The notes under the pieces were generated by a model that saw only the letters and a list, made by a program, of their open reading frames with translations, had not been told where the DNA came from and searched no databases. The translations under genes were made by a program, and so were the position numbers. From Candidatus Nealsonbacteria bacterium (GTDB lineage: Bacteria; Patescibacteriota; Minisyncoccia; Minisyncoccales; MHMH01): a stretch of DNA of 64,000 nt. The stretch covers positions 13,197 through 77,196 of the forward strand of contig JACPGX010000001.1 of NCBI GenBank assembly GCA_016188865.1. Direction: 5' to 3'. Of the stretch, positions 1 to 64,000 are shown one piece after another (within the stretch, counting starts at the first letter, position 1; each line of letters begins with the position of its first letter).

Positions 1-224
1 GCGTGATTCTTAAGACCGATGATTCTAATCAGAGTTCTAATGGATCTGGCAGTAGAACCTTCGCGGCCTACCACTTGACCCATGTCTTCGGGGTGGACTC
101 TTAAAGAGAGCAACACGCCCATTTCGTCAACCTTCCTCTCAACTTTGACGTCTGAAGGATGATCGACTATAGACTTGACGACATACTCGAGAAACTCTAA
201 ATCTTGAGTTTTCTTTTCTGCCAT
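1..224 (-). CDS. KH-domain RNA-binding protein (UPF0109/YlqC-like), C-terminus outside window
   Basis: Not in ORF track (truncated). Minus-strand ATG at 224-222 gives MAEKKTQDLEFLEYVVKSIVDHPSDVKVERKVDEMGVLLSLRVHPEDMGQVVGREGSTARSIRTLIRIIGLKNH..., typical small KH (GxxG) protein. Confidence 0.8.
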   Translation of the reverse strand, partial: MAEKKTQDLEFLEYVVKSIVDHPSDVKVERKVDEMGVLLSLRVHPEDMGQVVGREGSTARSIRTLIRIIGLKNH

Positions 225-397
225 ATAATCTGTTCGATTCTTTAATCGTTAATTAATCTTTCTGATAATCGACCTTTAGCTTTACTAACAATACATTATA
301 CTCCTATTAAAAAACTTGTCAAGTGGAACGTAATATTTGCTTTCGTAAATAAACGTTCCAACAGCGTTTAAATTTTCTATGAAAATTCATTACGCTG

Positions 398-470
398 TGC
401 GCGCGGAAGGAATCGGACCTTCTACCTCCTCATTATCAGTGAGGCGTTCTAACCGGTGAACTACGCGCGC
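398..470 (-). tRNA. tRNA-Ile(GAU)
   Basis: Minus strand folds as GCGCGCG-TA-GTTC-ACCGGTTA-GAAC-G-CCTCA-CTGATAA-TGAGG-AGGTA-GAAGG-TCCGATT-CCTTC-CGCGCGC-A; 73 nt, no encoded CCA. Confidence 0.9.
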
Positions 471-499
471 ATCGTCAATGTTTATTCTATCATAAAAAC

Positions 500-526
500 A
501 AAAAGCCTGTAAAGTTTAGGCTTTTT
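500..526. terminator. A/T-flanked hairpin between 16S trailer and tRNA-Ile (possible bidirectional terminator/processing hairpin)
   Basis: aaaagcct(501-508)/aggctttt(518-525) stem with A-run before and T-run after. Confidence 0.4.
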
Positions 527-538
527 GTTTATATTTTA

Positions 539-557
539 GTTCTTTAGAGTTGCCTCG
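539..557 (-). other. 3' half of 19-bp 16S precursor processing stem
   Basis: gttctttagagttgcctcg is the exact reverse complement of 3469-3487; brackets the whole 16S gene as in RNase III processing stems. Confidence 0.75.
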
Positions 558-699
558 GATCGATCTTTATAAGGCGTTCGATCAATGCCTTAAAGTTGAA
601 AACAGAATTCTCGGTCTTCAACATTAGTCAACACTCCTTACTTAAAAAGTAAGTAAAATTATATGATCCACGGACAGCTTCCGCTACCCGTGCCTTGTT

Positions 700-1139
700 C
701 ATGTTTCCCCCTATATCGCTATAAGGCATGGACTATATCTTCATCCTCTTTTTTAACGTCTTAATCTTTCTCGGGTGCCAAGATCCTATTATTGTCACAA
801 ATTTCTCTTGCGAATGCGCTAAAATAAACATTCGCCAATAATCAGGGTCTATCTTTCTGCTGGGGTTATAAATCTTTCCGGTATTGGAACTGAAAGTTTC
901 ATCATGAAGTGCTCCAAGAAGATAAGCTTTAATTTCTTTTTTACTAAGAGGAGCTTGGCGTGTAGTCTCTGAGGGATCCCGCTTCGCGGGACTTCCCTGC
1001 TGATTTTCTGCACTGAAAACATTCTTACGCATATTAATTTATTTTAACATACGTAGTTTCAGATACACAGATGTTCCAGCAAATAGCCAAGTTTTTACCG
1101 AAAATTACTTTTCGGAGTCGCAACGTGCAGTTTGCACCG
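700..1139 (-). mobile_element. 16S insertion/intron 2 (~440 nt) between GAAGTCGT and AACAAGG
   Basis: Conserved 16S sequence is interrupted exactly between ..GAAGTCGT (ends 1140) and AACAAGG.. (starts 699); contains 99-aa ORF. Confidence 0.75.
733..1032 (-). CDS. intron-borne ORF, possibly a degenerate LAGLIDADG-like endonuclease remnant
   Basis: ORF track 99 aa; only weak motif KAYLLGALHDETF resembling a LAGLIDADG helix; lies wholly in 16S insertion 2. Confidence 0.35.
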   Translation of the reverse strand: MRKNVFSAENQQGSPAKRDPSETTRQAPLSKKEIKAYLLGALHDETFSSNTGKIYNPSRKIDPDYWRMFILAHSQEKFVTIIGSWHPRKIKTLKKRMKI

Positions 1140-1220
1140 ACGACTTCGTCCCTCTCACCGAGCTTAGCTTGATACCCCTTGCAGGGTGCTTTGGCTACTC
1201 CCGGCTCGCTTGACGTGACG

Positions 1221-2095
1221 GATTGAGATCATTGAGTCTATGTCTCGTTCCCAGTTCGATTTTCTATCGAACTCTTAATTTTCCATATTAAGACTGAACG
1301 AACGGATTTCCCGTATTCAGCGAGTCCAAAAAATATGCATTTCTTTTTTCCATTGCTTAATCTGTTCAAGTCCATTTTTTGTTTGATGCCTTTTTTTTAT
1401 CACAGCATCCACGATTTTCTTAAATAATCTGAAGTCGTGAATCTTATTACCTTCTAAAGGATTGGCATCGAAAAATGGTATGATGATTTCTCGAATCTCT
1501 TGAAGTTGTGTTGTTTCGTAGCGGTAGCAATTATGATGATTCGGACGACGATCTTTTTGGAAAGAGATGCGTCCTACCCCGAAGAATTGTTTCACCTTTT
1601 TTAAAAGAGGCAAATCATCTTCCCGTAGTTTTACATAATAATGGCATTCCACTCGATAATTCTTTGCACCATGCTTTTTACTAGGCGGACGGATATAGGC
1701 AGTAAAACTGCCCTCCCCGTCGGTTAGACCAACAATGTAATTTTTCGAAATCATACTTTTTGGTTAGGCCCTTCCCCGTCACAACTTCTTAACGAAGATG
1801 TTGGCGGGTACTATGGCGCTAGCTGACTTCCTAGAACTGTAAGGACTCTATTTCTAGGATATCCCCGGGTAATTTATTCTGCTCTTCCGAGCATCCTATA
1901 AGAAAAATTGATGGACTTCCTTCTGACCGCCCGCAGAAGTCGTTCAATTTCTTTATGATATCATAGGCTGCTCTTTGCCTCAAGCCCTCTGCCCTGAACC
2001 CTTACGAGTCAGGACTGCTATTTTTTTGGCTACCCTGTTTTGCAGGGACAGGATTTTAACCTGTTAGTAGAATAAACCGCCGGGCACAGTTGTTT
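1221..2095 (-). mobile_element. 16S insertion/intron 1 (~875 nt) in the decoding-centre (~1400) region, carries homing endonuclease gene
   Basis: 16S reads ..GTACTCACCGCC (ends 2096) then resumes CGTCACGTCAAG at 1220; boundary ambiguous by 1 nt. Confidence 0.8.
1317..1754 (-). CDS. LAGLIDADG homing endonuclease (single-motif)
   Basis: 145 aa, N-terminal YIVGLTDGEGSF motif; located inside 16S insertion 1. Confidence 0.85.
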   Translation of the reverse strand: MISKNYIVGLTDGEGSFTAYIRPPSKKHGAKNYRVECHYYVKLREDDLPLLKKVKQFFGVGRISFQKDRRPNHHNCYRYETTQLQEIREIIIPFFDANPLEGNKIHDFRLFKKIVDAVIKKRHQTKNGLEQIKQWKKEMHIFWTR

Positions 2096-3468
2096 GGCGG
2101 TGAGTACAAGATTCAGGAACGTATTCATCGCCACATAGCTGATTGGCGATTACTAGCGATTCCGGCTTCATGAGGTCGAGTTTCAGACCTCAATCTGAAC
2201 TGGGGAGCCGTTTGATGCGATTAGCTCCAGCTTGCGCTTTAGCAACGCATTGTCGGCTCCATTGTATCATGTGTGCGGCCCAGGATGTCAAAGGGCCACG
2301 CTGATCTGGCGTCATCCCCACCTTCCTCCTGGTTGTCCCAGGCAGTCTCCTGTGACAGATAAAACACAGGATAGGGGTTGCGCATGTTATCCCATTTAAG
2401 GATGCGTCTCAAGATACATGCTGACGACGACCGTGCAGCACCTGCCACGCCGTCCTTGTGAGAAGTCCCAATTTTCATCGGGATTTCGTCGTGGTTTCTA
2501 ACCCTGGTAAGGTTCTTCGTTTGTTGTCGAATTAAGCCACATGATCCACCGCTTGTGTGAATCCCCGTCTATTCCTTTGAGTTTTAGTGTTGCCACCGTA
2601 CTTCCCAGGCGGGACACTTAACGCGTTAGCTTCGCCACTTGAAGGGTCGACACTTCAAATAGCCAGTGTCCATAGTTTACAGCGTGGACTACAAGGGTAT
2701 CTAATCCTTATCGCTCCCCACGCTTTCGTCCCTCAGTGTCAGGATCGTCCCAGCTGACTGCCTTCGCTTTTGGTGTTCCGCACGATATCAACGGATTTCA
2801 CCCCTACACCGTGCGTTCCGTCAGCCTCTAACGTCCTCGATTCTGCCAGTTTTTTCTGCAGCTCCCAGGTTGAGCCCGAGAGATTTAACAGAAAACTTAA
2901 CAAAAAACCTACGGACCCTTTACGCCCAATAAATCCGGATAACGCTCGAGGTCTCTGTATTACCGCTGCTGCTGGCACAGAGTTAGCAACCTCTTATTCC
3001 ACCAGTACAATCAGCCTTGCGGCTTTCTCCTGGTGAAAAGTAGTTTACAAACCTAAGTCCTTCTTCCTACACGCGGCGTCGCTCGATCAGGGTTTCCCCC
3101 ATTGTCGAATATTCTCGACTGCTGCCTCCCGTAGGAGTATGGGCCATGTCGCAGTCCCATTGTTGGGGGTCGCGCTCTCACGCCCCCTACCCGTCATAGC
3201 CTTGGTGGGCCATTACCTCACCAACTAGCTGATAGGCCGCAGACCCATCCCATTCCCCCTAAGCCTTACGGCCGGGTTTACCCTTGCGGGACTATCGGGA
3301 ATTAACCAACCTTTCGGCTGGTTGTGCCCGTGAATGGGGTTGGTATCTACGTGTTACTAACCCATTTGCCGGTTGCCCTTGCGGGCCCCCATGACTTGCA
3401 TGCCTTATCCACGCCGCCAGCGTTCATCCTGAGCTAGGATCAAACTCTCAAAAAAAACTTAATTTTTT

Positions 3469-3487
3469 CGAGGCAACTCTAAAGAAC
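3469..3487 (-). other. 5' half of 19-bp 16S precursor processing stem
   Basis: cgaggcaactctaaagaac, exact complement of 539-557. Confidence 0.75.
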
Positions 3488-3721
3488 TAATTAAATTAAC
3501 TTACTAAAACTTCCCGATTTCATCATTGATGAAATCGCGGATCCTCGACCCTCGATTAAAGTCAGGGTCGGGACATTGGATTTTCAAAGATCTTCCCTTC
3601 GGCTTCGCTCAGGGCAAGCCCTCTTTCAAACAAAACCAGGAAGACATCTTCCTGGAAATATATCAGGATGTCTTCTTTATTCAGTTTTGCTTATTCATTA
3701 TTCAATCATATTCTATCTTGT

Positions 3722-3749
3722 ATTATATGCCTTCCCAAAATACTGTCAA
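3722..3749 (-). promoter_or_regulatory. rRNA promoter (TTGACA-16-TATAAT)
   Basis: Minus strand cTTGACAgtattttgggaaggcaTATAATacaag; -35 at 3749-3744, -10 at 3727-3722; ~260-nt hairpin-rich leader to 16S. Confidence 0.7.
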
Positions 3750-3765
3750 GAGTCGGTCAATCGGT

Positions 3766-3801
3766 CAAAAAGAAAAGGCGTTCTGTTGCCAAAACGCCTT
3801 T
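3766..3801 (-). terminator. intrinsic terminator of 3818-5889 operon
   Basis: aaaggcgtt/aacgccttt stem (3774-3801) followed on minus strand by TTTTCTTTTT. Confidence 0.7.
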
Positions 3802-3817
3802 ATATTTTTTTTCATTT

Positions 3818-4447
3818 TTATTTAGATGGGAGCACTTTTAACGGCTCCATAGTTCCGCTTTCGTAAGCCTTAAGAGCGTCCGGAGCAAGAACAATGCGAT
3901 ACATTCTATCCCGGGCCTCAACGCCCTTCAAAGATTGATCCCCAATTCTGGCCTCTAATCTTGAACTCGGAAAGCCAAGCATTCTTACCGCCTGACTTTT
4001 CACTATTCCTGTTTCTCGCCAGGAATCATATGCTCTCAGCATATCGAGCAATTTGCTTTGCGTTGCCCGATAGCCTTCTCGGCCAGCTGCAACATAATTC
4101 ACGACTTTATCGTAGACATCCAAACCAGCCAGATTCGGGTAAGCTTCCATAATGCCGGTGAAAAAAGATGAACCGACATTGAAACCGCCCTTATCGTAGC
4201 GTCCTCTTACCGCATCGGAAAGAATTTGATCTAATTTCTCCGACTTCAAGTTCGCTATTCCCAACTGCTCGTAAAATCCGCTTACATAAGCCGAGAGATA
4301 ATTCTGATTATCAAGGTACTGGGCAGTCAAACGGGTTTCGTGTTGGATACCATCATTTCTTACCCCATTCACCCAGCCGTAAAGACTTAGGCCTACAATA
4401 AGAATTATCGCGACAAATATGCCAAGACCGATTAGAACCCCTTTCAT
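3818..4447 (-). CDS. membrane-anchored protein of unknown function
   Basis: 209 aa; single N-terminal TM (GVLIGLGIFVAIILIVGLSLYGW); AGGAGGAG SD upstream of ATG. Confidence 0.7.
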   Translation of the reverse strand: MKGVLIGLGIFVAIILIVGLSLYGWVNGVRNDGIQHETRLTAQYLDNQNYLSAYVSGFYEQLGIANLKSEKLDQILSDAVRGRYDKGGFNVGSSFFTGIMEAYPNLAGLDVYDKVVNYVAAGREGYRATQSKLLDMLRAYDSWRETGIVKSQAVRMLGFPSSRLEARIGDQSLKGVEARDRMYRIVLAPDALKAYESGTMEPLKVLPSK

Positions 4448-4488
4448 TCGCTTTCTCCTCCTTTTCGTTTTTTTTTGATTTTATTTCC

Positions 4489-5889
4489 TTACGGAGTTTT
4501 TCTCCATGTGCGCTCTCCCACCGCGATGAAAACCAGCCAAACAGGCAGGCAAACCAGAAAAGTGACAAAAAGAATCCAAAATTTCTGCTTTCCAGTCGGC
4601 TCAATTTCACCGGAAAGATAATTAAAATCCTTCATGCTGACTCTATTAAATTTTGTCTGCGGCTTATCGAGTCCCCAGATGATTCTTTCAAGCGCTCCGC
4701 CATTATGCACTCCCCGTATTTTAATCTTTTTTGAGCCATCGTCTTGCGCTGCCGTATAAAATTCTCCATTAACTGTTCCGATTACTGCATCCGGGGTCAA
4801 GGGAACATTCTCCCAAGGAAAATTACGTATCGCCACTATCATTTGTTCATTGCCTAGAGGCATTCCGGTAACCGCCCTCACCCATGCAACAGAATCGCCG
4901 TTTTTTGTCCCAACTACGACAATAATGCTATTTTTACTGATAGCATCGTCGCCAAAAACATCTTTGTTATGCCAATAAGCTTTCAAAGCAAGCAAGTAAG
5001 CGTCGGGATTGGCAGATATAGTTTCGTTCTGGACAATAACCAAATGGAGATCGCCTTGGAGTTCCATTCCTAAAGCTGCGTTGAAATACATTAAGTTCCT
5101 CTGCCAATCTCCGGCATCTTTTGGCGTATAACCGATAAACTGCGCCTTATCAGCATAGTACATATCAACAATATTGCTCTTTACCGGTGGAAGAAGTTTT
5201 AATGCATTGAACCGCTCAATTTCCGAAGAATATTGTTTCAAAATTGTCTGATCGCTTGCCAAAAGATAATTCTGATAAGTCATCCTCTTTGTGACTGGCC
5301 CGGGTTTTCCCGCGTCAAGCCGCGCTTTTACGGCCGACCAAAAAGTTGGAAAACCGCTTCCGGCTCTGTTAATCGCGTATTGAGGTATCGGTTCATATGA
5401 ACGCCAGCGATGCGCTTGCGGATTTTCCGGAAAACGATACGAATCGATAGAGTAAAACCCCAAAGTCGTATCCACGCCGAATGTCCACTCTTCGTTAGCA
5501 TATGGACAATTATGGTATCGCGTTTCAGCGCGATACTGGGTCGTGCAGTTATTTTTACTATCGCATACAGTATACGGCACCATTACCACATATGGATCGC
5601 AGGAATATGTGTTTCGACAGGGGCCGTCGCGAGAACAAGGAATCACCGTCCAAACTGCTTCTTTTTCCCAGCCATTCCAATACTCATTAAAAGAAAGATT
5701 ATTGGATTTGGCAATTTTCCATCCTATGGCTGTTACCGACGGAACAAGCGCTATACTGATAACAAGTATTCCGATGAGATATTCTTTCCATGTAATATTG
5801 TTATGATTTTTCGTTAAATCAAAAACAAATTTCAAAATAAGGCCCGCTAATCCTGTGGCAATAATAGAAAAAATCATCAAGGAAATCAT
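4489..5889 (-). CDS. Cys-rich integral membrane protein of unknown function
   Basis: 466 aa; two N-terminal and one C-terminal TM segments, Cys-rich ectodomain; GGAGGTG SD; co-oriented with 3818-4447. Confidence 0.7.
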   Translation of the reverse strand: MISLMIFSIIATGLAGLILKFVFDLTKNHNNITWKEYLIGILVISIALVPSVTAIGWKIAKSNNLSFNEYWNGWEKEAVWTVIPCSRDGPCRNTYSCDPYVVMVPYTVCDSKNNCTTQYRAETRYHNCPYANEEWTFGVDTTLGFYSIDSYRFPENPQAHRWRSYEPIPQYAINRAGSGFPTFWSAVKARLDAGKPGPVTKRMTYQNYLLASDQTILKQYSSEIERFNALKLLPPVKSNIVDMYYADKAQFIGYTPKDAGDWQRNLMYFNAALGMELQGDLHLVIVQNETISANPDAYLLALKAYWHNKDVFGDDAISKNSIIVVVGTKNGDSVAWVRAVTGMPLGNEQMIVAIRNFPWENVPLTPDAVIGTVNGEFYTAAQDDGSKKIKIRGVHNGGALERIIWGLDKPQTKFNRVSMKDFNYLSGEIEPTGKQKFWILFVTFLVCLPVWLVFIAVGERTWRKTP

Positions 5890-5956
5890 AAAACACCTCC
5901 GCTGCAGAATATTGTTAAATAGCTAAATTAGTATAACAAATTTGTTTATTTTGTCA

Positions 5957-6137
5957 AGCCGGAGAGAGGATTTGAACCCCCGACCTTCGCTTTACAAAAG
6001 CGTTGCCCCGCCTGCCAAAGCCTGAGCCGATGGTCGGATTTGAACCGACGACCTACTGTTTACAAAACAGTTGCTCTACCACTGAGCTACATCGGCTTAG
6101 GCTATGGCGGGCAGGTCTACCGCTGAGCTACTCCGGC
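5957..6137 (-). pseudogene. outer tRNA-Thr(UGU)-like gene interrupted in the D arm by a 109-nt insertion containing an intact tRNA-Thr
   Basis: GCCGGAG-TA-GCTC-AGCGGTA-GA [insertion 6115-6007] GC-A-ACGCT-TTTGTAA-AGCGA-AGGTC-GGGGG-TTCAAAT-CCTCT-CTCCGGC-T; acceptor halves 6137-6131 and 5964-5958 are complementary. Confidence 0.6.
6025..6096 (-). tRNA. tRNA-Thr(UGU)
   Basis: GCCGATG-TA-GCTC-AGTGGTA-GAGC-A-ACTGT-TTTGTAA-ACAGT-AGGTC-GTCGG-TTCAAAT-CCGAC-CATCGGC-T, 72 nt. Confidence 0.9.
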
Positions 6138-6141
6138 AGCA

Positions 6142-6495
6142 TCACAACTGCTTTCCGTCTTTGACCTTTTTGAGTTTGTCCCAATATTCGCCGTTGCTAT
6201 GGCCGTTGTGGCCGTTTCTTCTTTGGCGCAGCCACGTCAGCCAGTTGCCTGTTTTACTTTCTGTTTTAAGGGTTAAAACCCTAACCCTGGAAAGTATTTT
6301 TTCCAAATAAAGTTCGTAATCGAACTTTTGAGATCCTGGGATGCTTTTAACGCCTTTTTTGAGTATTGAAATAATTGGCCACTTCGGGAAATCATCTCCG
6401 GGCAGTTCAAGCAAGCTGGGTATTTTCTTAAATAAAATAAAACCTATGCCCAGCAAACTAAAAAATGAAAGTAATGCTAAAATAATTTCTAACAT
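6142..6495 (-). CDS. small membrane protein, unknown function
   Basis: 117 aa, N-terminal TM, overlaps tsf stop by 7 nt. Confidence 0.6.
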   Translation of the reverse strand: MLEIILALLSFFSLLGIGFILFKKIPSLLELPGDDFPKWPIISILKKGVKSIPGSQKFDYELYLEKILSRVRVLTLKTESKTGNWLTWLRQRRNGHNGHSNGEYWDKLKKVKDGKQL

Positions 6496-6956
6496 TCGTT
6501 CGAATATTTTATAAGAGAATATCTAATATATCTTTTAATAGAGATATTTTCGCCAATTTTTGCAATGTTGTCATCTACTAATTCCCTGATTTTTTTGGAT
6601 TCGTCTTTAATCCACGGCTGTTCTGAAAGCGGTACGGCCTCATCGCTAAATCCAGCTATTTGCAAACATAATTCATGAGATAAATTCTGGAAGTCGGCTG
6701 ATCTGGCCACAAAATCTGTTTCGCAATTTAATTCTAAAAGCACGCCGACTTTCTTATTGGGATGGATATAGCTGTCTATAATTCCCTGATGGGTTTCTCT
6801 TGCTTTTTTCTTTTCAGCAAGTTCTTTGCCCCATTTTTTAAGAATCTCTTTGGCTTTATTAAAATCTCCACTAGCTTCTTCAAGCGCCTTTTTGCATTCA
6901 CCAACAGAAACTTCAGTTTCTTCTCTTAATTTTTTAATTGTATCAATGCTGACCAT
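6489..6956 (-). CDS. tsf: elongation factor Ts (short form)
   Basis: 155 aa; UBA-like N-terminus IKKLREETEVSVGECKKALEEASGDFNKAKEIL and ..VGVLLELNCETDFVARS motif; downstream of rpsB. Confidence 0.85.
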   Translation of the reverse strand: MVSIDTIKKLREETEVSVGECKKALEEASGDFNKAKEILKKWGKELAEKKKARETHQGIIDSYIHPNKKVGVLLELNCETDFVARSADFQNLSHELCLQIAGFSDEAVPLSEQPWIKDESKKIRELVDDNIAKIGENISIKRYIRYSLIKYSNEC

Positions 6957-6962
6957 ATTTTA

Positions 6963-7661
6963 TTATTTATTTTGTTTTTTGGGCTTTGTCCCTAAAACCG
7001 CTTCTTTTACTTTTTCTAATATATATCTCACCGAGCTGGCAGCGTCATCATTAGCCGGAATAAAATAATCTGCCTGAGAGGGGTCAATATTCGTATCGGA
7101 AATACCGATAACCGTAATTCCCTTGGCCTTTGCTTCCCTAACCGCTAATTTATCCTTTTTCATGTCGCATACAAAAATGACATCGGGCAGCTGCTGCAAA
7201 TTCTTGATGCCGCTGAATTTTTTCTCCAAATCCTGAAGCTCTTTATCGAAGTTGGCCCGTTCTTTTTTGGTGTATTTTTCCAGCTCGCCAGTTGCTTTTT
7301 TGTTTTCTATATCTTTATAGTATTCAATTCTCTTAAGAATATTATGAAAATTAGTAAATGTGCCGCCCAGCCACCTCTCGGAAACATAAGGCAAGCCGCA
7401 TTCTTCGGCTGTTTTTTTCACTAAATCTTTAATTTGAATTTTTGTCCCTACCAGTAAAATCATTTTATTGTCAGAAATCATCTTGACAATTAAATCTAAA
7501 ACTTCCTGTAGTTTTTCTTTTGTTTTATCCAAATCAAAAATATGAACGCCGTTTCTTGCGCCGAAAATATACGGTTTCATTTTGGGGTGAATTTTTGATG
7601 TTTTATGCCCAAAATACAAACCCGCTTGCGCCATTTGTTCTGTATCTAGTGTTTTGGCCAT
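6963..7661 (-). CDS. rpsB: 30S ribosomal protein S2
   Basis: ..AGLYFGHKTSKIHPKMKPYIFGARNGVHIFDL..; ORF-track start 7679 is TTG; ATG at 7661 sits 8 nt after a -10 box. Confidence 0.9.
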   Translation of the reverse strand: MAKTLDTEQMAQAGLYFGHKTSKIHPKMKPYIFGARNGVHIFDLDKTKEKLQEVLDLIVKMISDNKMILLVGTKIQIKDLVKKTAEECGLPYVSERWLGGTFTNFHNILKRIEYYKDIENKKATGELEKYTKKERANFDKELQDLEKKFSGIKNLQQLPDVIFVCDMKKDKLAVREAKAKGITVIGISDTNIDPSQADYFIPANDDAASSVRYILEKVKEAVLGTKPKKQNK

Positions 7662-7669
7662 CAATTTTG

Positions 7670-7698
7670 AATATACCAAAAACTCAACAAGTAGTCAA
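7670..7698 (-). promoter_or_regulatory. rpsB promoter, leaderless geometry
   Basis: Minus strand TTGACT-17-TATATT then 8 nt to ATG(7661); no SD. Confidence 0.55.
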
Positions 7699-7712
7699 TA
7701 ATGTGATATAAT
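7684..7712 (+). promoter_or_regulatory. pyrH-like promoter, leaderless geometry
   Basis: TCAACA-17-TATAAT(7707-7712) then 7 nt to TTG start at 7720. Confidence 0.45.
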
Positions 7713-7719
7713 CAAATCA

Positions 7720-8412
7720 TTGAAGAAAAGAAATCCAACCATAGTTATAAGCTTGGGCGGGTCGATTATTGTGCCGGGGGAAATACAAGCAGAATTTATT
7801 AAAAATTTCAGGGATTTTATTTTTAAATTTTTGAAAAGGGGTTATAGGTTTATAATCGTAACTGGCGGAGGAAGCATTGCCAGGAATTATATCAAAGCTG
7901 CTTCGGAAATTACCAAAACTTCAGACGAAGATAAGGACTGGCTGGGAATTCACGCCACAAAGATAAATGCCCAGCTTATCAAAACTGTTTTCAAAAAGGT
8001 CGCTTATCCAACTATTTTAAGCAACCCGTTGAAGAAAATTAACGAAAGAAAATATCGGCTTTTTATCGCTTCCGGCTGGAAGCCGGGCTGGTCAACCGAC
8101 TACATTACGGTTTTGCTGGCTAAAAGATTTAAAGCTGATAAAATCATCAATGCTTCGAATATTGATTACGTCTACGATAAAAATCCTTTAACAGAAAAAA
8201 ATGCGCGGCCAATTAAAAAAATGGGCTGGAACGATTACCGCAAAATAATCGGCTCTAAATGGAAGCCGGGCATGAAGGCTCCCATTGATCCTGTTGCCGC
8301 TAAATTAGCTTCCAAACTAAAAATGGGCATTATTGTCGCAAGGGGCACAAATTTAAAAAATTTAGGAAACATCTTGACAAATAAAAAATTTAAAGGCACA
8401 ATGATCACATGA
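7720..8412 (+). CDS. pyrH: amino-acid-kinase family protein, archaeal-type UMP kinase-like
   Basis: 230 aa; [11 protein letters not shown] .. [14 protein letters not shown] motifs; TTG start. Confidence 0.7.
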
Positions 8413-8636
8413 AAAAAGATATACACCCAAAATACTATTCCAATGCCAGAGTGCAGTGCGCTTGCGGAAATACTTTTACCGTTGGCTCGACAAAAGAGCT
8501 GATTGAAACGGAAATCTGCTCTGCCTGCCATCCTCTTTATACCGGCAAAGAGAAACTGATTGATACGATGGGCAGAGTGGAAAAATTCCGAAAGAGATTA
8601 GCCAAAGCTCAGAATGTCAAACATAGAAAGCATTAA
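8409..8636 (+). CDS. rpmE: 50S ribosomal protein L31
   Basis: [14 protein letters not shown]....T......E.CS.CHP.YTGK; ATGA overlap with upstream gene. Confidence 0.9.
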
Positions 8637-9663
8637 AAAGCAATACGATGATGTTTTAGAGCAGCTCAGTTCTCCTGAGCTTCTTTCAAATTGGGTAAGA
8701 TTCGAAGAGCTATCAAAAGAAAAAAAACATCTGGAAAAAATTATAGCCAAAAATGATGAATTGCAGGATTTAAAGAATAAAATAGAGGAGAATAAAGAGA
8801 TACTAAAGGCGCGGGAAGACGGAGAGCTGGTTTCTTTGGCTGAAACCGAAATTAAACAACTCGAAGAAAAAGTAAAAATATTAGAAAAAGAATTTGACAG
8901 CTTATTAAGGGGCGAACAGGAGGAAGATCGCACTTCAGATCATTCGGCCGTAATTGTAGAAATTAGAGCTGGCGCTGGAGGGAACGAAGCTGCTCTTTTC
9001 GCCGGAGACCTTTTTAAAATGTATTCAAAATACGCTGCCTTAAACGACTGGAAGCAAAAAACGCTGGATTCGCACCAAATAGGCATTGGCGGTTTTAAGA
9101 GTCTTTGCTTTGAATTGCAGGGTAGAGATGTTTGGCAAAAAATGCAATACGAGGGCGGAGTGCACAGGGTTCAAAGAATTCCCGTAACTGAAAAACAGGG
9201 CAGAGTTCATACTTCCACTGCTTCAGTGGCTATTTTGCCAAAACCAAAAGAAACACAGCTAAAAATCAACCCTGCTGATTTAAAATTTGAAGTTTCAAAA
9301 GCCACGGGCCCCGGCGGGCAAAATGTCAACAAAAGAATGACGGCCGTCAGAGTAGTTCACTTGCCTACTGGCATTGCCGTTGATTCCCATACAGAAAGGA
9401 ACATGCAGCAGAATAAAGAGAACGCCGTAAGTATTCTTTCAGCAAAACTATTCGAAAAGCAGGAAATAGAAAAATTAGATACTCTTTCAGAAAAAAGGAA
9501 AAGCCAGATTAAGGGCGCCATGAGAGCTGAAAAAATAAGGACTTACAATTTTCCCCAGGACAGAGTCACCGACCACCGTGTTAAAAAATCGTTCCACAAT
9601 ATTGAAGGAATAATGGCCGGCGACCTCGATCCAATCGTCGAAGTTCTTGACAAGTTTTTATAA
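8614..9663 (+). CDS. prfA: peptide chain release factor 1
   Basis: 349 aa; GGQ motif (GPGGQNVNK), [14 protein letters not shown] (RF1-type PxT). Confidence 0.9.
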
Positions 9664-9675
9664 TGGGCGTATAAT
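9647..9675 (+). promoter_or_regulatory. consensus sigma70-type promoter TTGACA-17-TATAAT
   Basis: ttgaca(9647-9652) agtttttataatgggcg tataat(9670-9675), overlapping the prfA stop. Confidence 0.7.
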
Positions 9676-9681
9676 GTACTT

Positions 9682-9924
9682 GTTTATTTAAGGTCGAGGG
9701 CATTGCATTTATGGCGGGCCATTTGTGGTAGTGTGATAGCCGCCCTCCACACTACCCTTCCTCTCTGCATCTTTCAATCAAGTCAAGGATTTAGAGGGGA
9801 GGGTGTTCTAGACTGCCGCATAAGGATTATGTTGGGACACTTAATACCCAACCAGTGGAGATCTAGAACACTTATCCTTAGCAAGGATCAGCCAGTTTCT
9901 CAAAGAGAGCTGGCTTTTTGTTTT
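9682..9924 (+). ncRNA. unclassified structured RNA (~240 nt) with own promoter and terminator
   Basis: Helices 9727-9735/9748-9756, 9756-9766/9793-9803 (two G.U pairs, + sense only), 9803-9812/9862-9871, 9831-9836/9847-9852; two pseudoknot options; terminator agccag..ctggct+TTTTT at 9890-9924. Confidence 0.5.
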
Positions 9925-9939
9925 ACTTAAAATACAAGG

Positions 9940-9970
9940 AAAAATACAGGGGTTGCGCCCCTGTATTTTT
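9940..9970. repeat. hairpin at 3' flank of Y1-transposase-like gene 1
   Basis: aaaaatacagggg ttgcg cccctgtattttt, 13-bp stem. Confidence 0.8.
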
Positions 9971-9977
9971 ACTCTAA

Positions 9978-10700
9978 TTACTCTAAAACTAGGTCTTTAA
10001 TTTTTTCAAAATCCTTCTTTAATTCTGTTTTATATAAAATCCGGTCTTCAATAGATTTTTTAATCCCATCTGAACCGCCAAAGAATTCCATTACAAAATC
10101 TCTTTTTGTAACCGATGGAAAATTTGGCATTCCAATACAATCTAAGTAGTTCGACCAACGATAAGATTCTAAAAATTGAATGGCTCTTTTAATATATTTC
10201 ACTCCCACCTCTTTCCATTTTTTCTCTATTAATTCAACTGGATTAGTGAAAATATAACAAATTAAAGCCAGTAGCTGTCTATCGTTTTTTACGTGAACAG
10301 CCTTAAAACGACCCTGGAATAAAGAACCCATTCTTTTTCTATTATGTTTTAGATTAAAGTACCCAACATAACTATCGGCTAACTTCTTCATAAAAAGAGA
10401 AATGCCACCATCGACCAATTGTCTTAAAACTAAATGGTAATGATTTGGCATTAAACAAAAGGTAATAACTTCTACTAACATTTCCCTATCAGATACACGG
10501 GTTGCACCCGTGTATTTTCTTTCTTTTCTTTCAGATACCCTATCTCGCATTTTAATTAATTTTTTGTCGTTTAGCTCGTAAAGACAAAAGACAAACCTGA
10601 AATAATCAGAAACTTGTTGAAAAATACTTCTTTTTTCTACCCCTCTGTTAAAAATATGGTAAAGTTGTCCGGCAATAAATTGTGGTCGTTGTGATGGCAT
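9978..10700 (-). CDS. HUH/Y1 transposase-like protein (IS200/IS605 TnpA / RayT, COG1943-like), copy 1
   Basis: 240 aa; HUH motif LMPNHYHLVL, Tyr motif CYIFTNPV. Confidence 0.8.
   Translation of the reverse strand: MPSQRPQFIAGQLYHIFNRGVEKRSIFQQVSDYFRFVFCLYELNDKKLIKMRDRVSERKERKYTGATRVSDREMLVEVITFCLMPNHYHLVLRQLVDGGISLFMKKLADSYVGYFNLKHNRKRMGSLFQGRFKAVHVKNDRQLLALICYIFTNPVELIEKKWKEVGVKYIKRAIQFLESYRWSNYLDCIGMPNFPSVTKRDFVMEFFGGSDGIKKSIEDRILYKTELKKDFEKIKDLVLE
10493..10515. repeat. intragenic hairpin related to the flanking hairpins of copy 1
   Basis: atacacggg ttgca cccgtgtat; encodes ..YTGATRVS.. in the linker before the HUH motif. Confidence 0.75.
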
Positions 10701-10731
10701 ATTACTAAACTCACTATAATTATATCAGATT

Positions 10732-10758
10732 AAATACACGGGTGTAATCCGTGTATTT
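10732..10758. repeat. hairpin at 5' flank of Y1-transposase-like gene 1
   Basis: aaatacacgg gtgtaat ccgtgtattt, 10-bp stem. Confidence 0.8.
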
Positions 10759-10763
10759 TTAAC

Positions 10764-12194
10764 TTATTGGGATAATAAATTGATTTCTTCTTGGTATTGT
10801 TTGGCGCGCTCGATGACTGGTTTGCCATAAGCCTGCTCTTCTAACCATGTCCACGAAGAGCCGGAAAAATATTTCATTGCGGCTTTAAATTCGTTGTTTT
10901 CAGCCCCTAAATCCTTCAAATAAAGCGCTGCTGCTAGAAAAGCGTCTTTAATGTCCCAGGGATCGGGCAAGCTTCCCATAATACCTAAGATTCTTGTTTT
11001 ATATTTAACCCAGGTTGACGGAATAAATTGGGCTGGACCCATAGCCCCTCCCCAACCATACGGCTTACCTCCGGAATAAGCAGTTATCCAGCAAGAAACA
11101 GGTGTTCTCAAGTGGTCCCTTACCAAGCCCTTTGCCTGATTTAACTCCCTGATAATTTCTAGAAAAACTGGCACATCGCGCGTTGGATTCATCGTCCTTA
11201 TGCTTGCCGCCCCCGTTTGGATGCGAGTGCCGTCTCCGGTATTAATATTCTGCAGATAGCACTGGCCGACATTTTCTCCTATCTTGCCGTATCTCATTGA
11301 TTCCTGAGCTAAAATAGAAAGTAAAAAAGCTGCCCTCACTCCTGTCGCCCTTTCTACGTATTGCGCTATCTCTACAGCTTTACCGAATTCTATGCCTCCT
11401 TCAGGCACACCGATTAATTCAAACAAACGGCTTCTAATTTGCGCTGCCACTTTTTCAATTTCCTGTTTTTCTTTCAATTGTTTTTGGTATTCCTCTTCGG
11501 TAATTTTTAAATAATATTCCTGCTGAGTTTTTAATTCTGAATTTTGCTTTTTCTGAAGCGTTTGAAGATATACTTGATCCTCTAAATCATCTTTATTTGA
11601 ATCGAGAGCTTGTTTCTGACTCTCCAGGGTATTTTTTAATGATTTTATATTTGCCAATAGTTCCTGTGTTTCAAAACTTAATGATTCATAAGAAGCCAGA
11701 TTGTCAAAAAATTCAGACATTCCTTCGGCCAGCATTATTTCAATCAAGGTTCTTTGGTCTTCTTCGTTTATCTTTCTTATGACTAAAGACAACCTATCTT
11801 TTATATCTTCAATATGCAAAGAGGTTTTTCCTATGGATAGTTCCGTGTCTTTAATCTGCACGCTTAAGTCGCCGATCATCAAATTAGACTGATAAATTTG
11901 GTATTCTAAGTTTTGTATTTGTTTTCTTAAACTGGAAACTTTATTTTGCAAAGTTTGTTTTTCTTTTTCCGTTTTGCTCAAATCCTGACCGATTCTGGCC
12001 GATTCTTCCTTATAATATTGATCGCATTTTTCTAAAAGCTGGCGGCACTGGGTCGGTTCAATGCTGCTGCAGCTTTTTTCGATATTATTTATATCGCAAA
12101 TCTCAGCAAACTCGCCTTGGGCTGAAATAAAAAACTCCGGCAGCGCTAAAGCCGAAGCAAAAATAATAAAAATTATTTTTGGGACAAATTTCAT
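10764..12194 (-). CDS. secreted coiled-coil protein with C-terminal lytic transglycosylase-like domain
   Basis: 476 aa; N-terminal signal/TM, long coiled coil, C-terminal ..LAQESMRYG.. and GGAMGPAQFIPSTW motifs. Confidence 0.65.
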   Translation of the reverse strand: MKFVPKIIFIIFASALALPEFFISAQGEFAEICDINNIEKSCSSIEPTQCRQLLEKCDQYYKEESARIGQDLSKTEKEKQTLQNKVSSLRKQIQNLEYQIYQSNLMIGDLSVQIKDTELSIGKTSLHIEDIKDRLSLVIRKINEEDQRTLIEIMLAEGMSEFFDNLASYESLSFETQELLANIKSLKNTLESQKQALDSNKDDLEDQVYLQTLQKKQNSELKTQQEYYLKITEEEYQKQLKEKQEIEKVAAQIRSRLFELIGVPEGGIEFGKAVEIAQYVERATGVRAAFLLSILAQESMRYGKIGENVGQCYLQNINTGDGTRIQTGAASIRTMNPTRDVPVFLEIIRELNQAKGLVRDHLRTPVSCWITAYSGGKPYGWGGAMGPAQFIPSTWVKYKTRILGIMGSLPDPWDIKDAFLAAALYLKDLGAENNEFKAAMKYFSGSSWTWLEEQAYGKPVIERAKQYQEEINLLSQ

Positions 12195-12859
12195 TTTTTA
12201 GGAGTTTCCTCTTTATGAGCTTCCTCCTCAACTGGTTTCTTTTCTTTTTCAACAACCTTCACTTCTTCAACTTTTTCCTCAACCGGTTTGGCTAACTCTT
12301 CTTCAACTTTTTCCGGCGGAGCTACAGAAACCACTATTTCATCAAGACCTTTAATAATTTCTACGCCTTGAGCTAATTTTAAGTCTTTGACTAAAATATG
12401 GTCTTCAAAGGTATTCAAGCCGCTAATATTGATAATAATTTCTTTCGGGAGGCTCTGCGGTAAAGCTTTAACTTTAATCTGCGAGATATTCTTAATTAAA
12501 GTCCCTCCCAGGTCTTTGACGGCTAAAGATTCTCCTTCCAAAACTACCGGGATATCAACTTCAATTTTTTCTTCAAGAGACGGCTGATATAAATCAACGT
12601 GCATAAACTGGCCGGTTAGGGAATCCTTCGCTGGATTATGAACCAAAACCAAATACTTCTCTTTATTGCTCAATTCAAGCGAAATTAACGTATTCTCTCC
12701 AGCTTCTTTATAAACTTTTTCAAACTCTTTCAGGTTAATTTCTAACGATTGATTTTTAATTTTAGGCCCATACAAAACAGCGGGCAATAAGCCTTTTTGG
12801 CGGAGATTTTTCACTTTTTTGCCGAGTTCTTTACGAATTTTGGCTGATAAAATAATCAT
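12191..12859 (-). CDS. rplY: 50S ribosomal protein L25/Ctc
   Basis: ..LSAKIRKELGKKVKNLRQKGLLPAVLYG..; ATG 12859 forms ATGA overlap with ferredoxin stop; acidic/lysine-rich tail. Confidence 0.8.
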   Translation of the reverse strand: MIILSAKIRKELGKKVKNLRQKGLLPAVLYGPKIKNQSLEINLKEFEKVYKEAGENTLISLELSNKEKYLVLVHNPAKDSLTGQFMHVDLYQPSLEEKIEVDIPVVLEGESLAVKDLGGTLIKNISQIKVKALPQSLPKEIIINISGLNTFEDHILVKDLKLAQGVEIIKGLDEIVVSVAPPEKVEEELAKPVEEKVEEVKVVEKEKKPVEEEAHKEETPKK

Positions 12860-13074
12860 TTTTCTATATGAATGCATTGTACCGGACAAATGTCGGCAGC
12901 TTCCTGATTACAGGCCAAATCAGAAACTTCCAGCTCGTATTTTTCATCTTCTTTCTTGGCAGAACCAAGCAGGTTTATCTTGGCATCATCGCCCATTTCC
13001 CAATTTTTCGGGCAAACCGCCTGGCATGACCCGCAGCCAATGCAAATATTTCTTTCTAATATAATTTTTGACAT
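12856..13074 (-). CDS. small 4Fe-4S ferredoxin
   Basis: 72 aa; CIGCGSCQAVCP .. CP cluster motif. Confidence 0.75.
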   Translation of the reverse strand: MSKIILERNICIGCGSCQAVCPKNWEMGDDAKINLLGSAKKEDEKYELEVSDLACNQEAADICPVQCIHIEK

Positions 13075-13077
13075 AAA

Positions 13078-14181
13078 TTATTTTTTCTTAGTGACAAATT
13101 TTTTCTCCAATTCTTTAAGGGTATCCATTACGCCGGTATATTCCAACTCTGACATGGGCAGCATGGCCTGGCCATAGAATCCCTGGCGCCTTATTTCTTC
13201 AGCTTTTTGGGCAACCTTTCTTCTTATATAGTCCCAATAAGGATGGTCAAAAGCATCTGCCGGCTCTGTAAGCTTACCATCTTTCACGCAAAATGCCAAG
13301 CAGCTGACAACTGGAGGCCCGTCAAAGAAAGAAATCGGCGAATTTTTCTTAACCGGCATTAAAGGTCCCGCATGCGAGCCTCTCATAAAGCCAGCCACAA
13401 AGGGGCCTATAGAGTAGGGCGATAAAATCTCGCCAGTTGCTGGAAAATCTTTTTGAGACCGGACTAATGCTACCGGATCGTCTTTGCCTGTATATTTTCC
13501 GGCTATATTATGAAGCCGGGTGGTGCTCACTGAAGCTACCTGCTCGCCAGTGGCTCTTGACCAGACTGATTCAACTACAAATCTGTTGGGGTCTCTCAAT
13601 AAAACAGCGACGTCATAAATGTTTTCGGGCGTATAAAGTTCTATAATCCTGTCGGCTTCAGTATGAGAAACATCCATTATCACGAACTTAAAACCCTTCT
13701 TTATATTCGGCGAAAGCAAAAGTCCGGCATTATGCATGGGGTCGGAAAAGGTTAAATACATGGGCAGACTGTAAGCTCCGGGATCAGTTTTATCGGCCGC
13801 AAACATCAAAAATGGTTCAGCCGGCCTTTCTTCAATCTCCATTTCCGCCACAGCCGGCCCCATACCCTTAACATTTCCGGAAAAACTATCTTTCAATAAA
13901 TCTTGGCCTGCGCCATAAAGACCTTGGGCTTTAGCAATTTTTGTGCCCTCGATAAAAGCATCCCAACAAAGCTTATGAACTTGCTCATTCAAAGTCCCCT
14001 TTGTGTGAGTGCTTAAAATGGCTATATCATCGCCAGTGTGGCCGATATAAGAGTCAATCAATAAACCCTTGCCATGTTCTTTTATATAGCTTTCTACAGT
14101 TTGGAGTAATTTTTCACTCGGCTTTATATGTCCGCCGATTGATCCAATATCGGCTTTAATTATAGATAAGGTTATTTTCAT
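13078..14181 (-). CDS. fbp: fructose-1,6-bisphosphate aldolase/phosphatase (archaeal type V)
   Basis: 367 aa; MKITLSIIKADIGSIGGH..GHTGDDI.. characteristic N-terminus. Confidence 0.85.
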   Translation of the reverse strand: MKITLSIIKADIGSIGGHIKPSEKLLQTVESYIKEHGKGLLIDSYIGHTGDDIAILSTHTKGTLNEQVHKLCWDAFIEGTKIAKAQGLYGAGQDLLKDSFSGNVKGMGPAVAEMEIEERPAEPFLMFAADKTDPGAYSLPMYLTFSDPMHNAGLLLSPNIKKGFKFVIMDVSHTEADRIIELYTPENIYDVAVLLRDPNRFVVESVWSRATGEQVASVSTTRLHNIAGKYTGKDDPVALVRSQKDFPATGEILSPYSIGPFVAGFMRGSHAGPLMPVKKNSPISFFDGPPVVSCLAFCVKDGKLTEPADAFDHPYWDYIRRKVAQKAEEIRRQGFYGQAMLPMSELEYTGVMDTLKELEKKFVTKKK

Positions 14182-14226
14182 ATATTTATAAATTAATTAT
14201 ATTTTCATTATATCTCGACTTTTTAA

Positions 14227-16545
14227 TTATACTTTTTTCTTAGATAAATGCAAAATAGTCTTAATAACGGTATCGGGGTTGAGGGAGATTGACTCTATCC
14301 CCTCTCTGACGAGAAATTCGGCAAAGTCCGGAAAATCGGATGGCGCCTGGCCGCAGATTCCGCAGTATTTTCCCCTTTCCTTGCATATTCTTATGACTCT
14401 GGAAATCATATGTTTAACAGCTTCGTTTCTTTCATTACTAATATGGGAAATTAAGGCATTATCCCTATCTATGCCTAAAGCTAATTGAGTTAAATCGTTG
14501 GAACCTACGCTCATTCCATCAAAAATATCCAAAAACGCAGGAGCCAGAATAACATTAGACGGAATTTCGCACATCATAATTACCTTTAGGCCATCAATGC
14601 CTCTCTTCAAGCCAGCTTCCTCTATTATTTTTAAAACCTTTTTTCCCTCTTCCACTGTTCTGCAAAAGGGCACCATTGCCCAAATATTTTTCAAGCCAAA
14701 CTCTTTTCTGGCTTTTTTCATTGCTTGGCATTCCAATAAAAAGGCTTTTTTGAATTTCGGGTCATAATATCTTGAAGCTCCCCTCCAGCCAAGCATAGGA
14801 TTTTCTTCTTTTGGTTCAAACTTTTCTCCGCCTATTAAAGACGCGTATTCGTTGGTTTTAAAATCGGAAAATCTGACAATTACGGGGTGAGGCCAAAAAG
14901 CCGAGGCAATTTGGCCTATGCCTCTGGCTAGCTCATCAACAAAGTAATTGCTTTTTCCCTGCCTGATTAATTCCAATGGATGAGTTTTAATTTTAGAAGC
15001 AATAATGAATTCTTCTCTTGCAAGACCCACTCCCTGATGCGGTAAAAAAGAAGTCTTAAAAGCTAAAGAGGGCTGACCGATGTTAACCATTATTTTTGTT
15101 TTTATTTTAGGTATTCTATCTAAGCTGTATTCGTGCTCCTGCCATTTTAGTTTGCCGCTGTATATTTTCCCAACTTCGCCGCCTGAACAATCCATGGTGA
15201 TAAGATCGCCAGTTTTTAAAACAGCTGTCGCCTGCTTTGCGCCGACAATGCAGGTAACTCCCAACTCCCGAGAAACAATAGCGGCATGGGAAGTTCTCCC
15301 GCCGGTATCGGTGATAATCCCCGAAGACTTTCTCATCACCGGCTCCCAATCTGGATTAGTGGTGGTAGTTACCAATACCTCGCCTTCTTTAAATTCTTTA
15401 ATTTTTTTAATATCTCTTATTACCCTCACTCTCCCGGAAGTTATTTTATCTCCGATAGCAATGCCTTCAGCTAATAATTGAGGCTTTTTTTCTTTTAAAA
15501 TATATTCTTTAAAAATCATCTTTTCTTTGCGGACATGAACGGTTTCCGGCCTTGCCTGCACAATAAAGATTTTGCCTGATTTGCCATCTTTTGCCCATTC
15601 TATATCCATTGGCATGCCATAATGTTTCTCAATCGTAATTGCCCACTTTGCCAATGTTAAAATCTCATCTTCGATTAAACAAAATTTACTGCGATCTTTT
15701 GGAGCAACCAAAACTTCAGCCAATCCGGATTTACTATAAATTATTTTTTTCTTTTTTGTGCCTAAATTTTTAACAATTATGGGCCTGAAACCCTGCTCTA
15801 ATGTTGGCTTAAAAACATAGAATTCATCTGGTATAATTTTCCCCTGAACCACCATTTCGCCAACTCCGTAAGAACCGTTAATCAAGACAACATTGCTAAA
15901 GCCGGTTTCGGTATCCAAAGTAAAAATAACTCCAGCAGATCCCAAGTCCGACCTCACCATTTTCTGCACTCCTACGGATAGAGCAATTTTTAAATGGTCG
16001 AATCTCCCCTTCTCCCTGTAGGAAATAGCTCTGTCGGTGAATAAGGAAGCAATGCATTTTTGAACTGATTTCAATAAGGAATCTTCTCCAAAAACATTCA
16101 AATAAGTTTCATGCTGGCCGGCAAAAGAAGCTGTGGGCAAATCTTCGGCCGTAGCTGAAGATCTTATTGCAACGTCGGTATCTTTGCCGTATTCTTGGCA
16201 AAGTTTTCCGTAAGCTAATTTTAGTTCTTGAGCCAAATCTGTCGGAAAACAAGCATTTAAAATTAAATTTCTTAATTTTTTGCCTCTTTCTTGGAGATTT
16301 TGGACATTAGTAATATCTAAATCTTTTAAGGTCTTTGCTATTTTATCTTTTAATTTATTCTCCTCTATAAACTTCCAATATGCTTTAGCAGTCAAAGCAA
16401 AACCATTGGGGATATTAACTCCCTGAAACGAGAGGTTTCTTTTCATCTCGCCCAAAGAAGCATTTTTCCCTCCAACTAGCGAGACATCTTTAGCCGAAAT
16501 ATCCTTAAACCATAGGATATATTTTTGATATTTTGCTAAGGACAT
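14227..16545 (-). CDS. ppsA: phosphoenolpyruvate synthase (pyruvate, water dikinase)
   Basis: 772 aa; phosphohistidine motif GGRTSHAAIVSRELG, C-terminal PEP-utilising TIM barrel. Confidence 0.9.
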   Translation of the reverse strand: MSLAKYQKYILWFKDISAKDVSLVGGKNASLGEMKRNLSFQGVNIPNGFALTAKAYWKFIEENKLKDKIAKTLKDLDITNVQNLQERGKKLRNLILNACFPTDLAQELKLAYGKLCQEYGKDTDVAIRSSATAEDLPTASFAGQHETYLNVFGEDSLLKSVQKCIASLFTDRAISYREKGRFDHLKIALSVGVQKMVRSDLGSAGVIFTLDTETGFSNVVLINGSYGVGEMVVQGKIIPDEFYVFKPTLEQGFRPIIVKNLGTKKKKIIYSKSGLAEVLVAPKDRSKFCLIEDEILTLAKWAITIEKHYGMPMDIEWAKDGKSGKIFIVQARPETVHVRKEKMIFKEYILKEKKPQLLAEGIAIGDKITSGRVRVIRDIKKIKEFKEGEVLVTTTTNPDWEPVMRKSSGIITDTGGRTSHAAIVSRELGVTCIVGAKQATAVLKTGDLITMDCSGGEVGKIYSGKLKWQEHEYSLDRIPKIKTKIMVNIGQPSLAFKTSFLPHQGVGLAREEFIIASKIKTHPLELIRQGKSNYFVDELARGIGQIASAFWPHPVIVRFSDFKTNEYASLIGGEKFEPKEENPMLGWRGASRYYDPKFKKAFLLECQAMKKARKEFGLKNIWAMVPFCRTVEEGKKVLKIIEEAGLKRGIDGLKVIMMCEIPSNVILAPAFLDIFDGMSVGSNDLTQLALGIDRDNALISHISNERNEAVKHMISRVIRICKERGKYCGICGQAPSDFPDFAEFLVREGIESISLNPDTVIKTILHLSKKKV

Positions 16546-16979
16546 TGACAGCTTGATGAATTAATTGCCGTACAATTTAACTTTACTGATAAGCCAGCCG
16601 ATTCAACGCACCATGATTTATTGAAATCGGTTCTTAGGGGAGAAGAGGCTGCGAAATTTTTTTTATTAGCGCTTTCAAAACAAGTAATATTTCTGTTGCC
16701 ATTCTCTCTCTTTACGCCTGCTTCCAAAGTCCCAAATTCGCCGCTGTTGCTTAAAGTATTGTCTGCCTCATCGCACACTGCGGTATAAGTTTCAATTCCC
16801 TGCTGGCTATAACTTAATTCAGCGGCATTTCTTAATTGATGCATTAAAGTTTGAATTTGAGCGTCGCTGGCTTGCTGGCGAGTTTGTCCGGCATTAACTA
16901 TGATAAAACTGGCTAACAAACCGATGATGGCTATAACCACCAAAAGCTCAATCAAAGTAAACCCATTTTTTTTATCCAT
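16536..16979 (-). CDS. type IV pilin-like protein (prepilin N-terminal methylation motif)
   Basis: 147 aa; KNGFTLIELLVVIAIIGLL; overlaps acs stop and ppsA start. Confidence 0.8.
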   Translation of the reverse strand: MDKKNGFTLIELLVVIAIIGLLASFIIVNAGQTRQQASDAQIQTLMHQLRNAAELSYSQQGIETYTAVCDEADNTLSNSGEFGTLEAGVKRENGNRNITCFESANKKNFAASSPLRTDFNKSWCVESAGLSVKLNCTAINSSSCQCP

Positions 16980-18834
16980 AAATTAGTTTTTTAATTTTAT
17001 CAACGCTTTCTGGATTGGCTAAAGTTGATAGATCTCCCAGTTCTTCTCCTGTAAATAACTTTCTTAAAATCCTCCTCATAATTTTGCCCGATCTGGTCTT
17101 TGGCAAATCTTCAACTAAATAAATTTCTTTAGGCAAAGCAATGGGGCCGATGCCTTTTTGAATCTGGGCGATTACCTCTCTTTTGATTTCCTCGACAGGC
17201 CTTGCTCCTTTATAAATAACGAAGGTTACCGGCACTTCTCCTTTTATTTTATCGGGAATTCCCACCACGGCGCATTCTGAAATTTCCGGATGATCGTTGA
17301 CGGCAGCTTCCATTTCGCCCGTACTGATTCTATGGCCGGCTACTTTAATTACATCGTCAACCCTACCTATTACTCTAATTAAGCCGTGCTCATCCATAAT
17401 AGCTCCGTCGGAAGTGAAATAAACTTTTTTACCGTATTGAGACCAATAAGTTTCGAGATACTTTTCTGGATTATGGTAAATTCCTCTTAATAAACTCGGG
17501 GCGAAGGGCGGCAGAATAACTAAGTTCCCATGCTTGCCGTTTTGCCCATCCCTGATTTCAGTTTTCACTCCGGGGAATGGCAAACCGGTAAATGCCGGCT
17601 TAAATGGTCCTAATCCCGGCAATGAAGTCAGCAAGATGCCGCCTGTTTCCGTCTGCCACCAGGTGTCGACTATCGGGCATTTTTCTTTCCCCACATTTTT
17701 ATAATACCACAACCAAGCCGACTCATCGATCGGCTCGCCAACTGTGCCCAGCAGTCTTAATTTTTTAAATTGATATTTTTTAATGATATCTTCGCCATAT
17801 TTTTCAAACATTCTAATAGCTGTAGGAGCAGTATAAAATACGGTAACTCCGTATTTTTCAATAATCTGCGCCCACCTATCGGGCGTTGGAAAATCAGGCA
17901 CTCCCTCAAACATCAAAGTGGCAATACCATTCATCAGGGGAGAATAAATAGTATATGTATGACCGGTAATCCAGCCGGGATCGGAAGTACACCAAAAAAC
18001 ATCGTCTTCGTGGAAATCGAAAATATATCTGCCGGTCCAATAAGCCTGAACTGAGTATCCTCCGCAAGCATGCATGCAACCTTTTGGTTTTCCGGTTGAT
18101 CCAGAAGTATAAAGAATAAATTGTAAATCCTCCGAATCCATAAAAACGGCTTTGCAGAAATCATCTTCTTTATGCCAGGGTGCTTTGTTAGATCTTTCTA
18201 CCACGATCAATTTCTTTACCTTCGTTCCTTTAATGCTCTCTTCAACGTTTTTAAATAAATTAATAAGCTGACCTCTCCGATAGTAGCTATCTGCGGTAAT
18301 TAAAACTTTAGCTCCTGTATCCTGCAGCCTCACCTTTAAAGCATTAGGAGAAAAAGCGGAAAATACCACGCTGTGCACGGCTCCTATTCTGGCGCAAGCG
18401 AGCATAGCTATTACTACTTCTGGAATCATGGGCAGATATATGCCCACCCTATCGCCTTTTTTAACTCCCAGTCCCTTAAGATGATTGGCGCATTTGCAAA
18501 CTTCTTTAAAAAGTTCCTGATAGGTAAAAACTTTTGATTTTTCGTTAAGAGACTCAGGCTCCCAAATCAAGGCAATCTTATCTTTTTTCACCACCCAATC
18601 TTTTTCAAAAATATTGGCAGTAATATTTATTTTTCCGCCGGCAAACCACTGAAAATTGGGCGGCTTATGTATAAAGCCCTTTTTCCACAACTTAAACCAA
18701 AAAAGATCTTTGGCTAATTTCTCCCAAAATTTAACCGGATCTTTTGCCGCTTCTTTATAAATTTTCGGATCGCTAACCCAGGCATTTTTTTTAAATTCCT
18801 CGGTTGGATAATATAGTTCGCCCCTTTTAATCAT
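16972..18834 (-). CDS. acs: acetyl-CoA synthetase (AMP-forming)
   Basis: 620 aa; YTSGSTGKPKG AMP-binding motif, ..WWQTETGG.. Confidence 0.9.
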   Translation of the reverse strand: MIKRGELYYPTEEFKKNAWVSDPKIYKEAAKDPVKFWEKLAKDLFWFKLWKKGFIHKPPNFQWFAGGKINITANIFEKDWVVKKDKIALIWEPESLNEKSKVFTYQELFKEVCKCANHLKGLGVKKGDRVGIYLPMIPEVVIAMLACARIGAVHSVVFSAFSPNALKVRLQDTGAKVLITADSYYRRGQLINLFKNVEESIKGTKVKKLIVVERSNKAPWHKEDDFCKAVFMDSEDLQFILYTSGSTGKPKGCMHACGGYSVQAYWTGRYIFDFHEDDVFWCTSDPGWITGHTYTIYSPLMNGIATLMFEGVPDFPTPDRWAQIIEKYGVTVFYTAPTAIRMFEKYGEDIIKKYQFKKLRLLGTVGEPIDESAWLWYYKNVGKEKCPIVDTWWQTETGGILLTSLPGLGPFKPAFTGLPFPGVKTEIRDGQNGKHGNLVILPPFAPSLLRGIYHNPEKYLETYWSQYGKKVYFTSDGAIMDEHGLIRVIGRVDDVIKVAGHRISTGEMEAAVNDHPEISECAVVGIPDKIKGEVPVTFVIYKGARPVEEIKREVIAQIQKGIGPIALPKEIYLVEDLPKTRSGKIMRRILRKLFTGEELGDLSTLANPESVDKIKKLIYG

Positions 18835-18840
18835 TGATTT

Positions 18841-18849
18841 ATTATACCA
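18841..18849 (-). promoter_or_regulatory. extended -10 (TGGTATAAT) 6 nt upstream of acs ATG, leaderless geometry
   Basis: Minus strand ..attGGTATAATaaatcaATG. Confidence 0.5.
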
Positions 18850-18860
18850 ATTATCCCGAA

Positions 18861-18892
18861 AACAAAAAAGCGAACGAGGGTTACCGTTCGCT
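18861..18892 (-). terminator. intrinsic terminator after 18901-19197
   Basis: agcgaacg/cgttcgct stem followed on minus strand by TTTTTTGTTTT. Confidence 0.7.
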
Positions 18893-18900
18893 ATAATTTA

Positions 18901-19197
18901 TCATTCGATGTAGCCCCTCTCGCGCCCCCAGCGAAGCCAAGATTGTTTCATCTGTTCAACATCTCCTCGGGCTTCCGCGGGAACTGGGTCATCACCGCTC
19001 AATATTCTCAAGGCCCGATACCAGCTTCCTCCGCGTTCCCTCAAATCTTTCAGAATAAATGGAATAACTCCTTGACCCATAGAAATAATTTTCAAATAAT
19101 TGTCATTGTCCGTGATGCGAGACGGAGAAGACAGAAAATCAGTCTCCTTATGCCATTGATTTGCTAGCTCAACGAATCTTTTCTCTAATTTCTCCAC
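18901..19197 (-). CDS. hypothetical protein
   Basis: 98 aa; GTG start preceded by AAGGAGGAAAA SD; own terminator. Confidence 0.6.
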   Translation of the reverse strand: MEKLEKRFVELANQWHKETDFLSSPSRITDNDNYLKIISMGQGVIPFILKDLRERGGSWYRALRILSGDDPVPAEARGDVEQMKQSWLRWGRERGYIE

Positions 19198-19235
19198 TTT
19201 TCCTCCTTATTTTCTTTTTTTGTTTACTTTCTGTC

Positions 19236-20216
19236 CTACAATTTCTTTCCCACAAACTCGACGAACTCTGCCAATCTACAGGCGTAACCATACTCGTTAT
19301 CGTACCAAGCCAGGACTTTCACCAAATTATCTTTCGCCATGGTCAGGGGCAAATCAACTGTGGCCGAATATGTATTGCCGATGTAATCCGAAGAAACCAA
19401 AGGGGCTTCTTCAACGCCTAAAATTCCTTTCATTTCTTTTGTCGCTTCCTTAAAAGCTGAATTGACCTCATCTGCAGATGCTTTCTTTTCTACTTGGCAA
19501 ATTAAATCCAAAACGGAAACAGTCGGAACGGGAACCCTTATGGCAATTCCATCTAATTTCCCTTCTAATTCGGGAATAATTTTGCCTATAGCTTTAGCAG
19601 CTCCAGTACTCGTGGGAATCATATTTAAATCTGCTGCCCTCGCCCTTCTCAAATCCTTGTGGGGTAAATCTAAAATTCTCTGATCATTGGTGTAAGCGTG
19701 GCAGGTGGTCATGAAACCTTTTACGATTTTAAAATTGTCGTTCAAAACTTTAGCTACTGGAGCCAGACAATTAGTAGTGCAAGAGGCTAAATCTAAAATA
19801 TCGTATTTTTGAAGATCTAATTTATCCCCATTTACTCCGAGAACAAAAGAAGGAATTTTATCCGGATCTTTTGAGGGAGAGGAAATTATTACTTTCTTAG
19901 CTCCAGCTGTAATATGTTTTTTGGCTTCATCATACTTAGTAAATTCACCCGTAGACTCTATCACCACATCAATCCCTAATTCTTTCCAAGGCAAATGAGC
20001 CGGGTCTTCTTCGGCGAAAAATTTAACATTTAATAATGCTTCTGCTGACTTCTCATCTCTTCCGTAAACTGAATCATATTTCAAAAGATGAGCAAGAGTT
20101 TTCTGGTCGCCCAAATCGTTAATTGCTACAACTTTTAAATTGGGATGGTGGCCGATTATTCTCCGGAATGTCGGTCGGCCGATTCTCCCAAAGCCATTAA
20201 TGGCAACTTTTATCAT
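19236..20216 (-). CDS. gap: glyceraldehyde-3-phosphate dehydrogenase, type I
   Basis: INGFGRIGR N-terminus, active-site SCTTNCLAP. Confidence 0.9.
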   Translation of the reverse strand: MIKVAINGFGRIGRPTFRRIIGHHPNLKVVAINDLGDQKTLAHLLKYDSVYGRDEKSAEALLNVKFFAEEDPAHLPWKELGIDVVIESTGEFTKYDEAKKHITAGAKKVIISSPSKDPDKIPSFVLGVNGDKLDLQKYDILDLASCTTNCLAPVAKVLNDNFKIVKGFMTTCHAYTNDQRILDLPHKDLRRARAADLNMIPTSTGAAKAIGKIIPELEGKLDGIAIRVPVPTVSVLDLICQVEKKASADEVNSAFKEATKEMKGILGVEEAPLVSSDYIGNTYSATVDLPLTMAKDNLVKVLAWYDNEYGYACRLAEFVEFVGKKL

Positions 20217-20217
20217 G

Positions 20218-20451
20218 TTATATTTTTAATATCTTGCTTATTTTTTCTCTATCAAAACCGATGATAATTTCCCCGTCAATATCAATTACCGGCACTCCCA
20301 TTTGGCCTGATTTGTGAATCATTTCTTCTCGCGCTTGAGCGTCTTGGGCAACGTTGGCGTCCTCAAAGGCAATATCCCTTTCTTTCAAAAATTCTTTCAA
20401 TGTAACACAATAAGGACAAGTTGGCGTAGAATATATTTTTATTTTGGCCAT
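20218..20451 (-). CDS. glutaredoxin-like protein
   Basis: 77 aa; KIYSTPTCPYC redox motif. Confidence 0.8.
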   Translation of the reverse strand: MAKIKIYSTPTCPYCVTLKEFLKERDIAFEDANVAQDAQAREEMIHKSGQMGVPVIDIDGEIIIGFDREKISKILKI

Positions 20452-20471
20452 AAATTTATTTTAATTAATAA

Positions 20472-20777
20472 TTAATGTAAATTAAAAGCTGATGAAAAAA
20501 GATATTTACCATCTTTGGTCAGGAATGAATCGTATTCCGTATCTTTAATTTTTAAATGTATTTTATAAACGCCGCTTTCTTCAGTTATGCCCAAGAGAGA
20601 AGCCGCGACACTATCCCCCTCTAATGCCTGATTAATAAAATCTATAGCGAGTTTGCCTGCCTCATTTATGGAGGGGTCTCCATTATTTTGATTCTGCCAT
20701 AAATTAAAAAAACCCAATCCAATTGTCAGTACTGCGGCGAAAATAATAATAACTGTTATATTTTTACTCATATTCAT
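20472..20777 (-). CDS. small membrane-anchored protein, unknown function
   Basis: 101 aa, N-terminal TM. Confidence 0.55.
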   Translation of the reverse strand: MNMSKNITVIIIFAAVLTIGLGFFNLWQNQNNGDPSINEAGKLAIDFINQALEGDSVAASLLGITEESGVYKIHLKIKDTEYDSFLTKDGKYLFSSAFNLH

Positions 20778-21336
20778 ACTCTAATATACCGCCATATGGT
20801 ATTTCAAGATTAATTATATCACTATCTGATATTTTCTCAATATACTTAACCAAGGCCCTCAAACTATTATGGCTGGCTACAACTAAAATATCTTTTCCTA
20901 ACTCAAGGTCCTTTTCAATATATTCTTTAAAAAAAGATACTGCCCTTTCATAAACATCTTTTAAGCTCTCGCCTCCCGGAGGAGCCTGATCCCAGCTTCT
21001 CCTCCATAATTTAACCCGTTCTTCTCCGTATTTTTTCTTTACTTCGTCTTTGTTCAGACCTTGCAATTTGCCGTAATTTCTTTCATCCAAAGCCTTGTTA
21101 ATGACAATCGGAACATTTTTTTTGCTCAGATAACCCAAAATTAAAGAGGTGGTTTCCCTATTCCTGGCCAGAGGCGAAGTGTAAACTTTATCTATTTTAG
21201 CGTCGACTAATTTATCGGCAATTTCTTTTGCGTTCTCAATCCCCTCCTTGCTCAAAGGAACATCAGTCCAACCGGTAAATCTGTTTTCCAAATTCCACTG
21301 CGACTGAAGATGCCTTAGTAAAATTAGTTTCGCCAT
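20764..21336 (-). CDS. gpmA: 2,3-bisphosphoglycerate-dependent phosphoglycerate mutase
   Basis: LILLRHLQSQWNLENRFTGWTDVPLS; start moved to ATG 21336 because ORF-track extension runs through the eno terminator hairpin. Confidence 0.85.
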   Translation of the reverse strand: MAKLILLRHLQSQWNLENRFTGWTDVPLSKEGIENAKEIADKLVDAKIDKVYTSPLARNRETTSLILGYLSKKNVPIVINKALDERNYGKLQGLNKDEVKKKYGEERVKLWRRSWDQAPPGGESLKDVYERAVSFFKEYIEKDLELGKDILVVASHNSLRALVKYIEKISDSDIINLEIPYGGILEYEYE

Positions 21337-21337
21337 A

Positions 21338-21386
21338 CGAATAAAAGAGGTCCGACCCCGCAAAAAATTGTGCGGGGTCGGACCTC
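21338..21386 (-). terminator. intrinsic terminator after eno
   Basis: 16-bp stem gaggtccgaccccgca/tgcggggtcggacctc followed on minus strand by TTTTATT. Confidence 0.75.
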
Positions 21387-21392
21387 CAGATA

Positions 21393-22460
21393 TTATTTTA
21401 ATTCCTCCTCTATTTTTAATAATCTATTATATTTAGCCACTCTTTCTCCTCTGGCCGGAGCCCCGGCTTTGATATAGTCGGCTCCGATGCCCACCGCCAG
21501 GTCGGCAATAAAATCGTCATTGGTTTCGCCAGATCTGTGCGAAACTATTATTTTCCAGCCGTAGGATTTAGCTAATCTTGCCGCCTGCAGAGCTTCCGAT
21601 ACCGTGCCAATTTGATTAATTTTCAAAATCATCGCATTGCAAAGATTTTTTTCTTTTGCCATTTTTATTCTTTCGGGATTAGTTGCCAGCAAATCATCGC
21701 CGATTATTAAAATATTTTTAGGTTTAAATTCCTGCCAACTCTGAAGATTATCTTCCATAAATGGATCTTCCAGCCCAATAATAGGATATTTTTTAATTAA
21801 TTTATAATAATAAGCCGGGTCATATTGTTTTCTGGCGGCAACATCAATAATAATTTTAACATTATATTTGGATAAAAGATCCAGAGCTTCTTCCGCCTTT
21901 TTAAAAGGCGGCGCAAATCCCCCTTCGTCTCCGACATTTTTCCCTAATTTTTTGCGCAAGTCCCGGTAAATTTCCGACGCCCTTTGGATGCTACAAACTG
22001 CCATAAACTCCTGGAAATCAAGGTCATTGGTGGCATGCATTCCCCCATTAATCATATTAAAAGCCGCCTGAGGCAAAATAATCTTACGAGGCTTCGCCTC
22101 GTAAATTTTGGCCGCATATGAGTATAGGGGTAGATTTTTGGCTGCGGCTGCGGCTCCGGCTCTGGCCACTGCCATGGAAACCGGAGTCGTGGCATTGGTC
22201 CCGACATTCAATTTTTTAAGAATTTCGTCAATCCCCTTTTGGTCTAAAACATCTTTTCCATTTAACTCTCTGCTTACTAAACTATTTATATTCTTCACCG
22301 CAACTTCCGGAGACGCGGTTTTAGCTTCGTATTTGCCGGTAGATGCTCCCGAGGGGGCAGAGTCAGTAAAAATACCTTGATTTGTCTCAAGGTTAACTTC
22401 CGCCGTCCAGTTTCCCCTCGAATCCAAAATTTTCCTAGCCGTGATTGATAATATATTCAT
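21393..22460 (-). CDS. eno: enolase (compact, ~355 aa)
   Basis: ARKILDSRGNWTAEV..SGASTG..EA, ..SHRSGET..; start at MNILSI (22460). Confidence 0.85.
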   Translation of the reverse strand: MNILSITARKILDSRGNWTAEVNLETNQGIFTDSAPSGASTGKYEAKTASPEVAVKNINSLVSRELNGKDVLDQKGIDEILKKLNVGTNATTPVSMAVARAGAAAAAKNLPLYSYAAKIYEAKPRKIILPQAAFNMINGGMHATNDLDFQEFMAVCSIQRASEIYRDLRKKLGKNVGDEGGFAPPFKKAEEALDLLSKYNVKIIIDVAARKQYDPAYYYKLIKKYPIIGLEDPFMEDNLQSWQEFKPKNILIIGDDLLATNPERIKMAKEKNLCNAMILKINQIGTVSEALQAARLAKSYGWKIIVSHRSGETNDDFIADLAVGIGADYIKAGAPARGERVAKYNRLLKIEEELK

Positions 22461-23352
22461 AAGCGGATAAGGCGGCTTTGCAGCCTTCGCCGGCTGCAAT
22501 GACAATTTGCTTCCACCTTACGTCAGTTACGTCGCCGGCAGCGAAAAGGCCGGGGGTTTTTGTCATATTATTTTTTGGATCAATTTTTATTTCATCTTTC
22601 TCGGAAAACTCCACTAAATCTTTAGCAAAAGAAGTGGCCGGCTGCGAACCTATCTCCACAAAAACTCCCTGAACATTGAGAGTAATTAATTTTTGCGATT
22701 TCCTATCTTGATAAATAACGGAGTCTACAAAATCTTTTCCCTTAATTTCTTTAATGGCAGCGTTAGTTATAACTTCGATGTCGTATTTCTGGGCAAGCTT
22801 TTGATTGATTTCATCTGCTTTGATTTGAGGAGAAAATTCCAAAATGTAAACTTTCTTGGCATAACTGTGCAGGGAAATGGCTGCTTCAAATCCGGAATTT
22901 CCTCCCCCAACGACTGCCACTTCTTTATCACCAAATAAAGGGCCGTCGCAGGCAGTGCAATAAGATACTCCCTTGCCTATAAATTCTTTTTCGCCCGGCA
23001 CTTCCAAAGGTCTCGGGTCGGCTCCGGAAGTAACAATCACCGCTTTTGATTGAAACTGCTTTCCGGATGTTGCTGAAACGTAAAAACCGCCGCTAACTTT
23101 TTCAACCTTGCTAACTGAGTCTATTTCTATGTCAATCTTATTCTTTCTCAAATGTTTTTCAAATTTCTGCATCAAATCCAAACCAGATATTTTTTCAAAA
23201 CCAGGATAATTCTCAATATCCACGGATTTCCTTGTCATTTGTCCGCCGAAGGACTTTGCTATTAAAAGAGTATTCAAATTTTGTCTGGCAGCATAAATGC
23301 CCGCTGCCACTCCTGCCGGCCCGCCGCCAATGATAATTAAGTCGTATAGCAT
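22435..23352 (-). CDS. trxB: thioredoxin-disulfide reductase
   Basis: DLIIIGGGPAG, redox CTACDG; start at ATG 23352. Confidence 0.85.
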   Translation of the reverse strand: MLYDLIIIGGGPAGVAAGIYAARQNLNTLLIAKSFGGQMTRKSVDIENYPGFEKISGLDLMQKFEKHLRKNKIDIEIDSVSKVEKVSGGFYVSATSGKQFQSKAVIVTSGADPRPLEVPGEKEFIGKGVSYCTACDGPLFGDKEVAVVGGGNSGFEAAISLHSYAKKVYILEFSPQIKADEINQKLAQKYDIEVITNAAIKEIKGKDFVDSVIYQDRKSQKLITLNVQGVFVEIGSQPATSFAKDLVEFSEKDEIKIDPKNNMTKTPGLFAAGDVTDVRWKQIVIAAGEGCKAALSAYEYIINHG

Positions 23353-23356
23353 TATT

Positions 23357-24220
23357 TTAGTGTAAAACTTCGGGAATAGCTTCAATCAAGTCGGTGGCCA
23401 TAAGTCCATCCTTTTTAGATTCGCTGGCTATTTCTCCGGCCTTGCCGTTGATATAGGCTGCCGCTTGTCCTGCCAAAAATGGATTTATACCTCTAGCCAT
23501 TAAGGCCCCGGCGATTCCAGCTAAAGTATCGCCGCAGCCGCCTACTGTCATATATGGATTGCCCGTCTTATTCACGGCTACTTCTTTACCGTCGGAAATA
23601 ATATCTATTTTGCCTTTAAGCAAAATAGTTGTTCCAAGCCTAAGGGCCTCTTCCTGGGTCGCCTTGATTCTCTCTTCATCTGTTTTACCGATAACCTCCT
23701 TGCCGGTTAATACAAAAAACTCGTAACCGTGAGGAGTAAAAAGAAAATTTTTACCTTTATAAACATCGGGTTTTTGGGCTATAGCATAAATCGCGTCGGT
23801 ATCGACTACAACTGGCACTGAAATGTGCGATAAGTACTCCAAAATTGCCTCTTGCGTTTCCTTGCTTCTGCCCAATCCCCCGCCGATTACTACAGCGGCA
23901 TTTTCTCTGGCTACGATTTTAGCCGATTCTGTCATAGAAATCAGGGTTGCTACGTCCGGCTTATCCAGCCATTTACCCTCCAACGGATAAGCTGCTAGAT
24001 TCGGAGAAAAAGAAGCGATGATATCTGCCGCTCTTTTGGGCGCTAAAATTCTTACCATATCAACGCCTGCCCTGAAAGCTGCCATTGAGGCTAAGGCGGG
24101 AGAGCCGGAATAAAAATCAGAACCGCCGATTACCACCAGCATCCCAAAATCATATTTTCTGGAATCTTCCGGCCTTGGTTTATAAATATTTTTCAAAATA
24201 TCTTTTGAAACTTCTATCAT
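23357..24220 (-). CDS. nnrD: ADP-dependent NAD(P)H-hydrate dehydratase (YjeF C-terminal family)
   Basis: 287 aa; ..GGSDFYSGSPALA.., ..GCGDTLAGIAGAL.. Confidence 0.8.
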   Translation of the reverse strand: MIEVSKDILKNIYKPRPEDSRKYDFGMLVVIGGSDFYSGSPALASMAAFRAGVDMVRILAPKRAADIIASFSPNLAAYPLEGKWLDKPDVATLISMTESAKIVARENAAVVIGGGLGRSKETQEAILEYLSHISVPVVVDTDAIYAIAQKPDVYKGKNFLFTPHGYEFFVLTGKEVIGKTDEERIKATQEEALRLGTTILLKGKIDIISDGKEVAVNKTGNPYMTVGGCGDTLAGIAGALMARGINPFLAGQAAAYINGKAGEIASESKKDGLMATDLIEAIPEVLH

Positions 24221-24235
24221 AATATCTTAATTTAA

Positions 24236-25105
24236 TTATAATTTTTCTTTTAAAAATTTTTGGAGTTCCTCCCCGTATGAAGGATGGTGCAGAGAAAAAT
24301 AAAGATTAGATTTTAACCAGCGAAGTTTATCGCCGCACTCCAGCCACTCGCCGTCAATTTCGTAACCATAAATTGTTTTTCCAGCTTGAATCATTCTTTC
24401 AAAGGCCTGAGCTAAAATAATCTCGCCCTTCTCATTACGCTGAGTTTTTTTGAGAAATTCGAAAACTTCGGGGGTAATAACATATCTCCCCACTATTGCT
24501 AAATTAGATGGAGCAGAATCAATGGCTGGTTTTTCAACGATTTTTTTAATTTTGTAAAGTCGTGAAGCGATCTTTTCCACTCCCACTACCCCATAATGTG
24601 GTAATTTTTCTTTTGATATTTTTTTCAGGGCAATAATCGGTTTTTGGCAAGTTTGAAAAACTTCTAAAAGCTGCGTAAGGCAGGGTATTTTTGAATCCAC
24701 AACATCATCGGCGAAAAAAACTCCACAAGGCTCATCGGAATATTTTCTGGCCTGTAAAATAGCATGGCCATCGCCCAAGGGCTCTTTTTGCGTAGCGAAA
24801 GAAAATGTTATATTTTTAGAAAGATCTTTTAGTTGGTTTAGTTCTGTTAGAATATCGTCTTTTTTCTTATCTTGAAGAAATTTTTCCAACTTTTGGGAAG
24901 GATTAAAGTATGATGAAATTTCGCGCTGTTTGCCGGCAGAAACGACAAAAACTACTTCCTCAATTCCAGAAGCAAGGGCCTCTTCCAAAAGATACTGTAT
25001 GGTAGATTTATCAGCTAAGGGTAAAAATTCTTTTGGAACAGCTTTCGAAAGAGGCAAAAGACGCGTGCCCAAGCCAGCGATAGGGATTATGGCTTTTTTA
25101 ATCAT
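24236..25105 (-). CDS. galU: UTP--glucose-1-phosphate uridylyltransferase
   Basis: KAIIPIAGLGTRLLPLSKAVPKEFLP. Confidence 0.85.
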   Translation of the reverse strand: MIKKAIIPIAGLGTRLLPLSKAVPKEFLPLADKSTIQYLLEEALASGIEEVVFVVSAGKQREISSYFNPSQKLEKFLQDKKKDDILTELNQLKDLSKNITFSFATQKEPLGDGHAILQARKYSDEPCGVFFADDVVDSKIPCLTQLLEVFQTCQKPIIALKKISKEKLPHYGVVGVEKIASRLYKIKKIVEKPAIDSAPSNLAIVGRYVITPEVFEFLKKTQRNEKGEIILAQAFERMIQAGKTIYGYEIDGEWLECGDKLRWLKSNLYFSLHHPSYGEELQKFLKEKL

Positions 25106-26421
25106 AAATTATTTTGTCTCCTTAAAAAGGCTGGTATATTCCACTTTTCTTCCGCCTCAAGTAGTTCTTGCTCGGTCTTTTCAGTGTCCTTCTTCAAGTC
25201 AAGAGCATTTTTCCTAGTAAAAACACTTGCTATCGCAGGCGATGGGTTAGAAACGGGAGCTTTTTTTTCTTTCTTCTTAATTGTCGGTTTTTTTGATTTC
25301 TTTGATTTTAACTGGGTTTTTGGCTGAGTTTTTTGTTCGGGCTTCGGCTCTTGCTTTGGCTCTTGCTTTGGCTTAATTTTATTATCCCTTCTTTCGTCTT
25401 GCTTGACGCCAACTCCTACAGCCAAAAGAGTAATCCTGAGCTTATCATTATAGCTGCCATCCTGAGAAACTCCGAAAATAATTTTTGCCCGGCGATTAAA
25501 ATCGGAAATTGCCCTGCTGATTGCTTCCACTTCCATCATTCCCAAATCTTTTGAAGCCGTAATATTAAAAACAATTTTTTCCGCGCCATCGATAGTATAT
25601 TCATTCAGGGGACTGCTTAAAAGTTCTTTGATAGATTCTTCTGCGCGATTTTCCCCTTGGCCATAAGCTGTATTTAAATAAGTTAATTTGCCTTTGCCGT
25701 CTAAAATAGTTTTAAGGTCGGCGAAATCAATATTAACAATGCCGGGAAAATAAATCATTTCAATAAGCCCCCTGAGATTTTCCGAAAGACGTTTGTTAAC
25801 TGCGGAAAAAGCATCAATTATCGGCGTATCTTTATTAATAATCTGAAAAATATTTTCATTAGGTATGACGGAAAAAGCATTTAAATTTGGTATTGCCCTT
25901 TCCAAACTAGCTCTGGCAATCTGGGCTCTTTTTGCTCCTTCAAATTTAAAAGGCAAAGTAAAAATCCCAAAAGACATTACTCCCAGCTCTTTAGCAATTT
26001 TTATAAACTCCGGGGCGGCGCCCGATCCGGTCCCGCCGCCTAAACAAGCAACAAAAATCGCCAAATCCACTTCCTTTAAAAGCTGGCTTATTTTTTGTTT
26101 TGCTTCATGGGCTGACTTTTGGCCGACTTTCGGATCCATGCCGCAGCCCAAGCCATGTGTTAAATTTTGGCCGAACTGGAAAATTTTTGCCTTTTTCTTG
26201 ATTGCTTTTAACGCCTGCAAATCAGTGTTGGCCGTTACAAAATCAATTTTTTTCAATTGAGAAGAAATTTCTGAAATTATGGAACCGGCCCCTCCGCCAA
26301 CGCCAATAATCCTCATCTTGGTTTTGTGGACTCCGTCTTCGGTCTTTGGAATACTTAGTCCCGACTTTGTCGAGGATCCTCGGCTATGTCGGGATTTTTT
26401 AGCGCTTACTTTCTTCTTCAT
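25102..26421 (-). CDS. ftsZ: cell division protein FtsZ
   Basis: GVGGGAGSII.., tubulin signature GGGTGSGAAP; basic N-terminal extension and K/P-rich linker. Confidence 0.9.
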   Translation of the reverse strand: MKKKVSAKKSRHSRGSSTKSGLSIPKTEDGVHKTKMRIIGVGGGAGSIISEISSQLKKIDFVTANTDLQALKAIKKKAKIFQFGQNLTHGLGCGMDPKVGQKSAHEAKQKISQLLKEVDLAIFVACLGGGTGSGAAPEFIKIAKELGVMSFGIFTLPFKFEGAKRAQIARASLERAIPNLNAFSVIPNENIFQIINKDTPIIDAFSAVNKRLSENLRGLIEMIYFPGIVNIDFADLKTILDGKGKLTYLNTAYGQGENRAEESIKELLSSPLNEYTIDGAEKIVFNITASKDLGMMEVEAISRAISDFNRRAKIIFGVSQDGSYNDKLRITLLAVGVGVKQDERRDNKIKPKQEPKQEPKPEQKTQPKTQLKSKKSKKPTIKKKEKKAPVSNPSPAIASVFTRKNALDLKKDTEKTEQELLEAEEKWNIPAFLRRQNNL

Positions 26422-26437
26422 ACATTTTCCATTATTA

Positions 26438-26468
26438 CAAACAAAAAAGCGGGGGTCAATACCTCCGC
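26438..26468 (-). terminator. terminator, copy A of a 31-bp direct repeat
   Basis: caaacaaaaaagcgggggtcaatacctccgc identical to 27703-27733; minus strand gcggagg..cccccgc + TTTTTTGTTTG. Confidence 0.7.
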
Positions 26469-26475
26469 CTTAAGA

Positions 26476-26940
26476 TTACTTTTTATAAAGTTCTCTGGCA
26501 TCTTTTCGCAAAAAAACCTGCGAAACACCAACTCTTATTATTTCATCCCAACAGGGCTCACATACCCACCAATGACCATCTAAATACATACTGGCGCCCT
26601 TGGGGTCGCTTCCTTTATTCAGGGTGTCGCGGATTGCCATAACTTCGCAGTGCCCTTCTTGTTTACAAACCGTCTTACAAAACTCGTACCCAGTGCCAGT
26701 GGGGCAATTACGGATTACTCTTGGACAAACCTCTACTTTTTCACCAGCGTTTACGCCACGACCGATAATCTTTCCTCGCTTAACAATAACTGCGGCGGTT
26801 GGTTGCTTAATGCAACCAGAATTAGCCAGTATTTTCGTCGCTTCTTTCATAAATTTATTAGTCGGACTTACGTATAGAATCTTTCGGTTTTTAGGCAGAT
26901 ATGGCAGCAATCTCGTCCTCCATTTTTCACCTCTTAACAT
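26476..26940 (-). CDS. dCMP/cytidine deaminase family protein (ComEB-like)
   Basis: 154 aa; zinc motifs HCEVMAI and CEPCWDEI, extra Cys cluster. Confidence 0.75.
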   Translation of the reverse strand: MLRGEKWRTRLLPYLPKNRKILYVSPTNKFMKEATKILANSGCIKQPTAAVIVKRGKIIGRGVNAGEKVEVCPRVIRNCPTGTGYEFCKTVCKQEGHCEVMAIRDTLNKGSDPKGASMYLDGHWWVCEPCWDEIIRVGVSQVFLRKDARELYKK

Positions 26941-26941
26941 T

Positions 26942-27667
26942 TTATTCGAGACTTATTTCTTTAAAAACCGACGTCTCTCTTAATTCTCTCTTGGCTTGAA
27001 GCCAATCGTTGATAAATCTTTGAGCTTCTTTAATCCCGTCCATCTCATTGATCAAAAATTCTCTACTAGTTAGGGATGGAAAATTTTTCTTTCCGAGACA
27101 ATCGGGATAGCTTGACCAGCGATAATTTTCTATAAATTCTATTACTTTATTTAACTCTTTACCAATAATTCCACCCTCTTTCCAGTTTGGTATCAAAATC
27201 GCCACTGGATTAGTATGGATATAAACAAAGACTATTTTTAATTGATTATCATTCTCAATATGAATAGCTCTATACCTTCCGTCAAACAGCCGGCCTTTCC
27301 TTTGATATTTTTTGTTGTAGTATCCTCCGTAGCCTGCGCCAATTTTTCTCATAAGCTTGCTAATGCCCCCGTCTGAAACTTGTCTAACTAATAAGTGGAT
27401 ATGATTTGACATTAGGCAAAAAGCTAAAACTTCCACTAACAATTTTCTCTTCGTAAATAGAGCGAGAACACTTCTCGCTCTATTGGGTATCTCATTTCCT
27501 TGTCTACGATAAGTAGAAATTGCTGCATTATTATTATTAAAAACAAACAAGCTATGGATCATTCTATAATAATCTTTTTCATTGCGAAAAAGCTTCATCC
27601 CCTCGATTGCTCGAATTACGATGTGGTATATTTCTCCATTAATTAATGGTGGTCGTTTAACTGGCAT
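26942..27667 (-). CDS. HUH/Y1 transposase-like protein, copy 2
   Basis: MPVKRPPLINGEIYHIV.., HUH LMSNHIHLLV, Tyr motif VYIHTNPV; ORF-track start 27763 rejected (runs through hairpin and terminator). Confidence 0.8.
   Translation of the reverse strand: MPVKRPPLINGEIYHIVIRAIEGMKLFRNEKDYYRMIHSLFVFNNNNAAISTYRRQGNEIPNRARSVLALFTKRKLLVEVLAFCLMSNHIHLLVRQVSDGGISKLMRKIGAGYGGYYNKKYQRKGRLFDGRYRAIHIENDNQLKIVFVYIHTNPVAILIPNWKEGGIIGKELNKVIEFIENYRWSSYPDCLGKKNFPSLTSREFLINEMDGIKEAQRFINDWLQAKRELRETSVFKEISLE
27456..27484. repeat. intragenic palindrome of copy 2
   Basis: aatagagcgagaa cac ttctcgctctatt; same stem as 27668-27700 with inverted loop; encodes ..NRARSVLALF.. Confidence 0.8.
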
Positions 27668-27700
27668 ATAATAGAGCGAGAAGTGTTCTCGCTCTATTAT
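27668..27700. repeat. 15-bp-stem palindrome abutting the start codon of copy 2
   Basis: ataatagagcgagaa gtg ttctcgctctattat, ends 1 nt from ATG(27667). Confidence 0.8.
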
Positions 27701-27702
27701 CG

Positions 27703-27733
27703 CAAACAAAAAAGCGGGGGTCAATACCTCCGC
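27703..27733 (-). terminator. terminator, copy B of the 31-bp direct repeat
   Basis: Identical to 26438-26468; directly downstream of 27747-28076. Confidence 0.7.
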
Positions 27734-27746
27734 TTTAACAAGAGTC

Positions 27747-28076
27747 TTATTCCTTGAAACCAAACCTTGTTTCTAAGCCGGCTCTACGGCAAATCCAGTG
27801 GATCATCGCGGCATCCATGATAATTCCTATCGGTCCCAAGATAATACTTGGAATTCCCACAAAGACCTCATCGTATGCAGTCCAAACTCGTCCCCTTGTT
27901 TCAGTCTTATAAAATTTCGTCATGCCCCTTCCAATGAACCCCAGAACAATCCAGAGAAAAATTGCGAACATCCAAAATATGAATGCAAATGAAAATATGG
28001 GGCCAGTGAAAACTGCTAGCATCACACGATGGAAAAAATCGCCAAGCAACTCTCCGATAAGTTCAAATATCCACAT
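27747..28076 (-). CDS. small multi-pass membrane protein, unknown function
   Basis: 109 aa, hydrophobic segments; AAGGAGGT SD. Confidence 0.6.
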   Translation of the reverse strand: MWIFELIGELLGDFFHRVMLAVFTGPIFSFAFIFWMFAIFLWIVLGFIGRGMTKFYKTETRGRVWTAYDEVFVGIPSIILGPIGIIMDAAMIHWICRRAGLETRFGFKE

Positions 28077-28141
28077 TGTTGCAACCTCCTTTCTTTTTTA
28101 ATGTTCCAGATAACGAATACTAGCATACACATTAAAAAAAG

Positions 28142-29497
28142 TCAATAACCTATGCGGTATTTCGTAAAAGCTTCTTGATAAACTCCCTCGTCCAAAAAGC
28201 CATGGCCGGAAATATTAAAAAGAATTATTTTTTTCTCACCGGTTGCCTTGCACTCGAGCGCTTCTTCAATTGCGGTGGCAATAGAATATATGGACTCCAC
28301 TGCGGGAAAGCCGTGCCGCCTAGGATTATACTCTCCGATATTGGCTACTTGCGGCAGGACAACCGGCGGAGGCAAGGGCCCTTCCGTATCATAAAATAAT
28401 TTAGCGCAGCAAAAAACAAAAGATTCATCGGGAGAAACCGCTTCTATCAAGCCATGATTTCTCAAAAGGCTGATAATCGGAGCGGCTGAAGCGTAGCGCA
28501 AACCTTCAGCTAAAGAAGGAGCGAGTTTTGCTTTATGGCCCAAAGTATACATCTTCAACTTCGGAGTCAAACCGGCGTGGTCAGCGTAGTCATAGCGATA
28601 TTTTCCCTTAATCAAGCTGGGAGCGGCTTGCGTCTGGCTGGCAATAAATCTGATTTTTTTTCCACCCGCCAAAACTTCTTTCATAAAAGGCAGAGCAATA
28701 CCGCCAAAATTACTCCCGCCGCCAAGACAGGATATTACGATATCCGGCCAAAGCCTCAATTCCTCAAACTGCTGACGCGCTTCCAAGCCAATAATGGTCT
28801 GATGCAAAAGCACGTGGTTTAAAACAGAACCCAAAACGTAAACCGTACTTTCGGAGCTGGGTAGATAAGCTGTGTCCTTACGGGAAATGGCATCTTCCAA
28901 GCCTTCGGAAATGGCTATGCCTAAAGACCCTTGATGATTGGGATTATCATGCAAAAGTGTCTGGCCGCATCCTGTATTTGTGCTGGGAGAAGCATAAACC
29001 ACGGCTCCTAATTCTTCCATAAACTTTCTTCTTTCCGGCTTTCTATCGTGAGCCGCTCTCACCCAATAAACCGCCGCCTCAAGGCCAAAAATTTTTGCTG
29101 CGTAAGCCACGGCAGTTCCCCACTGTCCTGCTCCGGTTTCTGTAACTAGCCGTTTAATGCCAGCTTGTTTTGCGTAAAATGCTTGGGCTAAAGCAGTATT
29201 TAATTTATGAGAACCTGTGGGACTGTAAAATTCTGTTTTATAAAAAAGACGGGCGGGAGTTTTCAATGCTGCTTGAAGTTTTTTAGCTTCAACCAGCGGC
29301 CTTGGCCTGCCAATCATCGCATAAATTTGCTGAAGCTCTTTGGGAATTTCAATTTCCGGTTCCCTGCTCATTTCCTGCTTCAAGCATTCCGGCACTAAAA
29401 CTTTCAGCACTTCTTCGCCGCCTTTTGGCGGAGGCAATGGCTCTAAGTATTTTGCCAAATCCGGCACAATGTTATACCAACTCTGAATATTTTCCAT
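28142..29497 (-). CDS. TrpB2-type tryptophan synthase beta-like PLP enzyme
   Basis: ..FYSPTGSHKLNTALAQA..TETGAGQWGTA..; start at MENIQSWYNI with GGAGGT SD. Confidence 0.8.
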   Translation of the reverse strand: MENIQSWYNIVPDLAKYLEPLPPPKGGEEVLKVLVPECLKQEMSREPEIEIPKELQQIYAMIGRPRPLVEAKKLQAALKTPARLFYKTEFYSPTGSHKLNTALAQAFYAKQAGIKRLVTETGAGQWGTAVAYAAKIFGLEAAVYWVRAAHDRKPERRKFMEELGAVVYASPSTNTGCGQTLLHDNPNHQGSLGIAISEGLEDAISRKDTAYLPSSESTVYVLGSVLNHVLLHQTIIGLEARQQFEELRLWPDIVISCLGGGSNFGGIALPFMKEVLAGGKKIRFIASQTQAAPSLIKGKYRYDYADHAGLTPKLKMYTLGHKAKLAPSLAEGLRYASAAPIISLLRNHGLIEAVSPDESFVFCCAKLFYDTEGPLPPPVVLPQVANIGEYNPRRHGFPAVESIYSIATAIEEALECKATGEKKIILFNISGHGFLDEGVYQEAFTKYRIGY

Positions 29498-29584
29498 TAG
29501 CGTACCTCCATCTTCTATTTTCAAGGCGCTAATCCACCATACAAAATCTTCAAAAAAAATCAAGCCCCAAAATAAAACCCCGGA

Positions 29585-30748
29585 TTAACCCGAGGTTTTT
29601 TTACTTAATAGAATTTCCAGATAAGATTTTTTAGTGGTGTCTTTTTTCCTGATGCCGAGCTTTTTCAAGAGTTCGGTGATTTCAGCTTTCCCCTCGTGAT
29701 TCTTAGCGCGGAATTCCAAAAATTCTCCGTTGTTTTCTATTCTATCCATAACGAGTTCCAGATTATCTCTTTCAGAAAATTTTCGCCTTATTTTTTTCAG
29801 AGAAAGCGTTCTTTTATATCCCAACTTTTCCAGTGCGTCTTTTAAACCGGGCTCCACCTCAAACTCAATTTTGGGCTTAATCCTGAAAGAGCCACTGCAT
29901 ACAGGACCTTTGTAGGCAAGAAAATATCTGCCCCCCTCTTCCCTTATGCGCATCAACTCTCCCTTATAATTCTTTTCCCAATTAGGAGCAGAATAGTAGG
30001 TGTCCTGCTGGAGAGCGCTGGATCGCAATCGAAAGCCAATCTTTGCCAATTCGTCCAGAGGAATTTCCCGCCTCAAAAATACTTTAATCTGGATTTCCTG
30101 ACTCTGGCACGATTCAGCTTCAATTTCCGGAACATACTGATTAACGATTATTACATCGGCCCGGGATTTTGTCGGCTCAACGTGCAGCTTATACATCGGA
30201 TAAACGGTTTCTACATACTGCCTAAAAATATCCCGCTCTGTCTGGCCGGTTCTGCCGACATCCCTAAGAAGCCTGCGCAATAAACTTCCGTGAACGCTTA
30301 TATCCACAAAAATTTTACAATCAACTCTGCTGACAATGGTATCATGCAAAGCAAAGAGGCCCTCCAGAATGATTAAGTCAGCCGATTGGAATTCTTCGTA
30401 TCCTTCTCTCGTGCCTGTCTCAAAGGAATAGATTGATTTTTGGATCGAAAGGCCGCATTTTAAAAGTTCCAGGTGCCACTTCAGAAGATCAAGATCAAGA
30501 GCCCGCGGCTCATCCCAATTGTCAGAGCCGATGCTCTCCATGAAATGCCGGCCCTTGAAATAATCGTCCATGCTTAAGATAACTGACCCGGGAAAGCAAT
30601 CGTGAAGACTCTTGGCTACTCTCGTTGTTTTGCCCGAACCCGAACCTCCGGCAACCCCTATAATCAACGGTTTCGTTTTCTTTATCATTCTTTTTATTCT
30701 GCGCTGGATGACTGGCAGTCCTTTGTTTAATTCGTAAGTCTTAGACAA
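29585..30748 (-). CDS. uridine kinase/PRK-family P-loop kinase fused to C-terminal CYTH domain
   Basis: IIGVAGGSGSGKTT P-loop; C-terminal beta-rich EIQIKVFLRREI.. region; probable TTG start (30748) 5 nt after GGAGGTG inside upstream gene end. Confidence 0.7.
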   Translation of the reverse strand: MSKTYELNKGLPVIQRRIKRMIKKTKPLIIGVAGGSGSGKTTRVAKSLHDCFPGSVILSMDDYFKGRHFMESIGSDNWDEPRALDLDLLKWHLELLKCGLSIQKSIYSFETGTREGYEEFQSADLIILEGLFALHDTIVSRVDCKIFVDISVHGSLLRRLLRDVGRTGQTERDIFRQYVETVYPMYKLHVEPTKSRADVIIVNQYVPEIEAESCQSQEIQIKVFLRREIPLDELAKIGFRLRSSALQQDTYYSAPNWEKNYKGELMRIREEGGRYFLAYKGPVCSGSFRIKPKIEFEVEPGLKDALEKLGYKRTLSLKKIRRKFSERDNLELVMDRIENNGEFLEFRAKNHEGKAEITELLKKLGIRKKDTTKKSYLEILLSKKTSG

Positions 30749-31220
30749 TTTTACACCTCCATTCTTCCGGAATAGCGTCGAGTTTCGCCAAATTATGATT
30801 TTCAAATCTTGGATCACCCGTCACTTCTTCGGTCATAATGCCCGTAGGCATTTCAAAAGCATCATCTTTTGATTTTTTCTCGAACTCCAGCAAAACTAAG
30901 CCGCCTAATTGAGCAAGAAAAACATCGAGCTCCAAAATGCCAATGAGATGTCTTGTCTTTCTGATTTTGTTAAACTTTCTGACTCTTAAAAGCGTATTGG
31001 CAAAAGTGCGATGAATTTCCTGCTCATACTCCCGATTAACGCCCGGCTTCTGCTTTATTTTTATTGTCAAATAGTAAGTATCGAAATTCTCAACCCTCAC
31101 TCTAATCGGCGGGTCAATGGAAATATACCATTGAGTGATTTCTTTGCTAGGATATTCAAGATAGCTTCTCGGAAGCGCCTTCACCAAAAATTTTTTTTCA
31201 TTCTCAATCTTTAATTTCAC
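30741..31220 (-). CDS. CYTH-domain (triphosphate tunnel metalloenzyme) protein
   Basis: KLKIENEKKFLV (ExExK) N-terminal motif; probable GTG start at 31220 just after Nudix stop. Confidence 0.7.
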   Translation of the reverse strand: MKLKIENEKKFLVKALPRSYLEYPSKEITQWYISIDPPIRVRVENFDTYYLTIKIKQKPGVNREYEQEIHRTFANTLLRVRKFNKIRKTRHLIGILELDVFLAQLGGLVLLEFEKKSKDDAFEMPTGIMTEEVTGDPRFENHNLAKLDAIPEEWRCKIV

Positions 31221-31221
31221 G

Positions 31222-31626
31222 CTATCCTTCCCTTTTCGAATCATTGATTATCTTGCGATGATCAAATCCTATATTCTCGGGAAGTTGATCCAAAGGGAAA
31301 AATTGAAATTCCAGCGACTCATCGTTAAGACAAATCTCCCCCTTTGTTCTCTCTAAAAGAAAAACCATGGAAACTACGTGGTACCTTGGGTCTCTCTTGG
31401 GATCAGAATACACTCCAATTAATTTTTTAATCCTCACTGAAATTCCCAATTCTTCTTTCATTTCCCTTTTAACCGCTTCTTCAACAGTTTCTCCGTATTC
31501 AACATGACCGCCGGGAATCACCCAATACCCGATAAAGGGATAATAACTCCGTTTCTCCAATAAAATCTTCCCTTCTTCCAAAATCACTCCATCCACGGCT
31601 AAAATCGGACTTCTCGGCTTTTCCAT
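31222..31626 (-). CDS. NUDIX hydrolase
   Basis: Nudix box GGHVEYGETVEEAVKREMKEELG; AAGGAGGAAGG SD. Confidence 0.85.
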   Translation of the reverse strand: MEKPRSPILAVDGVILEEGKILLEKRSYYPFIGYWVIPGGHVEYGETVEEAVKREMKEELGISVRIKKLIGVYSDPKRDPRYHVVSMVFLLERTKGEICLNDESLEFQFFPLDQLPENIGFDHRKIINDSKREG

Positions 31627-31766
31627 GAATCCTTCCTCCTTTTATTGCGAATTTTGTCAATGAACGAAGTTATATTATCAAAAATTTAAAAATTTGACAA
31701 GAAGAAAAACGTATGCTAATCTTCCAGAGTTCGGTTCATTAAAAATAATCGTAAAGGGGGAAAAGT

Positions 31767-32360
31767 ATGAGCCACATCGCGGTTTACAAGACAACGCTGG
31801 GAGAGGTTAATACAGATATTCTGAAAAAAACCCTGGAAATCCTTGCGCTGGAGGAAACCGGCATAGAAATACGCGATTATATAGAAGATTACTACGGGAA
31901 AAAACATAGTTCATGGGAAGGAAATAAGATCATCGGAGCTATATTCAGCCGCCAATTGCAAAAAGGAGTTGGCGTCAGCGTAGATAAGCAGGGGCATCTT
32001 GTTTTTATTTCGCATGAACTAGGACCGGCCTTTGAAAAAATAAAAGCCAGAATTGAGCATATCTATAAAGTGGTTGCTCTGGCAATCGCCCTCCAAAATA
32101 TGGGGTACGAAATCCAGGCAGATGAAAAAATGACGACCCTCGAGGCAACTCTTAATAAAAATAAAATCAGCATTGAAATGAAGGGCAAAGGAGATGTTGC
32201 CACCGACCTTGAAGGATTTGCCGGTAAAACCTGCTTTGAAGAAGCGCAAAAATTAGCAGAAATGCTGAAAGAATTGGGGGTGAACGTTGATGCCAAAGAT
32301 TTGCAGCCAAAACCAGAAAGCCAAATCGAACCGCCCGAAAGGCAAAAACAAAGCTCCTAG
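31767..32360 (+). CDS. DUF1257(Ycf35)-like N-terminal domain fused to DUF2997-like C-terminal domain
   Basis: 197 aa; starts MSHIAVYKTTL; C-terminal ISIEMKGKGDVATDLEGFAGKTCFEEAQKLAEMLKELG; AAGGGGGA SD. Family assignment from memory of family signatures. Confidence 0.6.
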   Translation: MSHIAVYKTTLGEVNTDILKKTLEILALEETGIEIRDYIEDYYGKKHSSWEGNKIIGAIFSRQLQKGVGVSVDKQGHLVFISHELGPAFEKIKARIEHIYKVVALAIALQNMGYEIQADEKMTTLEATLNKNKISIEMKGKGDVATDLEGFAGKTCFEEAQKLAEMLKELGVNVDAKDLQPKPESQIEPPERQKQSS

Positions 32361-32361
32361 T

Positions 32362-32502
32362 ATGATGGTAATTTCTGTCTTGTCAAATGGCGACATTATG
32401 GTGCAAGATTACTCGCATCAAGATGATCGCCAAAAACTCGTTAAAATGCTTCAAAAAATGGGAATAAAAACAGAAGCTATTATTGACAGTCTTTGCGGTT
32501 AG
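32362..32502 (+). CDS. 46-aa mini-protein (DUF2997-shaped, lacks the Cys)
   Basis: MMVISVLSNGDIMVQDYSHQDDRQKLVKMLQKMGIKTEAIIDSLCG; ATG 1 nt after upstream stop; ORF-track 32287 start overlaps gene 1. Confidence 0.5.
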   Translation: MMVISVLSNGDIMVQDYSHQDDRQKLVKMLQKMGIKTEAIIDSLCG

Positions 32503-32512
32503 GGGAGGTAAG

Positions 32513-34330
32513 ATGGACGAAAAAAATAATTTGCCCGAGTGGTTTAATGATCTTGTCACTCAATATCAGGCTGGCATCAGCCGGGAATTTATACTTTTTG
32601 GGAATATCGCTGACTTGATTCGTAATCCTGACGACGAACCGGAAAAACAGTATATTTCTTTTCGAGAATTTTGGGAGAAAATTTTTGAAGAACGTGAAAT
32701 GGTTATTCTTTACAGCATGGCCTGGGGACTCCGTTTCCCTAACAAAGATATGGAAGAACGTTTTAGAATAGCTTCCGGATTCGACCAGCCAGACTCAAGC
32801 TCAACAAGTCCTCTGGCAAAAGTCGGCGTCCTGCAGAAAAGACGGCTTCCTCAAGATCCAGAAACCTGCCTTCTGCTTATTGAAAGAGCGCTTAGAAATA
32901 TACCGAAAATAGCGGTGATGATCTACTTTGCTCACCACGTTGTCCCGGCTGGAGGTCCCGGCGGGACAACGCAGACACCCTCGGAAAGAGTAAACATTGA
33001 AAGACTTGCCCAGTGGGCTTCGAGCGTAGGAATCAAAGAAAGCAAGGGCATTGTCCTATTATTTACTGATAAAATTGCGAACCTTGCCTCGGAACTGCGA
33101 GAAACTAACAGTGGCGTTAAACCGATTATGGTGCTCAAGCCTTCAAGGGCCGAAAGAAAAGAATTTTTGCAATCCATTACCTGCAAGCCACAGCCGAAGA
33201 AAAAGAAACAGCCGCCAGTTGATAGCGAAGGAAAATTTTTAGTACCGGAAGATTTCAACCTGGACGAATTCACCCACGCTACTCAGGGAATGGGCTTCCA
33301 GCAGATTCTTGATATTTTCCTTCGCAGCAAAGAAAGAAAGGGGGCAGTAAATTTAGATTATGTAAAAGAAGAAAAAAAGAAAATACTGAACAGCGAATTC
33401 GGCGAAGTTATGGAGGTTATGGAACCTGCAAGCGGATTCGACGATGTCGGAGGATTGGAGTATATAAAGAAATATTTTAACGTTATTCTTGACGCCATAA
33501 AGAAAGGTGAAAAAAGACTCGTCCCGATGGGAATCACCTTGATGGGTCCTCCGGGAACCGGAAAGACAAAGATTCTTGAGGCACTGGCCTTCGAAGCAGG
33601 CTTCAACTTTGTCAAAGCTAAAAATCTCCGAAACATGTGGGTCGGCGGCTCGGAAGAGAGGATGCAGACTTTCAAATACGGTCTTTATTCACTGGCGCCG
33701 GTTGTGGTTAACAATGATGAGGCCGATCTCGCCGAAGCCGACCGCAATTCTCCGAAAGGAGATTCCGGTGTATCGGAAAGGCACATGAGAGAATGGATGG
33801 ATATGCTGTCCGATCCGAAAATCCGCGGCCAAATTATTGTAATCAACTGCACCAATAGACCCGACAGGCTTGATCCGGCTCTCAAAAGAAGCGGGAGAAG
33901 CGATGACAGAGTCCTCCTGCCCATGCCTTCAGAAGAAGAGAGGAAAGTGATTTTTCCGGTAATGTTCAAGAGATACAAAATACCAACGAGTATTTCTGAC
34001 TTTACAGAATTTGCCGAACTGACAAACGGCTTATCCGGAGCAGATATCGAAAAAATAACATTGAACGCCTTCAAGCTGGCGTTTAAGCAATGCAGGGAAA
34101 AGGTCGACGCAGACGATTTGAAAAAGGCAATTGCCGATTTCATCCCAAGCGCCAGCCAGAAAGAAATCGATCTGATGACCCTTATGGGTATACTGGAATC
34201 TTCATCGCGTGAATTACTGCCGCCTCATATCAAAGAGATTGTCGAGGCGATTAAAAAACGAAACATGGTACCGAACCTTGACGGAATTCTTGCTGAAATC
34301 AAGGCCAGAAAAATTGTGGATATAGATTAA
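32513..34330 (+). CDS. AAA+ ATPase, Ycf46-like (long N-domain + one classical AAA module)
   Basis: Start at MDEKNN after GGGGAGG SD; Walker A GPPGTGKT, Walker B VVVNNDEAD, SRH TNRPDRLDPALKRSGRSD. Confidence 0.8.
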   Translation: MDEKNNLPEWFNDLVTQYQAGISREFILFGNIADLIRNPDDEPEKQYISFREFWEKIFEEREMVILYSMAWGLRFPNKDMEERFRIASGFDQPDSSSTSPLAKVGVLQKRRLPQDPETCLLLIERALRNIPKIAVMIYFAHHVVPAGGPGGTTQTPSERVNIERLAQWASSVGIKESKGIVLLFTDKIANLASELRETNSGVKPIMVLKPSRAERKEFLQSITCKPQPKKKKQPPVDSEGKFLVPEDFNLDEFTHATQGMGFQQILDIFLRSKERKGAVNLDYVKEEKKKILNSEFGEVMEVMEPASGFDDVGGLEYIKKYFNVILDAIKKGEKRLVPMGITLMGPPGTGKTKILEALAFEAGFNFVKAKNLRNMWVGGSEERMQTFKYGLYSLAPVVVNNDEADLAEADRNSPKGDSGVSERHMREWMDMLSDPKIRGQIIVINCTNRPDRLDPALKRSGRSDDRVLLPMPSEEERKVIFPVMFKRYKIPTSISDFTEFAELTNGLSGADIEKITLNAFKLAFKQCREKVDADDLKKAIADFIPSASQKEIDLMTLMGILESSSRELLPPHIKEIVEAIKKRNMVPNLDGILAEIKARKIVDID

Positions 34331-34347
34331 AAAAGGAGGTAAAAAAA

Positions 34348-35286
34348 ATGGGTGGAGGGGGAACATATTACGATAGGGATGTAACCGACAGGAATCGAAG
34401 GACAGATAAGGGTTTTTCAGATGTTGCGGAATCAAAAATGTCTAGAAGCAAAGTTGATGCGGCAGTACTCCCTCGCGGCAGAAAACTTACCTGTACGGCT
34501 AAAAGTCCTGTTGTTTATGCATTTGATGTAACTGGTTCTATGGGCGATCTGCCAAAAATAATTTTTGACAAAATGCCAATGATGGCAGGCCAGTTGATAG
34601 AGAAGGGTTACCTTGAAGATGTGATGATGAGCCTTTCGGCCGTGGGCGATATTCTAAGTGACCAGGCGCCTCTGCAAGTGTGTGATTTCGCTCTTGTTAA
34701 GAATCTGGACGAGTGGCTGCAAAGAATCTGGCTGGAAGGCCAGGGGGGAGGGCAAGCGCGGGAATCGTACGAGTTTATTGCCTACTTCTATGCGAAAATG
34801 TGCGATATTCCAAATGCTGAAACGCCGATATTTCTTTTCACCGGAGACGAAGGGTTCAGAGAAAACCTGCCCGCAGCTACCCTTAGGGAATATTTTGGCA
34901 AAGGAAGTGAAAACACTGACGCCAAAAGCATCTTCGAAGAGTTAAAAAAGAAATTCAAGGGCAATGTATTTCTCATTCATCGGCGTTACAATCAAGGCGA
35001 CCAAGAAATTGTAGCGCAATGGGAAAATGTCCTTGGTAAAGAGAGAGTAATTAAACTTGGCAGTGATTTGGCCATCGCTGATGTAACTTTAGGAGTATTC
35101 GCAATCGTCGCCGGTAAGCGCACCCTTGAAGAATATCTCCAAGACATGAAAACCAGGGGCCAAGACGACCAAAGAATTGCCGAGGTCAGAAAATCCTTGG
35201 AGGTACTGGCTGCTATGATAAAACCCGCCCGCAAAATTTCCAAAAAAGCACCGGCAACAGAAAAGAAAAAGCCGGGAAGGATTTAA
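34348..35286 (+). CDS. vWA-domain protein (MIDAS DxTGS) with basic C-terminal tail KKKPGRI
   Basis: 312 aa; VVYAFDVTGSMGD, ..DQAPLQV.., LEGQGGGQARESYE; AGGAGG SD. Confidence 0.7.
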   Translation: MGGGGTYYDRDVTDRNRRTDKGFSDVAESKMSRSKVDAAVLPRGRKLTCTAKSPVVYAFDVTGSMGDLPKIIFDKMPMMAGQLIEKGYLEDVMMSLSAVGDILSDQAPLQVCDFALVKNLDEWLQRIWLEGQGGGQARESYEFIAYFYAKMCDIPNAETPIFLFTGDEGFRENLPAATLREYFGKGSENTDAKSIFEELKKKFKGNVFLIHRRYNQGDQEIVAQWENVLGKERVIKLGSDLAIADVTLGVFAIVAGKRTLEEYLQDMKTRGQDDQRIAEVRKSLEVLAAMIKPARKISKKAPATEKKKPGRI

Positions 35287-35298
35287 AGGAGGTAGATA

Positions 35299-35763
35299 AT
35301 GATTGTAAAACTCCCTGTGCCAATTTCATCTATTATAGACCAGGCAGTTGATATTTTCGTTTCCAGTCACTCTGGAGTAGAAACTGATAAAAGATACCAA
35401 GGCGCCGACCTATGGATGATACGCAAACACGAAACAGGAAATAGCGATGAGCCGTCTATTGTTTCGCGGCGAATAACAATCGCGGCATATCCAGAAAACG
35501 AAGATGAATTAGTTTTCATACCCGACATTATTGTAACCAAGGCAAACAGCGGTCGCTATGTTCCTACGGCCGAGAAACGAAGGGAAAATATGAGGCGTCT
35601 TTCTATTTTTGATATTGAGGGCCGCTTGTTTCGTAAACGAAACGAAAATCAGAGAAGGAAAGAACTCGAAAAGATAAGAAATGAGATGGTGAAAATATTA
35701 AACTCTGCTTGGGTTGCCACAAACAATCTTTCAACGGCGGATGCGACAGAATTAGTTCCGTAA
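35299..35763 (+). CDS. hypothetical protein, last gene of operon
   Basis: 154 aa, AGGAGG SD, no recognisable motif. Confidence 0.6.
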   Translation: MIVKLPVPISSIIDQAVDIFVSSHSGVETDKRYQGADLWMIRKHETGNSDEPSIVSRRITIAAYPENEDELVFIPDIIVTKANSGRYVPTAEKRRENMRRLSIFDIEGRLFRKRNENQRRKELEKIRNEMVKILNSAWVATNNLSTADATELVP

Positions 35764-35785
35764 TAAGTTTAGATAGTTGTAAATC

Positions 35786-35826
35786 AAAACCCGATGTTTA
35801 CATCGTCAACATCGGGTTTTTTGTTT
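35786..35826 (+). terminator. intrinsic terminator of the 31767-35763 operon
   Basis: aaaacccgatgtt/aacatcgggtttt 13-bp stem + T-run. Confidence 0.8.
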
Positions 35827-35853
35827 AAAACTAACGATGTCGTTCTTCGTTAG
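35827..35853. repeat. hairpin repeat i of Y1-transposase-like gene 3 (3' flank)
   Basis: aaaactaacgatgtcgttcttcgttag; ctaacga/tcgttag stem; abuts stop codon. Confidence 0.8.
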
Positions 35854-36600
35854 TTATTCAATGGCGACTTGTTCCGAATCGGCCAATTCTCTTTTTACTT
35901 GCAGCCAATCATTGACTAATCTTCGGGCTTCTTTAACGCCGCCCATTTCATTAATCAGCCATTCCCTGGCAGTGACGGACGGAAAATTTTTATTGCCAAG
36001 GCAATCGAGATAGCTTGACCAACGATATTCTTCTTCAAGAAATTTAATAATTTTATTTAAATCTTTAATTTTGATTCCCTCTTCTTTCCACTTCGGACAA
36101 ATAATTGCTACTGGATTGGTATGAATATAGACAAAAACAATTTTTAATTGGTTGTCGTTAGTAATATAAACTATTTTATATCTTCCCTGAAAAACATGCC
36201 CCGCTCTTTTATATTTCTGATTATAGTAATGTCCGTATCCAGTCCCAATTTTTCTCATGAGTTTAATTATACCGCCATCTTTGACTTGTCGCACCAACAG
36301 ATGAACATGATTTAACATCAAACAAAATGCCAATATCTCTACTATAATTTCTCTTTTTTCATCTCTTATATTTACTAAACTAACGATGTCGTTCTTCGTT
36401 AATTTTCGTTTTAGAGAAAAATGGCGGGCAACACGGAATTTTGAAGAAACTGGCTTTAAGTCGTTGAATACAAATAAATTATGGATCATTTGCAAATAAT
36501 CTTGCTTATCACGAAAAAGCTTTAGGCCATCTACTGCCCGAATAACAATGTGGTATATTTCCTTAGTAACTAATGGTGGTCTTCTGCCTTTATTCTTCAT
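35854..36600 (-). CDS. HUH/Y1 transposase-like protein, copy 3
   Basis: 248 aa; HUH LMLNHVHLLV, Tyr motif VYIHTNPV. Confidence 0.8.
   Translation of the reverse strand: MKNKGRRPPLVTKEIYHIVIRAVDGLKLFRDKQDYLQMIHNLFVFNDLKPVSSKFRVARHFSLKRKLTKNDIVSLVNIRDEKREIIVEILAFCLMLNHVHLLVRQVKDGGIIKLMRKIGTGYGHYYNQKYKRAGHVFQGRYKIVYITNDNQLKIVFVYIHTNPVAIICPKWKEEGIKIKDLNKIIKFLEEEYRWSSYLDCLGNKNFPSVTAREWLINEMGGVKEARRLVNDWLQVKRELADSEQVAIE
36376..36403. repeat. hairpin repeat ii, inside the ORF of copy 3
   Basis: taaactaacgatgtcgttcttcgttaat; encodes ..LTKNDIVSLV.. in the pre-HUH linker. Confidence 0.8.
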
Positions 36601-36628
36601 AAAACTAACGATGTCGTTCTTCGTTAAT
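36601..36628. repeat. hairpin repeat iii, abutting the start codon of copy 3
   Basis: aaaactaacgatgtcgttcttcgttaat begins 1 nt after ATG(36600). Confidence 0.8.
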
Positions 36629-36631
36629 TAT

Positions 36632-36660
36632 ACTATAGCGAAATAAAAATACCCTGCCAA
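36632..36660 (-). promoter_or_regulatory. promoter of copy 3 (TTGGCA-17-TATAGT)
   Basis: Minus strand cTTGGCAgggtatttttatttcgcTATAGTataatt; transcript would start at the hairpin. Confidence 0.5.
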
Positions 36661-36664
36661 GAGT

Positions 36665-36700
36665 GTCTCCAAGAACGTCTCCAAGAACGTCTCCAAGAAC
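36665..36700. repeat. 3 x 12-bp perfect tandem repeat gtctccaagaac
   Basis: Units 36665-76, 36677-88, 36689-700; directly upstream of the copy-3 promoter. Confidence 0.85.
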
Positions 36701-36709
36701 GAAAGGCTT

Positions 36710-36750
36710 GCCCTCCCACTCATGCATAGGTGGGAGGGCTTGTTTTTTTT
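36710..36750 (+). terminator. orphan plus-strand intrinsic terminator
   Basis: gccctcccac/gtgggagggc 10-bp stem + TTGTTTTTTTT; no plus-strand gene directly upstream. Confidence 0.65.
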
Positions 36751-36799
36751 ATAAAATATGGTAGCGTATAACATCGAACCTTAACAAAGAGGTAAAAAA

Positions 36800-39229
36800 A
36801 TGGTTAAAAGAAGTATGGCGAAACTAAAAGGATTAACCATTGCATTGTGCCAAATGAAGGTAGTCCCGGGGCGTCCCGACCTTAACGCCGCTTACATTAT
36901 TGAAGAAATTAAAAAAGCAAAAAACCGCGGCGTGGACATTATCGTTTTCCCGGAATTGTGCACAACCGGCTACATTGTCGGCGACATCTTTGAAGACGAT
37001 TTCTTTATAGAAGACGTACTTTCTTGGAATAAAAACATTATTGAAGCCACCAGAAACGGCGTTACGGTTGTTTTCGGCACCATAACTGTTTCCCAAAATC
37101 AAAGGGGCGAAGATGGCAGACAGCGTAAACACAATACCGTCGTTACCGCGCAAAACGGCAAGGTGCTGCTGGCTGTCCCTAAGACTCTTCAGCCGAATTA
37201 CCGTTTTTTTAACGATGATAAACATTTTTATTCTTCGCGTAAAATAGCGCAAGAACAAAATATCTCTTTACAAAAAATCCTCAAACCGGTAGAAGTTGAA
37301 ACTAAAATTGGAAAGGTTAAGATCGGCGCTATTGTCTGCGAAGATATGTGGCACAAAGACTACCCTTTCAACCCGACCAAAATCCTGACAGATAACGGAG
37401 CTGAACTTATTATCAATGTTTCTGCTTCACCTTGGACGTGGCAAAAAAACCGCAAACGCCACCAAATTGTCAAAGAATTACTGCAAGAGTGCAAAATTCC
37501 CTTCGTTTATGTAAACAACACGGGTGTTCAAAATACAGGGAAAAACATTATTGTTTTTGACGGAAGCTCAACTGTATACGATGAAAAAGGCGAGATTGTT
37601 TTTGATGTCGAGCCCTATGAAGGTGGCTCTTACGATTTTAAATTCGCCAAAGACGTAAAACCTTTGAAAACAAAGCCGCAAGATGATACTGCAGAACTTT
37701 ATAACGCCATGCTTTGCGCGACTAAAACAATGACGCCTCCGAATAAAAAAGTGCTTGTCGGGTTAAGCGGCGGGATTGATTCTGCTGTTGTCTGCGCTCT
37801 TTTGGTGGACGCCCTAGGCAAAGACCGAGTAATGGCAATAAACATGCCCATGCCCTACAACAGTCAGAAAACTCGCGATTTCGCAGCGCTTATTGCTAAA
37901 AATCTGGGAATTCAATACGAAGTCGTTCCTATTGGTGAAATCGTTGAGGCGGTTTGCAAATCAAGGCAAATTGAACCGGGAACTCTTGCCTATGAAAATA
38001 TCCAAGCGCGGGCAAGGAGAGAAATCTTATCGACTACGGCCGATGGTTTCTTTGTCTGCTGTTCCAATAAGACAGAAATTGCTTTCGGTTATGGCACTCT
38101 TTACGGAGATATTGCCGGATATTTTGCGCCATTGGGCGACTTAGTAAAAAGAGAAGTTAGGCAAATTGCCGCTTATCAAAATCAAACAAGATTCAAACAA
38201 AAAATTATCCCCGAAGAATGCATTAACCAAACGCCAACCGCCGAACTTAAAGAAAACCAAAAAGATCCCTTTGATTACGGCGATTTAACTAAAAGGGGCT
38301 ATCACGACGAGATGATCAGGGCTTTTACCGAGTTTCGCAAAAATCCCGAGTGGTTTATCGAATCGTATCTTAAGAGCAAGTTGGAAGAAGAACTTTTGCT
38401 TGAGCCCGGAACCTTAGTCCGTCTTTTCCCGACCCCTAAAGACTTTGTGAACGACCTGCAACATTGGTGGAAAACGTTTCACGGATCGTATTTTAAGAGA
38501 GTTCAATGCCCGCCCATACCAATTTTCAGCAAACGGGCTTTCGGCAGAGACCTTGAGGAATCTTTAATGCAGCCTCATCTCACCCAAAGATACTTATATT
38601 TAGAAAAATATTTGCTTTCTCAAGGAAAATCTCCAAAGCAAAGAGTTGCGATTTTTGGCGGAAGTTTTAATCCTCCGGCCATGAATCATAAGTTCATCGT
38701 TGCCGAACTTTCCCGAGTGTTTGAAAAAGTGGTGGTCGTGCCTTGCGGCATCAGAACAGATAAACCATCTACCACGGTGGCTTCTCCCCAGCAAAGAAAA
38801 GTAATGGCAGAAATGACCTTCTCGGGTATGCCCAATGTCCAGCTTGATTTTTATGACCTCGAGAAAAATGTTTTTACTCCTACTTATCTTCTGCAGGAAC
38901 GCTACGCCAAACTTTTTCCTGATTCGGAAATATGGATTGCCGTCGGCGAAGATTTAGTGGCAGGCGGAAAGGAAGGCAATTCGGAAATTCAAAAATCCTG
39001 GAAAAAAGGAAAAGAAATCTGGAAAAATTTGAAATTCGTTGTTGTCAGCCAGCCAAATAAAAGACCAAACCCTCAAGACCTGCCGCCAACAAACGAATTG
39101 ATAGCAATAGAAATTATTTTGGGAAGAAGCACCGAGTTAAGAGAGAAAATCTCCAAAGGGCAATCGATTGATGGCCTTGTCATACCGGAAGTAATGCGGT
39201 ATATTGAAGAACAGAAACTTTACAAATAG
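36800..39229 (+). CDS. nadE: glutamine-dependent NAD+ synthetase (CN-hydrolase + NAD synthase) fused to C-terminal NMN/NaMN adenylyltransferase
   Basis: 809 aa; ..FPELCTTGY.., PP-loop GLSGGIDSAV, C-terminal IFGGSFNPPAMNHKFIV (eukaryote-like NMNAT GSFNP..MH). Confidence 0.8.
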   Translation: MVKRSMAKLKGLTIALCQMKVVPGRPDLNAAYIIEEIKKAKNRGVDIIVFPELCTTGYIVGDIFEDDFFIEDVLSWNKNIIEATRNGVTVVFGTITVSQNQRGEDGRQRKHNTVVTAQNGKVLLAVPKTLQPNYRFFNDDKHFYSSRKIAQEQNISLQKILKPVEVETKIGKVKIGAIVCEDMWHKDYPFNPTKILTDNGAELIINVSASPWTWQKNRKRHQIVKELLQECKIPFVYVNNTGVQNTGKNIIVFDGSSTVYDEKGEIVFDVEPYEGGSYDFKFAKDVKPLKTKPQDDTAELYNAMLCATKTMTPPNKKVLVGLSGGIDSAVVCALLVDALGKDRVMAINMPMPYNSQKTRDFAALIAKNLGIQYEVVPIGEIVEAVCKSRQIEPGTLAYENIQARARREILSTTADGFFVCCSNKTEIAFGYGTLYGDIAGYFAPLGDLVKREVRQIAAYQNQTRFKQKIIPEECINQTPTAELKENQKDPFDYGDLTKRGYHDEMIRAFTEFRKNPEWFIESYLKSKLEEELLLEPGTLVRLFPTPKDFVNDLQHWWKTFHGSYFKRVQCPPIPIFSKRAFGRDLEESLMQPHLTQRYLYLEKYLLSQGKSPKQRVAIFGGSFNPPAMNHKFIVAELSRVFEKVVVVPCGIRTDKPSTTVASPQQRKVMAEMTFSGMPNVQLDFYDLEKNVFTPTYLLQERYAKLFPDSEIWIAVGEDLVAGGKEGNSEIQKSWKKGKEIWKNLKFVVVSQPNKRPNPQDLPPTNELIAIEIILGRSTELREKISKGQSIDGLVIPEVMRYIEEQKLYK

Positions 39230-39249
39230 AAAAAGGAAAGGAGGAAAAA

Positions 39250-40155
39250 ATGGGATCTGGTAAATGGTCGGATAATGATTACTATCTTAAAGAAAGTGCG
39301 CGTAGAGTAAGCGGTGAAAGCGCTTTTAAGTACACGGACAACGAAATGAGCAGGGTTAGCCGGGATAAATGGAAGGTTAACCAAAAAATGGACCCGAAAG
39401 GCGTAACGCGCGAAAGCAGGGACAGCGCCACCCATCCGGAATCACTGGCTATCGGAGTCATTTTTGACCACACGGGCTCTATGGGAGAAACCCCGAGAGT
39501 CCTGCAAAGAGCATTAGCCCGCATGATGGGAACTCTCTTAGAAAAAGGCAAAATCGCCAATCCCCAAGTTCTCTTCGGCGCAAATGGCGACGCTACGACT
39601 GATCAGGCGCCATTGCAAATAGGCCAGTTTGAATCTGATATCACTATGGAAGATGATTTGGGCCGGCTCTTGCTGGAAGGAAACGGCGGACACTACGGGC
39701 AAGAATCATACGAACTTGCACTGTATTTCATGGCCCGGCACACTTCAATGGATTGCTTAGAGAAAAGAAAGAAAAAGGGTTACCTCTTCCTTATCGGCGA
39801 TGAACTTCCATATAATATTAAAAAGAGTGAGGTCAAAAGCATTATTGGCGACGAGCTTCCTCAAAATATCCCAGTTGAACAAATTGTCGCTGAGGCCAAA
39901 GAAAAGTATCACATCTTTTTCCTTATTCCTACTGGAGCTCATGGCGGAAGAAATCCCGCGGTAATGCAGCGCTGGGTAGAATTGCTTGGGCAAGAATTCG
40001 TAGTCCAGCTGGAAAATCCCGAAGAGATCGCTGAAAGAATTTCCCTTATAGTGAAAACGAACGAAGAAAAGCTTGCGCCGGCAAAAGGCAAAACAAAAAT
40101 ACCAACTACTGCCCCCAAGGAACCTGCCCGAAAGAAAAAACCCGGAAGGATATAA
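39250..40155 (+). CDS. vWA-domain protein, paralogue of 34348-35286, same KKKPGRI tail
   Basis: 301 aa; VIFDHTGSMGE, ..DQAPLQI.., LEGNGGHYGQESYE; AAAGGAGG SD. Confidence 0.7.
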   Translation: MGSGKWSDNDYYLKESARRVSGESAFKYTDNEMSRVSRDKWKVNQKMDPKGVTRESRDSATHPESLAIGVIFDHTGSMGETPRVLQRALARMMGTLLEKGKIANPQVLFGANGDATTDQAPLQIGQFESDITMEDDLGRLLLEGNGGHYGQESYELALYFMARHTSMDCLEKRKKKGYLFLIGDELPYNIKKSEVKSIIGDELPQNIPVEQIVAEAKEKYHIFFLIPTGAHGGRNPAVMQRWVELLGQEFVVQLENPEEIAERISLIVKTNEEKLAPAKGKTKIPTTAPKEPARKKKPGRI

Positions 40156-40161
40156 AAATAA

Positions 40162-40197
40162 AAAGTCCTGCACTAAGGTGCGGGACTTTACTTTTTT
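40162..40197 (+). terminator. intrinsic terminator after nadE-vWA
   Basis: aaagtcctgcac/gtgcgggacttt stem + CTTTTTT. Confidence 0.7.
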
Positions 40198-40250
40198 AAA
40201 AAATATGATAAAGTGCAATGTTCGTACATTGAAAAAAGGAGGTGGTAAAA

Positions 40251-41219
40251 ATGCTCATAGCTACCTTACCGACGCTTACGGGAACAGAAACGCAGAATCT
40301 TTCAGAAGAAATTTTAAGACATTCTTTAGTAGATGGCGCAAGATATAATACCGGGGGAGCAAGCCCCTACACGCCCAAGCAAATCCTCGAAACACTCAAA
40401 CCTATTGCGGATCGTTACAAAAAAATTCTTTATGTTGATCTTGAAGGAAGACAGGCTCGAGTTGCCGCCTGGACTCCTTTTTCTAGAGGAGCAGTAACCC
40501 TCAACCGCGATTTTAACATTGAGCTTCCAGGCAAGATTCATTTTCGCCGAGGCGGCTGGTGCGACATCGTCAACGCCTTACCGGAAGAACGAAAAATTTT
40601 CTTTAAATCGCACAGAACTAAAGAGGAGTATTATTTAGGCGAATCGCAAAGCGTTAATGTTGTTGCTAAAAATTTTGAAGTGAAAGGCTATCTTTACGGC
40701 GACGATTTTGAATATATCAAAGCAGCTGTTGAGCTAGATATATCTCACTTCATGCTGTCTTTTACCGAGAGTCTGTACGACGTAGTTGATTTTTACGCCG
40801 CGTACCATGAGCACGGCACCATCAACGATTTGCCAAATCCGCAGCTCGTATTGAAAATAGAGTCTCAAAAAGGAATTGAATTCGTTAAAAAATCTTCACG
40901 CCATTTTCTGCGGGAATTCAGGCTTATGGCCGCCAGAGACGATTTATTCCTTAGTTTTGCTGATAAGCGCCCCGAATTTCTCTCAGCCCTTAAGCTTATC
41001 ATCAAGAAAAATCCCAAGGCGATTCTTGCTTCCAAAATTCTATCCGGCCTGCTGGATTATCCCTACGAAGTCTCGGTTGGCGATATGACGGATATAACCC
41101 TGATGAACCATCTCGGTTACCGCCACTTTATGCTTCAAGATGAGCTGGCTGACAATTTTGAGCTGACAATGCAAAACTGGCAAAAAATAATCGTACCTCT
41201 TTTAAGGGAGAAATTATGA
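40251..41219 (+). CDS. pyruvate-kinase-barrel-like protein lacking B and C domains
   Basis: MLIATLPT.., ARYNTGGAS, LVLKIESQKGIE, LMAARDDLFLSF, ..SVGDMTDITL.. parallel PK motifs; ATG after AAGGAGGTG SD. Confidence 0.55.
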   Translation: MLIATLPTLTGTETQNLSEEILRHSLVDGARYNTGGASPYTPKQILETLKPIADRYKKILYVDLEGRQARVAAWTPFSRGAVTLNRDFNIELPGKIHFRRGGWCDIVNALPEERKIFFKSHRTKEEYYLGESQSVNVVAKNFEVKGYLYGDDFEYIKAAVELDISHFMLSFTESLYDVVDFYAAYHEHGTINDLPNPQLVLKIESQKGIEFVKKSSRHFLREFRLMAARDDLFLSFADKRPEFLSALKLIIKKNPKAILASKILSGLLDYPYEVSVGDMTDITLMNHLGYRHFMLQDELADNFELTMQNWQKIIVPLLREKL

Positions 41220-42439
41220 CGGGAGAAGCGATTCTTGTCGGCGGATTGGGTTTCGGAGACGAAGGCAAGGGAAGCATAGTAGATTATCTTGTTCGCACGC
41301 AAGGAGCAAAACTTGTCGTACGCTACAACGGCGGAGCGCAAGCTGGCCATAATGTCGTTACTCCTGAGGGGTTGCATCACACTTTTTCCCAGTTCGGATC
41401 AGGCACTTTCGTGCCGGGCGTAAAAACACATCTTTCTCGATTTATGATCCTAAATCCGCTTGGCATGGTAAGGGAAGAAGAGCATCTCCGTAGTTTGGGG
41501 ATCAAAGACGTTTTTCAAAGAACGACGATTGATGAGCTGGCTCTTGTTACCACGCCGTTTCAAATAGCGGTTAACCGGCTGCTGGAAACTTGGCGGGGCG
41601 ATAAAAAACACGGCAGCTGCGGCATAGGCATCGGCCAAACTATTGAAGATTACGAAAAATATGGAGATAAAGTATTGTTTGCCAAAGATTTGAAAAATCC
41701 CGCAATTATGTCAAAAAAACTGGAGTTTATTCAAAAACAATGCCTCCAAGCAGTTCGCAGTATAACCTCAAATCTTTCTAACACCGAAACAGTAAAAACA
41801 GAGCTGGAATGGCTGGAATGTAAAAATGCTGTAGATTATTTAGTAAAAGAATTTTCTCAGTTCAGCGCCTGCGCAAGAATCGTTGGTGAAAAATATTTAA
41901 CTAAACTGCTTGAGGATAGTTCGCCTGTAATTTTTGAAGGCGCCCAAGGAGCTCTGCTTGATAGAAACTGCGGATTTAAGCCGCATATTACGAAAACCGA
42001 TACTACCCTTGCTAATGCCTATGTACTTCTCAGGGAAGCCGGCTATAAGGGAAAAATAACTAAAATTGGCGTATTACGCGCTTATGCCACTCGCCACGGC
42101 GCGGGCCCCCTTCCCACAGAAGATGAAAAACTGACCAAGATGCTCAATGACGATCATAATGTCTACAATCAATGGCAAGATAACTTCAGAGTCGGCTGGC
42201 TCGATATTCCATTAACTAAATATGCGATTATGATTAATGACGGAGTGGATTTTATAGCCCTAACAAATCTTGATCGTCTTTCAATCCTTGGGACCATAAA
42301 AGTGCGCATTAATTCCGGATTTATAGAATTTTCCGCTTGGCAAGAATTAGTCGATTTCTTACAAAACAAAAACGGACTGAATTGCCCGATTAAAATTCTA
42401 TCATTCGGCCCAACCTGGAAAGAAAAAAAAATAAACTAA
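41216..42439 (+). CDS. adenylosuccinate synthetase family protein (diverged, archaeal-short-type-like)
   Basis: 407 aa; GFGDEGKGSIVDYL, RYNGGAQAGHNVV, GSCGIGIGQT; ATGA overlap with upstream gene. Confidence 0.7.
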   Translation: MTGEAILVGGLGFGDEGKGSIVDYLVRTQGAKLVVRYNGGAQAGHNVVTPEGLHHTFSQFGSGTFVPGVKTHLSRFMILNPLGMVREEEHLRSLGIKDVFQRTTIDELALVTTPFQIAVNRLLETWRGDKKHGSCGIGIGQTIEDYEKYGDKVLFAKDLKNPAIMSKKLEFIQKQCLQAVRSITSNLSNTETVKTELEWLECKNAVDYLVKEFSQFSACARIVGEKYLTKLLEDSSPVIFEGAQGALLDRNCGFKPHITKTDTTLANAYVLLREAGYKGKITKIGVLRAYATRHGAGPLPTEDEKLTKMLNDDHNVYNQWQDNFRVGWLDIPLTKYAIMINDGVDFIALTNLDRLSILGTIKVRINSGFIEFSAWQELVDFLQNKNGLNCPIKILSFGPTWKEKKIN

Positions 42440-42476
42440 AAACCGCTCGGTCTGCGAGGCACAGAGCGGTTTTTTA
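42439..42476. terminator. bidirectional terminator between convergent genes
   Basis: aaaaccgctc..gagcggtttt stem flanked by A- and T-runs. Confidence 0.7.
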
Positions 42477-43712
42477 TTGCGCCGCATTTTGGCCAGCTAG
42501 ATATCCGGTACTCCAGCAAACTTGAAGATTGTAGCCGCCGGTGGGGCCGTGCAAATTTATAATTTCGCCGGCGAAAAACAAATTATTGACTAATTTTGAT
42601 TTCATCGTTTTTGCGTCAATTTCGCGCAATGAAACGCCGCCCGATGTGACTATGGCAAACCCGAATCCCAAAAGAGAATCTACGGTCATTTCTAATTTTT
42701 TAAATAATTTTACTAATATTCGCCTTTCCTCGCTGGTGATTTGATGAACCTTTTTCAATGGATTAATGCCCGAAAATTCAATAATTATTGGAATTAATTT
42801 TTGAGGCAGTAAATCATCCAAAGCATTTTTAAAAAACTTATTAGCGTATTCTACAAAATCTGACTGAATTCTTTTATCTAATGTTCTCTCATCTAAAGCA
42901 GGCTTCAAATCTAACGCCAGCCTGACTTCTCCCCTCTCCAAAAGCTCGCCTATTATAAAAGATAAATCCAAAACTATCGGCCCGGATAAGCCGAAATGCG
43001 TAAAAAGAAGCTCTCCAAACCTGCTGTCTTTTTTCTTGCCGTTTTGGAAGACAAGTAATTCAATATTTTTTAAGGATAGGCCTTGAAGCGATTCGACCCA
43101 ACCTTCCTTAATTTTCACGGGAACCAAAGCCGGCCTTAATTTAGTGACACTATGGCCCAGTTTTTCTGCCCAGCAATAACCATCGCCGGTAGAGCCTGTG
43201 CCGGGGTAAGCTTTACCCCCGGAAGCAATAATATAATTTTTAGCGAAAATCTCTTCGCTAGTTTTCAAAATAATTTTTGAAATGATATTATTATCTTTTA
43301 TAATCTCTGAAACTTCGGCATTAGTCTTTATTTCAACCTTATTTTTTTTCAAATATCCAAGTAAAATATCCAGCACGTCTTTGGCGCTGTCACTTTCTGG
43401 GAAAATCCTTTTTCCCCTTTCCACTTTCATTTTCAATCCCCTCTTCTCAAAAAAATCAACAGTTTCTTTTGGACCGAATTGCGATAAAGCATGCAAAAGA
43501 AAATCGCCCTCTCTGCCGTATTTTTTGACAAGTTGTCTGGAATTAAATTCAGCTCTAGTAATATTGCTTCTGCCCTTGCCAGTAATTAAAAGTTTTCGGC
43601 CAAGTGAATTATTTTTCTCTAAAAGCACGACCTTTGCTCCTAGTTCCGCCGCACGGCCTGCTGCCATCATCCCCGCAGGCCCTCCACCAATAACAATTAC
43701 ATCATAGAGCAT
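42474..43712 (-). CDS. HI0933/BaiN-family FAD flavoprotein
   Basis: MLYDVIVIGGGPAGMMAA..LLITGKGRSNITR. Confidence 0.8.
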   Translation of the reverse strand: MLYDVIVIGGGPAGMMAAGRAAELGAKVVLLEKNNSLGRKLLITGKGRSNITRAEFNSRQLVKKYGREGDFLLHALSQFGPKETVDFFEKRGLKMKVERGKRIFPESDSAKDVLDILLGYLKKNKVEIKTNAEVSEIIKDNNIISKIILKTSEEIFAKNYIIASGGKAYPGTGSTGDGYCWAEKLGHSVTKLRPALVPVKIKEGWVESLQGLSLKNIELLVFQNGKKKDSRFGELLFTHFGLSGPIVLDLSFIIGELLERGEVRLALDLKPALDERTLDKRIQSDFVEYANKFFKNALDDLLPQKLIPIIIEFSGINPLKKVHQITSEERRILVKLFKKLEMTVDSLLGFGFAIVTSGGVSLREIDAKTMKSKLVNNLFFAGEIINLHGPTGGYNLQVCWSTGYLAGQNAAQ

Positions 43713-43719
43713 ATTTATT

Positions 43720-44787
43720 TTATGCAGAGTGTTTTATTTCAATGACATCGCCGTCTTGGACGACGTATTCTTTGCCTTCGGTGCGAATAAGAGCTTTTTC
43801 TCGAGCTTGAACAAAACCGCCTGCATCCAGCAAATCTTTACAGTTTATAACTTCGGCTCTGATAAAATTGGCTTCAAAATCGCTGTGAATAGCTCCGCCG
43901 GCCTTAGGGGCCTTATCGCCTTTTTTTATAGTCCAAGCGCGAGTCTCATCGAGGCCGGTAGTAAAAAAAGTTATCAAACCAAGTATCTCGTAGGCTTTTT
44001 TGATAAGAGCATCTAATTCCGGTTCCTGGGTCAAGCCCAAAGATTCCCTTTCTTCCTTGGTTAAACCGGCAGCTTCGAATTCGGTAGCCACATCAACTAT
44101 TAAATAGGGCCAGTTATTTTTCTTAAACTCATCAATAGCTTCGGATTTTACTTCTTCATCTTTGCCATTTATCAAATACAATCTAGGCTTCATGGTCAGT
44201 AATTGGTATTGGTGAATAATTTTATGCTCGTCTTCCGTAAAACTTTGCTCAAATAGCAAAGTTCCCTTTTCCAGATAATCTTTGACCCGTTTTAGGGTTT
44301 CCAGCTCTTTTATTGCTTCTTTTTTACCCGACTTAGCTTCCCCCTCAACGCCGTTGATTCTTTTATCGATTGTTTCCAAATCTTTTAAGATTAATTCTGT
44401 CTCCAAAATCCCTTTATCTTCCAAGGGGTTTATCTCATCTACGGTTTTGATTATATCCGACTTCAAAAAAGCCCTTAAAACATAAACTACGGCGTCGGTT
44501 TCCCTGATATTAGCCAAAAATTTATTGCCCAATCCCTCGCCTTTATTGGCTCCCTTGACCAAACCAGCTATATCGTAAAATTCAATGGTGGTATAAATTT
44601 TCTTGGCTGACTCCGTAAGCTCGGCCAATTTATCTACCCTTTCATCGGGAACGGCAACAACGCCCACATTTGGGTCAATGGTGCAAAAAGGGTAATTGGC
44701 AATATCCACCTGTTTTTTAGTTATTGTCTGGAATAGCGTGGACTTTCCCACATTGGGCAGCCCCACGATTCCTATTGATAACGGCAT
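43720..44787 (-). CDS. ychF: ribosome-binding ATPase YchF
   Basis: IGIVGLPNVGKSTLF, C-terminal TGS-like domain. Confidence 0.9.
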   Translation of the reverse strand: MPLSIGIVGLPNVGKSTLFQTITKKQVDIANYPFCTIDPNVGVVAVPDERVDKLAELTESAKKIYTTIEFYDIAGLVKGANKGEGLGNKFLANIRETDAVVYVLRAFLKSDIIKTVDEINPLEDKGILETELILKDLETIDKRINGVEGEAKSGKKEAIKELETLKRVKDYLEKGTLLFEQSFTEDEHKIIHQYQLLTMKPRLYLINGKDEEVKSEAIDEFKKNNWPYLIVDVATEFEAAGLTKEERESLGLTQEPELDALIKKAYEILGLITFFTTGLDETRAWTIKKGDKAPKAGGAIHSDFEANFIRAEVINCKDLLDAGGFVQAREKALIRTEGKEYVVQDGDVIEIKHSA

Positions 44788-44794
44788 ATTGTTA

Positions 44795-45241
44795 CTATTT
44801 TAGTTTAAAACTATTTTTAATTTTATCTATATTATCAATCGTAATCCAGGCAGACATTGATCCGAAACCGGTTTTATCAATATCAAACGGCTTTATTTTC
44901 TCTACCTTATCAAAGAATACGAGAATACAATAATTTTTACCTGCAACGTATTTTATTATTTCAGGCATAATACCGGCCGTCCCCAAATCTTTTCTGCCGT
45001 ATTTTTCTAAAATTTCTTCTGTCTTTTCACGGTTTAAACTATCAAACTGCAAAATCTTTGTAACTTTTGCTCTAACCGTAACCGGCCCTCCGGAATCTTT
45101 AAAATATATTCTATCGCTAGGCTTTATTCTGCCCCAAGGAGCATGTTTCATTTTATACCACCTAGATTCAACCGTCTTTTCTCCGGCTAAAATCTTTTCC
45201 GTCAGGCGCCACGACTTTTTCATTATAACCAAATGATCCAT
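44795..45241 (-). CDS. ASCH (PUA-like) domain protein
   Basis: 148 aa; ..KILAGEKTVESRWYK.. pattern. Confidence 0.55.
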   Translation of the reverse strand: MDHLVIMKKSWRLTEKILAGEKTVESRWYKMKHAPWGRIKPSDRIYFKDSGGPVTVRAKVTKILQFDSLNREKTEEILEKYGRKDLGTAGIMPEIIKYVAGKNYCILVFFDKVEKIKPFDIDKTGFGSMSAWITIDNIDKIKNSFKLK

Positions 45242-45242
45242 T

Positions 45243-45464
45243 TCAATTTAGTATTTCAAAAATTTTACTGCTTTCTCTAAAACCTTTAATGAGTCTAATT
45301 TTTTCCGGGGAAATTTTAAAATACCGGGCCAAAGCATCGATTACCGCCCTGTTGGCAAGGCCCCTCACCGGCTTTTCTTTAACCCAAACCTCAAAACTAT
45401 CTTCAGATTTTTTAGTTACCAGCGCTTGACCGGCATCGGGAAAAACTTTAACTTTTATCAGCAT
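45243..45464 (-). CDS. DUF167/YggU-family protein
   Basis: 73 aa; ..KEKPVRGLANRAVIDALARYF.. Confidence 0.65.
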   Translation of the reverse strand: MLIKVKVFPDAGQALVTKKSEDSFEVWVKEKPVRGLANRAVIDALARYFKISPEKIRLIKGFRESSKIFEILN

Positions 45465-45466
45465 AT

Positions 45467-45916
45467 TTATTTAATCTCGAGGAGTTCTACTTCGAAAACG
45501 AGAGTAGAATTGGCAGGTATGACTCCGCCGATTGCCCTACCTCCATAAGCTAAATCCGGAGGAATGGTCAGTTTTATCTTTTCGCCAACCTGCATGCCTA
45601 AAAGCCCCTGATCCCAGCCTTGAATCACCTGGCCGGCTCCCAAGGTAAAAGAAAATGGCGCTCCTCTGTCTAAGCTGGAATCAAATTTTGTGCCGTTCAA
45701 AAGAGTGCCGGTATAATGGACAACTACGGTATCGCCATTTTGAGCAGCTTTACCCGCACCCGGCCTTAAAACTTCCTTTACCAAGCTGATTTCTGCGGGC
45801 CGCATGATTTCATCTGCCGGAGTTTCCGTTTTCGGTGTTTCTTTTTTAGAAAAACCGAAATAATAAACCAAACTGACGACAATCAAAAGCGAAAAAAATA
45901 TGATATATGTTTTCAT
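45467..45916 (-). CDS. FKBP-type peptidyl-prolyl isomerase, membrane-anchored/secreted
   Basis: VVVHYTGTLLNGTKFDSS..F.LG.GQVIQGWD. Confidence 0.9.
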   Translation of the reverse strand: MKTYIIFFSLLIVVSLVYYFGFSKKETPKTETPADEIMRPAEISLVKEVLRPGAGKAAQNGDTVVVHYTGTLLNGTKFDSSLDRGAPFSFTLGAGQVIQGWDQGLLGMQVGEKIKLTIPPDLAYGGRAIGGVIPANSTLVFEVELLEIK

Positions 45917-45920
45917 ATAT

Positions 45921-46628
45921 TTATTTGAAATAATTATTTAAAAATTTTACTAAATATTCCTTAAATTTAATCTGTTCCCTAATGCTGTTTTCAACTTCTA
46001 TGGCAATAATATCTCCAAAAATATATTTTGGCAAAGTGGTCAAATAGTCGAAATCCTTCAAACTGGTTATGGTGTGCAAATCGCTGTTGGTTTTCGGAGA
46101 AAAACCGTTTAAGTGATTACAGGCGAACTTTATCTTATTTTTTCTAACAAAAACATAATATGCTTCCTCGCTTCCCCGCGCAATAGCCGATTTAAAATGC
46201 GCTAAATCCACGCAAAATCCGCCGATTTGCCTGACTTTGACGTCCTTGGCAATTTGACTATCAAAATTCATCTCCAAATACAATTTATCCCAATACCCCT
46301 GCCATTGAGTCAATGATCCAAAATGCTCCTCATGGATATTAAAATAATGAGTTCCAAAATTATCAATAAAAAACTTAATGTCATCTGCATTGGTATCATC
46401 TCTCAAGTGCACAAAAGGCACTTTGCTAATCGAAGATTTCAAAAGCATGCGGTAAAGATTGTCCCTTTCTTTTTTATCGAAACGAGATAAAAAAACAGCG
46501 ACTGCATCTATTTTCAGCCGATTAATTTCTTTCAGCTTAGATTGCCAGTCAACGTTTGTTGCGCCCGTAATCCCTAAATAAACCCTTTTTTCAAAACTGC
46601 TTTCCATTCTATTCAGTAGTTTTACCAT
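45921..46628 (-). CDS. hypothetical protein
   Basis: 235 aa ORF (alternative start 46607); no motif recognised. Confidence 0.55.
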   Translation of the reverse strand: MVKLLNRMESSFEKRVYLGITGATNVDWQSKLKEINRLKIDAVAVFLSRFDKKERDNLYRMLLKSSISKVPFVHLRDDTNADDIKFFIDNFGTHYFNIHEEHFGSLTQWQGYWDKLYLEMNFDSQIAKDVKVRQIGGFCVDLAHFKSAIARGSEEAYYVFVRKNKIKFACNHLNGFSPKTNSDLHTITSLKDFDYLTTLPKYIFGDIIAIEVENSIREQIKFKEYLVKFLNNYFK

Positions 46629-47004
46629 CGAAATACTCGTTATCCGCCATGGCCTGCCCTTTGGTTGCGTGGACTACCCCGTCCCTATGATTTGGCGGCG
46701 AATAAATCGTATACAGCTTCATTTCTTCGGCAGAGGAAGTGTTTATAATATTGTGTTTTGTTCCTGCGGGCACCACTATGGCAAATCCGTCCCCAATTAG
46801 ATATTCTGACCCATTCAAGACGGCTTTTCCGTTTCCTTTCTCCACCCTTAAAAATTGATCCAAATCGTGCACTTCTTCTCCGATTTCTTCTCCGGGTTTC
46901 AAAGACATTACAACCAATTGGCTGTATCTGGCGGTGTAAAGAACTTTCCGAAAATTACTATTTTCTTCTGTTATTTTTTCGATATTTACTGCATAACCTT
47001 TCAT
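46609..47004 (-). CDS. cupin-domain protein
   Basis: 131 aa; G.EIGEEVH .. VVPAGTKHNIINT cupin motifs. Confidence 0.7.
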   Translation of the reverse strand: MKGYAVNIEKITEENSNFRKVLYTARYSQLVVMSLKPGEEIGEEVHDLDQFLRVEKGNGKAVLNGSEYLIGDGFAIVVPAGTKHNIINTSSAEEMKLYTIYSPPNHRDGVVHATKGQAMADNEYFDGKTTE

Positions 47005-47015
47005 ATATTTATAAA

Positions 47016-48185
47016 TTAATTATTATATTTTACTTTTTCTTTTACAAAAATTAACAAAAAAACGGCGGAAATCGTAAGCAGTAAAGAGAAGTAAAAGGGC
47101 GCGGTAGGATCTATTTTGTCCCAAAGCAAACCGGCTATTAGAGAAGAAGGCAAAGCGCAAAGACCAATTATCATTCTGAAGCCGCCCATAGCTGAGCCCA
47201 CCAGCTCTTTTGGAGCTAATTCTCCCACCAAAGCTCTTTGGACGGGATCTATGGCTGCCAAATGAAGCCCGTAAAATATAAAAGCTAAGATAATTCCCCA
47301 ATAACTTTGAAAAATAATGAAAAATAAGGAAACTGCAATCCAGAAAAGAAAAGATAAATAAAGAACTTTTTTCCTGCCGAGCCTGTCAGAAAGTTTACCA
47401 AAAGGCAAAGAGAATGCAGCTGCCACGACCGTGAATAATAAATACAAAACTGGGACTAGACTTGCCTGAAACCCATAATTTTTAGCGAAAATTAATAAAA
47501 AAGAGTAACTAAAAAATCCCAGAGAAAATAAAGCTGTAAGCAACGTATATAATTTTAAATTTTTATCAAAATACTTAAATTTTATTCCTTTAAAAATTCT
47601 GGCCTCATCAGATTTCATTTCTTTTACCAGTAAAGCAACGAGGATCACGGCTATAACAGAAGGAATAGCTGCCAAAAAAAGAAAATTTCTGTATCCTAAA
47701 ATGCCTAAAAAGAAAATTGCCACTAAAACTCCCGCTACCGCTCCTAAATTATCCATCATTCTTAATAAGCCAAAATTTTTACCTCGTTCAGCTCCCGTGC
47801 TGATTTCCGAAATCATAGCATCCCTGGGAACTGACCTCATTTTACCAGATCTATCCAGCATTCTAAAAGGCACGAGAAAATGCCACGTTGGCGATAAGGA
47901 ATAGCCTATTCTAGATATTGCTCCAAATGAATAGCCCAGCCAAACGAATAGCTTCCTCTTTCTGATTCTATCAGAAATATATCCGGAAACTGCCTGAGAG
48001 ATTGAAACGATTGCCTCGCCTAAACCGTCAAGAAACCCCAAGACGACCATATTAGCTCCCATAACACTTGTGACAAATATCGGCCAAACTGAAAATACCA
48101 TATCAGAACCCATATCATTCAAAAATGATGCTATCCCAAAAACCTTAACCGTTCTTTTACTTTTTGGTTGTTCTAAGCTATTCAT
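47016..48185 (-). CDS. MFS transporter
   Basis: 389 aa, ~12 hydrophobic segments, D-R-x-G-R-K-like loop (SDRLGRKK). Confidence 0.8.
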   Translation of the reverse strand: MNSLEQPKSKRTVKVFGIASFLNDMGSDMVFSVWPIFVTSVMGANMVVLGFLDGLGEAIVSISQAVSGYISDRIRKRKLFVWLGYSFGAISRIGYSLSPTWHFLVPFRMLDRSGKMRSVPRDAMISEISTGAERGKNFGLLRMMDNLGAVAGVLVAIFFLGILGYRNFLFLAAIPSVIAVILVALLVKEMKSDEARIFKGIKFKYFDKNLKLYTLLTALFSLGFFSYSFLLIFAKNYGFQASLVPVLYLLFTVVAAAFSLPFGKLSDRLGRKKVLYLSFLFWIAVSLFFIIFQSYWGIILAFIFYGLHLAAIDPVQRALVGELAPKELVGSAMGGFRMIIGLCALPSSLIAGLLWDKIDPTAPFYFSLLLTISAVFLLIFVKEKVKYNN

Positions 48186-48390
48186 CCTTTGGCTCTATTT
48201 CCTTTTTTATTTCCTCAAATTCATTTTCAATCTCCTTAAGCCTCTCTTTGCTCATTTTTATCAACGATACGGCTTCTTTGACTTTTTCAAGTCCTTGCTC
48301 AACGTCAATTTCCTCTTGATCATCGAACCACTCGGTAATTTCAGCTAACCTCTTTAAATTGGTATTCAAATTTTTGGCATCTTTAATCAT
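48178..48390 (-). CDS. xseB: exodeoxyribonuclease VII small subunit
   Basis: 70 aa helical; follows xseA with 4-nt overlap. Confidence 0.75.
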   Translation of the reverse strand: MIKDAKNLNTNLKRLAEITEWFDDQEEIDVEQGLEKVKEAVSLIKMSKERLKEIENEFEEIKKEIEPKDE

Positions 48391-49571
48391 ATTTTTTGTT
48401 TTACTTTTGAAATAATTTTACCATCGGAAACTTTAAGGTCAAAATCTTCGCCTATTTCAATATCTTTAGTATTTCTTATCACCTTACTGCCTACCATGGC
48501 AATGCTGTAGCCCAATTTCAGCTGCCTTTCCGGGTTATTGAGCAAAGCAATCTTTTCTGACTGCGCTAATTTTTCATTTGCCGCTGACAGTAAGAGCTTA
48601 AATCCGGAAAAAGTTTTTATTAAATAATCCCCTAAAGCTATTTTAACACCAGATAGGCTGCTTTGGAAAATTTGCAAAGAAACTCTTAACTTATTTTCTA
48701 TCATTTTATAGTTTTCGAAAATATCTTCGTAGCGTCCCAAAATATTTCTTTCGTATCTTTCCAAAAGCAAAAGGGCTTCTTCCCATGACTGATTGAGGTA
48801 GTTAGCTGCGGCAGTGGGCGTTGAAACGGAAACGTCTGCGGCAAAAGTGATTAAGGGTTCGTCTTTATGGTGGCCGACTCCGGCAATTACCGGAACCGGA
48901 AAATTCACGACTTCCCTGATAATGGTTTCATTGTTAAAAGGCATTAAAGATTCCAAGGACCCTCCGCCGCGGATAATGACCAAGACATCGATGTCTTGCT
49001 TTTTAAAGGTCTTTAAAGAAGCCAGCAGGTCGCCGACAGCTTCCTGCCCCTCAACCCTGGAATCAATCATTTTAATTTTAAATCCGAACCGGCCGATATT
49101 GTTTAAAAAATCTGCCAAAACCGCTCCGTGTTTTGACGTAATGACTCCGATTTTTTGAGAATACTTTGGAACGGACCTTTTTCTTTCATCGACAAAAAGG
49201 CCCTCTTCCGACAGCCTCTTTTTCAATTCGTCGTATTGCTTTTTCAGTTCGCCTTCGCCTGCCGGCTCAATTGTCTCGGCTATAAAAGAAAGCTTCCCCA
49301 GGGGAGCATAAATTTCAGGGTAGCCTGAAGCCATAATTTTCATTCCAGTTTCCAATTTTATTCCATAAAGATTGTATCTTGATTTCCAAATGATACAACT
49401 CAAAACTGCCCCATCTTTTTCATCTTTTAATGTAAAATAAACATGGCCCAGAGAGCTTACTTTCATTTCGGTAATCTCTCCTATAATTTTCGCCTTGGAG
49501 CTTTTTAGCCCAATATTAAGCAAATATATAAACTCCGAAACCGAAAATATCTTATTCTCCAATGATTCCAT
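48387..49571 (-). CDS. xseA: exodeoxyribonuclease VII large subunit
   Basis: 394 aa; OB-fold N-terminus ..GEITEMKVSSLGHVYFTLKDE.., ..IRGGGS.E.L..FN. Confidence 0.85.
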   Translation of the reverse strand: MESLENKIFSVSEFIYLLNIGLKSSKAKIIGEITEMKVSSLGHVYFTLKDEKDGAVLSCIIWKSRYNLYGIKLETGMKIMASGYPEIYAPLGKLSFIAETIEPAGEGELKKQYDELKKRLSEEGLFVDERKRSVPKYSQKIGVITSKHGAVLADFLNNIGRFGFKIKMIDSRVEGQEAVGDLLASLKTFKKQDIDVLVIIRGGGSLESLMPFNNETIIREVVNFPVPVIAGVGHHKDEPLITFAADVSVSTPTAAANYLNQSWEEALLLLERYERNILGRYEDIFENYKMIENKLRVSLQIFQSSLSGVKIALGDYLIKTFSGFKLLLSAANEKLAQSEKIALLNNPERQLKLGYSIAMVGSKVIRNTKDIEIGEDFDLKVSDGKIISKVKQKI

Positions 49572-49577
49572 ATTTGT

Positions 49578-50708
49578 TTATTTTATCAGATATTTGCGTC
49601 CCTTCAAATGCTCGGGCAAATAATCTTCTTGAGAATATTTTTCGTAGCCCTTACCGTAATTGAGGTCTTTCATCAGCTTAGTTTCAGGATTACGCAAATT
49701 GAGAGGAATCGGCAGATTGCCGTATTGTTTTACATCTGCCATCGCTTCCGTAAAAGCATTGTAAGAACTCCTGTCTTTTTTGCATTGGCACAAATGCACG
49801 ACTCCATGAGCCAAATTGATGCCGCATTCCGGCAAGCCGATTGTTTCCACCGCCCTGAAAACTTCATTGGCTACCACCAAAGCCGTGGGCTGGGCAATGC
49901 CGATGTCTTCTGAAGCGAAAATAACCATTCTTCTGGCTATGAATTTCGGGTCTTCACCGGCATCAATCATTCGAGCTAAATAATATAAAGCGGCATCAGG
50001 CTGGCTCGCCCTCATGCTTTTAATAAAAGCTGAAATTGTGTTGTAATGCTCCTCGCCAACCTTATCGTATCTTAAAAATTTTGACTGAAGAGTATTTTTT
50101 AATGCTTCTACGGTAATATTTTTGTAAAGCCGGGCTGTATTTTCCAGCATGGTAATCGCCTGTCTGGCGTCGCCGTTAGCCATGTTAATCAGCCAATCTT
50201 TCGCTTCTTTGCTCATTTTGAAACCGGCTCTGGCAATAATCGCTGCCATATTTTCATTAGAAAGCGGATTCAAAATAAAAACCCGGCACCTCGACAGCAA
50301 GGGAGATATGATTTCAAAACTCGGATTTTCCGTTGTCGCTCCGATAAGCGTAATATCGCCCCTTTCAACGTAAGGCAACAAAAAATCCTGCTGTGATTTA
50401 TTAAAGCGATGAATTTCATCTAAGAATAAAACTTTGGGGACCCTACCCGAATTTTCTTCCACTATTTTTTTAATATCGGCTTTGCCCGATGAAACCGCTG
50501 ATAATTCGTAAAATTTCGCATTCAAACTATTGGCATATATTTTAGCTAAAGTTGTTTTGCCGGTCCCCGGAGGCCCCCAGAAAATAAAAGAAAACAAATG
50601 CCCCTGCTTAATGGCAATATTCAAGGGTTTTCCCTCTCCGACCAAATGCTCCTGTCCCGCAAACTCTTCCAACTTTTTAGGCCTAATTTTTGAAGCCAAG
50701 GGTTCCAT
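49578..50708 (-). CDS. rarA: replication-associated recombination protein A (AAA+)
   Basis: LASKIRPKKLEEFAGQEHL.., WGPPGTGKTTLA. Confidence 0.85.
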   Translation of the reverse strand: MEPLASKIRPKKLEEFAGQEHLVGEGKPLNIAIKQGHLFSFIFWGPPGTGKTTLAKIYANSLNAKFYELSAVSSGKADIKKIVEENSGRVPKVLFLDEIHRFNKSQQDFLLPYVERGDITLIGATTENPSFEIISPLLSRCRVFILNPLSNENMAAIIARAGFKMSKEAKDWLINMANGDARQAITMLENTARLYKNITVEALKNTLQSKFLRYDKVGEEHYNTISAFIKSMRASQPDAALYYLARMIDAGEDPKFIARRMVIFASEDIGIAQPTALVVANEVFRAVETIGLPECGINLAHGVVHLCQCKKDRSSYNAFTEAMADVKQYGNLPIPLNLRNPETKLMKDLNYGKGYEKYSQEDYLPEHLKGRKYLIK

Positions 50709-50775
50709 ATATTTTGGCGTTATTATTGAGGTGGTTATTTTGTTGAATTTTTATTTCCTCCGTCAGCTCTGGCGG

Positions 50776-50815
50776 ATTAATGGATATCGGATATCCATTA
50801 ATTCTATCCATTAAT
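50776..50815. promoter_or_regulatory. 27-bp perfect palindrome plus third half-site (candidate operator upstream of rarA-xseAB operon)
   Basis: attaatggatatc g gatatccattaat (50776-50802) and atccattaat again at 50806-50815. Confidence 0.45.
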
Positions 50816-50829
50816 TCAATGATACGCCA

Positions 50830-50854
50830 TGTAACGGGTCGTACCCGTTACATT
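50830..50854. repeat. 25-nt palindromic element, copy 1
   Basis: tgtaacgggtcgtacccgttacatt identical to 54836-54860. Confidence 0.85.
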
Positions 50855-53792
50855 ATCTTTCGGCAAAGTCGCAAATGTCGCAAAAGTCGCAATAAGAACA
50901 CTGCCAGCCGGGGGTAGGGGCAAAGTCGCTGGTTTTGATGGCGCCTATTTCTTCCAGTATTTTTTCTTTAAGTTCGTCTTTTTCTTTGTCAGATCCCAAA
51001 AAAGAGGCTTTCTTTCCATCATTTAAATAATAATAAACCAGTTCTTTGGGTTTTATTTTAAAAATTTCTTCGGCGGCTATTTGATAAATCAACAGCTGTT
51101 CTTTAGAATCAGAATCCAGTTTATCTTTGGATTCGCCAGTTTTGTAATCAATGATTCTGACTCCCTCTGGTATTTCATCTATGCGGTCTATAACTCCCCT
51201 GATGATATTATCTTCAATTTTTAAATTAAATGGCATTTCTAAAGCTAGGTCATTATTCATCTTTAAAATCTTGGGGTAATTTTTATTAAAATCGGCATAA
51301 AAATCTTTTGCTATCTTTTTGCCAAGCTCATAATATTCCTCCTTCTGTTTTTTATTTTCATACCACTCATCAATCCAATTATCTTCGTAAATACTAATGA
51401 GAGAAACTAAGTTTCCACTTGGAAACTTAGTTTCTAGGCCACTATTATCCTTAAAGCCGAATAAATTATTCTGCTTGGCCTTATTAACCTCATTCGCCTG
51501 TTTTAAAAATTGATACAAAGTATTATGCATGGTTTTTCCGAAAGAAAAAACTGCCTTGCCCCTTACCGGCACCCTTAAAATAAAGGCATATTTATACTGC
51601 AATGGGCATTTCTCAAAAGCCGCCAGTTGGGAATAGGAAAAGTGGTCGGGCAGCTGATATGACGACGAATGTCTGAAAATCTGACTTCCCTCAAAATTCT
51701 GAGGGAAGTCGGACTTCCCAATATCGGATTTCGTGCTTCGTGCTTCAGATTTATCGTTGTATCCCATTTCAATCATAAACCTCGATGGCTTCTTTCTTCT
51801 TGCTCCGCCGTAATCCTCGGCTGAAGTAAAGTAAATCCCCTTTTTCGCTCGGGTCATTGCCACGTAGCAAAGCCGCCTTTCTTCCTGCAAATGGACGTCG
51901 CCTTTGGGCTTTATATCTTTAATCAAAGCGTCGGGAACCTCAATCGGGTCTTTTCTTTCAATAGTCGGGAATCTTCTATCCACCATATTCACTAAAAACA
52001 CATATTTAAACTCAAGGCCCTTAGCTCCGTGTATGGTCATTACTTTTATCATGTCTGGCCCTTGCTCGGAATCAAAATCGAGAGAACCCGACTCTCCTGA
52101 TTCTAATTCCAGTTTCATTTCATGCATAAAATTATTGAGAGTCGCATCTATGTTAGCTTCTTCAAAATTCTTTATCTTTTTATAAAATTGATTGAGCAAA
52201 TCTAACTGCTCTTTATCGTCTTTTTCCACTAAATATCTCAAATAACCCGAATCCTCAAGAAAAATAACCAATATTTCTGAAACATTTTTTTTGCCAGCCA
52301 GAATACTGTGCTTTTTTATCAAACTCAATATAAAAGATATTTTTTCCTGCGTTTTTGGGGAAATTCCCTGAATTAAGGGGAGGTCTTCGGCTGCCTCGTA
52401 AAGCGATTTTGTTTTGCGGCTGGAGTATTGGGTAAGTTTCATTATGTCTTCCGTCGAAATATCCAAAAGGACAAAATTTAAAACTCTAAAAAGCGCCGAG
52501 CTCTCGTGATAATTGTCTAAAAGTTTGAAATAAGAAATAATATCCAGAATAACTGGCTTGGAATAAAGGCCCTTTGAGGCTAAAAACTGATAGGGCAAGC
52601 CGGCTCTTTCTAGGGCTTTAATGAATGGCTGGGCATGATCGTTGGCTCTGACTAAAATGGCGAAATCACTGCAAGAAGCCTCTTTGTCGCTCTTTAAAAT
52701 TTCTGATATTTTTTTAATAACTTGATTTGTTTCCTCCTCCAGAGTTTGGGCATGGATATGTTTTATTACGCCTTTGCCATCTTTGTCGGCCACTAGCTGC
52801 TTATTTATTTTATTAACGTATTCGAGGCGGTCCGGGTCGTTGGCTTTGATGAATTTATAAGCCAAGTCCAAAATGTCTTGGCTTGACCTGTAATTTCTAA
52901 CCAAAGATATTTGCTTGGTTTCCGGGAAATCTTTTTTGAATTGAATTATATTTGAAAAAGATGCTCCACGCCACCTATAAATTGCTTGATCGTCGTCAGC
53001 GCAAACTGTCAAATTATTTTTTGGCGAAGTCAATATTTTTATCAATTCATACTGTGCCCAATTTGTGTCCTGAAATTCATCAACTAAAATATATTTGAAT
53101 TTCTCGCGGTATCTTTTTAAAATTAAGGGTCTTTGCTGGAAAATCTTAAGGCAGTAATTTATCAAATCGCCGAAATCTAAATAACTGTTTTCTAAAAGCA
53201 ATTTTTGATAAACATGATAAGCCGAAGCCACCTCTTTTATTCTTTCAGTTTCTCCGTCTTCCGGAACATCGTCCCTTGTTTTTAAATCGTCGGCATATTT
53301 CAAATAATCTTCGGGATAAATCGCCTGATCCTTGCAATGAGAAAAATGAGAAATTAAAGCCTGAATAAATTTCGCGGGATTTCCCAAAGACTTATAATAG
53401 TCTAAATTAAATTTGTCTAAATTTTTAAACATTAAAAGCCAGGCGGCTGTTTGGTCTAAAATCTTAAAATCGCCGGGCAAACCTATATCTAGAGCATGCT
53501 CTCTCAAAACCCTCTCGCAAAAAGAATGAAAAGTTGAAATCCATAAATCAATGTAGCCATAGGGCAGCATTTTATCAACCCGTTCCTCCATTTCTCCGGC
53601 AGCTTTTTCGGTAAAGGTAACCGCCAGAATTTCTTCCGGTTTTGCCAATCCTTTTTCAATTAAATAAGCCACTCTTTGAGTGATTACTGCCGTCTTGCCA
53701 GTACCAGCTCCCGCCACAATCAAAAGAGGGCCCTCCCCGTGAGTTACGGCTATTTTTTGCTCCTCGTTAAGCTTCATTAAATCAATTGCCAT
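50853..53792 (-). CDS. UvrD/PcrA-type SF1 helicase fused to C-terminal PD-(D/E)xK nuclease with 4-Cys (Cas4/AddB-type) cluster
   Basis: 979 aa; AGAGTGKT Walker A, ..VDEFQDTN..; C-terminal ..FEKCPLQYKY.., DRID...IIDYKTG, CSYCDFCDIC. Confidence 0.85.
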   Translation of the reverse strand: MAIDLMKLNEEQKIAVTHGEGPLLIVAGAGTGKTAVITQRVAYLIEKGLAKPEEILAVTFTEKAAGEMEERVDKMLPYGYIDLWISTFHSFCERVLREHALDIGLPGDFKILDQTAAWLLMFKNLDKFNLDYYKSLGNPAKFIQALISHFSHCKDQAIYPEDYLKYADDLKTRDDVPEDGETERIKEVASAYHVYQKLLLENSYLDFGDLINYCLKIFQQRPLILKRYREKFKYILVDEFQDTNWAQYELIKILTSPKNNLTVCADDDQAIYRWRGASFSNIIQFKKDFPETKQISLVRNYRSSQDILDLAYKFIKANDPDRLEYVNKINKQLVADKDGKGVIKHIHAQTLEEETNQVIKKISEILKSDKEASCSDFAILVRANDHAQPFIKALERAGLPYQFLASKGLYSKPVILDIISYFKLLDNYHESSALFRVLNFVLLDISTEDIMKLTQYSSRKTKSLYEAAEDLPLIQGISPKTQEKISFILSLIKKHSILAGKKNVSEILVIFLEDSGYLRYLVEKDDKEQLDLLNQFYKKIKNFEEANIDATLNNFMHEMKLELESGESGSLDFDSEQGPDMIKVMTIHGAKGLEFKYVFLVNMVDRRFPTIERKDPIEVPDALIKDIKPKGDVHLQEERRLCYVAMTRAKKGIYFTSAEDYGGARRKKPSRFMIEMGYNDKSEARSTKSDIGKSDFPQNFEGSQIFRHSSSYQLPDHFSYSQLAAFEKCPLQYKYAFILRVPVRGKAVFSFGKTMHNTLYQFLKQANEVNKAKQNNLFGFKDNSGLETKFPSGNLVSLISIYEDNWIDEWYENKKQKEEYYELGKKIAKDFYADFNKNYPKILKMNNDLALEMPFNLKIEDNIIRGVIDRIDEIPEGVRIIDYKTGESKDKLDSDSKEQLLIYQIAAEEIFKIKPKELVYYYLNDGKKASFLGSDKEKDELKEKILEEIGAIKTSDFAPTPGWQCSYCDFCDICDFAER

Positions 53793-53805
53793 TACCTAAT
53801 GGTAT

Positions 53806-53838
53806 ATTAAAAAATACGCAGGTTCAACCCGCGTATTT
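53806..53838 (-). terminator. intrinsic terminator after 53837-54529
   Basis: aaatacgc..gcgtattt hairpin followed on minus strand by TTTTTT. Confidence 0.6.
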
Positions 53839-54529
53839 AATTTAATTGCCTAACTATTTCTTTTAATCTTTCGAGTTCCTTCTGACAGTCTTTGACGCTA
53901 TAAAGTTTTGTTCCCATGCCGCAAGGCAGGGTCAATAAGTCTCCCGGCTGGAAATTTTTAACATTAATTGATTCCTTTGCGCCCCAAGCGATTCTTTTTC
54001 CGTTTCGGTAATGCGGATATTTCGTGATATCAAACTGGGAAGCATCAAAACTGATTATTTTTACTAAGTCCGACTTAAATAACTTGTCCCAGTCCATGTT
54101 ACCGCAACAGTGAACTCCTGGCGTTACCTTGAAACTACTGAAAATCGGCAGCCACAGTTCCTCAAAGTCAAACCCTGCCTGCCCTAAAGCTGGTTCGTCC
54201 AAAAACAGGATTATTTCTTTTGCTTCAAGGCCGTCTAAAATGCAGGAAATATGATTATAGGCTCTTTCAACGGCGTCTTCTGCTTCATAGCCCGACATAA
54301 CAAGGGTTGAGGGGCCCACGCACTGAACCTTTACAACGTCAAAAGAATGTTCCTTAAATTCTTCTAAACAACTCAATTGCCCCGGATTTTTAATATACTC
54401 CAATATCGCATCGCCCAGCAAGGGAAGTTCCGGCAAAAACGGAATATCATGCTTCAAGCTGTATTTTACAGCCTGCTTAACATTTTTATACGGCAAAGAG
54501 CCAACTTGAGTAATTATTTTTTCTGCCAT
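53837..54529 (-). CDS. MetE C-terminal-like (cobalamin-independent methionine synthase / URO-D-like fold) protein, tentative
   Basis: ..ITQVGSLPYKN.., ..IILFLDEPAL.., ..GVHCCGN.. resemble MetE-family motifs. Confidence 0.4.
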   Translation of the reverse strand: MAEKIITQVGSLPYKNVKQAVKYSLKHDIPFLPELPLLGDAILEYIKNPGQLSCLEEFKEHSFDVVKVQCVGPSTLVMSGYEAEDAVERAYNHISCILDGLEAKEIILFLDEPALGQAGFDFEELWLPIFSSFKVTPGVHCCGNMDWDKLFKSDLVKIISFDASQFDITKYPHYRNGKRIAWGAKESINVKNFQPGDLLTLPCGMGTKLYSVKDCQKELERLKEIVRQLN

Positions 54530-54774
54530 TTTAACTTCTCCAAAAGTTTCTGCCACCATTTCTTCTCATCCTTTGGAACAGCAATCTGAAAAATAACTTC
54601 GTACTTATCATGCATCTGCAGTAAAAGATTTTTAATGTATTCTTTTTCTTCTCCGGTGATTTCTTCTATCACATCAACAAAAACCTGATTATCTTTCGCC
54701 CACCTTATATTTATAATACAAGGAATCTTGCCAAGTGCTTCAAAAATAATCTTCGAACGCGATTTTTGCTCCAC
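54514..54774 (-). CDS. hypothetical protein
   Basis: 86 aa ORF, overlaps downstream gene start. Confidence 0.5.
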   Translation of the reverse strand: MEQKSRSKIIFEALGKIPCIINIRWAKDNQVFVDVIEEITGEEKEYIKNLLLQMHDKYEVIFQIAVPKDEKKWWQKLLEKLKWQKK

Positions 54775-54835
54775 CCTCCACCTCTATTTTTAAATAACTA
54801 ATCATAGTTTAGCAAATCAAGCCGAAAAATAAAAG

Positions 54836-54860
54836 TGTAACGGGTCGTACCCGTTACATT
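54836..54860. repeat. 25-nt palindromic element, copy 2
   Basis: tgtaacgggtcgtacccgttacatt; overlaps -35 of the next promoter. Confidence 0.85.
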
Positions 54861-54887
54861 GACAAAGATCATTATCTATGGCAGAAT
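54859..54887 (+). promoter_or_regulatory. promoter TTGACA-17-CAGAAT for 54933-55586
   Basis: ttgaca 54859-54864, cagaat 54882-54887. Confidence 0.45.
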
Positions 54888-54932
54888 ACTTTTGTTGAGG
54901 CACGCTAACAACTGGAGAAGAGGGAGAGTATT

Positions 54933-55586
54933 ATGGAAAAAAATAACAAAAAAAGATGGGTTGAATTGTGGCAACGTGCCGGAAGAAACGGGGGAGAAGA
55001 CGCCGGAGATTGCGCCGTTGTGTACGCCCACCTTATAAGTCACCATAGGGGGAAATATGAAAAATCGCCTCGCCTCTATCACACAATAGACCACATAGAT
55101 CGGTGCCTTGAGGAATTTGACGAAGTTAAGGGCCTTTTAACGGAGCCGAACGCAGTTGAAATGGCAATTTGGTTTCATGATTTTTTCTACGATACTTATA
55201 GAAAAGATAACGAAAAAAGAAGTGCTGGGGTAGCGAAAGACATTCTCAAAGCAGCTTCGTTGCCCCATGCCTTTGGTAAACGCGTTACCGAACTAATTCT
55301 CGTGACCAAACACGATATTCCGCCTGCAGATTTTGATGCGCGGATTATAGCCGACATAGACCTGGCTTCGCTGGGTTATTCAGAAAAAATATTCGATGAG
55401 AATACGGCCAAGATTCGCAAAGAATACGACTGGGTGCCAAAAGAAATATTCAATAAGGGAAGAATAAAAATCTTGAAAGCGTTTCTTGATCGCCCAACCA
55501 TTTATTTAACGCAGTTCTTTCGCGATAAGTACGAAGCGCAAGCTCGCAAAAACCTCGCCCGAGCCATCGCAAAACTATTAGAATGA
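54933..55586 (+). CDS. HD-like metal-dependent phosphohydrolase family protein (uncharacterised)
   Basis: 217 aa; ..YHTIDHIDRC.. and ..AIWFHDFFYD.. (H..HD). Confidence 0.5.
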   Translation: MEKNNKKRWVELWQRAGRNGGEDAGDCAVVYAHLISHHRGKYEKSPRLYHTIDHIDRCLEEFDEVKGLLTEPNAVEMAIWFHDFFYDTYRKDNEKRSAGVAKDILKAASLPHAFGKRVTELILVTKHDIPPADFDARIIADIDLASLGYSEKIFDENTAKIRKEYDWVPKEIFNKGRIKILKAFLDRPTIYLTQFFRDKYEAQARKNLARAIAKLLE

Positions 55587-55614
55587 AACCCTTCGGCAAG
55601 CTCAAGGTAAACAA

Positions 55615-55649
55615 AAAGGCCTAGAGATAAATCTCTGGGCCTTTCTTTT
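55615..55649 (+). terminator. intrinsic terminator after 54933-55586
   Basis: aaaggcctagagat/atctctgggccttt stem + TCTTTT. Confidence 0.65.
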
Positions 55650-55696
55650 CACAAACGCAGGAGTTAATGATTGATGTCGTAAACCAATCATAAAAG

Positions 55697-55727
55697 AATC
55701 CGTGGAACTTCCGCGGATTATTTTTTT
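55697..55727 (+). terminator. second tandem plus-strand terminator
   Basis: aatccgtgg/ccgcggatt stem + A TTTTTTT. Confidence 0.6.
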
Positions 55728-55776
55728 GAAGGATAAAACCAGAGTTGACACCATTTTTACCATCGGCCGCAGAAAT

Positions 55777-55804
55777 AAATACACCGGTTGAACCGGTGTA
55801 TTTT
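55777..55804. terminator. palindromic AAATAC..GTATTT hairpin downstream of the tRNA-Lys locus
   Basis: aaatacaccggtt g aaccggtgtattt, 13-bp stem. Confidence 0.55.
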
Positions 55805-55837
55805 GCAATGGGCCTGCCGGGACTCGAACCCGGAACC

Positions 55838-55889
55838 ATCACCTTAAAAGGTTTATCCGCCTTTGGCGGAGTGTTGCTCCCTGCCTGCC
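55838..55889 (-). repeat. 52-nt direct repeat, copy 1 (intact anticodon loop CTTTTAA)
   Basis: 51/52 identical to 56250-56301. Confidence 0.85.
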
Positions 55890-55913
55890 CGACAGGCGGG
55901 ACTACTAAGATTA

Positions 55914-55986
55914 TGGGTCTGGCGCGAATCGAACGCGCAACCTCTTCCTTAAAAGGGAATTGCTCTACCAATTGAGCTACAGACCC
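55914..55986 (-). tRNA. tRNA-Lys(UUU)
   Basis: GGGTCTG-TA-GCTC-AATTGGTA-GAGC-A-ATTCC-CTTTTAA-GGAAG-AGGTT-GCGCG-TTCGATT-CGCGC-CAGACCC-A. Confidence 0.9.
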
Positions 55987-55997
55987 ATGATACTAAT

Positions 55998-56246
55998 TTA
56001 TTTTTGTATAAACTTCTTTAAAAACTCTCTGCCTATTCCGCTTTTTAAATACTTTTCTCGTTTTCTGGCCACATCGCTATTTTCTACTTTTTCGCAATAT
56101 ATTAAATCAAATGGACCACGATTTTTTGTAGAAGGAGTTGCTTTACTGCCATGATTATGTTGATTTATTCTACGGGTTAAATTATTGGTGATGCCAGTAT
56201 AACGCTTTTTATCTTTTTTACTTTTAATTACATAAACAAAATACAT
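55998..56246 (-). CDS. small GIY-YIG (URI-domain) nuclease
   Basis: 82 aa; YFVYVIKS..KRYTGITNNLTRRINQH..; ATG 5 nt after AAGGTGAT, which is the 3' anticodon-stem of the interrupted tRNA. Confidence 0.8.
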   Translation of the reverse strand: MYFVYVIKSKKDKKRYTGITNNLTRRINQHNHGSKATPSTKNRGPFDLIYCEKVENSDVARKREKYLKSGIGREFLKKFIQK

Positions 56247-56249
56247 AAT

Positions 56250-56301
56250 ATCACCTTAAAGGGTTTATCCGCCTTTGGCGGAGTGTTGCTCCCTGCCTGC
56301 C
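56250..56301 (-). repeat. 52-nt direct repeat, copy 2 (loop mutated to CCTTTAA)
   Basis: Single difference from copy 1 falls on U33 of the anticodon loop. Confidence 0.85.
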
Positions 56302-56369
56302 GGCAGACAAGGTACCAATTGACCCGCCTATCGGCGGGCAGGGCTACAGGCCCCTATACAAAAAACTTT

Positions 56370-57479
56370 TTACAACCCTTCTTCTTTTAATCTTTCTAAT
56401 AACTCTTTTTGCTTTTTTGTCAACTTCTTGGGAGTTTTTATAATCAACTCTACATACATATCGCCTCTGCCATAACCCTGAAAATGCGGGATGCCTTTTC
56501 CGGAAATTCGCAAAATTTTGCCGGATTCTGCCCCTTCGGGAACCTTCAATAAAATCTTGGTACCCTCTAGAGCCGGCACTTCAACCTCATCACCTAAACC
56601 AGCTTGAGAAAAAGAAATTTCGCGGCTTAAATAAAGGTCATCACCCTTTCTCTCAAAAATCGTGTGCTTTTTAACAAAAATTCTCACATAAAGGTCGCCG
56701 GCTTTTCCGCCTTTTCTGCCTGCCTCTCCCCCGCCTCCGACTTTAATTACTTGATTTGTATCAACGCCGGCCGGAATAGAAATCTTTATTTTATCATCGC
56801 CCTTTACTCTGCCTTCCCCCTTGCAAACATTGCAAGGCTTTGCCGGCCTATAGCCCTCACCGCCGCACTCTGGGCATACTGCATAGCGGGTAACCGTTCC
56901 AAACATAGTTTTCCTTATTTGCTGGACTTCGCCTGTGCCGCGGCAAGAAAAACACTCGTTAACTGAAGTGCCGGGTTCAGCTCCTTTGCCCTGGCAGCGA
57001 CTGCAAACAACTTGTTTATATAAAGAGATTTCTTCTTTTCTTTCGTTAAGCGTTGCTTCCAGGGGAATCTCCATTTCAATTTCTATATCTTTGCCCCTTT
57101 TTAAATCTTTTTTTCCGCCGCTACGCATGCCAAACCCAAACATTTCTCCGAAAATATCACCCAAATCCATTTCGTCAAAATCTTCGCCGAATCTATCTTT
57201 CATAGATTCGAAATCAAAGCCAAATCCCTGGCCGCCTTGACCGGGAAAATCCCAACCCGGAGCTTGTCCGCCTTCAAAAACTCTGCCAAATTGGTCATAC
57301 TGGTTTCTTTTTTCAGAATCAGAAAGCACCCTATAAGCCTCGCTTACTTCTTTAAACTTTTCGGCATCGCCGCCCTTATCGGGGTGATACTGATGAGCTA
57401 ATTTCCTGTAGGCTCTCTTTATTTCTTCTTGGTTGGCGTTTTTTTGAATGCCTAAAATTTGATAATAGTCTTTTGCCAT
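56370..57479 (-). CDS. dnaJ: chaperone DnaJ
   Basis: [15 protein letters not shown]-domain, G/F region, four CxxCxGxG repeats; ORF-track upstream extension rejected. Confidence 0.9.
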
Positions 57480-57510
57480 TGTGATATTAGGAGGTCCGAC
57501 CTCAAAATAT

Positions 57511-59403
57511 TTATTTTTCTTTATATTGGCCTTCCTCCGGGCCCTTCTTCTCTTCCGGCTTCTTTTCCTGCTGAGCTGCCTTATATAACTCCGCTCCAAC
57601 TTTCTGAATTGCTTGCGAGAGCTCTGAAGTTTTTTGCTTAATTTCTTCTATATTATCACCGTCTTTGACTTTTTTCAAAGCTTCAACTTTTTCGGTAATC
57701 TCTTTTTTAACATCAGCTGAAACTTTGTCGCCAGCTTCCCTTAAGGTTTTCTCGGTAGTATAAACCAAATTATCAGCTAAATTTTTAGCTTCGATAGATT
57801 CTCTTTTCTTTTGATCCTCAGCGGCGTGCATTTCGGCTTCTTTTTTCATTCTTTCAACCTCTTCTTTAGAAAGACCGGTAGAGCCCTCAATTCTTATTGA
57901 TTGCGACTTGCCGGTAGCTTTATCTTTAGCGGTAACCGACAAAATTCCGGAAGCATCAACGTCAAAAGTTAACTCAACTTGAGGAATGCCGCGAGGAGCC
58001 GGCGGAATGCCGTCTAAAACGAACTTGCCTAAGGACCTGTTATCCTGGACCATGGGCCTTTCTCCCTGTAAAACATTAATTTCCACTGCCGGCTGGCTAT
58101 CAGCTGCCGTAGAAAAAATCTGGCTTTTGGAAGTAGGTATTGTGGTATTTTTGGCAATCATTACAGTATTAACTCCTCCAAGGGTTTCTATTCCAAGCGA
58201 TAACGGCAAAACATCCAAAAGCAATACGCTTTTAATATCGCCCTCCGGAGCCCTGCCCTCTTCTTTGGCTTTTAGAATTTCAGCTTGAATGGCAGCTCCC
58301 GTTGCAACCACTTCTTCCGGATTAATAGATTTATTCGGCTCTCTGCCGAAAAACTTTTTAACTTCTTCTCTAACCGAAGGAATTAAAGTGGTACCGCCCA
58401 CCAAAACAACTTCATTAATGTCTTTTTTCGTCAATTTAGTTTCAGCTAAAGTTTTTTCAGCTCTTTCAATTGACCTTTCCACCAAATCGCGGGTTAAATC
58501 TTCAAATTTAGCTCGGTTGATTTTGTAATAAAGATGCTTTGGTCCGGCGGAATCAGCTGAAACAAAGGGCAAATTAATTTCTGTTTCCAAAGCTGAAGAT
58601 AATTCTATTTTGGCTTTTTCAGCAGCTTCCTTAACTCTTTGCAAGGCTAAGGGATCTTTTGATAAATCAATCCCCTGCTCTTTTTGAAATTGCTCAATAA
58701 TCCAATTCATTATTCTCTGGTCAAAGTCTTCTCCGCCCAAATGCGGCTCGCCGCCGGTAGATAACACCTCAACAGTATCGGGAGAAACTTCTAGGACGGT
58801 AACATCAAGGGTTCCACCGCCGAAATCGTAAACTATGACTTTTTGGTTTTCTTTCTTGCCAAAACCATACGCTAAGGCAGCGGCAGTCGGCTCGTTGATA
58901 ATCCTTAAAACATTAAATCCTGCTACTTCGCCTGCGGTTTTTGTGGCTTTCCTTTGAGAATCGTCAAAGTTAGCCGGGCAGGTAATCACAACCGCCCCCA
59001 CCTTATCTCCTAGTTTTTCTTCGGCATCAGCTTTAATCTTCTGTAAAATCATGGAAGAAATCTCAATTGGCGTATGCCAAGCTTCCCCCATTTTAATTTC
59101 TACGCCGCCATCTGACCTTTCCCTTGTTTCATAAGGCAATCTTTTTAACTCCTTTTGGACTTCAGGGTCTTGGAATCTTCTGCCAATAAACCTTTTAACA
59201 GCGAAAATAGTGTTTTTAGGATTGGTAACTGCCTGCCTTTTGGCCAAATCTCCTACCAATCTTTCGCCTGATTTTGTCAAAGCGACAATCGAAGGTATTA
59301 AAACAGAACCCTCTCTTGAATCTAAACACTTTGGCTCTCCCTGAACGATGGAAGCCATCTTAGAAATTGATGTACCTAAGTCGATACCGATAACTTTTGT
59401 CAT
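57511..59403 (-). CDS. dnaK: chaperone DnaK (Hsp70)
   Basis: VIGIDLGTS.., ..DFGGGTLDV.. Confidence 0.95.
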
Positions 59404-59443
59404 AATTTTTATTTTTTTATTTTTTATTAATTTTATTAGCGAC

Positions 59444-59471
59444 TTGACAAACTATATGAATATGCTAAGAT
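59444..59471 (+). promoter_or_regulatory. candidate promoter TTGACA-16-TAAGAT (TGn-extended)
   Basis: ttgaca 59444-59449; tgc-taagat 59463-59471. Confidence 0.4.
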
Positions 59472-59477
59472 AATCAT

Positions 59478-59657
59478 GCTGAGCTGAGTCATTGGATTAC
59501 CCGGAGCGCGAGCCTCGTGTTCCCCTCCTTCGGCGGACAGTGTGGCCATTTCAATAAGTCCATGCTTTCGATGATTCAGTTCAGTAGTATATAAATATAT
59601 ATAATATAGTTAGTAGTAAGTCCCTTTGACTGCGCTGCGGTCGAAGGGACATTTTTT
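59478..59657 (+). ncRNA. candidate small RNA antisense-oriented in the grpE-dnaK spacer
   Basis: 14-bp closing helix CTGAGCTGAGTCAT/ATGATTCAGTTCAG with two G.U pairs valid only on + strand; apical UCC-UUCGGC-GGA; terminator gtccctttgac..gtcgaagggac + TTTTTT (59620-59657). Confidence 0.4.
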
Positions 59658-60120
59658 ATTTAACTACCTTCACCTTAGCGGGTCTCAATAATCGACCGTT
59701 AATTATATAACCCTTCTGGATTTCTTCAATTATTACACCGGGTTCTTTACCCCTTTCCTCAACTTCTCCAACAATCTCGTGCCAATTTGCGTCAAATTTT
59801 TCTCCCACGGTTTTTATTTCTTCCATTCCCTGACTTTTAAGTAAATCCTGAAGTTGTTTTTTAATTTGCAATAAACCTCGTATATTATCATCTTCTTTAT
59901 TCGATAAATTCTTTTCGGCTGACTCAAAGTTATCTAAAATCGGCAATACTTTCAAAACCAATTCTTCAGTGCCGTATTTTAGCAGCTCGGCGATTCTTTC
60001 CATTTCTTCTTTTTTATAATTCAAAAAATCAGCTCTCGCCCTTTGCCAACCTGCCAGATATTCTTCTTTCTGCTTGTCGCATTCTTCCAGCTTCTTTTTA
60101 ATCTCTAAATTCTCGTCCAT
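59656..60120 (-). CDS. grpE: nucleotide exchange factor GrpE
   Basis: 154 aa; ..RARADFLNYKKE.., operon position. Confidence 0.85.
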   Translation of the reverse strand: MDENLEIKKKLEECDKQKEEYLAGWQRARADFLNYKKEEMERIAELLKYGTEELVLKVLPILDNFESAEKNLSNKEDDNIRGLLQIKKQLQDLLKSQGMEEIKTVGEKFDANWHEIVGEVEERGKEPGVIIEEIQKGYIINGRLLRPAKVKVVK

Positions 60121-60764
60121 ATTTCTTGAATTAACTTAATATTCCTATCATAACTCATTCTTTTGGGCCCTAAAAGAGCAAAAAGTCCGCCATTAAATCC
60201 AGCAGTAATAATGCTGAAATCTTTGACTTTTGACACTGGATTTTCCTTGCCGATATAAATTTTAACTTCCGGTAAATATAATTCTTCAATATTTTCCTCA
60301 AAATCATCAATCATTTTCGCAAAGCTCGCCGCAAGCCCGGGCTCTAAAAATTCCGGCTCTTCAAAAATATCCTGCCAACCATCTTTCCAAACGATTTTTT
60401 CATCAGCCAAATACCCAAAGGCCAATTCGGAAGATTCTTCAGCTAAAAATCTGGTAGCTGTTTTGATAAATTCGAAAGAATCATCGATTTGCTTATCTAA
60501 TTCCTTTTCAATATTCAAACTATTTTTTAACAGCTCATTTACGAAAAACCTATAGCCTTTATCAGTAGGCACCCTGCCCGCCGAAGTATGCGGCTGGGAA
60601 AGATACCCCTCATCGGCAAGTTCCTGCATCTCATTCCTGATGGTAGCGGGCGAAATGCCAAGTTTATGCTTCTTTTCAAGCAATTTAGAGCTTATCGGCT
60701 CCGCCAAAACAATGTAGTCCCTGACAATCCTATTTAAAATTTCTCCCTGCCTTTCCGTAATCAT
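60105..60764 (-). CDS. hrcA: heat-inducible repressor HrcA (short)
   Basis: MITERQGEILNRIVRDYI..PISS..L......SPATIRNEM..L...GYL.QPHTSAGRVPT; ATG at 60764. Confidence 0.85.
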   Translation of the reverse strand: MITERQGEILNRIVRDYIVLAEPISSKLLEKKHKLGISPATIRNEMQELADEGYLSQPHTSAGRVPTDKGYRFFVNELLKNSLNIEKELDKQIDDSFEFIKTATRFLAEESSELAFGYLADEKIVWKDGWQDIFEEPEFLEPGLAASFAKMIDDFEENIEELYLPEVKIYIGKENPVSKVKDFSIITAGFNGGLFALLGPKRMSYDRNIKLIQEIWTRI

Positions 60765-60771
60765 CAAGAGT

Positions 60772-60799
60772 ATTATAGCAAACCCAAATTAGCAGTCAA
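60772..60799 (-). promoter_or_regulatory. hrcA promoter TTGACT-16-TATAAT, 7 nt before ATG (leaderless geometry)
   Basis: Minus strand cTTGACTgctaatttgggtttgcTATAATactcttgATG; -35 overlaps CIRCE. Confidence 0.6.
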
Positions 60800-60815
60800 G
60801 GCCTTCGAGTGATAA
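60789..60815. promoter_or_regulatory. CIRCE operator (HrcA binding site)
   Basis: TTAGCAGTC-N9-GAGTGATAA vs consensus TTAGCACTC-N9-GAGTGCTAA (one mismatch per arm). Confidence 0.8.
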
Positions 60816-60846
60816 CAAAAAGCCCTGGCGTTGAAGCCAAGGCTTT
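60813..60846 (-). terminator. intrinsic terminator after AAA+ gene 60851-62476
   Basis: agccttggc/gccagggct stem followed on minus strand by TTTTTGTT. Confidence 0.65.
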
Positions 60847-60850
60847 ATAC

Positions 60851-62476
60851 TTAATCTCTCAAAAAGCCGATGGAGTTATCTCTTCTGTGGTTATAATAAT
60901 CCTTTTTTGCCTTCTCTAGAATTTCCTGGCTCTCGCAAATAGTCTTTGCCGCGGCCAAAACATATTCTACCGGAACTGAATCTAAATGATCATAGGAGGC
61001 CCTGTCGGCTGCGTTTATAACGGCATTTTTGATCTCACGACCATTTATCTCAAACTTAACTAATTCGCACAGTATCTTCTCCGTCAGGCCGGAAACTGAC
61101 AAATTCTCGGAAAAAATTCCCTGCCAAACCTTTTTTCTTTTCTCATCATCTAGAGCAGGAAAACAAATCTGGCATCTTATCCGCGAATTAATAGCTGGAT
61201 CAATATCAATTGGCCGATTAGTCGTCAGCCACAAAATCCCTCTTTCCAATCTTTCGAGATTTCTTAATACTGCCTGTATCCTCCAACTCACATCATATGA
61301 AGTAGCTTCGCGAGAGAGCAAAATTCCTTCTGCCTCATCAATAATGGTAACAGCGTTCCATCTTTCAGTTTTATCGATAACTTCCTTTAAGGCTTGCTCA
61401 AAGTGGCCAGCAATGGGGATGAGGTTTGTGGAATCAGCTATAAAAAGTGGCCGGCCTAGCAATTCAGCTAAAGCTTCGCCCGTCATTGTTTTGCCGGTGC
61501 CCGAAGGACCGATAGCTAAAAATATTTTTCCTCTCCCCCTATGAAAAACCTTTCCCAGCCCCCATTGAGAAAGAATTTTTTCCTCGCTATAAACGAGGGA
61601 AAGAATTTCTTTACGGGTTTTTTCATCCATAACTATTCGATCAAACATCTTCCTATCAAATTGCCTGCGCCGAATTTGAGAAGAAGAAAACTCTACATTA
61701 TGCTGATAAGACGGAAGGTAAACATTATACCTTTGCCCGGGCACCAAAGGAACCTCAAAAACATCTCTTTGCCGTACAAGTGGCCGCTTGCCATATGCTA
61801 AGGATAATTCTACATTAACCCCGGTTTTATTAGCCAACTGGTATGGAGAATTAATCTGATTCAGATTAGCGCCTTCGCGTCCTTTCGGGCTATCGATAAC
61901 TCCTTTCAGCCCTTTTGGAAAAGCGTGGGAAGCAGCTCCCATCATTGGCGACTCCATCTTTATAGTGGTGTCTCCAGTCAATTCCACCGCATCTCCCTCA
62001 TTAAAAATAATCTCTTCTGGAGAAAAATTACTTTCTCGATTTTTAACAAAAAGGCGATAAGTATCTTCTGAAACTGCTTTCAAATCTTTAATCCGGACGG
62101 AGTATTCTCTCGGCTCAATTGCCTGCGCCGCTGAATTTAGAGGCATAACTTTGGCCTCTGGCACGAAATCCTGGTCAGTGAAAAAAACTTTTTGGATCTG
62201 AACTTTCGTTACTAAACACTTAGATCCCGGAGGCAAGAAGGTATAACGAGTGCCCTCCTTTAATTCAAAAATATGGCCGATTTTTGGCAGGACAACGCCA
62301 TTGATATCTATGAATGATCCCGGGGAAGCTGACTGCTTCTTAATTATATTGCAGATACGCCATGCCTCAGAAAGGCTAAAACTGTGACTCTTTTTCCATA
62401 ATTTGCGGCTCTTCCTTCCTCTAGCCGGATTAAAAAGCTTATCTATGGGATTCAATCTGTCGTTGTCATCACTCAT
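60851..62476 (-). CDS. AAA+ ATPase with large uncharacterised N-terminal domain
   Basis: Walker A GPSGTGKT, Walker B IIDEAE, ..TTNRPIDIDPAINSRI..; start at MSDDND (62476) after GGGGAGGA SD. Confidence 0.75.
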   Translation of the reverse strand: MSDDNDRLNPIDKLFNPARGRKSRKLWKKSHSFSLSEAWRICNIIKKQSASPGSFIDINGVVLPKIGHIFELKEGTRYTFLPPGSKCLVTKVQIQKVFFTDQDFVPEAKVMPLNSAAQAIEPREYSVRIKDLKAVSEDTYRLFVKNRESNFSPEEIIFNEGDAVELTGDTTIKMESPMMGAASHAFPKGLKGVIDSPKGREGANLNQINSPYQLANKTGVNVELSLAYGKRPLVRQRDVFEVPLVPGQRYNVYLPSYQHNVEFSSSQIRRRQFDRKMFDRIVMDEKTRKEILSLVYSEEKILSQWGLGKVFHRGRGKIFLAIGPSGTGKTMTGEALAELLGRPLFIADSTNLIPIAGHFEQALKEVIDKTERWNAVTIIDEAEGILLSREATSYDVSWRIQAVLRNLERLERGILWLTTNRPIDIDPAINSRIRCQICFPALDDEKRKKVWQGIFSENLSVSGLTEKILCELVKFEINGREIKNAVINAADRASYDHLDSVPVEYVLAAAKTICESQEILEKAKKDYYNHRRDNSIGFLRD

Positions 62477-62543
62477 TTCTTTATCCTCCCCATATATATT
62501 GCAAAAGAGCTTCGACACCGCATCATAATCTAAATTTTTAAAT

Positions 62544-62571
62544 TTGTCAATAAGCTGGGTTATGATAAGAT
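62544..62571 (+). promoter_or_regulatory. corA promoter TTGTCA-16-TAAGAT, 8 nt before ATG (leaderless geometry)
   Basis: ttgtca 62544-62549, taagat 62566-62571, ATG 62580. Confidence 0.5.
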
Positions 62572-62579
62572 TAGTAAAT

Positions 62580-63491
62580 ATGCGCAATATAATTCAAAAC
62601 GAAAAAACAACATGGATCGATATAACTAAACCTACCAAACAGGATGTTGAATATTTGAAAAACCAATATCGCTTTCATCCGATGGTTTTAGATCAGTTAA
62701 TCCCCCGCGTTTATCATCCAAGACTGGAAACCAAGCCTGATTACCTTTTTATTATCATCAACTATCCCCAGTACCACGAAACCGATAAAGAAGTATCTCC
62801 CAGAGAGTTAGATATAATCCTTACTAAAAATACTATCATTACCAATCACTTCAGACCGTTTTTTGTCTTGGAAAATTTATTCAAAACATGCCAAAGGCCA
62901 GAAATAGAAGGTGAAAAATATTTAGACAAGGGACCGGGCTTTGTTTTATTTTCCATTCTGGATACCTTTTGGCGCGATTCTTTATTAAAATTAAACAAGC
63001 TAAGCGACGAAATCGACAAAATAGAGAAAAGAATTTTTAAGGGCGTGGAAAAAGAAATGGTAATAGAAATCTCTCATATAAAAACGGACATAATGGATTT
63101 TTGGCGGATAATTGACCCTCAATTTGAAATAATGAAATCACTGGAGAAAGAAGGGCCTAAATTTTTTGGTGAAGAATTTTCTTTTCATTTTTCCGACATG
63201 CTGCAAACTTATGAAAGAGTCTGGCAAGCTCTAAAAGCGCACAAAGAAACAATTTTGGCCCTGGAAGACACTAATCGCTCGCTGCTTACTATTAAAACTA
63301 ACGAAATTATAAAAATTCTAACTATTTTTTCACTGATACTCATGCCGCCGACTTTATTAGCTTCAATCTGGGGCATGAATGTCAAGCTGCCTTTCGGGCA
63401 GCATCAATCCGGCTTTTGGATTGTTGGCGCAATAATGGCCATAGTGCTGGTTACCATGTTTATTTATTTCAGAAAGAAAAAGTGGCTCTAA
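62580..63491 (+). CDS. corA: magnesium/cobalt transporter CorA
   Basis: C-terminal two TMs with WGMNV (GMN) motif; start at MRNIIQNE. Confidence 0.85.
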   Translation: MRNIIQNEKTTWIDITKPTKQDVEYLKNQYRFHPMVLDQLIPRVYHPRLETKPDYLFIIINYPQYHETDKEVSPRELDIILTKNTIITNHFRPFFVLENLFKTCQRPEIEGEKYLDKGPGFVLFSILDTFWRDSLLKLNKLSDEIDKIEKRIFKGVEKEMVIEISHIKTDIMDFWRIIDPQFEIMKSLEKEGPKFFGEEFSFHFSDMLQTYERVWQALKAHKETILALEDTNRSLLTIKTNEIIKILTIFSLILMPPTLLASIWGMNVKLPFGQHQSGFWIVGAIMAIVLVTMFIYFRKKKWL

Positions 63492-63495
63492 GCTG

Positions 63496-64000
63496 ATGTT
63501 TAAGTCAATCCGACATTATTTACTGGGAAAAACTCTGGCAATCAGAGAGACTGCCGAAGAAAAACTAACCAACTTCCAGGCATTGGCGATTTTTGGTTCA
63601 GACGCTCTTTCTTCAACGGCTTACGCTACGGAAGAAATCCTTTTAGTTTTAGCTTTGGCAGGCGCAATGGCATCGTCACATCTCTTGCCAATATCCTTAG
63701 CGATTGCCCTTTTAATACTTATGGTGGCTTTTTCTTATCGGGAAATTATTTATGCCTATCCCCAGGGAGGCGGAGTTTATAATGTTGCTAAAGAAAATTT
63801 AGGCGAAACTCCCGGGCTTATTGGAGCTTCAAGTTTAGTCTTTGATTACATACTAACTGTTACTGTATCGGTTGCAGCCGGAGTTGCGGCAATAACTTCC
63901 GCTTTTCCGTCATTATACCCATACAGAATCCTAATGGGCTTGCTGGTTATTTTATTTTTAATGTGGATTAACCTGAAGGGAGTCAGATCATCCGGAAGAA
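63496..64000 (+). CDS. APC-superfamily amino-acid/cation permease, C-terminus outside window
   Basis: Not in ORF track (truncated). ATG 63496: MFKSIRHYLLGKTLAIRETAEEKLTNFQALAIFGSDALSSTAYATEEIL.. multiple TMs. Confidence 0.7.
   Translation, partial: MFKSIRHYLLGKTLAIRETAEEKLTNFQALAIFGSDALSSTAYATEEILLVLALAGAMASSHLLPISLAIALLILMVAFSYREIIYAYPQGGGVYNVAKENLGETPGLIGASSLVFDYILTVTVSVAAGVAAITSAFPSLYPYRILMGLLVILFLMWINLKGVRSSGR

Follow-up and report, generated by a model that had tools for sequence, protein, structure and literature searches.

The closest described counterpart of the arrangement reported here is found in TnpA_Y1 subclass 2.4, for which in-frame REP insertions inside tnpA_REP genes have been reported (Quentin, Siguier, Chandler, Fichant 2018, PMC6006769) and to which internal REPs were considered unique by these authors. 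In the same work subclass 2.1 was reported without REPs or REP-like hairpins near the gene, and the tyrosine motif of subclass 1.1 was given as Y[IV]ENQ (Table 1, PMC6006769). Short palindromes are also tolerated in frame in protein surface regions, as with the Rickettsia RPEs and the GTAG/CGTC REPs (Di Nocera et al. 2013, PMC3733652). An earlier sequence-only reading of the DNA studied here had stated that a hairpin copy inside the gene was not known for IS200/RayT elements, a statement contradicted by the subclass 2.4 precedent; the finding is thus partly anticipated in the literature, at another position in the gene.

The DNA analysed, hereafter called the window, is a stretch of 64,000 nt from Candidatus Nealsonbacteria bacterium (GCA_016188865.1, contig JACPGX010000001.1, positions 13,197-77,196 of the forward strand). 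It contains three small transposase-like genes, W1 to W3, each with an in-frame copy of its own element-end palindrome in a floppy protein loop. The features, in window positions, are:

9978..10700, minus strand: W1 gene, Y1 (HUH) transposase-like, 240 aa, HUH motif NHYH, tyrosine motif YIFTNPV (from the ORF list and Pfam)
9944..9966, no strand: W1 3' terminal palindrome, 9937-9973 with its A/T-run foot; homology to the related loci L001, L002 and L005 stops here
10493..10515, no strand: W1 intragenic palindrome, ATACACGGGTTGCACCCGTGTAT, encoding YTGATRV in the alpha1-beta2 linker
10734..10756, no strand: W1 5' terminal palindrome, where homology with relatives begins; overlaps the -35 of a promoter-like site at 10748-10719
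26942..27667, minus strand: W2 gene, Y1 transposase-like, 241 aa from MPVKRPP (= P0028)
27456..27484, no strand: W2 intragenic palindrome, 13-bp stem, loop CAC, encoding NRARSVLALF
27670..27698, no strand: W2 5' terminal palindrome, exact reverse complement of the W2 intragenic copy, ending 2 nt before the ATG
35854..36600, minus strand: W3 gene, Y1 transposase-like, 248 aa (= P0001)
35829..35855, no strand: W3 3' terminal copy, an imperfect palindrome that includes the final two stop-codon bases
36376..36403, no strand: W3 intragenic copy, encoding LTKNDIVSL, model residues with a pLDDT of about 50
36601..36628, no strand: W3 5' terminal copy, abutting the ATG, just downstream of a promoter-like -10 at 36632-36637

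The coordinates and encoded peptides of all three intragenic copies agree with those of the earlier reading. The stem of W2, given there as 12 bp, has 13 bp, and the inversion of its loop (CAC in the intragenic copy, GTG in the 5' flank) was correctly seen, as was the identity of the W3 inner copy to both flanks over 25 nt: positions 36376-36403 are identical to 36601-36628 over 28 nt and to 35829-35853 over 25 nt, and the three copies are direct repeats. The three W1 copies are similar and not identical, differing at 1-2 specified stem positions, and the 3' copy has a compensated change of a C-G to a G-C pair. No palindrome copy was present in the 3' flank of W2, where the next gene begins 2 nt past the stop codon. 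The 5' palindrome of W2 begins within the -10 of a promoter-like site at 27724-27696. The promoter-like sites that overlap 5' palindromes are consensus matches only, with no enrichment over shuffles.

In pattern searches of the window tolerating 3 mismatches, three copies were found for W1, two for W2 and three for W3, against an expectation of 0.00 from shuffled sequence, and chance is therefore excluded. The palindromes of W2 and W3 occur only at their own gene within the 64 kb, and that of W1 has two loosely related extra hairpins there. A fourth paralogue of the same genome, L169, has the same palindrome triple, its palindrome being absent from the window, and a single contig of 271 kb carries at least five paralogues. 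None of the window's orphan hairpins matched a palindrome of another locus.

On the basis of the Pfam match, the motifs and the fold, the three genes belong to the Y1 HUH transposase superfamily. The Y1_Tnp domain (PF01797) was matched with 30.5 (W1), 42.6 and 38.8 bits, all above the cut-off of 23; the HUH motifs are NHYH, NHIH and NHVH and the tyrosine motif YIFTNPV or YIHTNPV; and H98, H100 and Y158 (W3 numbering) are invariant across 58 sequences. The W3 protein is annotated at NCBI as a transposase of a Candidatus Nealsonbacteria MAG. A phmmer search against solved structures gave no match and a profile search only weak matches to ISDra2, so that fold comparison was needed. The AF2 model of W3 (overall pLDDT 84.9) had as its top Foldseek match 4er8_A (E 1.6e-5, probability 1.00), the E. 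coli RAYT-REP hairpin complex, followed by 2a6m, 2vjv and 2xm3, TnpA-hairpin complexes of IS608 and ISDra2. Residues 50-80 of the model have a pLDDT of 47-54, and the inner copy is predicted to lie in this low-confidence, flexible loop, which has no counterpart in canonical relatives.

Like the REPtron/RAYT system of E. coli TnpA_REP (4er8), the genes of the window combine a Y1 HUH fold and a Y...NP motif with flanking palindromes of their own, on both sides in W1 and W3 and 5' only in W2, and each paralogue has its own palindrome family. Unlike RAYTs, they miss the 80-bit cut-off of the NCBIfam REP_Tyr_transpos model (37.7, 41.5 and 41.1 bits), their palindromes have no GT[AG]G tetranucleotide at the 5' foot and are not dispersed, amounting to 2-3 copies which all lie at the gene (64 kb plus 6.6 kb of genome), and several paralogues occur per genome at locations that are not conserved between genomes. 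The likeness to IS200/IS605 elements (IS608, ISDra2, IS200) lies in the minimal build, with one Y1 gene, hairpins delimiting both ends and differing genomic contexts. The proteins here, however, have 240-248 aa, a Y...NP motif of class 2 and a tail at the C terminus, whereas those of IS200/IS605 have about 150 aa and Y...Q; the ends here are near-perfect palindromes; and in place of near-identical copies the paralogues within the genome are only 41-66 % identical. As far as is known, and as far as the literature searches reached, no third hairpin has been described inside tnpA of IS200/IS605.

With subclass 2.4 the present genes share a cognate palindrome both in the flanks and inside the gene, an unbroken frame and a peripheral, variable region of the model as the place of insertion. 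They differ in that about 75 % of a mostly CPR clade has the copy in a single loop ahead of the HuH strand, and in that concerted evolution and loop flipping are described only here. Their 240-aa proteins with FQ and YIHTNP also differ from subclass 2.4 and, by reading, would fit subclass 2.1 (Table 1, PMC6006769). Subclass 2.1/TIRYT is characterised by about 238 aa, NH[VYF]H, FQ or W[EQ], Y[IV]H.NP and an SS motif in a C-terminal tail, and the motifs LFQGRY, YIHTNP and RWSSY resemble these by eye. Distant relatives with a 40-aa spacing carry GGGGTCAGG-type flanks like those of TIRYTs. Unlike the reported subclass 2.1/TIRYT genes, those studied here are flanked and interrupted by palindromes.

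The sequence-only reading had held that the inner copy co-varies with the flanks of its own gene and had proposed a broad alignment of CPR homologues as a test. The co-variation was borne out when the linkers of 74 loci from other CPR genomes were compared with their own flanks by exact shared words of at least 12 nt: such a word was shared with the upstream flank in 60/72 loci (83 %) and with the downstream flank in 53/70 (76 %), compared with 1-3 % in controls (6/434 when other coding segments were set against their own flanks, 25/848 when linkers were set against foreign flanks). The two flanks matched each other in 61/68 other loci. The linker-flank match persists in relatives at only 27-35 % identity, and the 92 loci considered have at least 40 unrelated palindrome families. 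An intragenic copy of the end palindrome is the rule in a large, mostly CPR family of such genes, of which more than 1000 proteins were found by database search. The share of loci with a match climbs as the YH and HUH motifs lie further apart, from 0/19 at 35-45 aa, these being canonical relatives without the loop, through 1/9 at 46-58 aa and 11/22 at 59-66 aa to 60/78 at 67-75 aa and 19/26 at 76-95 aa. The intragenic palindrome is bound to this clade-specific loop between the two motifs.

Among W1, L001, L002 and L005 the outer palindromes mark the limits of DNA homology, which identifies them as the element ends. In the family the downstream palindrome begins a median of 3.5 nt past the stop codon, and the gap between the upstream one and the ATG has a median of 21.5 nt. 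The three window copies had no neighbouring genes in common with 80 related loci. In a comparison with empty sites via homologues of the neighbouring NAD synthase, synteny was too weak at 71-77 % identity and gave no clean empty site.

The three copies of each element evolve in concert, and the pattern of their differences points to copying. One stem mismatch is common to all three W3 copies, and imperfect stems recur exactly in L093, L113 and L134. In L085, whose protein is 81 % identical to that of W3, the inner copy has its 5-nt loop in reverse complement to those of both flanks, a flip which keeps the frame (KLT-RSFL-VSL compared with KLT-KNDI-VSL in W3). Loop orientation is random across loci, the four combinations being represented by 21, 16, 12 and 9 loci. 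Shared stem imperfections, inverted loops and random orientation are together the signature expected of copying-based concerted evolution. The copying is probably of the short-patch type, and template switching is a published route to both hairpin loop inversion and compensatory change (PMC8794818). The inner copy itself is ancestral and not re-inserted, because each subfamily holds one frame and one peptide pattern: frame, adjoining residues and a pattern such as Q-S-[ILY]-E-V-x-[LP]-x-[KY] are constant per subfamily while the stem sequence varies.

Any explanation has to accommodate the anatomy of the triple palindromes, their generality, the ancestral placement of the inner copy and the concerted evolution. 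As a whole they are best explained, tentatively and at a little under even probability, by an ancestral in-frame copy of the element end which is kept matched by copying and serves as a third, modulatory protein-binding site. Each gene is the only ORF of a small mobile element, some 0.8-0.9 kb long, of the IS200/RAYT (Y1 HUH) superfamily, bounded on each side by a short palindrome, one in or next to the promoter and the other a few nt past the stop codon. The third copy keeps the reading frame and occupies a flexible loop that connects helix alpha1 with the strand preceding the HUH strand; it was present already in the ancestor of the large, mostly CPR clade. Recurrent short-patch copying between the palindromes, which could be gene conversion or replication template switching, probably keeps the three alike; as the arms are self-complementary, copying would work in either alignment, so that loops flip. 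Since the inner copy matches the ends, and related proteins bind end palindromes as single-stranded hairpins, a third binding site is its most likely role, and it may act as a non-essential modulator, either a decoy or an internal operator, damping expression or productive end pairing.

That the in-frame palindrome is a selected third site, bound by the element's own Y1 protein and controlling the synthesis of that protein or the pairing of the ends, with sites and protein co-evolving as one specificity module, is possible, though we would place it somewhat on the doubtful side. Operators inside coding regions are familiar from lac O2 in lacZ and gal OI in galE. The analogy is functional only: in both cases a second site lies within the coding part of the gene under control, some 100-400 bp away from the site next to the promoter. 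Those operators, however, are duplex and helically phased, whereas the expected ligand here binds single-stranded hairpins and no phasing is seen; duplex looping by helical phasing was rejected, as Rayleigh tests of the upstream-to-inner spacing at periods of 9.5-11.5 were not significant. If the third site is indeed selected, it would explain the diversification of dozens of orthogonal protein-palindrome pairs in tiny CPR genomes.

The strongest competitor, which we regard as conceivable and yet rather improbable, is that the palindrome was inserted once into a permissive loop and has been refreshed by copying faster than it decays, without any effect. It is favoured by the low-confidence loop in which the inner copy lies, by the copying signatures, and by the state of the inner copy, which is more degenerate than the terminal ones (perfect stems of at least 8 pairs in 46 % of linkers compared with 63 % of each flank) and has decayed in place in 11/74 loci (about 15 %). 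Nine of these 11 loci retain matched terminal palindromes and an intact ORF, and the linker length is unchanged (73 compared with 71 aa). The inner copy is therefore dispensable, and any function it has is non-essential. The claim of the sequence-only reading that co-variation implies function is accordingly not established, the pattern being that of copying with an inner copy that degenerates and decays. A role as back-up template from which the ends are repaired is disfavoured, as the ends stay matched where the inner copy has decayed. In-frame REPs and RPEs in unrelated proteins are likewise viewed by their describers as tolerated and not functional (PMC3733652, PMC6006769). In those host genes, however, the insertions are scattered members of a dispersed repeat, whereas here the enzyme expected to recognise the palindrome is itself encoded by the gene that carries it, the position is conserved, and the palindrome follows the ends of the element. 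Against a neutral passenger, about 75 % of loci retain the inner copy across a clade diverged to 27-40 % protein identity, which would demand very efficient homogenisation over only about 25 nt, and a perfect match to the site which the protein recognises would hardly escape binding when single-stranded.

We consider it very unlikely that the inner palindrome is an alternative end or internal recombination site, pairing with a terminal copy for programmed self-inactivation or as an on/off switch, by excision, deletion or inversion of either about 225 nt with the promoter and N-terminal part or about 540 nt with the catalytic part. Y1 transposases do pair two hairpins in the transpososome, as known from IS608, and IS608 and ISDra2 are among the structural matches; moreover, any two of the palindromes are direct and inverted repeats at once, and the spacings between them are well conserved (medians 225 and 541 nt). 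Yet among about 160 assembled loci neither palindrome-bounded deletion forms nor inverted N-terminal segments were found, these being consensus sequences in which minor population variants are invisible, and the ORFs of the family are overwhelmingly intact. Where a locus failed the motif filters, the cause was a variant motif in an intact gene, a contig end or, once, a frameshift, and P0051, which resembled a C-terminal fragment, was an under-called intact gene. Nor was a conserved cleavage or guide motif recognised beside the palindromes at family or subfamily level (46 loci), the feet of W1-W3 reading ATAC, AATAG and CTAAC.

Slightly less probable again is an RNA-level element, an mRNA hairpin acting as ribosome pause, RNase processing site or stabiliser and resembling the flanks through shared transcription. 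The stems are stable in W1 and W2 (inner hairpins folded as single-strand DNA at -10.1 kcal/mol, z -5.65, and -12.6 kcal/mol, z -8.34) and reach 17-25 bp in some relatives; however, the W3 hairpin is weak (z -1.1), no Rfam family matched at the hairpins, and in W1 the palindrome on the upstream side, at the -35, is not part of the predicted transcript. A sense-strand RNA signature was rejected, with G.T mismatches not in excess over A.C in the linker copies (18 compared with 29), and the sequence identity with the flanks would be left without a reason. Least probable of all is recurrent independent insertion of a cognate REP at a linker hot spot in place of one ancestral insertion with concerted evolution, for although REP insertions in subclass 2.4 tnpA_REP genes vary in length and sequence (PMC6006769) and the palindrome lies 40-85 nt upstream of the HUH codons across the whole family, the frame, neighbouring residues and peptide pattern are constant within a subfamily while the stem changes (KLT....VSL in W3, L085 and P0033), and match-less loci retain the linker length and recognisable relics (TCTAAGGAA in L062, a diverged copy in L084).

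How the match between Y1 transposases or RAYTs and their palindromes is kept up, and how these enzymes are restrained, is poorly understood, and the clade can serve as a natural experiment: each element carries its recognition site three times over, one of them within the coding sequence of the enzyme itself, and the site comes in at least 40 unrelated versions, with several paralogues per small CPR genome. It makes testable the co-evolution of specificity between palindromes and proteins among paralogues, the rate and direction of short-patch palindrome copying, including loop flipping, and the damping of transposition by an internal site. For the annotation of CPR genomes it is relevant that palindrome-shaped peptides are forced into proteins, and that short-read assemblies are broken at palindromes: one contig stops at the W2 palindrome, and contigs of about 1 kb carry many members of the family.

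Three minus-strand genes of the window, W1, W2 and W3, are members of the Y1 HUH superfamily, as judged from Pfam (the Y1_Tnp cut-off was exceeded by 3/3), motifs and fold. The W1 protein has 41-42 % amino acid identity with those of W2 and W3, which share 61 %. Each gene carries in frame, in the linker ahead of the HUH strand, a palindrome (inner copy) that recurs in one or both flanks (outer copies).

Y1 genes and their cognate palindromes
9978-10700, minus strand: W1, ORF of 240 aa
10493-10515: W1 inner palindrome ATACACGGGTTGCACCCGTGTAT, encoding YTGATRV
10734-10756 and 9944-9966: W1 outer copies, upstream and downstream of the gene, respectively
26942-27667, minus strand: W2, 241 aa counted from MPVKRPP
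27456-27484: W2 inner copy
27670-27698: W2 upstream copy
35854-36600, minus strand: W3, ORF of 248 aa
36376-36403: W3 inner copy
36601-36628 and 35829-35853: W3 outer copies, all three W3 copies being in direct orientation

The sequence-only reading had reported a copy of each gene's own flanking hairpin in this linker, and its repeat positions were exact for all three genes when the coordinates were re-checked. The three W1 copies are alike but not identical, the downstream copy carrying a compensated base pair change. Each of the two W2 copies is the exact reverse complement of the other; the stem has 13 bp, and the loops read CAC and GTG. Downstream of the W2 stop codon there is no copy, because the next gene begins 2 nt on, and given the missing palindrome the W2 element appears to be truncated at its 3' end. 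This next gene, at 26476-26940, is deaminase-like (junction at 26938-26944). The W3 inner copy is identical to 36601-36628 over 28 nt and to 35829-35853 over 25 nt. A pattern search of the whole window, allowing up to three mismatches, returned only the gene-associated copies and two loosely W1-like hairpins, at 53814 and 55779; 0.00 matches were expected in shuffled sequence. As single-stranded DNA, the inner hairpins of W1 and W2 have energies of -10.1 kcal/mol (z -5.7) and -12.6 kcal/mol (z -8.3), respectively, and the W3 hairpin, the stem of which has an A.A mismatch, is weak. The W3 sequence at 36380-36401 reads AACGA..TCGTT.C.T.TCGTT, which includes an extra partial arm copy. Such copies also occur before or after several terminal palindromes, at the downstream ends of the homologous loci L018, L042, L049, L074 and L078, so that alternative pairings are possible.

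A homologue scan with one genome per species gave 80 loci, nearly all from MAGs of Patescibacteria (CPR) and 40-73 % identical to W1. For the 74 usable loci, the 110 nt ahead of the FCLM.NH.H codons were compared with the flanks of the same locus, an exact word of at least 12 nt being counted as a match. Linkers matched their own upstream flank in 60 of 72 loci (83 %) and their own downstream flank in 53 of 70 (76 %), compared with 6 of 434 (1 %) for other 110-nt coding segments against their own flanks and 25 of 848 (3 %) for linkers against the flanks of other loci. The sequence-only reading had named lack of linker-flank correspondence in a broader homologue set as evidence against its observation; the comparison favours the observation, and the correspondence is real, statistically overwhelming and general. 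Over the whole collection it was present in 92 loci, the palindromes of which form at least 40 families without any common 10-mer. Outside the window, the same genome has a fourth paralogue (L169, protein P0012) in which the triple also occurs, as GTCGAGAAC[G/C]GTTCTCGAC.

DNA similarity between W1 and three homologous loci (L001, L002 and L005, 69-73 % identical) spans the region from upstream to downstream palindrome, with none detected outside the outer palindromes, and no neighbour gene of W1, W2 or W3 was found again near any of the 80 loci. Since the similarity stops there and neighbour genes are not shared, the outer palindromes mark both ends of a discrete unit, about 0.8-0.9 kb long, which has moved. 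Measured from the stop codon, the downstream palindrome begins after a median of 3.5 nt, and the upstream one ends a median of 21.5 nt ahead of the ATG; median centre-to-centre distances are 225 nt (upstream-inner) and 541 nt (inner-downstream). Upstream palindromes are overlapped by promoter-like sites on the gene strand, identified as consensus matches only: a -35 within the palindrome loop in W1, a -10 overlapping the first bases of the palindrome in W2 and a -10 immediately 5' of it in W3. A palindrome-adjacent ATAAT box is conserved in W2, W3, L020 and L061. A 12-nt tandem repeat, CCAAGAACGTCT (36657-36701, about 3.7 copies), adjoins the W3 promoter-like site on its upstream side and is followed by a terminator-like hairpin (36710-36739). 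At the place of this hairpin, locus L167 has an unrelated REPIN-like double hairpin, TAGAGGTTGAACCTCC CGCG GGAGGTTCAACCTCTA (L167 positions 3897-3936), upstream of a NAD synthase homologue.

Within a locus the copies evolve in concert. The W3 stem mismatch is common to all three copies, and imperfect stems are exactly alike in the inner and a flank copy of L093, L113 and L134. L085 lies in another genomic context than W3, with which its protein shares 81 % identity. Both of its flanks are CTAACGAGGAACGACCTCGTTAG and the inner copy is their exact reverse complement; thus the 5-nt loop has been flipped with the reading frame retained. In most cases the palindrome is perfect and has a 3-nt loop, and all four combinations of flank and inner loop orientation occur (21, 16, 12 and 9 loci). 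Together these observations favour copying over selection for pairing in each copy independently. Because every copy is self-complementary, copying could proceed in either alignment, and loop orientation would thereby become random. It has been published that hairpin loop inversion and compensatory changes can arise by replication template switching (PMC8794818). Some independent evolution has also occurred, as in the compensated pair of the downstream W1 copy.

An AlphaFold model built from 58 homologues had a mean pLDDT of 84.9, but only 47-54 at residues 50-80, the stretch that contains the palindrome-encoded LTKNDIVSL. Its best PDB match was 4er8 (E 1.6e-5), the E. coli REP-associated tyrosine transposase with REP hairpin; the transposases of IS608 and ISDra2 came next. 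When a metagenome scan was extended to distant relatives and loci were binned by spacing between the YH and HUH strands, the linker matched a flank in 0/19 loci at the canonical 35-45 aa, 1/9 at 46-58 aa, 11/22 at 59-66 aa, 60/78 at 67-75 aa and 19/26 at 76-95 aa, which shows that the inner palindrome accompanies a clade-specific loop. It is also present in relatives of 27-35 % identity (L115, L119, L133, L134, L136 and L160). Within subfamilies the frame and the encoded peptide pattern, such as Q-S-[ILY]-E-V-x-[LP]-x-[KY], are constant and the stem sequence varies; KLT....VSL is common to W3, the paralogue P0033 and P0002, the closest relative of W3. A pattern that is fixed while stems change favours inheritance of the site over repeated insertion.

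W1-W3 are not canonical RAYTs, since they score 38-42 bits against an NCBIfam equivalog cut-off of 80 bits, their palindromes lack the GTAG foot and are not dispersed within the 64 kb, at least five paralogues lie on one contig, and gene locations are unconserved. Nor are they classical IS200 elements, from which they differ in the 240 aa protein, the Y...NP motif and a paralogue identity of only 41-66 %. Their motifs resemble those of TnpA_Y1 subclass 2.1, in which no REPs were found (PMC6006769). The closest precedent comes from Cyanobacteria and Bacteroidetes, whose subclass 2.4 genes have in-frame REP insertions (PMC6006769); REPs are also known to lie in frame within unrelated genes (PMC3733652). 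The present family differs from subclass 2.4 in clade, in the other, conserved position of the inner copy, in its near-universal presence and in clear concerted evolution with loop flipping. A literature search found no RAYT/REPtron work on CPR bacteria.

We regard the inner copy as an ancestral duplicate of the element's end, in frame with the gene and homogenised with the ends by short-patch copying. The main alternative to a function is that it is a neutral passenger. Perfect stems of at least 8 pairs have a frequency of 46 % among linkers, 63 % in each of the two flanks and 3 % among other coding segments; the inner copy is thus less perfect than the terminal copies, which counts against function. 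In-place decay of the inner copy is seen at 11 of the 74 loci, where the linker keeps its length and relics are recognisable; 9 of these 11 still have an intact ORF and terminal palindromes that match each other. The inner copy is therefore dispensable, and the ends are maintained without it. No helical phasing of palindrome spacing, sense-strand G.T bias in stem mismatches, conserved motif adjoining the palindromes or Rfam match at the hairpins was found, nor any deletion or inversion derivatives in the assemblies. In favour of function, about three quarters of this clade, which is very divergent, have kept the inner copy, and it is identical in sequence to sites that the Y1 protein family binds as hairpins. 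Most likely, we infer, it is a non-essential third binding site damping expression or productive end pairing.

Further palindromes and RNA genes in the window
50829-50853 and 54834-54860: two copies of TGTAACGGGTCGTACCCGTTACA, 4 kb apart
22084-22104, 53812-53838, 55777-55803, 17835-17857 and 21347-21386: solitary GC-topped palindromes in the style of the Y1-associated ones
709-1151: group I intron (Rfam, 74.6 bits), near the 16S rRNA gene
2048-3455: 16S rRNA gene, the match covering only 1408 bases
398-470 and 6025-6096: tRNAs

A UvrD-like helicase gene lies together with two small ORFs between the TGTAACGGGTCGTACCCGTTACA copies, the first of which shares one base with the helicase stop codon; the interval lacks a Y1 gene. 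Both copies could represent element ends of the Y1-associated kind, either orphaned or REP-like. The solitary palindromes had no exact match in the collected loci; one, TTACGAGGCTTCGCCTCGTAA, resembles those of L050 and L069, and that at 21347 has a 17-bp stem. Plus-strand GC skew was negative in 7/8 window blocks and W1-W3 lie on the minus strand, so that their sense strand has leading-strand sequence, equal to lagging-strand template sequence, the orientation favoured by IS200/IS605 elements. The fit to this preference is weak, as only three genes are involved and genes in general are biased in strand. In short-read assemblies of the same population, contigs break at Y1 palindromes: the L081 contig ends at about 27704 in window terms, just past the W2 5' palindrome (27670-27698), L083 is a 916-nt contig with little beyond the W3 element, and many family members lie on contigs of about 1 kb.

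What the first reader, a model, noticed from the sequence alone, without database searches (positions are those of the whole stretch)
39250..40155. Two diverged vWA paralogues end in the same basic tail ...KKKPGRI
The proteins at 34348-35286 and 39250-40155 share only motif-level similarity: D.TGSMG, DQAPLQ, LEG.GG...ESYE.A.YF.A, F..GDE, Q.W...LG.E.V..L. Yet their last residues are the same. One ends ..KKAPATEKKKPGRI* and the other ..KEPARKKKPGRI*. A terminal peptide kept intact while the rest drifts suggests a docking or recognition peptide. It could, for example, insert into the AAA+ ring encoded at 32513-34330, or act as a basic nucleic-acid hook. The second paralogue is transcribed with the NadE-NMNAT fusion, not with the ATPase, so one ATPase could serve two adaptor proteins.
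Basis: seen in the sequence. Interest (0 to 1): 0.6.

Follow-up and report, generated by a model that had tools for sequence, protein, structure and literature searches.

The report
Shared docking tail on vWA proteins
Two diverged vWA proteins in this candidate-phyla-radiation genome end in the same short peptide, and comparison with thousands of relatives suggests it is a conserved handle for the neighbouring protein-remodelling machine in an uncharacterised gene system also carried by phages.

Summary
The ORFs at 34348-35286 and 39250-40155 are 30% identical vWA-fold proteins, and both end in KKKPGRI. The tail codons differ at three synonymous sites.

The tail is family-wide. 86 of 120 close homologues of one paralogue end in R-[LI], and about 98 of 120 of the other end in PGR[ILFV], GR[ILV]F or W[KQ]L. 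About half of 147 diverse representatives end in [RK]-hydrophobic. Only the last 2-6 residues are conserved. The lysine-rich linker is lineage-specific, so a nucleic-acid hook is not supported.

- Ten independent loci carry both paralogues, and their tails match in nine (permutation p = 5e-5 on nine of them), including exotic forms such as EFPTL/EFPTL.
- The tail type co-varies with one aspartate (D40) in the degenerate first domain of the neighbouring Cdc48-like AAA ATPase.
- In bacteria and mycobacteriophages without the ATPase, a J-domain pseudokinase sits in the same position. The tail is usually lost when that gene or its J domain is missing.

Best reading: the tail is a short docking or engagement motif for the system's remodeller, and one ATPase serves both vWA proteins. 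No binding was shown. The surrounding vWA, pyruvate-kinase-like and PurA-like system appears undescribed.

The parts
32513..34330 (+). AAA ATPase, 605 aa. The N-terminal half is a degenerate, Walker-A-less D1-like domain. The C-terminal half is an active classical AAA domain (GPPGTGKT, DEAD-like Walker B, pore loop MWVG, SRH arginines).
   Evidence: Pfam AAA and AAA_lid_3. NCBIfam CDC48/PAN/FtsH-like, below cut-offs. PDB profile hits to VAT/p97 D2, E = 3e-82. AF2 model pLDDT 89. Foldseek aligns about 600 columns with p97/Cdc48 D1-D2.
32624..32632 (+). Codons for N38-P39-D40, the 'NPD' hairpin of the D1-like domain. It sits where the P-loop would be. D40 is the residue that co-varies with the vWA tail type.
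   Evidence: D is present in 25 of 25 ATPases with G-[RK]-x tails and in 6 of 21 with other tails. It is the most extreme of 130 conserved columns. The 15 non-D ATPases form 9 separate clades on the tree. The position relative to beta1 and helix 1 comes from the model's secondary structure.
34348..35286 (+). vWA paralogue 1, 312 aa, 17 nt downstream of the AAA gene. MIDAS-type motif D60-x-T62-G-S64 ... D167.
   Evidence: Hits phrog_2971. No Pfam, NCBIfam or PADLOC hit.
35200..35262 (+). Linker of paralogue 1, rich in Lys, Ala and Pro. Its length and sequence vary across the family.
   Evidence: The median stretch after the last conserved helix is 41 residues (range 0-124), with composition K 21%, A 15%, P 12%.
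35263..35283 (+). Tail of paralogue 1: KKKPGRI followed by the stop codon.
35299..36600 (.). Local insertion: a 154-aa ORF (+) and a REP-associated tyrosine transposase (-). It splits the ancestral operon and is not part of the system.
   Evidence: NCBIfam REP_Tyr_transpos, E = 1.5e-10, below cut-off. The insertion is absent from L003, L004 and L168, where vWA1 is followed directly by NadE-NMNAT.
36800..39229 (+). Fusion of glutamine-dependent NAD synthetase (CN hydrolase + NadE) with NMNAT-like cytidylyltransferase. Recurrent but not universal in these loci.
   Evidence: Pfam. Present in L003, L004, L089, L094, L095, L098 and L168.
39250..40155 (+). vWA paralogue 2, 301 aa. vWA fold with MIDAS-type D73-x-T75-G-S77 ... 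D184. Closest to the vWA proteins of the J-domain-type modules of Actinomycetota, Chloroflexota and Myxococcota (about 50% identity).
   Evidence: AF2 pLDDT 90. Foldseek hits to integrin I domains, NorD vWA and Ku80 vWA. Homologue survey.
40075..40131 (+). Disordered linker of paralogue 2.
   Evidence: pLDDT below 50 for residues 281-293.
40132..40152 (+). Tail of paralogue 2: KKKPGRI followed by the stop codon.
40242..41219 (+). Minimal pyruvate-kinase-like TIM barrel, 325 aa (A domain only).
   Evidence: A profile built from 31 loci hits pyruvate kinases at E = 1.9e-18. The invariant columns are R34, N36, D66, R73, S173, K205, I206, E207, G211, A231, D234, A260, S264, D281 and D300.
41216..42439 (+). 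PurA-like GTP-type ligase, 407 aa. It is the only protein linked to the vWA in both system types.
   Evidence: PDB PurA at E = 1e-70, but the Asp-binding loop T-T-G-R is replaced by a conserved W-Q-G-x-F. It lies next to the vWA in about 70 of 80 genome loci and in phages. It scores far below the purA and PurZ cut-offs.
31767..32360 (+). 197-aa ORF directly upstream of the AAA gene. Possibly part of the operon, but poorly conserved.
   Evidence: Detectably similar only in L003. No significant family hit.

Best explanation
The C-terminal peptide is a short linear docking or engagement motif. It is a hydrophobic last residue preceded by Arg/Lys, on a 25-60-residue disordered linker. It tethers the vWA protein to the ATP-driven remodeller encoded just upstream.

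In this genome the remodeller is a Cdc48-like AAA ATPase with a degenerate first domain. Both vWA paralogues carry the same tail because both are served by that one ATPase. The tail probably contacts the acidic 'NPD' hairpin (D40) of the degenerate domain. The long linker could then be engaged by the active ring.

In most other bacteria and in cluster C mycobacteriophages, a J-domain pseudokinase takes the ATPase's place. That protein would recruit Hsp70/DnaK.

The vWA domain, with an intact MIDAS-type site, would hold a partner. The most likely partner is the always-linked PurA-like enzyme or its target.

Shown: conservation of the tail, co-variation between paralogues, co-variation with AAA D40, and dependence of the tail on presence of the J-domain gene. 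Inferred: physical binding, the contact site, and what is remodelled.
For: 1. The tail is family-wide while the linker varies.
2. Tails match within a locus in 9 of 10 independent loci that carry both paralogues. The nine matching pairs (vWA1 tail first) are PGRI/PGRI twice (the window and L003), PGRL/IGRL, SWKL/GWKL, PGRIF/TGRIF, DWTL/DWTL, KWQV/KWKI, NFRF/DFKF and EFPTL/EFPTL. An exhaustive permutation test on the nine loci then in hand (eight matching) gave p = 5e-5. Codons differ synonymously in every pair shown, which excludes recent gene conversion.
3. Tail class switches at least 9 times on the AAA tree.
4. AAA D40 is 100% conserved with G-R tails and 29% otherwise. It is the top outlier of 130 conserved columns. 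Fisher p = 1e-7 and conservative p = 9e-4. Replacements include Y, L and C where the tail has W or F.
5. The AAA gene and the J-domain pseudokinase are mutually exclusive occupants of the slot upstream of the vWA.
6. In genome loci, 63 of 68 R-L-tailed vWA genes have the J-kinase gene, against 4-5 of 13 tail-less ones. Tail-less Streptomyces loci keep the kinase-like part but lack the J domain. Metagenome loci show the same trend.
7. No other protein of the loci carries such a tail.
8. PurA-like conserved columns are not relaxed in tail-less loci.
9. The vWA domain itself has no outlier comparable to D40.
10. Tail net charge anticorrelates best with the charge of AAA residues 1-66.
Against: - No physical or structural evidence of binding.
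- The co-variation is correlative and rests on 46 pairs and an NJ tree.
- vWA1 column E85 also tracks tail class, 0.88 against 0.33.
- There are exceptions. L089 has EWQL against PGRI. L113, L114 and L125 have an HPD J domain but tails ending KRT, KNR or CRR. L042, L066 and L075 keep R-L with no J-kinase found.
- The receptor in the J-type systems (pseudokinase or Hsp70) is unresolved. A C-terminal R-L is not a typical DnaK site.
- The charge anticorrelation at the hairpin itself is modest (rho = -0.39).
Confidence: 0.55

Rival explanations
1. The tail docks onto another shared component of the system, the PurA-like enzyme or the pyruvate-kinase-like protein. Its co-variation with the AAA ATPase would then be indirect.
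For: PurA-like is the only partner found in both AAA-type and J-type loci. A single shared receptor of any kind would explain the matched tails. The aspartate-binding loop of the PurA-like enzyme is remodelled, so it takes an unknown substrate.
Against: Tail loss tracks loss of the J-domain gene while PurA-like stays. No conserved PurA-like column is relaxed in tail-less loci; the lowest value is 0.75. The PK-like gene is absent from the actinobacterial loci that keep the tail. A small-sample class comparison of PurA-like and PK-like was uninformative.
Confidence: 0.1
2. The free C-terminal carboxylate and the preceding Arg act as an intrinsic ligand of a vWA MIDAS site or groove, in cis (autoinhibition) or in trans (head-to-tail or paralogue pairing). 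This would resemble peptide ligands of integrin I-like domains or the Ku-binding motifs of Ku80 vWA.
For: The fold matches integrin I domains and Ku80 vWA-peptide complexes. MIDAS-type residues are invariant. vWA1 columns E85, G87 and R271 associate with tail class. From my own recollection, not tested here, the XLF Ku-binding motif is a basic stretch followed by G-L-F near the C-terminus.
Against: AF2 with a deep alignment does not dock the tail in cis. Cis binding, or reciprocal binding between the paralogues, does not predict identical tails on both. There is no strict outlier column in the vWA domain. Self-binding does not explain why the tail disappears with the J-domain gene.
Confidence: 0.12
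3. The tail is a C-terminal degron read by housekeeping proteases or unfoldases such as ClpXP, FtsH or Lon. It sets vWA protein turnover rather than docking to the system's own ATPase.
For: It is a disordered linker with a hydrophobic C-terminal residue and a free carboxylate. From my own knowledge, it resembles the ssrA (LAA) and MuA (RRKKAI) tags of ClpX. The tail occurs in loci that have no dedicated AAA gene.
Against: Housekeeping receptors are highly conserved. They would not drive frequent lineage-specific switches (G-R-I, W-K-L, F-R-F, EFPTL) matched between paralogues. They also would not explain co-variation with D40 of the dedicated ATPase, or loss of the tail together with the J domain.
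Confidence: 0.1
4. The tail is a basic hook for nucleic acid or anionic membrane (AT-hook-like), or a compositional coincidence of lysine-rich low complexity in an AT-rich genome.
For: The local sequence is KKKPGRI after a lysine-rich linker. vWA1-family linkers are 21% Lys.
Against: 68 of 120 vWA2-family linkers are net acidic, and 62% of those keep the terminal [RK]-hydrophobic residues. There is no R-G-R-P core. W-K-L, DWTL and EFPTL variants are preceded by acidic residues. Conservation is concentrated in the last 2-6 residues. Synonymous differences show selection on the peptide.
Confidence: 0.03

Closest known systems
MoxR-class AAA+ / vWA partner pairs (RavA-ViaA, CbbQ-CbbO, NorQ-NorD, BchI-BchD)
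   Same: An ATPase ring gene lies next to a vWA-domain gene. The vWA MIDAS presumably grips a client while the ATPase supplies force. NorD vWA is among the best fold matches.
   Different: Here the ATPase is a classical Cdc48/FtsH-clade AAA with a degenerate D1-like domain, not MoxR. The link appears to run through a C-terminal peptide on a long linker. The ATPase can be replaced by a J-domain pseudokinase. There is no sequence-family match to known vWA families.
C-terminal recognition tags of AAA+ unfoldases (ssrA LAA and MuA RRKKAI for ClpX; non-polar tails for FtsH)
   Same: A short C-terminal peptide with a hydrophobic last residue and a free carboxylate sits on an unstructured segment next to a threading AAA ring. 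The comparison with these tags comes from my own knowledge.
   Different: The receptor is a dedicated ATPase that co-evolves with the tail. The co-varying residue lies in a P-loop-less first domain, not in a pore loop. The tagged protein may be an adaptor rather than a substrate for destruction, since no protease gene lies in the cluster.
Terminal docking motifs of chaperone and ATPase machines (HbYX of proteasomal ATPases, MIM-MIT of ESCRT-III/Vps4, Hsp70/Hsp90 EEVD with TPR or class B J-proteins)
   Same: A few C-terminal residues on a flexible tail give specificity for a partner in an ATP-driven remodelling machine. In the J-type loci the tail is tied to the presence of a J domain.
   Different: The sequence is different: there is no penultimate Tyr, no EEVD and no amphipathic MIM helix. 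The tail is on the vWA client or adaptor, not on the ATPase or chaperone.
TerY-P triad and vWA-ternary conflict systems (vWA + kinase + phosphatase; vWA-MoxR-VMAP)
   Same: A cytoplasmic vWA protein is encoded beside a kinase-like protein, in variable, horizontally mobile loci that also occur in phages.
   Different: There is no PADLOC hit to TerY-P or any other system for either vWA. No phosphatase gene was seen. The kinase-like partner carries a J domain and lacks the HRD aspartate (read directly from the sequences). The invariant companions are PurA-like and PK-like enzymes.

Membership tests
von Willebrand factor A (vWA) fold with MIDAS | Rossmann-like alpha/beta vWA fold | tested here: met
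   The AF2 model has pLDDT 90 and pTM 0.87. Foldseek probability is 1.00 to integrin I domains, NorD vWA and Ku80 vWA.
von Willebrand factor A (vWA) fold with MIDAS | MIDAS motif DxSxS ... T ... D | tested here: met
   D-x-T-G-S (D73/T75/S77 in vWA2, D60/T62/S64 in vWA1) and the G-D-E aspartate (D184 / D167) are invariant across both families. The middle Thr position was not assigned.
von Willebrand factor A (vWA) fold with MIDAS | Match to a curated vWA sequence family | tested here: not met
   No Pfam, NCBIfam or PADLOC hit at E <= 0.1, and no PDB sequence relative. The only hit is phrog_2971, of unknown function. This is a distinct, uncurated vWA family.
Classical AAA (Cdc48/p97-like, two-domain) | Walker A, Walker B, second region of homology, aromatic pore loop in an AAA domain | tested here: met
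   Pfam AAA at E = 3e-20 plus AAA_lid_3. GPPGTGKT, D402-E403, R459/R462 and W376-V-G are invariant or nearly invariant. PDB hits to VAT/p97 at E = 3e-82.
Classical AAA (Cdc48/p97-like, two-domain) | Two tandem AAA domains, and family-level score as CDC48 | tested here: inconclusive
   The model aligns over about 600 columns with p97 D1-D2. However, the first domain has no Walker A, there is no Cdc48 N domain, and the TIGR01243 score of 118 is far below the 803 cut-off.
MoxR-vWA chaperone pair | The ATPase belongs to the MoxR / AAA_3 / AAA_5 class | tested here: not met
   The best families are CDC48, PAN and FtsH. AAA_5 appears only at E = 0.074.
AT-hook DNA-binding motif | R-G-R-P core flanked by basic residues, conserved across homologues | tested here: not met
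   The tail is P-G-R-[IL]-COOH with no RGRP core. The basic flank is not conserved, and there are W-K-L and EFPTL variants.
HbYX proteasome-docking motif | Hydrophobic-Tyr-any residue at the extreme C-terminus | tested here: not met
   The penultimate residue is R, K, Q or T in nearly all tails; Tyr turned up only in the single outlier P0155 (...GKKYI). The last residue is hydrophobic.
ssrA/MuA-type C-terminal tags read by an AAA+ unfoldase | The free C-terminal carboxylate and terminal residues are bound by the ATPase, and deletion abolishes engagement | not testable with these tools
   Only indirect evidence is available: co-variation of tail class with AAA D40.
TerY-P / known anti-phage systems | Profile match of the components to PADLOC models | tested here: not met
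   No hit for either vWA, the PK-like protein or the PurA-like protein. The AAA gives only generic IetA/TRIP13 ATPase-domain hits.
Adenylosuccinate synthetase (PurA) / PurZ (neighbouring gene) | Aspartate-binding loop (T-T-G-R) and the equivalog score | tested here: not met
   The loop is replaced by a conserved W-Q-G-x-F. The score is 179 bits against a cut-off of 402 for purA, and 38 against 300 for PurZ. The P-loop GDEGKG, the G-H and FEGAQG are kept.

The most novel reading that the evidence does not exclude
The tail is a co-evolving 'address tag' read by the nucleotide-free, P-loop-less first domain of a dedicated Cdc48-like unfoldase. That would be a pseudo-ATPase pocket repurposed as a peptide receptor. 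In sister systems the same tag would be read by an Hsp70 recruited through a J-domain pseudokinase. The tag would place vWA adaptors, and through them a PurA-like/PK-like nucleotide-converting module linked to NAD synthesis, under chaperone control. This would define a widespread, uncharacterised system shared by CPR bacteria, soil bacteria and about 200 mycobacteriophages.
Probability: 0.3. Interest if true: 0.75.

Novelty: new variant of a known kind. Interest (0 to 1): 0.6.

Why it matters
C-terminal docking peptides that couple clients or adaptors to AAA+ or Hsp70 machines are a known principle. This one has features that make it unusually testable.

- It marks an uncurated vWA family with about 2,500 clusters at 50% identity.
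- The family sits in a conserved module with no described function: vWA, a pyruvate-kinase-like protein, a PurA-like protein, and either an AAA ATPase or a J-domain pseudokinase.
- The module occurs in many phyla and in cluster C mycobacteriophages, and it often lies beside NAD-synthesis genes.
- The tail gives a concrete experimental handle: delete or swap four residues, or mutate D40, to find what the remodeller acts on.
- The natural tail variants (G-R-I, W-K-L, F-R-F, EFPTL), matched between paralogues, amount to a ready-made specificity-swap experiment.
- It would also be an example of an AAA unfoldase and an Hsp70 co-chaperone being interchangeable within one system.

Tried and rejected
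- **Recent gene conversion as the cause of identical tails.** Rejected. There are synonymous differences in every pair shown, and no DNA similarity beyond the stop codon in the window pair.
- **Cis docking of the tail.** The AF2 monomer model leaves the tail and linker at low confidence.
- **Class-discriminating columns in the 19 AAA-type loci alone.** Too few sequences and confounded with phylogeny. This was superseded by the 46-pair analysis.
- **The vWA domain as its own receptor.** There are associated columns but no strict outlier.
- **PurA-like as the receptor.** Its conserved columns are not relaxed in tail-less loci.
- **The same tail on other proteins of the loci.** None found.
- **A conserved upstream ~200-aa partner.** Only L003 is detectably similar. 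I recalled a resemblance to DUF1257/DUF2997, but Pfam gave no hit.
- **Literature.** Seven full-text searches and two papers gave no description of this module. The phage NARP3 pathway is PnuC + NadR and is unrelated.
- **The search for related loci with the mixed two-family alignment.** Failed because no conserved stretch was available. It was repeated with one alignment per family.
- **Complex prediction.** Tail plus ATPase could not be run with the tools available.
Full report
**1. The observation**

The window is from a Candidatus Nealsonbacteria (CPR/Patescibacteria) MAG. The NCBI records for all three proteins are 100% identical (P0001, P0121, P0241).

- ORF 34348-35286 encodes 312 aa and ends ...KKAPATEKKKPGRI. 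ORF 39250-40155 encodes 301 aa and ends ...KEPARKKKPGRI.
- The two align end to end at 30% identity, E = 8e-28. They are real paralogues and share more than motifs.
- The seven shared tail codons differ at three synonymous positions. The DNA is unrelated after the stop codon and diverged before the tail.
- Neither protein hits Pfam, NCBIfam or PADLOC. Both hit phrog_2971, of unknown function.
- An AlphaFold2 model of paralogue 2 (pLDDT 90) is a vWA fold. Its best structural matches are integrin I domains, NorD vWA and Ku80 vWA.
- The MIDAS-type D-x-T-G-S and G-D-E residues are invariant in both families.
- The model ends in a helix (257-275) followed by a disordered linker and the tail.

**2. 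The tail is family-wide, but only its last residues are conserved**

- Of the 120 best homologues of paralogue 2, 86 end in R-L or R-I. Examples are VERL, TTRL, TDRL and PGRI, from Streptomyces, Nocardiopsis, Frankia, Labilithrix and many metagenomes.
- Of the 120 best homologues of paralogue 1, about 98 end in PGR[ILFV], GR[ILV]F, [SD]WKL or PWQL.
- A profile search of 1.84 billion cluster representatives found 2,494 family members. Of the best 147, 74 end in [RK]-hydrophobic. The extended consensus is G-h-x-[RT]-L-COOH.
- The linker varies in length: the median is 41 residues in one family and 58 in the other.
- The linker also varies in composition. It is K/A/P-rich in the CPR-type family but net acidic in 68 of 120 members of the other, and 62% of those acidic-linker proteins keep the tail.
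- So the lysine run in KKKPGRI is lineage-specific. The selected element is the terminal G-R-I. This removes the 'basic nucleic-acid hook' as a general explanation.

**3. Genomic context: one module, two alternative partners**

- The window cluster recurs in other CPR contigs (L003, L004, L168). Its order is AAA ATPase (32513-34330), vWA1, NadE-NMNAT fusion (36800-39229), vWA2, pyruvate-kinase-like (40242-41219), PurA-like (41216-42439).
- Those contigs lack the 154-aa ORF and the REP-type tyrosine transposase found at 35299-36600. That stretch is therefore a local insertion that splits one operon.
- In 80 genome loci from Actinomycetota, Chloroflexota, Planctomycetota and Myxococcota, the vWA2-type gene sits in a three-gene module: J-domain plus kinase-like protein, vWA, PurA-like. 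No AAA gene lies within 10 kb.
- Eighty metagenome loci found with vWA1 fall into two types. One is AAA-vWA-(PK-like)-PurA-like. The other is J-kinase-vWA-(PK-like)-PurA-like. No locus had both an AAA gene and a J-kinase gene.
- The J-type trio is present in about 200 Mycobacterium phages. An example is Tonenili gp106-gp105-gp104, whose vWA ends ...GADRL.
- A vWA-PurA pair lies beside NMNAT/Nudix and phosphoribosyltransferase genes in Rhizobium phage TM30.
- The PK-like protein is a genuine pyruvate-kinase A-domain homologue, E = 2e-18.
- The PurA-like protein keeps the P-loop, the catalytic His and FEGAQG. Its aspartate-binding T-T-G-R loop is replaced by a conserved W-Q-G-x-F.
- I found no paper that describes this module.

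**4. Tails of co-resident paralogues co-vary**

Ten independent loci carry both paralogues. Their tails, vWA1-type first and vWA2-type second:

| Locus | vWA1 tail | vWA2 tail |
|---|---|---|
| window | KKKPGRI | KKKPGRI |
| L003 | KPGRI | KPGRI |
| L004 | KPGRL | KIGRL |
| L094 | SSWKL | DGWKL |
| L098 | PGRIF | TGRIF |
| L100 | EDWTL | EDWTL |
| L102 | KWQV | KWKI (two copies) |
| L105 | NFRF | DFKF |
| L168 | GEFPTL | EEFPTL |
| L089 (the one mismatch) | EWQL | PGRI |

- An exhaustive permutation test on the first nine loci found (all but L168) gives p = 5e-5 for identity over the last four positions.
- The tail codons differ synonymously in every pair shown. The match is therefore maintained by selection.
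- Paralogue 2 of the window belongs to the family whose J-type members end G-x-x-R-L. Next to an AAA gene it carries the tail of its co-resident paralogue instead.
- The simplest reading is one shared, co-evolving receptor per genome.

**5. Which receptor?**

I paired 46 AAA proteins with the tail of the vWA encoded next to them.

- On an NJ tree of the ATPases the tail class changes at least nine times.
- Among 130 AAA columns that are at least 96% conserved when the tail is G-[RK]-x(F), the median conservation in the remaining ATPases is 100%.
- One column stands apart: D40 (window 32630-32632). It is 100% conserved with G-R tails and 29% otherwise.
- The 15 non-D ATPases form nine separate clades, all with non-G-R tails. 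Fisher p = 1e-7, and a conservative estimate is 0.457^9 = 9e-4.
- Replacements include Tyr, Leu and Cys in the clade whose tails have Trp or Phe, and Asn in the EFPTL locus.
- The AAA model (pLDDT 89) aligns over about 600 columns with p97/Cdc48 D1-D2. The N-terminal half is therefore a degenerate D1-like domain.
- The N38-P39-D40 hairpin follows strand beta1 where the Walker A loop would be. This placement is an inference from secondary structure.
- Tail net charge anticorrelates with AAA surface charge most strongly in residues 1-66: the eight most negative of 555 windows fall there.
- The same outlier test found nothing comparable in the vWA domain. The lowest value there is 0.83, and E85 stands out only at a laxer threshold.
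- PurA-like shows no relaxation in tail-less loci.
- No other protein in these loci carries such a tail.

**6. The J-type systems point the same way**

- In 81 genome loci, 68 vWA genes end R-[LIF].
- A J-kinase gene is found by tblastn in 63 of those 68, but in only 4-5 of the 13 tail-less loci.
- In tail-less Streptomyces loci such as L006, the upstream gene keeps the kinase-like part but has no J domain or HPD motif.
- Among loci with a kinase-like gene, the counts are: R-L with HPD 58, R-L without HPD 4, no tail without HPD 3, no tail with HPD 1.
- Metagenome J-type loci show the same but weaker trend. With HPD, 10 have a tail and 3 do not. With a kinase only, 5 have a tail and 9 do not.
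- So the tail is retained when an ATP-driven remodeller is encoded upstream, either the AAA ring or a J domain that would recruit Hsp70. It tends to decay when the remodeller is missing.

**7. Interpretation**

The best-supported explanation is that the tail is a short linear docking or engagement motif for the system's remodeller. In this genome, one Cdc48-like ATPase serves both vWA proteins through identical tails.

Steps that are shown:
- selection on the peptide;
- co-variation between paralogues;
- co-variation with AAA D40;
- co-occurrence with the J-domain gene.

Steps that are inferred:
- direct binding;
- the hairpin as the contact site;
- subsequent threading of the linker;
- the vWA MIDAS holding the PurA-like enzyme or its target.

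Rivals remain open at lower probability. They are docking to PurA-like or PK-like, a self or MIDAS ligand, and a housekeeping degron.

Exceptions are on record. L089 has mismatched tails. L113, L114 and L125 have J domains but non-hydrophobic tail ends. L042, L066 and L075 have tails but no J-kinase was found.

**8. Comparison and novelty**

- In kind, this resembles MoxR-vWA pairs. It also resembles terminal recognition peptides such as ssrA or MuA tags for ClpX, HbYX, MIM-MIT and EEVD.
- It is not a member of those families. The ATPase is not MoxR-class. The motif is neither HbYX nor an AT-hook. The vWA belongs to no curated family. No known defence-system model matches.
- I rate it a new variant of a known kind.
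- The surrounding system is arguably the more interesting object: vWA, PK-like, a PurA-like enzyme with a non-aspartate substrate loop, either an AAA or a J-domain pseudokinase, and a frequent NAD-synthesis neighbour. It occurs in bacteria, CPR and phages.
- The tail offers a simple way into that system.

Noticed in passing
window 35299-36600: A 154-aa ORF (+) and a REP-associated tyrosine transposase-like gene (-) lie between vWA1 and the NadE-NMNAT gene. Related contigs (L003, L004, L168) lack them. This looks like a mobile-element insertion that splits the operon.
   Followed up: partly
window 41216-42439; loci L001-L085, L166, L167: The PurA-like enzyme linked to the vWA keeps the GTP and IMP-type motifs. 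Its aspartate-binding T-T-G-R loop is replaced by a conserved W-Q-G-x-F, so it probably joins a different amine. Its substrate is unknown.
   Followed up: partly
window 40242-41219: A minimal pyruvate-kinase-like barrel of about 300 aa (A domain only), with many invariant columns (including R34, N36, D66, K205, E207 and D234), is a frequent member of the module. PDB also holds a 321-aa 'pyruvate kinase' (8iw2) that aligns over nearly its full length.
   Followed up: partly
window 34348-34390 and 39250-39290: Both vWA families have strongly conserved N-termini that start Met-Gly: MGGGGxYYDRD in one and MGxxxWSxDxY in the other. Gly2 is nearly invariant. A free N-terminal glycine after Met removal could matter, for example as a nucleophile or contact. 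This was not examined.
   Followed up: no
L166 (Mycobacterium phage Tonenili 155176-158643); about 200 cluster C mycobacteriophages: The phages carry the trio J-domain kinase-like protein, vWA (ending ...GADRL) and PurA-like. In the record they are annotated as kinase, hypothetical protein and adenylosuccinate synthetase.
   Followed up: partly
L002 8166-8942; L167 1603-3269; window 36800-39229: There is a recurrent link to NAD metabolism. A Nudix/NrtR-type regulator lies upstream of the module in Stackebrandtia. NMNAT/Nudix and a phosphoribosyltransferase lie near it in Rhizobium phage TM30. NadE-NMNAT fusions lie inside it in CPR.
   Followed up: no
L001 8829-9950, L166 4892-5965 and other J-type loci: The kinase-like partner has an N-terminal J domain (HPD). 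Its kinase-like part reads H-G-A where the catalytic H-R-D would be, so it is likely a pseudokinase. Shorter J-less versions in some metagenome loci have a canonical GxGxxG loop.
   Followed up: partly
L102 2936-7600: One locus carries three vWA paralogues, one vWA1-type and two vWA2-type. All end W-[QK]-[VI].
   Followed up: partly
window 31767-32502: A 197-aa ORF upstream of the AAA gene, and an overlapping 71-aa ORF in another frame. The 197-aa protein reminded me of DUF1257/DUF2997 proteins, which I recalled as sitting next to Ycf46-type ATPases in cyanobacteria. Pfam gave no hit, and only L003 has a detectable homologue.
   Followed up: partly
window 29585-31626 (- strand): Three minus-strand ORFs lie just upstream of the cluster. 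By eye, their translations look like a P-loop uridine-kinase-like protein with a C-terminal extension, a small CYTH-like protein and a Nudix hydrolase. No tool was run on them.
   Followed up: no

Follow-up and report, generated by a model that had tools for sequence, protein, structure and literature searches.

Examination of the region directly downstream of dnaJ in a Candidatus Nealsonbacteria contig revealed a tRNA-Lys(UUU) gene that is split by a block carrying a small GIY-YIG nuclease gene and a second, complete tRNA-Lys(UUU). On balance we favour the reading in which this block is a homing-type GIY-YIG cassette, a selfish element that has taken up residence in the tRNA-Lys(UUU) gene usually found after dnaJ. 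The locus lies within a 64,000-nt stretch of DNA, hereafter the window, and had been picked out in a first-pass annotation. It belongs to a large family of tRNA-resident nuclease elements that seems not to have been described before.

All features of the locus lie on the minus strand and the coordinates assigned to them in the first-pass annotation held when checked against the sequence. The conserved upstream neighbour dnaJ (56370–57599) is directly followed by the outer tRNA-Lys(UUU), the split gene of this CPR bacterium, at 56353–55809. The 5' part of this gene (56250–56353) comprises tRNA nt 1–44 and starts with the acceptor half GGGCCTG (56353–56347). The 3' part (55809–55837) comprises variable loop, T arm, the 3' acceptor strand CAGGCCC (55816–55810) and the discriminator A (55809). 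The gene is interrupted by the block, made up of the GIY-YIG ORF, the intact tRNA-Lys(UUU) and a 52-nt repeat. The first-pass annotation described a tRNA gene broken by a cassette, which stands, but three GC-rich hairpins that its elided D arm only implied interrupt the gene as well. These are clean insertions of 20 nt between positions 11 and 12 in the D stem (h1, CCTGCCCGCCGATAGGCGGG, 56323–56342), of 21 nt between 21 and 22 at the D loop/D stem junction (h2, CCTTGTCTGCCGGCAGGCAGG, 56292–56312) and of 19 nt between 30 and 31 in the 5' strand of the anticodon stem (h3, TCCGCCAAAGGCGGATAAA, 56264–56282).

The 52-nt direct repeat was recovered by repeat search, with 51 of 52 positions identical between 56301–56250 and 55889–55838, as previously claimed. 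The upstream copy (R1, 56250–56301) consists of the right half of h2, tRNA nt 22–44 and h3, and the downstream copy (R2, 55838–55889) holds a second h3 at 55870–55852. Their sole mismatch, CCCTTTAA vs CCTTTTAA, changes U33 to C in the upstream copy, giving anticodon loops of CCTTTAA in R1 and CTTTTAA in R2. Between the copies lie 360 nt (56249–55890; the block measures 412 nt from repeat to repeat) with the 82-aa nuclease ORF (55998–56246) and the inner tRNA (55913–55987), followed by a 12-nt spacer and a second PAL-like palindrome (CCCGCCTGTCGGGCAGGCAGG, 55880–55900). Entry of the block may be placed at 44|45 with a 52-nt duplication, at the palindrome centre at 21|22 or between the h3 copies at 30|31, these being equivalent permutations of one sequence. 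The arrangement of outer tRNA and block is far beyond chance. Beyond the outer 3' end the repeat search gave a 13-bp perfect hairpin (55777–55803), a probable terminator of the whole unit that was left uncalled by a consensus terminator scan because its T run is weak. In a promoter scan, the interval from dnaJ to the element gave no consensus promoter on the minus strand.

The inner tRNA-Lys(UUU) was called by ARAGORN at 55987–55913 and scored 71.9 bits with Rfam, in which no other known RNA family was matched at the locus, either at E-values up to 10 or when the whole window was scanned at gathering score. The outer tRNA was called by neither, also after deletion of the block, because of the three hairpin insertions. 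When hairpins and block were both deleted in silico, ARAGORN returned a 73-nt tRNA-Lys(ttt) with a perfect cloverleaf that was 72/73 identical to the intact tRNA-Lys of a related locus, L008. A check with tRNAscan-SE or ARAGORN had been suggested in the first-pass annotation, and fortuitous pairing of unrelated outer halves, named there as grounds for refutation, is countered by their rejoining as a tRNA-Lys. In its present form the outer gene lacks the contiguous cloverleaf of a functional tRNA. The match to L008, the native position after dnaJ and the end at the terminator-like hairpin indicate that it is the resident tRNA-Lys allele, which persists only as two halves bearing GC-rich palindromic hairpins. 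The inner tRNA is complete and of another allele, differing from the outer one in GGGTCTG, ATTCC and GCGCG, and must be the source of the cell's tRNA. The predicted fold of the 545-nt transcript surpassed those of shuffled sequences (z = -5.9), and it includes the outer acceptor, the T arm and a PAL/PAL' stem. A long-range stem around the ORF and the inner tRNA is predicted between the CCCGCCTGTCGGGCAGGCAGG palindrome and h2.

The 82-aa protein matched the Pfam GIY-YIG family PF01541 over residues 1–69 (E = 1e-18; 67.7 bits vs a cut-off of 22.6), in line with its first assignment. Residues Y5, Y16, G18, R26, H30 and E64 are invariant among 36 homologues, as is characteristic of the GIY-YIG superfamily. 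A phmmer search of the PDB returned two UPF0213 structures, 1zg2 (E = 8e-6) and 1ywl (E = 6e-4), and the single minimal domain and its similarity to BH0048 and EF2693 place the protein in the UPF0213/Slx1-like stand-alone class, whose members span about 80–100 aa. The TIGR01453 score was 20.5 bits vs a cut-off of 56, and matches to homing-endonuclease profiles in PHROGs were weak (E about 1e-3). The protein consists of the catalytic domain only and lacks the C-terminal DNA-binding module that marks I-TevI and the Seg proteins. Exact look-up gave no match to the 82-aa protein, and a homology search retrieved it as P0001 from Ca. Nealsonbacteria. With dN/dS at 0.05–0.11 the nuclease is under purifying selection, and it looks active, as catalytic-type residues are kept.

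Relatives were then compared, an approach likewise put forward in the first-pass annotation. Empty sites exist, because an intact tRNA-Lys(UUU) without a GIY-YIG gene directly follows dnaJ in 26 of the 29 closest dnaJ loci. Filled sites were found in the window, in loci L001–L009 and in L170, a close relative. This is a presence/absence polymorphism at one homologous site, with the gene in or beside its presumed target, as in classical GIY-YIG homing endonucleases. Between the window and L170 the ORF is 88% identical in nucleotides and the inner tRNA 40/41, compared to 71% for the adjacent end of dnaJ, and the synonymous difference is 0.41 for the ORF vs 0.88 for the dnaJ end (Fisher P = 9e-7). 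The outer 5' acceptor of L170 is GCCCCCA vs GGGCCTG in the window, that is, a different tRNA-Lys allele. These figures bear out the proposal that the ORF and its same-anticodon tRNA form a cassette, and they point to the two travelling together and to horizontal movement of the cassette between genomes at the same site. In L008, L002 and L001 the synonymous values of ORF and dnaJ agree, and the cassette has been co-inherited with dnaJ there at dS of about 1–2 and dN/dS of about 0.1. Such long co-inheritance across three sister lineages means that the cassette did not arrive recently but is old, and that it is maintained by purifying selection.

The locus belongs to a wider family tied to tRNA genes with partial duplications. 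A same-strand tRNA gene was present within 300 nt in 36 of 80 homologous metagenome loci, usually 2–40 nt downstream (binomial P about 1e-25 given a 5% expectation), and the adjoining tRNA genes are of at least 10 amino-acid types. The usual tRNA-adjacent layout is not a nested gene but a partial tRNA copy with palindrome, the ORF and an intact copy, in which the 5' fragment before the ORF derives from the same tRNA and carries a clean palindrome insertion. ORF subclades track tRNA type, and tandem arrays of a unit of tRNA 5' fragment with PAL plus ORF occur in L154 and L165. In a sister clade, units of about 290 bp are bounded by covarying 12–15-bp inverted repeats; near-identical copies have differing flanks, and at three loci the sequence can be read as a 2-nt duplication. 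The family comprises 455 clusters (50% identity) at E up to 1e-10 and 5368 at E up to 1e-3, spans several bacterial phyla and is annotated only as 'GIY-YIG nuclease family protein'. Gene callers seem to run the ORF into the tRNA fragment, because many homologues carry 25–40 additional N-terminal residues. Full-text literature searches gave no published description of such GIY-YIG/tRNA/palindrome elements, which agrees with the earlier remark that the arrangement was not known to be described in bacteria.

PAL, the family palindrome, is a 20-nt sequence (CCTGCCTGCCGGCAGGCAGG) found in partial tRNA copies and also exactly in a Bacteroidota genome; h2 is a variant of it at the commonest family position (21–24). 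It agrees at 20/20 positions between CPR and Bacteroidota loci that encode proteins of about 50% identity, and in the variants of L112 and L122 the 6-bp stem is kept through changes on both sides. The GC hairpins are conserved, family-specific palindromes, not incidental decay, and PAL-family hairpins are integral to the element. They may break homology between dead and live tRNA copies and so guard against deletion by recombination or against harmful gene conversion. Alternatively, they may remove nuclease sites from dead copies or may be recognised by the nuclease. Target-site duplications around PAL were absent except at 3 of 40 sites, those within repeats. The notion that PAL always accompanies the nuclease was rejected, given that only 1 of 42 viral-contig sites with exact PAL had a family GIY-YIG gene nearby, even with an HMM. 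There is a hint that PAL divides the duplicated fragment in half: the longest segment made up 0.59 of the fragment length, seemingly highly significant vs 0.74 under a naive null but a modest effect when set against 0.64 ± 0.02 under a null with an 8-nt detection limit (P about 0.005, relatedness ignored).

The same hairpins could be taken to mean that the outer pieces work as a functional module of RNA or DNA. This could be a structured 5' leader by which the nuclease mRNA is controlled or stabilised, or else a guide-like or recognition module for the nuclease, composed of constant hairpins and tRNA-derived variable segments. We consider this unlikely, and it can coexist with the mobile-element reading. 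In its favour, h1 is 19/20 identical in L002 and h3 19/19 in L002 (both copies) and L170, with unalignable linkers and an ORF synonymous difference of 0.4–0.6 (ORF dS about 1 for L002). The identity of PAL across phyla and its maintained stem in L112 and L122 speak for a module too, as do the transcript fold and the acceptor halves of the outer tRNA, which are still complementary despite differing from the inner tRNA. Against it, L008 has ORF and tRNA without any fragments or hairpins, h2 is gone from the 5' copy in L002, and PAL position and fragment length vary widely across the family. Folding energies of 35 inserts were equal in sense and antisense, and because hairpin stability is the same on both strands RNA is not favoured over DNA.

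A quite improbable reading dispenses with a mobile element altogether and sees a decayed local tandem duplication of tRNA-Lys, with a housekeeping UPF0213 gene between the copies by chance. UPF0213/Slx1-like single-domain proteins are widespread with proposed repair roles (PMC1564403), and the vertical co-inheritance in three lineages agrees with this. It already fits poorly, as it leaves unexplained why the arrangement recurs on at least 10 tRNA types with one and the same palindrome, why most relatives have empty sites, why cassette and flank are incongruent in L170 and why the inverted-repeat-bounded copies of the sister clade lie in different contexts. That the block is a group I self-splicing intron with a homing endonuclease gene is highly implausible. 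Patescibacteria tRNA genes commonly carry such introns (PMC13011429) and one lies elsewhere in the window (RF00028 at 709–1151), but this is the only RF00028 match window-wide at gathering score, and no Intron_gpI match was found within 55000–57500 at E up to 10. Moreover the ORF is flanked by tRNA-derived duplicates and short hairpins with no intron core, and the block holds a complete tRNA. Repeats at tRNA genes are also typical of two-strain assembly artefacts, a concern raised in the first-pass annotation, and of integrase-type islands with att repeats, either of which we regard as a very remote prospect here. The nested layout recurs in L002–L007, from at least 5 samples and different assemblers, and because of this recurrence in independent assemblies, L170 among them for the same architecture, the nested form is not an artefact. 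A stretch of 66 nt, running from GCAACAC in R2 to the end of the T arm, matches the L002 3' fragment without a single difference. For an island, an integrase is missing, the GIY-YIG gene is the sole ORF between the repeats with known-family homology in a block of only 412 nt, and the repeat covers tRNA nt 22–44 plus hairpins and not the 3' end. As for insertion sequences or MITEs, no known transposase was found and the inserts of PAL show no target duplication; the sister clade does carry inverted repeats and, in three loci, an apparent 2-nt duplication.

If the element is a homing-type cassette, as we favour, the nuclease would nick or cut tRNA genes without the cassette, and repair would then copy the cassette with the tRNA-derived flanks serving as homology arms. 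The unit would be transcribed from the upstream dnaK-dnaJ promoter or a tRNA promoter to the hairpin at 55803–55777, and RNase P/Z would free the inner tRNA. Such release had been offered as an alternative explanation; it is compatible with the main reading and hence not an alternative to it. Translation of the ORF could start from the Shine-Dalgarno-like AAGGTGAT, which sits 3 nt upstream of the nuclease ATG and corresponds to the 3' strand of the anticodon stem in the dead copy. Several observations count against homing. To our knowledge homing GIY-YIG enzymes require a separate DNA-binding domain, and here only an 82-aa catalytic domain is present. A nuclease specific for tRNA genes would still find a target in the intact inner tRNA, so that self-immunity is not accounted for. 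Co-inheritance at this depth and selective constraint fits a host-useful gene equally well as a parasite. The conservation of h1 and h3 without that of the linkers would not be predicted if the outer pieces were purely dead remnants, and of the 42 exact viral-contig PAL sites only one adjoins a family GIY-YIG gene.

Several known systems resemble the element in part. SegB of phages T4 and T6 is a free-standing GIY-YIG homing endonuclease in a tRNA gene cluster that cuts within tRNA gene sequences, leading to preferential inheritance, and promotes recombination-dependent tandem amplification of tRNA plus segB units (PMC2330249; PMC13096335). Both have a GIY-YIG gene among or next to tRNA genes, and amplification of the SegB unit parallels the fragment-plus-ORF arrays and partial tRNA duplications of the window's family. 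SegB is, however, encoded by phages and has a C-terminal part that binds DNA, whereas the protein here is catalytic only, UPF0213/Slx1-like and chromosomal in CPR and Bacteroidota; neither a split host tRNA nor a conserved palindrome occurs at SegB loci. The stand-alone proteins BH0048 and EF2693, similar to the window nuclease in sequence and in their minimal single domain, were interpreted as vertically inherited repair or recombination nucleases, and tRNA-gene association, partial duplications, palindromes and mobility are not described for them in that work (Dunin-Horkawicz et al. 2006, PMC1564403). The group I introns of Patescibacteria tRNA genes, with or without homing endonuclease genes, are likewise selfish DNA in tRNA genes of the same phylum that tRNA finders miss (PMC13011429). 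They rescue the host gene by splicing, whereas the window element has no ribozyme and provides a second gene copy at the DNA level. In fractured genes a homing endonuclease gene is inserted together with split inteins (PMC2677866). These share with the window locus a free-standing nuclease gene between host-gene halves and a device that rescues host function, which is protein trans-splicing there and a duplicate or imported tRNA gene here.

Short GC-rich palindromic insertions in AT-rich genomes include the GC clusters of yeast and other fungal mitochondria, Rickettsia palindromic elements and REP elements. Like PAL they are small GC-rich hairpins cleanly inserted in genes and in each other, and some of these palindromic elements are found together with free-standing endonuclease genes. 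Specific to the window's family are the sequence of PAL and its association with tRNA fragments beside a GIY-YIG gene.

A broader view, possible but doubtful, is that a minimal GIY-YIG nuclease with palindromes (PAL, or the inverted repeats of the sister clade) makes up a new class of very small autonomous mobile element. Its targets would be DNA prone to form hairpins, for instance in tRNA genes and at gene starts, and it would mend the damage it does by bringing along, or duplicating, whatever part of the host gene it displaces. Hairpin and adjoining host-derived segment together might then be a recognition or guide module for a nuclease without a DNA-binding domain of its own. tRNA genes are essential, and tiny CPR genomes probably have few or no spare copies. 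A selfish nuclease that settles inside a tRNA gene and supplies a spare copy would give a parasite a new route into DNA that is essential, highly conserved and strongly transcribed, with no need of an intron or intein, and the split tRNA copies of the family are invisible to tRNA finders. If it is true that an 80-aa nuclease is made site- or structure-specific via a 20-nt palindrome, it would be among the smallest targeting nucleases known.

By its closest protein match the window belongs to Ca. Nealsonbacteria, within the CPR/Patescibacteria. The locus lies on the minus strand, downstream of dnaK (59403-57511) and dnaJ (57599-56370), and begins 16 nt past the dnaJ stop codon. The 5' part of the outer tRNA-Lys(UUU) (56353-56250) reads GGGCCTG TA GC - h1 - TC AATTGGTA - h2 - GAGC A ACAC - h3 - CC CTTTAA GGTGA T, where h1 (20 nt), h2 (21 nt) and h3 (19 nt) are inserted GC-rich hairpins. 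It is followed by ATT and an 82-codon ORF (56246-55998), by an intact inner tRNA-Lys(UUU) 10 nt past the ORF (55987-55913) and, after a 12-nt spacer, by a second palindrome (55900-55880). A direct repeat of the 52 nt preceding the ORF (55889-55838 vs 56301-56250, 51/52 identical) leads into the outer 3' part, GGTT CCGGG TTCGAGT CCCGG CAGGCCC A (55837-55809), and a perfect 13-bp hairpin (55803-55777) lies 3' of the outer tRNA end. Every coordinate and count of the first-pass annotation was reproduced on rechecking the sequence. Just downstream of the locus, the Na+ riboswitch aptamer model (RF03071) gave a hit below threshold (55463-55499, minus strand; 24.8 bits, gathering score 40.5, E=0.023).

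The inner tRNA was the sole tRNA detected by ARAGORN and the Rfam tRNA model, including when the 412-nt block was deleted. In silico deletion of the block together with the three hairpins restored a 73-nt tRNA-Lys(UUU) whose cloverleaf is perfect and which matches the functional tRNA-Lys of the related locus L008 at 72/73 positions. The outer tRNA was thus called once the hairpins were also removed, not by block removal alone, and both outer halves belong to one tRNA-Lys gene, as had been proposed. In the upstream repeat copy U33 is changed to C, and in the downstream copy the loop is the usual CTTTTAA. Inner and outer tRNA are different alleles, the inner one having GGGTCTG as its acceptor strand, ATTCC/GGAAG as its anticodon stem and GCGCG in its T stem.

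A DnaJ protein scan with one genome per species returned 80 loci, and the closest 29 were examined downstream of dnaJ. In 26 of these, dnaJ is directly followed by an intact same-strand tRNA-Lys(UUU) without a GIY-YIG gene, and dnaJ-tRNA-Lys is therefore the ancestral state. The remaining three comprise one truncated locus, one with tRNA-Lys elsewhere and one (L032) with a distant inverted homologue. In the latter (GTDB MAG CAZRVG010000001) the GIY-YIG homologue (40% identity) and a tRNA-Lys lie downstream of dnaJ, both on the opposite strand to it.

Close homologues of the ORF (74-89% identity) all occupy the same dnaJ-tRNA-Lys site. In L008/L009 the ORF start overlaps the dnaJ stop and an intact tRNA follows, without fragments. 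In L001 the 5' fragment carries three hairpin inserts, positioned as in the window, and is followed by the ORF and an intact tRNA. L172 has a 5' fragment with the canonical palindrome, the ORF and an intact tRNA, and L170 runs from 5' fragment through ORF and inner tRNA to the contig end. The order 5' fragment, ORF, intact tRNA, 3' fragment recurs in L002-L007, which represent at least five samples and assemblers. This shows that the nested architecture is genuine and not the assembly artefact raised as a possibility at first reading.

The ORF product consists of a GIY-YIG domain alone (Pfam E=1e-18). Among solved structures the nearest are those of the UPF0213 proteins BH0048 and EF2693, of the bacterial Slx1-like stand-alone cluster (Dunin-Horkawicz et al. 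2006), and the catalytic-type residues are invariant across 36 homologues. Comparison of the window ORF with those of L001, L002 and L008 gave dN/dS of 0.05-0.11 at dS ~1-2, on which account the protein appears to be functional and long retained. The family numbers 455 clusters at 50% identity (E <= 1e-10) or 5368 (E <= 1e-3). Many predicted members (P0121-P0269) are 100-130 aa long with the match beginning at residue 25-40; here gene callers may have carried the reading frame back across the tRNA fragment and palindrome, which are free of stops.

Movement of the cassette was evaluated from the synonymous difference to the window in the last 84 dnaJ codons and in the ORF. The values were alike (dnaJ/ORF) in L008 (0.61/0.54), L002 (0.60/0.57) and L001 (0.70/0.68), which indicates that the cassette was co-inherited with dnaJ in these genomes. 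In L170 they were 0.88 for dnaJ vs 0.41 for the ORF (49/56 vs 19/46 sites, Fisher P=9e-7). Its inner tRNA is identical to that of the window at 40/41 positions, and its outer 5' fragment is a different allele, in which the acceptor reads GCCCCCA where the window has GGGCCTG, and the anticodon-stem strand ATTC where the window has ACAC. It follows that ORF and inner tRNA have a common ancestor more recent than that of their host genomes and reside in two different resident tRNA-Lys alleles. This closer relationship of ORF and inner tRNA than of the flanks is the best direct support for a cassette that brings its own replacement.

The arrangement extends well beyond tRNA-Lys. A metagenome scan by homologue alignment gave 80 loci, 36 of them with a tRNA gene <=300 nt away (P ~1e-25 if 5% is expected by chance). 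With few exceptions the tRNA shares the strand of the ORF and either starts 2-40 nt past the ORF end or overlaps the last 9-50 nt of the ORF, and the types include Arg, Leu, Lys, Glu, Thr, Pro, Gly, His, Ile, Asn and Asp. At these tRNA-linked loci a 5' fragment of the same tRNA, ending anywhere from position 21 to 74, precedes the ORF; in 26 loci and 3 more on truncated contigs it carries the 20-nt palindrome PAL (CCTGCCTGCCGGCAGGCAGG) or a near variant. L168 is a mirror form: an intact tRNA comes first, then the ORF, and last a 3' fragment whose T arm carries PAL. L154 and L165 contain tandem arrays of a unit made of PAL-bearing tRNA 5' fragment and ORF. In two full-length tRNA-Arg copies, each adjoining an intact copy, a PAL insertion is the sole inactivation (L157:1850-1923 at 9|10, L136:1395-1485 at 39|40); the L136 one is the upstream copy. 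Exact PAL with the same architecture is found at tRNA-Arg of an uncultured Dokdonia (Bacteroidota, L174) and at tRNA-Asn of Wolfebacteria (L175). In a neighbour-joining ORF tree the tRNA/PAL loci form one clade whose subclades track tRNA type. Association with tRNA genes and their partial duplication is thereby shown family-wide. A second degenerate tRNA-like fragment with AT-rich, not GC-rich, hairpin inserts lies upstream of the PAL-bearing tRNA-Lys fragment at L171:760-960.

The h2 hairpin of the window is a PAL variant at the family's commonest position. PAL and its relatives are clean insertions without target duplication, at raw tRNA positions 9|10, 15|16, 21-24, 32|33, 39|40, 55|56 and 64|65, that is, in or beside loops. 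The inserts span 8-70 nt, share the termini CCYGCC...GGCRGG and are nested or tandem in places; two variants (L112, L122) carry changes on both sides that preserve the 6-bp stem. No further copy of PAL occurs elsewhere in the window, where three of the seven all-GC hairpins fall within the tRNA-Lys locus, and 436 kb of control CPR loci held one, in a tRNA-Lys fragment without an ORF. In that locus (L023:3650-3830, GTDB MAG CAYZNK010000002) the intact tRNA is flanked by the inverted repeats CCCTAACACTTAAGTGT and ACTTAAGTGTTAGGG, and the arrangement may be a remnant after ORF loss. Exact PAL was also found at 42 sites in 35 stretches of IMG/VR viral contigs (L176-L210), with a family GIY-YIG gene nearby at one, which rules out that PAL is exclusive to the nuclease, and tRNA-like sequence at two. 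These copies, six of them on one contig, mostly lack a target duplication, and several lie within other palindromes.

The window and L002 share conserved h1 (19/20) and h3 (19/19), h3 also being kept in L170, while the surrounding linkers cannot be aligned; the two hairpins are therefore under constraint and not decaying junk. The palindrome tends towards a central position within the duplicated fragment (ratio 0.59 vs 0.64 +/- 0.02 expected, P ~0.005 with relatedness ignored), and in the window the three hairpins leave no stretch of the 5' fragment longer than 14 nt. It is weakly suggested that the hairpins interrupt homology between the dead and the live tRNA copies. Folding energies were equal on both strands and gave no signal of strand preference.

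Another 36 loci, including L090-L109, L115-L117, L126, L145 and L153, form a sister clade without tRNA or PAL. Here an 86-aa ORF lies inside 12-15-bp inverted repeats, (A/T)(T/C)CCCGTTAGAGA ... TCTCTAACGGG(G/A)T, whose left and right variants covary, giving a unit of ~290 bp. Near-identical ORFs occur within different flanks, the 97%-identical ORFs of L094 and L100 occupy positions ~25 nt from each other within one and the same host sequence, and solo hairpins of the repeats occur without an ORF (L101, L110, L163). The insertion point in L115, L116 and L108 coincides exactly with the start codon of a host gene (...ATGA - unit - GA...); GA is apparently duplicated there (2 nt), and the host ATG is regenerated so that it overlaps the ORF stop. 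As this duplication matches the 2-nt stagger that GIY-YIG enzymes give, according to PMC2330249 on SegB, it supports mobility of the family as a whole.

With the anatomy, the empty sites, the cassette/flank incongruence and purifying selection on the ORF and hairpins established, a mechanism can be proposed. The nuclease would break cassette-free tRNA genes, and recombinational repair would copy the cassette in via the tRNA-derived arms. As the promoter scan found no consensus promoter between dnaJ and the element, the whole unit would be transcribed from upstream to the hairpin at 55803-55777. The inner tRNA would be freed by RNase P/Z, and translation of the ORF would use AAGGTGAT, which forms the 3' side of the anticodon stem in the dead tRNA. 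Folding of the 545-nt transcript (z=-5.9) is predicted to give the inner cloverleaf, the outer acceptor stem and T arm, and a long stem between PAL and the second palindrome enclosing the ORF and inner tRNA.

A group I intron (by Rfam) and an integrase island were each rejected for the cassette, and it probably does not belong to a known IS family. A separate group I intron match is present elsewhere in the window (RF00028, 1151-709, 74.6 bits, with a 99-aa ORF inside), next to a LAGLIDADG-like ORF (1754-1317); the two span 709-1754 on the minus strand, between 16S rRNA (3455-2048) and tRNA-Ile (470-398). The closest known system is phage SegB (PMC2330249), a free-standing GIY-YIG endonuclease encoded within tRNA clusters. 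It cleaves the DNA of tRNA genes and causes tRNA+segB units to be amplified in tandem. The window element may resemble SegB in the outline of its working. Unlike SegB, however, it has no DNA-binding domain, belongs to another GIY-YIG cluster, is chromosomal, splits its host gene and carries a conserved palindrome, and membership of the SegB family was rejected on these grounds. No published description of the cassette or family was found in the literature searched, though absence there is not proof of novelty.

The initial interpretation of a putatively nuclease-driven cassette with a same-anticodon replacement tRNA was largely right in outline and incomplete on the hairpins and on the generality of the arrangement. 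The cassette was rated a free-standing selfish gene for a putative nuclease. Restoration by the element of the host function it displaces is a theme common to the sister and tRNA clades, and there is a real chance that the combination of hairpins and a minimal nuclease represents something more novel.
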